Assembly (NCBI RefSeq): GCF_006345805.1
Contig: NW_021829777.1
Location: 1-6,013 of the forward strand
Source: Octopus sinensis
Taxonomy: Eukaryota
Length of the DNA: 6,013 nucleotides
Reading direction: 5' to 3'
The translations under genes and the position numbers were made by a program. Positions 1 to 6,013 of this stretch are shown piece after piece. The notes beneath the pieces were generated by a model. The model did not search any database, was not told the DNA's origin, and saw only the letters and a program-made list of their open reading frames with translations. Within the stretch, counting starts at the first letter, position 1; every line of letters begins with the position of its first letter.

Positions 1-62
1 CCTTCATAGCAGTGCCCCAGCATGGCCGCACTCCAGTGAAAAGACAGAAAGATAAATATAAA
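1..62 (+). mobile_element. 3' end of SINE family 1, diverged, cut by the window edge, opposite orientation to the other copies
   Basis: 9-30 GCAGTGCCCCAGCATGGCCGCA matches the reverse complement of TGCGGCCATGCTGGAGCACCGC at ~1480-1501 (2 mismatches in 22); followed by an A-rich AAAGA/AAATA tail. Confidence 0.65.
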
Positions 63-204
63 AGAGAATCAACGATAGTACACAAACTTCCGCCACCCAC
101 GCATGCGCGTCCATTTATTGTTGTTTTGTTTTTTTTTTCCTTCTTTCGTAAAATAGTCAGAAACCGTGCTCCCGGGGGTCGCCGAATGAGAGGAGCATTT
201 GTCG

Positions 205-306
205 CTGATGATAATGACGTTGTTGTTATTGTTATTGATGATGATGTTGATGATGATGATGATGAGGAGGAGGAGGAGGAGGAGAATGAGGATGGTGGGG
301 GGGGGG
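205..306. repeat. Compound (GAT)n/(GTT)n/(GAG)n low-complexity tract ending in G10
   Basis: Direct reading of the trinucleotide runs. Confidence 0.9.
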
Positions 307-371
307 TGATGATTCTGCGTAGGAGTTTCGTTAAATCCACCTTTTTTTTTGCCCATTTACCGACAAAAATA

Positions 372-577
372 TGGTGGTGGTGGTGGTGGTGGTGGTAGTG
401 GTGGTGGTAGTGGTGGTAGTGGTGGCTCTGGTGACAGTGTTGATGATGATGATGATGATGGCGACGACGACGATGACGATGATGATGATGATGATGATGA
501 TGATGTGATGATATGATGATGATGATGGTAATGACGATGTCGGAGCCTGTTGTTGTGATGGTGATGATGATGATGAT
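372..577. repeat. (GGT)n/(AGT) tract followed by (GAT)n/(GAC)n tract
   Basis: 372-425 GGT repeats; ~440-540 GAT repeats with two 1-nt slips near 505-513. Confidence 0.95.
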
Positions 578-632
578 CGTGGGCGTTAGGATAGTGCTAG
601 TAGCGGTGGAGAGAGAGATGGGGGGGGCTTAC

Positions 633-1345
633 ATCCAGCAAAGCGCCTGTGAACCGGTGGGACGCGACAAAAAAACCACAGCCGAGGGCGGCGATTGCAC
701 TCTTTTTGCTTAGGGTAATCCGGGATCTCCCACGTGGTTTCATTTCATTGGAGGACGAGGAGGAAGACGAAGAAGAGGGTGAGAGTGATGCCAGTGGTGG
801 TGGGGTGGTAGTGGTGGTGGTGGTGGTGGTGGTGGTGGCGGTAGTAGTGGTGGTGGTGGTGGTAGTGGTGGTGGTGGTGGTAGGTGGTGGTGGTAGGTGG
901 TGGTAGTGGTGGTGGTGTGTGTGGTAGTGGTGTGGTGGTGGTGGTGGTAGGTGGTGGTAGTGGTGGTTTGTTGGGGGTGGTGGTGGTGGTGTTGTGGTGG
1001 TGGTGGTTGTGGTGGTGGTGGTGGTAGTGGTTGTGGTGGTGGTGGTAGTAGTGGTAGTGGTGGTGGTGGTGGTTGTGGTGGTGGTGGTGGTGGTAGTGGT
1101 GGTGGTGGTTGTGGTGGTAGCAACCGTTGTCCATATGGTGACTTTGCGGATACTTGCTTCGTTCGTGTAGGTGGTGGTAATCGAAATTTTGTTAATGATG
1201 GCGATGATGCTGATGATGGTTATACTGGTGATGACAACGACGGCGACAATAATATGATTTGGATGATGATGAAAACAACGAAGACGACGATGATGATGAT
1301 GATCACGGCGTTGACTAAAATGGCGGTGCTTTGTCACGTGATACG
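633..1345 (-). CDS. Possible internal exon encoding a Thr/His/Pro/Ser-rich low-complexity polypeptide; no recognised domain
   Basis: Lies within ORF 597-1355(-). Minus strand has an acceptor-like TTATGTTTTTATGTTTGTAG| ending at 1346 and a donor-like GAT|GTAAGC at 632-627. The open frame is weak evidence because ACC/CAC/CCA repeats contain no stops. Confidence 0.2.
794..1120. repeat. Long imperfect (GGT)n microsatellite with AGT/TGT variants
   Basis: About 325 nt of GGT units with several register slips between ~880 and ~975. Confidence 0.95.
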
Positions 1346-1436
1346 CTACAAACATAAAAACATAACATATTTAGAAACACGAGAACGGGAGGGCCCTCCG
1401 CCCCCGCTGCACGGGTTTGACCGACTGAATAAGTGG

Positions 1437-1821
1437 TACTCTCTCTCTTTTACTCTTTTACTTGTTTCAGTCATTTGACTGCGGCCATGCTGGAGCACCG
1501 CCTTTAGTCGACCAAATCGACCCCGGGACTTATTCTTTGTAAGCCCAGTACTTATTCTATCGGTCTTCTTTTGCCGAACCGCTAAGTGACGGGGACGTAA
1601 ACAATGTTAGGAGGACAAACACACAAACACATACATATATATATATATACATATATACGACAGGCTTCTTTCAGTTTCCGTCTACCAAATCCACTCACAA
1701 GGCATTGGTCGGCCCGAGGCTATAGTAAAAGACACTTGCCCAAGATGCCACGCAGTGGAACTGAACCCGGAACCATGTGGTTGGTTAGCAAGCTACTTAC
1801 CACACAGCCACTCCTGCGCCT
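1437..1821 (-). mobile_element. tRNA-derived SINE family 1, near full-length copy 1 (CORE-like)
   Basis: Minus strand: Pol III A box TGGCTGTGTGG (1810-1800), B box GGTTCAGTTCC (1767-1757), TCTTGGGCAAGT (1745-1734), internal TA/CA microsatellite (~1620-1656), 3' body and (AAAAGAGT)-type tail. 1657-1810 matches 3274-3427 at 147/154. Confidence 0.93.
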
Positions 1822-1863
1822 ATGTATTGAGTACTTCCCCACGGCCGTTCCTTATGTTAATAA

Positions 1864-2010
1864 TTGTATGTATATACATCCGTATATGAATGCGTATACA
1901 ATATAACATATATAATTTATAAAACATTATATATATATTACATATATACATTACATTACATATTAATATATATGCAAAAACATGTGTGTGTCTGTCTGTT
2001 TTTATATATG
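1864..2010. repeat. Degenerate (TA)n/(TACA)n AT-rich tract
   Basis: Direct reading. Confidence 0.8.
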
Positions 2011-2019
2011 TATGCCCCA

Positions 2020-2125
2020 TCCTCCTTAATCCCTTCTTTCTCCTTTTCTCTTGGTCACTGATTCTGTCCCCTGCCTTCCACCCTCTTTGATTCCCTCTCT
2101 CTCTGTCTCTCTTTCTCTCTCTCCT
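2020..2125. repeat. Polypyrimidine (CT)-rich tract
   Basis: Almost entirely C/T on the plus strand, with (CT)n runs at ~2094-2123. Confidence 0.8.
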
Positions 2126-2570
2126 GCGACCTGCTTGCTCTCTTAACCATTCTGTGCCCTTCGTATCTCTCGACCAACATGTGTCCCGTCCCCGCTACCG
2201 AAACGGTAATTATTTCTACGCCAGCTGCTATGTTGTTGTTGTTTCTGTCTCATTTGGTCTAAAGTCGTATGACAACCACCGTTATATATATTTTGTTTAT
2301 TCATTACTGTTTTCAATTTCGTTTTCGTCTCTTGTATTCACATCCGTCTTGTGCGTTCCATTCCTGTCTTCTACCAAGAAATCTAATGCTTACAGCTTAG
2401 TTTTTTTTCTTGGGGCTGGCCGAGTTGGAGCAAATATCAGAATTGAACAGCCGAAATTTGCTATGATGATTCGTGTCTGACTGAAGATTGAAGGGTTCGA
2501 ATGATTTGTCTGTGTTCCGTGTTCGTCCCTTCCTGTATTTCACGTTCATTATATATAAAACATTCATTTT

Positions 2571-2597
2571 CTTTATATATTATATATATATATATAT

Positions 2598-2632
<35 letters not shown>

Positions 2633-2670
2633 ATAGATAGATAGATTAGATAGATAGATAGATAGATAGA
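2571..2670. repeat. (TA)n followed by (TAGA)n microsatellite
   Basis: TA run to ~2632, then TAGA units to 2670. Confidence 0.95.
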
Positions 2671-3026
2671 AACCAGAGTCCCGTCGAAACTCTGGCTACA
2701 TAGACGAAAGTGCATATTTTCTATAATTTAATTCAACTAAAACGGAGACTAAGGTTTTCAACATGGCTTCCATCATGGTGGACGTAGAGTTCGATGTGAT
2801 TAGCGAGATTCACAATGAATTCGATGCAGTTATTCCGTGCCTCCATCAATTAGAGCATATTCAACGATCTAGAATTGATGGTCACCTTGCATGTGTGTAT
2901 ATATATTATGTGTGTTTGTCGGTGGGTGGGTGCGTGCGTGCATGTGTGCATGCGTGTACGTGTGTATGCATATTTACATATATATGCACACATAAGCATT
3001 TATTTATTTGTATGTATATATATATA

Positions 3027-3427
3027 TACTCTCTTTCTCTCTTTTACTTGTTTCAGTCATTTGACTGCGGCCATGCTGGAGCACCGCCTTTAATCGAGCA
3101 ACCCGGCCCCGGGACTTATTCTTTTGTAAGCCCAGTACTTATTCTAGCGGTCTCTTTTGCCGAACCGCTAAGTAACGGGGACATAAACACACCAGCATCG
3201 GTTGTCAAGCAATGCTAGGGGACAAACACAGACACACAAACACACACACATACACATATATATATGCACATATACGACAGGCTTCTTTCAGTTTCCGTAT
3301 ACCAAATCCACTCACAAGGCATTGGTCGGCCCGGGGCTATAGCAGAAGACACTTGCCCAAGGTGCCACGGAGTGGGACTGAACCCGGAACCATGTGGTTG
3401 GTTAGCAAGCTACTTACCACACAGCCA
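3027..3427 (-). mobile_element. tRNA-derived SINE family 1, copy 2 (lacks the 11 most 5' nt of copy 1)
   Basis: A box TGGCTGTGTGG (3427-3417), B box GGTTCAGTCCC (3384-3374), CCTTGGGCAAGT (3362-3351), internal (CA)/(TA) tract, colinear with copy 1. Confidence 0.93.
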
Positions 3428-3461
3428 ATTATATATATAATTTTATTATTTTATTTTTTTT

Positions 3462-3640
3462 TTATTTCAGGCTTTTGTCTGCGGCCATGCTGGAGCACCG
3501 ACTTTAATCGAACAAATCGATTATTCTTTCTCAGCTTAGTACTTATTTCTATTGATCTTTTGGCTCGTCGCTAAGTTATGGGGACGTAAACACACCAACA
3601 CTTGTGACTATCGATGGTGGGGGAACAAACACAGATACAT
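3462..3640 (-). mobile_element. SINE family 1, older headless copy 3 (3' body only)
   Basis: CTGCGGCCATGCTGGAGCACCG, TAGTACTTATT, GCTAAGTTATGGGGACGTAAACACACCA and CAAACACAGA are colinear with copies 1 and 2 but more diverged; ends in the (TA)n tract with no tRNA head. Confidence 0.85.
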
Positions 3641-3654
3641 GTACATGTATCTTG

Positions 3655-3658
3655 TATG

Positions 3659-3741
<83 letters not shown>

Positions 3742-3772
3742 ATATATATATATTATATTTATATATATATAT
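3655..3772. repeat. Long (TA)n microsatellite
   Basis: Direct reading. Confidence 0.97.
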
Positions 3773-4035
3773 ATAAATGAAAGAATGGAGTTGAAGACAT
3801 TAAAACAAAATTCCTTTATTCTCGACATATAAAGGAATTTTGTTAAATCGTCGTTCAACTCCATTCTTTCATTTATTTGTATTAAAAATAAAAACACAAC
3901 AATTTCCACACGAAAGCACGTGATCTCTGCCCTTGGCATGTAGCTTCAACCGTGTTTTTCTGACGTGAATTTCTACCCAGGTATTGGTTAACCGAATTAT
4001 CCATAATAAGATAATTCATTCAACTACTTAAATAT
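3773..4035 (-). mobile_element. Element family R, copy A: non-autonomous repeat with the hammerhead core missing
   Basis: Direct-orientation homology to 4669-5035 (3902-4035 vs 4898-5035, roughly 80-85% by eye); 23-bp perfect inverted repeat 3773-3795/3854-3876. Strand assigned from the ribozyme in copy B. Confidence 0.75.
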
Positions 4036-4103
4036 TATATATATATATATATATATACATACATACATACTTACATATATTTATATACATACATGGATAT
4101 ATG
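4036..4103. repeat. (TA)n/(TACA)n microsatellite
   Basis: Direct reading. Confidence 0.9.
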
Positions 4104-4139
4104 TATCATGATTGATGGCTAGCCATTTAACCTTTTTCT

Positions 4140-4318
4140 ATTTCCTCTCCCTGTTTATTTCTGTGTTCCTTTCTGATGACGAGCATAGGCTCGAAACGTA
4201 AAAGACTTTCTCACTTCCCTTGCGTTAAACTAATACATCTGTTTGTTGTTTACACGCCCGTGTTCCTCTTTTGTTTTGTTTGTTTTTGGGGGTTTTTTTT
4301 GTAAATTCCAACTATATA
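4140..4318 (+). mobile_element. Element family H, copy 1: probable Penelope-like pLTR remnant carrying a minimal hammerhead motif
   Basis: Colinear with 4400-4550 (TTCCTTTCTG..TAGGCT.GAAA..TAAAAGACTTT..AAACTAATACA..TACAC..AAATT.CAACTATA); contains CTGATGA..GAAACGTA. Left boundary approximate. Confidence 0.6.
4169..4204 (+). ncRNA. Minimal type I hammerhead ribozyme motif (imperfect)
   Basis: CUUU(4169-72) CUGAUGA(4173-79) C GAGC-AUAG-GCUC GAAA(4193-96) CGUA(4197-4200) AAAG(4201-04): 4-bp helix I, 4-bp helix II with one extra C, palindromic ACGU helix III, GUA triplet. Confidence 0.6.
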
Positions 4319-4399
4319 AGTATAAATCGCTTTCTATCAACCTTTTTTTCCAATCATTCGCCATGCTGGACCGCAGGAGACTACAAGTTTTTTATTCTC

Positions 4400-4550
4400 T
4401 ATCTTTTTAGTTTGTCTTATTCCTTTCTGTTGGAGGTCGTAGGCTTGAAATATAAAAGACTTTTTCGCATTCCCGAGTGTCAAACTAATACAGTAGCTTG
4501 TTGCTCATACACCTATCTTCGTCTATTTTGTTCTATAAATTTCAACTATA
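4400..4550 (+). mobile_element. Element family H, copy 2 (hammerhead core decayed)
   Basis: Direct repeat of copy 1 at a 254-nt offset; core reads CTGTTGGAGGTCGTAGGCTTGAAATATA. Left boundary approximate. Confidence 0.6.
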
Positions 4551-4593
4551 TATATAGGTATATAGTTGAGAGTTATAGAAAAAAAAGACGAGA

Positions 4594-4603
4594 CATATAT
4601 ATA

Positions 4604-4648
<45 letters not shown>

Positions 4649-4668
4649 TATATATAATATATATATAT
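4594..4668. repeat. (TA)n microsatellite
   Basis: Direct reading. Confidence 0.95.
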
Positions 4669-5031
4669 TATATGAAAGAATGGAGTTGAATGACTAGTTA
4701 ACAATATCCTTTATTCTCGACATATGTTTCGAAGGCTGCATATTCCTAATTCCGAAGGAATAAGGAGTTACTTATGCAGATTTCTCATCAGGAAAATCAA
4801 GGAACTTATGTCGACATCAAAATGCACAAAAAACTTTTAGCTGACCGCTCTCAACTCCATTCTTTCATATATTTATAATTTTAAAATAAACATACACATT
4901 TCCGCACGAAGATACGTAGTCTATGCCCTAGGGACGTAGCTTCAACCGTGTTCTTTCTGATGTGAATTTGCTACCCAGGTATCGGTTATCTTTCGAATTA
5001 TCCTTAATAGATAATTCATTCAAGTACTCAA

Positions 5032-5035
<4 letters not shown>
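4669..5035 (-). mobile_element. Element family R, copy B: hammerhead-containing non-autonomous retroelement (retrozyme- or Penelope-pLTR-like)
   Basis: 21-bp inverted repeat 4669-4689/4851-4871 encloses an intact hammerhead; a further ~160 nt are shared with copy A; both ends abut (TA)n. Confidence 0.75.
4707..4803 (-). ncRNA. Type I hammerhead ribozyme with full conserved core; predicted cleavage after GUC between 4719 and 4718
   Basis: Minus strand: UCCUUGAUUUUC CUGAUGA(4791-4785) GAA-AU-CUGCAUA...UAUGCAG-CC-UUC GAAA(4730-4727) CAUAUG UC(4720-4719) GAGAAUAAAGGA. Helix I has 11 pairs (one G-U) with one G.A mismatch; helix II is 3 bp + 2x2 loop + 7 bp plus a distal hairpin; helix III is A-U, C-G around AUAU. 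Confidence 0.85.
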
Positions 5036-5066
<31 letters not shown>

Positions 5067-5085
5067 ATATATTATATATATATAT
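5036..5085. repeat. (TA)n microsatellite
   Basis: Direct reading. Confidence 0.95.
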
Positions 5086-5153
5086 CACTTTTTTGAAACA
5101 CATGAATCCGGAGAAGCACACACTAAGAAGCAGGGCAGTCTATATTTGTCACT

Positions 5154-5374
5154 GGTGAAAGCCGGTTTAAAGGGTTACCCTGGGTTTCTCGCCATAAAGG
5201 GTACTTTGTGACCTATCTGCAGAGCCCAAGACGTGTTGGCCTATAGCCTCTTAAAGATATGGAGGGATATTCTAAATAGGCTACAGGCCAACAGGTCTTC
5301 GGGTCTGAAGATACGCGATAATGGTGCCCTTTATGCCGCGAAACCCAGGATAGTACTATAAACCGGCCTTCACC
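5154..5374. repeat. Long imperfect inverted repeat (fold-back or MITE-like), arms 5154-5249 and 5278-5374
   Basis: Outer 50 nt of the arms match 41/50 (GGTGAAAGCCGGTTTA.. vs ..TAAACCGGCCTTCACC); inner ends TGTTGGCCTATAGCCT / AGGCTACAGGCCAACA match 15/16; 28-nt spacer. Confidence 0.9.
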
Positions 5375-5379
5375 TACAA

Positions 5380-5381
<2 letters not shown>

Positions 5382-5471
<90 letters not shown>

Positions 5472-5488
5472 TATACATATATTGTATT

Positions 5489-5541
<53 letters not shown>

Positions 5542-5543
5542 AT
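5382..5543. repeat. Compound (TA)n microsatellite
   Basis: Direct reading. Confidence 0.97.
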
Positions 5544-5551
5544 ACACACAT

Positions 5552-5940
5552 GGGCCGCAATGGCCCAGTGGTTAGGGCAGCGGACTCACGGTCATAGATC
5601 GCGGTTTCGATTCCCAGACCGGGCGTTGTGAGTGGTTATTGAGCGAAAACACCTAAAAGCTCTACGAGGCTCCGGCAGGGGATGGTGGTGATCCCTGCTG
5701 TACTCTTTCACCACAACATTCTCTCACTCTTACTTCCTGTTTCTGTTGTACCTGTATTTCAAAGGGCCGACCTTGTCACTCTCTGTGTCACGCTGAATAT
5801 CCCCGAGATACTACGTTAAGGGTGCACGTGTCTGTGGAGTGCTCAGCCACTTACACGTTAATTTCACGAGCAGGCTGTTCCGTTGATTCGGATCAACTGG
5901 AACCCTCGTCGTCGTAACCGACGGAGTGCTTCCATCCCCA
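5552..5940 (+). mobile_element. tRNA-derived SINE family 2, apparently full length
   Basis: A box TGGCCCAGTGG (5561-5571, fits TRGCNNARYGG); B-box-like GGTTTCGATTCC (5603-5614); GACTCACGGTCATAGAT resembles a tRNA-Arg anticodon arm; ~330-nt non-tRNA body, not homologous to family 1, ends at a short CCATCCCCA tail. Not a functional tRNA: no clean acceptor stem. Confidence 0.8.
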
Positions 5941-6013
5941 TATACACACACACACACGTATAAATACACGTTTTTATGCATGCATATGTGTAAACAGGTA
6001 TATCTATCTTTAT

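Follow-up and report, generated by a model that had tools for sequence, protein, structure and literature searches.

A type I hammerhead ribozyme motif with a long helix II in a Penelope-like retrotransposon family of Octopus sinensis

The hammerhead motif and the insertion that contains it

The window analysed here is a stretch of 6,013 nucleotides from Octopus sinensis (contig NW_021829777.1), and towards its right end a small insertion lies between two (TA)n-rich microsatellite tracts, recognised from the sequence at 4605..4668 on the left and 5033..5090 on the right. The insertion is made of two 5'-truncated copies of a retroelement joined head-to-head. The main copy, on the plus strand at 4851..5031, is truncated to the last 182 nt of the element and ends at its 'long' 3' end (blastn against the full copy L047, positions 3365-3546, 94.5% identity). 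The inverted copy, on the minus strand at 4669..4850, is 182 bp of 3' UTR that corresponds to about positions 3199-3395 of the 3,547-bp L047 (blastn, 94.7% identity); the hammerhead lies within it, and its terminus is the 'short' 3' end. The 20 nt common to both arms form a perfect inverted repeat (4851-4870 and 4669-4688). Insertion into (TA)n is the target preference of the Hydra clade of Penelope-like elements (PLEs) (Craig et al. 2021, PMC8557442), and the window insertion has, in miniature, the same architecture as L047 and a second long copy, L076. The window copy, inverted and 5'-truncated, arose as a by-product when a single insertion entered a (TA)n tract. It has no ORF or known promoter and is most likely a non-functional fossil that would cleave only if it were read through from outside. 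An older head-to-head pair of the same kind, without a ribozyme core, lies at 3753-4028.

A sequence-only reading of the window had described a complete type I hammerhead ribozyme in this stretch, and reading the minus strand confirmed every core and helix coordinate base for base. The complete motif occupies 4707..4803 on the minus strand, with helix I open and helices II and III closed, and our own covariance model, R1, scores it at 103.4 bits (4705-4805). Direct reading places the two parts of the catalytic core, C3-A9 (CUGAUGA) and G12-A15.1 (GAAA), at 4791-4785 (4785..4791) and 4730-4727 (4727..4730), both on the minus strand, and the second is invariant in our alignments A1 and A3. The cleavage triplet GUC follows at 4721-4719 on the same strand, with U4720 and C4719 in the required positions. 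Thus the window holds each element of the hammerhead core (C3 U4 G5 A6 N7 G8 A9, G12 A13 A14, A15.1-U16.1 and H17) and, as type I demands, three helices around that core with both ends in helix I. In the hammerhead consensus the cut falls after GUH, which puts the predicted cleavage site on the minus strand between C4719 (position 17) and G4718 (position 1.1), at 4718..4719.

The three helices, all on the minus strand, were also read directly. The 5' strand of helix I (4792..4803) pairs with its 3' strand (4707..4718, in the order 4718-4707), from C4792:G4718 to U4803:A4707, and the 12 positions include a single mismatch (G4798.A4712) and a single wobble (U4794.G4716). Helix II takes up 54 nt (4731..4784) and consists of 3 bp (G4784:C4731, A4783:U4732 and A4782:U4733), a 2x2 internal loop, a 7-bp stem (C4779-A4773 with U4742-G4736), an internal loop and a distal 4+5-bp hairpin. 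That hairpin had been proposed to close with C(UUCG)G, a detail that did not hold: the ViennaRNA fold of the tip gives AUUCC/GGAAU closing a UUC triloop, and sister families have AUCC, AUCG, CUCG and UGUG. Helix III is formed by ACAUAUGU (4720..4727, read 4727-4720), which is perfectly palindromic. In the monomer it would have 2 bp (A4727:U4720 and C4726:G4721) and an AUAU loop, and in a dimer it would form an 8-bp intermolecular helix.

As a monomer, the hammerhead fold is predicted at -22.3 kcal/mol and is not the minimum-energy structure, which lies at -24.5 kcal/mol. When the surrounding genomic sequence is included (221 nt), the prediction is dominated by an alternative, rod-like fold, with z=-5.9 for the window copy. 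We also considered an alternative helix, in which an upstream GUCGACAU pairs with AUGUCGAG and masks the cleavage site, and rejected it as a general feature; it is found in the window's family and is not conserved elsewhere.

We asked how often such a motif arises by chance with our own RNAMotif-like descriptor scanner, which looks for the core and three helices. It found exactly one site in the window, the motif that the sequence-only reading had picked out. In 2000 dinucleotide-preserving shuffles of the window it found 5 sites (0.0025 per window), and 2.5 Mb of shuffled loci gave one. A chance origin of the motif is excluded.

The match to the Rfam model of type I hammerheads, in contrast, is borne out in alignment and falls short in score. 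With Rfam 15 there was no hammerhead match at the gathering threshold in the whole 6-kb window, and none at E<=10 in 401 nt. Only a 121-nt search returned Hammerhead_1 (RF00163), at 4713-4797(-) with 29.2 bits and E=8.3e-6 against a gathering score of 34; in the 401-nt and 6-kb searches the filters discard this match. The alignment is full-length (model 1-45/45) and shares the core, the 6 bp of helix I and the palindromic 8 nt of helix III with the consensus, but has a 50-nt insertion in helix II, because of which the score stays below the threshold. A sister copy reaches 31.0 bits. Because of the helix II extension, the copies described below score too low for Rfam and are removed by its filters, and routine annotation overlooks them all.

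The host element

We searched the genome (2.72 Gb in 13,516 contigs) with the 221-nt region and obtained 1,514 first-look candidates, of which those scored were 92-97% identical. Typical copies reach further than the window copy at both ends, are 5'-truncated to varying extents, have (TA)n flanks and frequently occur as head-to-head pairs with variable junctions. Genome copy numbers were derived from IUPAC patterns. The signature CCUGANGAGA-N45-56-GAAACAYRUGUH is present in at least 8,218 intact-core copies genome-wide, and the reversed control pattern gave 0. The motif thus belongs to a repeat family, as had been suggested from the window, and that family is a PLE.

The longer copies carry one ORF, of 787 aa in L044 and, counted from the ATG, of 902 aa in L076 and 895 aa in L078. 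By reading, this ORF contains reverse transcriptase (RT) motifs and a C-terminal VYxYIG..R..NH..E..N pattern. The Pfam match to GIY-YIG (E=6e-4, 20.5 bits) is under the cut-off of 22.6 and was the sole match when Pfam-A was searched with the ORFs singly and with all 26 aligned homologues; RVT_1 was not found. Likewise, phmmer and profile searches of PDB sequences with the ORFs found no RT or EN. An AlphaFold2 model of the ORF was built on the 26 homologues (mean pLDDT 74.7), and Foldseek ranked telomerase RTs as its best PDB matches (6zdq_A, E=2.5e-8; 3du5_A, E=7.7e-8), ahead of DRT, retron and group II intron RTs. On the strength of the predicted structure, this fold search settles the identity of the ORF as an RT. 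The PLE reverse transcriptase is the sister of TERT (PMC8557442), and TERT as best fold match is therefore what is expected of a PLE.

The full copies have the textbook arrangement of PLEs, namely pseudo-LTRs (pLTRs) with an inverted 5'-truncated copy upstream (PMC8557442). In L078, positions 1673-2253 match 5294-5874 as a direct repeat of 582 bp (99.1%) around the ORF, with hammerheads on the ORF strand at 2110 and 5731, 3.6 kb apart. L076 has the same pLTR layout plus an inverted 5'-truncated copy upstream, and its hammerheads lie on the ORF strand at 2088 and 5762. The direct pLTRs of these two copies measure 442-582 bp, are 98.6-99.1% identical and contain one hammerhead each. In a full insertion the ORF is thus flanked by two hammerheads on the same strand, at a distance of about 3.6 kb from each other. 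In L047 an inverted copy is followed by the 3,547-bp main copy, and L047, L076 and L078 all have (TA)n on both sides. We found that insertions end at either of two sites 156-185 nt apart and that the inverted copy uses the proximal one. This distance of 156-185 bp between alternative 3' ends differs from the 30-40 bp of the described PLE 'tail' (PMC8557442).

The protein points to the Hydra clade. Our protein consensus (alignment A2) contains RxRWK, ADKT, CNCRxxxxC (the CxCX5C linker) and CNLC..E..N..CRH (CxxC..E..N..CxH), and CCHH is absent. This agrees with the Hydra clade as described by Craig et al. (2021, PMC8557442) in having a single ORF with RT and a putative C-terminal GIY-YIG, RWK, DKT (DKG changed to DKT), CxCX5C in the family consensus, CxxC and CxH around conserved E and N, and no CCHH. 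The two also share (TA)n insertion and a canonical hammerhead, and molluscs are among the reported hosts. The copies of this genome have RW(L), DKT, CxxC and CxH; unlike the clade they have no CxCX5C linker but long disordered N/S-rich inserts instead, so that the element is about 3.5-3.6 kb long as compared with under 3 kb in the Hydra clade. The element appears to carry the hallmarks of this clade, an assignment made by motifs, (TA)n targets and the hammerhead. Taken with the copies above, the site is very probably the type I hammerhead borne by all members of a large PLE group, situated inside a pseudo-LTR about 0.55-0.6 kb downstream of an ORF for RT and a putative GIY-YIG.

Conservation of the ribozyme and its role

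To assess conservation of the core we used 20 loci picked solely by the similarity of their RT segment (65-91% amino acid identity). An intact hammerhead lies 3' of the ORF and on the ORF strand in 19 of them, and the 20th has a 1-nt deletion in the core. This set is the non-circular test of the core. In an alignment of 36 copies, position 7 alone varies in the core (U/A/C/G), but 20 of these copies were picked by a core-requiring pattern and core conservation there is circular. Across families the cleavage triplet is GUC, GUA or GUU, that is, GUH in all. Conservation in the 3' UTR peaks over the hammerhead and the 50 nt that follow it, with a mean pairwise identity of 0.73-0.83 as against 0.2-0.6 across families for most of the remainder. 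In the window those 50 nt are the block from the cleavage site to the short 3' end (4669..4718, minus strand), which with the hammerhead is the best-conserved part of the 3' UTR, and the conserved block of the element ends at the proximal 3' end.

The alignment of copies also bore out the predicted helices. In a MAFFT alignment of 18 sequences, 80.5% of cells were paired compared with 33-50% in slid controls, 13 pairs showed double changes, and the covariation score was 0.216 versus 0.04-0.12. The model-fitted alignment A3 of 36 sequences likewise gave 80.5% paired versus 35-49%, 17 pairs with double changes and a score of 0.234 versus 0.07-0.13; A3 is fitted to the model structure, and the sequences in these comparisons are related and all from one genome, with few independent changes. 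The inner 5-6 pairs of helix I covary across families (one pair, for example, is UA in 13, CG in 12 and UG in 8), and in every family a mismatch or loop interrupts the helix after 6 bp. Over its proximal 12 pairs, helix II is 87-88% paired, with 6-7 compensatory pairs. Its unusual length, singled out from the window alone, is conserved across families, helix II spanning 53-58 nt in 35 of the 36 copies; its internal loop is present in the window's family and absent from some others. We recognised no known motif for a loop-loop tertiary contact between helices I and II in the families compared. As judged from these alignments, the hammerhead is homologous across diverged families, with its core kept, helices I and II covarying and the palindrome maintained.

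N7 is the one core position of the hammerhead that tolerates any base. That precisely the catalytic nucleotides are strictly conserved and N7 alone is free argues for selection on catalysis itself. We nevertheless weighed the possibility that the role is mainly non-catalytic, the motif serving as an RNA dimerisation site and/or as an arm recognised by the RT close to where synthesis starts, and cleavage being a side effect or a relic. A single conserved block running from the hammerhead as far as the short 3' end would suit such a role, as would the ending of insertions at two alternative sites just downstream. In an Anolis PLE, the RT starts at two internal RNA sites, which define the 'tail', and uncleaved RNA was inserted in vitro, hammerhead cleavage being dispensable (PMC11167929). 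PLE hammerheads are reported to cleave poorly in vitro even as dimers (PMC4209133).

The 5' ends of insertions bear on the same question. In the window's subfamily we found 2 copies with a 5' end at G1.1 and 369 with the junction intact; with the cut-site offset counted there is no pile-up, and the cleaved RNA is therefore not the usual template. This too favours a non-catalytic role and bears on the purpose of the ribozyme. However, a purely structural role would not need invariance of exactly the catalytic nucleotides, nor does it sit well with a GUH triplet kept in every family. We regard a mainly non-catalytic role as rather unlikely.

Far less probable is that the motif belongs not to an autonomous PLE but to a metazoan retrozyme, one of the short, tandemly repeated non-autonomous elements that give rise to small circular RNAs through their hammerheads. 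Many genomic copies are indeed short and without ORF, and animal retrozymes have been proposed to derive from PLE sequences (bioRxiv 10.64898/2026.07.22.740005). The hammerheads of retrozymes and satellites (newt satellite 2 and Schistosoma Sm-alpha; Cervera and de la Pena 2020, PMC7229834) resemble the octopus motif in being type I, with 6 bp in helix I and a helix III reduced to 1-2 bp and a small palindromic loop, and those known examples are active only as dimers. In contrast to the short head-to-tail units and small circular RNAs of those systems (PMC7229834), we found no tandem arrays among the matches listed: the first 100 of the 8,218 signature matches include no same-strand tandem pair closer than about 6 kb and 17 head-to-head pairs. 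Their helix II is about 4 bp long, with a loop that contacts loop 1 (PMC7229834), whereas helix II is very long here. The short octopus copies are explained by variable 5' truncation, and the full copies have an ORF between two hammerheads. The hammerhead family is a PLE, not a retrozyme.

The palindromic helix III and comparison with known hammerheads

In the published view, a short palindromic helix III in type I hammerheads, whether from PLEs or from other metazoan sources, goes with action as a dimer (PMC4209133; PMC6765202). The sequence-only reading had likewise proposed that the short palindromic helix III of the window copy is suited to dimers, and in its support we found compensatory and wobble changes that preserve the palindrome. 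In the predicted fold of the monomer, the 2 bp of helix III slightly lower the stability. RNAcofold gives the double hammerhead, with an 8-bp intermolecular helix III, as the minimum-energy dimer, which for the window copy lies 7.4 kcal/mol below two monomers, with the same outcome in 4 of 5 families. At the family level the centre of the palindrome is always self-pairing (UA, CG, UG, AU or GC), the AU and GC centres being those of other families with AAUU and AGCU. Since the two central nucleotides are adjacent, they are unable to pair within one strand. Relatives from other organisms keep palindromes as well, ACAAAUUUGU in L073 and L075 and AUAAAUUUAU in L069; R1 is too family-specific to be applied to the hammerheads of such foreign relatives.

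The UG centre separates pairing in RNA from symmetry in DNA. The palindrome ACAYRUGU might be thought a DNA-level site for a dimeric protein or for the element's endonuclease, and several families do have perfect DNA palindromes (ACATATGT, ACACGTGT, ACAATTGT and ACAGCTGT). However, ACATGTGT is no DNA palindrome and yet pairs as RNA through U.G; at least 6 families have it as their fixed state, and 1,979 copies carry it. The mirror form ACACATGT, with a CA centre, is seen only in 48 scattered mutant copies. A single transition would be expected to produce CA or UG with about equal ease. Since UG pairs in RNA but breaks the DNA palindrome, the constraint acts on RNA, and we consider a DNA-level site highly improbable. 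The conservation of the palindrome supports dimeric cleavage, as far as comparison of copies can indicate it, and this comparative evidence for dimers is stronger than the fold energies. The contrast between a UG centre at the family level and a CA centre that is only scattered offers comparative support for the long-standing, weakly tested idea of RNA dimers.

In transcripts of an active element, two hammerheads would pair through the palindrome and form a double hammerhead with an 8-bp helix III. The partners could lie on a single RNA, as its two pLTR copies, or belong to different RNA molecules. Most close genomic pairs stand head-to-head, an orientation that cannot dimerise in cis, unlike that of the pLTR pairs of full copies. 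The RNA would then be cut after GUC or GUA, leaving 5'-OH and 2',3'-cyclic phosphate ends, and cutting would process longer-than-unit transcripts to unit length. A monomer with a 2-bp helix III would be expected to have poor activity. The conserved, bipartite helix II of about 22 bp probably serves either to stabilise the fold, without recognisable loop-loop contacts, or as a protein-binding arm.

A more speculative proposal, to which we attach a low probability, joins the hammerhead, the bipartite helix II and the 50-nt block into one RNA module of Hydra-clade PLEs. In this module the palindromic helix III would dimerise element RNAs to match a dimeric RT-EN, while helix II and the block would position the RT at an internal initiation site. 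Cleavage and ligation would yield circular unit-length templates, and copying past one unit would yield the pseudo-LTRs. If this proposal were true, the hammerhead would do more than trim RNA, acting in packaging and priming.

We give next to no weight to the reading of the motif as a chance hammerhead-like sequence in a palindromic foldback or MITE-like repeat, a DNA transposon derivative with helix I as part of its inverted repeat, which was dropped although it would suit a 182-bp copy with a perfect 20-nt inverted repeat, TA repeats, the rod fold and a second short palindromic copy at 3753-4028: the full copies show head-to-head PLE architecture, in which the inverted repeat marks where two 5'-truncated copies of a 3.5-kb retroelement meet, the motif is kept with covariation in 19 of the 20 diverged RT-anchored copies, and the signature and shuffle counts speak against chance. 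The preferred reading remains a PLE-borne hammerhead.

We conclude that the motif is a standard PLE-borne ribozyme, not a new kind of RNA, and a modest structural variant. Like the PLE hammerheads described by Cervera and de la Pena (2014, PMC4209133), it is of type I, lies in pseudo-LTRs that flank an ORF for RT and a putative GIY-YIG, and keeps G10.1-C11.1 in most copies. It also shares a short palindromic helix III, implying dimers, and a helix II larger than usual with the PLE hammerheads of PMC4209133 and of Lunse, Weinberg and Breaker (2017), the latter in the account that PMC6765202 gives of that work. It differs mainly in the length-conserved 50-nt extension of helix II, which is 6-8 bp in the PLE hammerheads of PMC4209133 and spans 53-58 nt here, with about 22 bp in two segments. 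A lesser difference is the missing bulged base before G10.1, which separates G10.1 from A9 in the described PLE hammerheads. With 6 bp, a mismatch or loop and a distal stem, helix I is long in comparison. In contrast to the 'min-HHR', in which helix III is deleted, helix III is present here with 2 bp and 4 nt.

These results add a cephalopod-type genome to the hosts of PLE hammerheads, on a scale of at least 8,218 intact-core copies. In article full texts, as distinct from supplementary family lists, we found no description of hammerheads in transposons of octopus or other cephalopods. Rfam misses the ribozymes and Pfam is blind to the RT, and annotators of mollusc genomes will therefore tend to under-count ribozymes and mislabel ORFs. 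The many diverged families within one genome provide an unusually clean natural mutagenesis series. The value of the finding lies in annotation and in comparative support for dimeric action; for a ribozyme specialist it is ordinary.

The best named protein relatives come from the octopod Argonauta hians. At the Argonauta locus L068 there is no convincing hammerhead within 4 kb of the ORF. One of the Argonauta homologues bears a GATA zinc-finger name.

Hammerheads within and beyond the octopus genome

Genome-wide matches, together with loci L038 (-) and L039 (-), revealed additional hammerhead families in the octopus genome. We found that their long helix II is unrelated in sequence and that their palindromes differ (ACAAUUGU, ACAGCUGU); one of the families combines a GGCC...GGCC helix II with ACCGAGGU. 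These families probably represent other lineages of Penelope-like elements (PLEs). Hammerheads are likewise found in the pseudo-LTR position at three loci where relatives of the PLE protein occur in other organisms. Two of these, L073 and L075, come from marine metagenome contigs, one of them from TARA, and have a helix II of 11 bp and a palindrome of 10 nt, ACAAAUUUGU. The hammerhead of the third, L069, has AUAAAUUUAU, a helix II of 55 nt and a weak helix I.

In the window family a pairing that spans the cleavage site is possible between the upstream GUCGACAU and AUGUCGAG (4805-4813 with 4717-4724, minus strand), and this would produce a rod-like alternative fold. When we looked for the same pairing in other families it was not conserved.

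A core-only hammerhead match (CUGAAGA ... GAAA ... UA) lies on the plus strand at 5305-5355. We rejected it as a chance match lacking the helices; at least one core-only match was obtained in 29 of 200 shuffles.

Insertion 3' ends and an older head-to-head pair

PLE insertions were found to have two alternative 3' ends spaced 156-185 nt apart (4551 and 4707 in L047, a full-length copy; 4669 and 5031 in the window), and the proximal end is always that of the inverted upstream copy. PLEs carry a 'tail' of 30-40 bp, which has been associated with a pair of RT start sites (PMC11167929). The spacing observed here looks like a much lengthened counterpart of this tail.

At 3753-4028 the same PLE 3' end occurs again as an older pair of head-to-head copies, approximately 82% identical to the full copy. 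The pair has TA repeats on either side, and its arms meet at approximately 3824-3831. Each arm has a 5' truncation only a few bases away from where the hammerhead would cleave, so the ribozyme core is missing from this pair.

The PLE protein

The PLE ORFs of the longer copies lie at L076:2425-5133 and L078:2450-5137. The PLE proteins of this genome contain two long disordered N/S-rich inserts (residues 488-558 and 631-772, pLDDT <50), one of which occupies the position of the CxCX5C zinc-finger linker in the family consensus. The protein family, whose members include P0004 from Argonauta hians and 39 homologues, escapes both Pfam RVT_1 and PDB sequence searches. A public homologue bears the name 'GATA zinc finger domain-containing protein 14-like' and is probably a misannotated transposon ORF.

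Other repeats in the window

A SINE-like repeat with GTCATTTGACTGCGGCCATGCTGGAGCACCGCC is present in three copies (1443-1810, 3029-3427 and 3443-3600), two of which sit in a larger duplicated unit of approximately 370-400 bp with 92-93% identity. A long tract at 196-1340 is rich in GAT/GGT/GAG trinucleotides, with a GC skew reaching +0.85, and could be a microsatellite cluster or low-complexity coding sequence.
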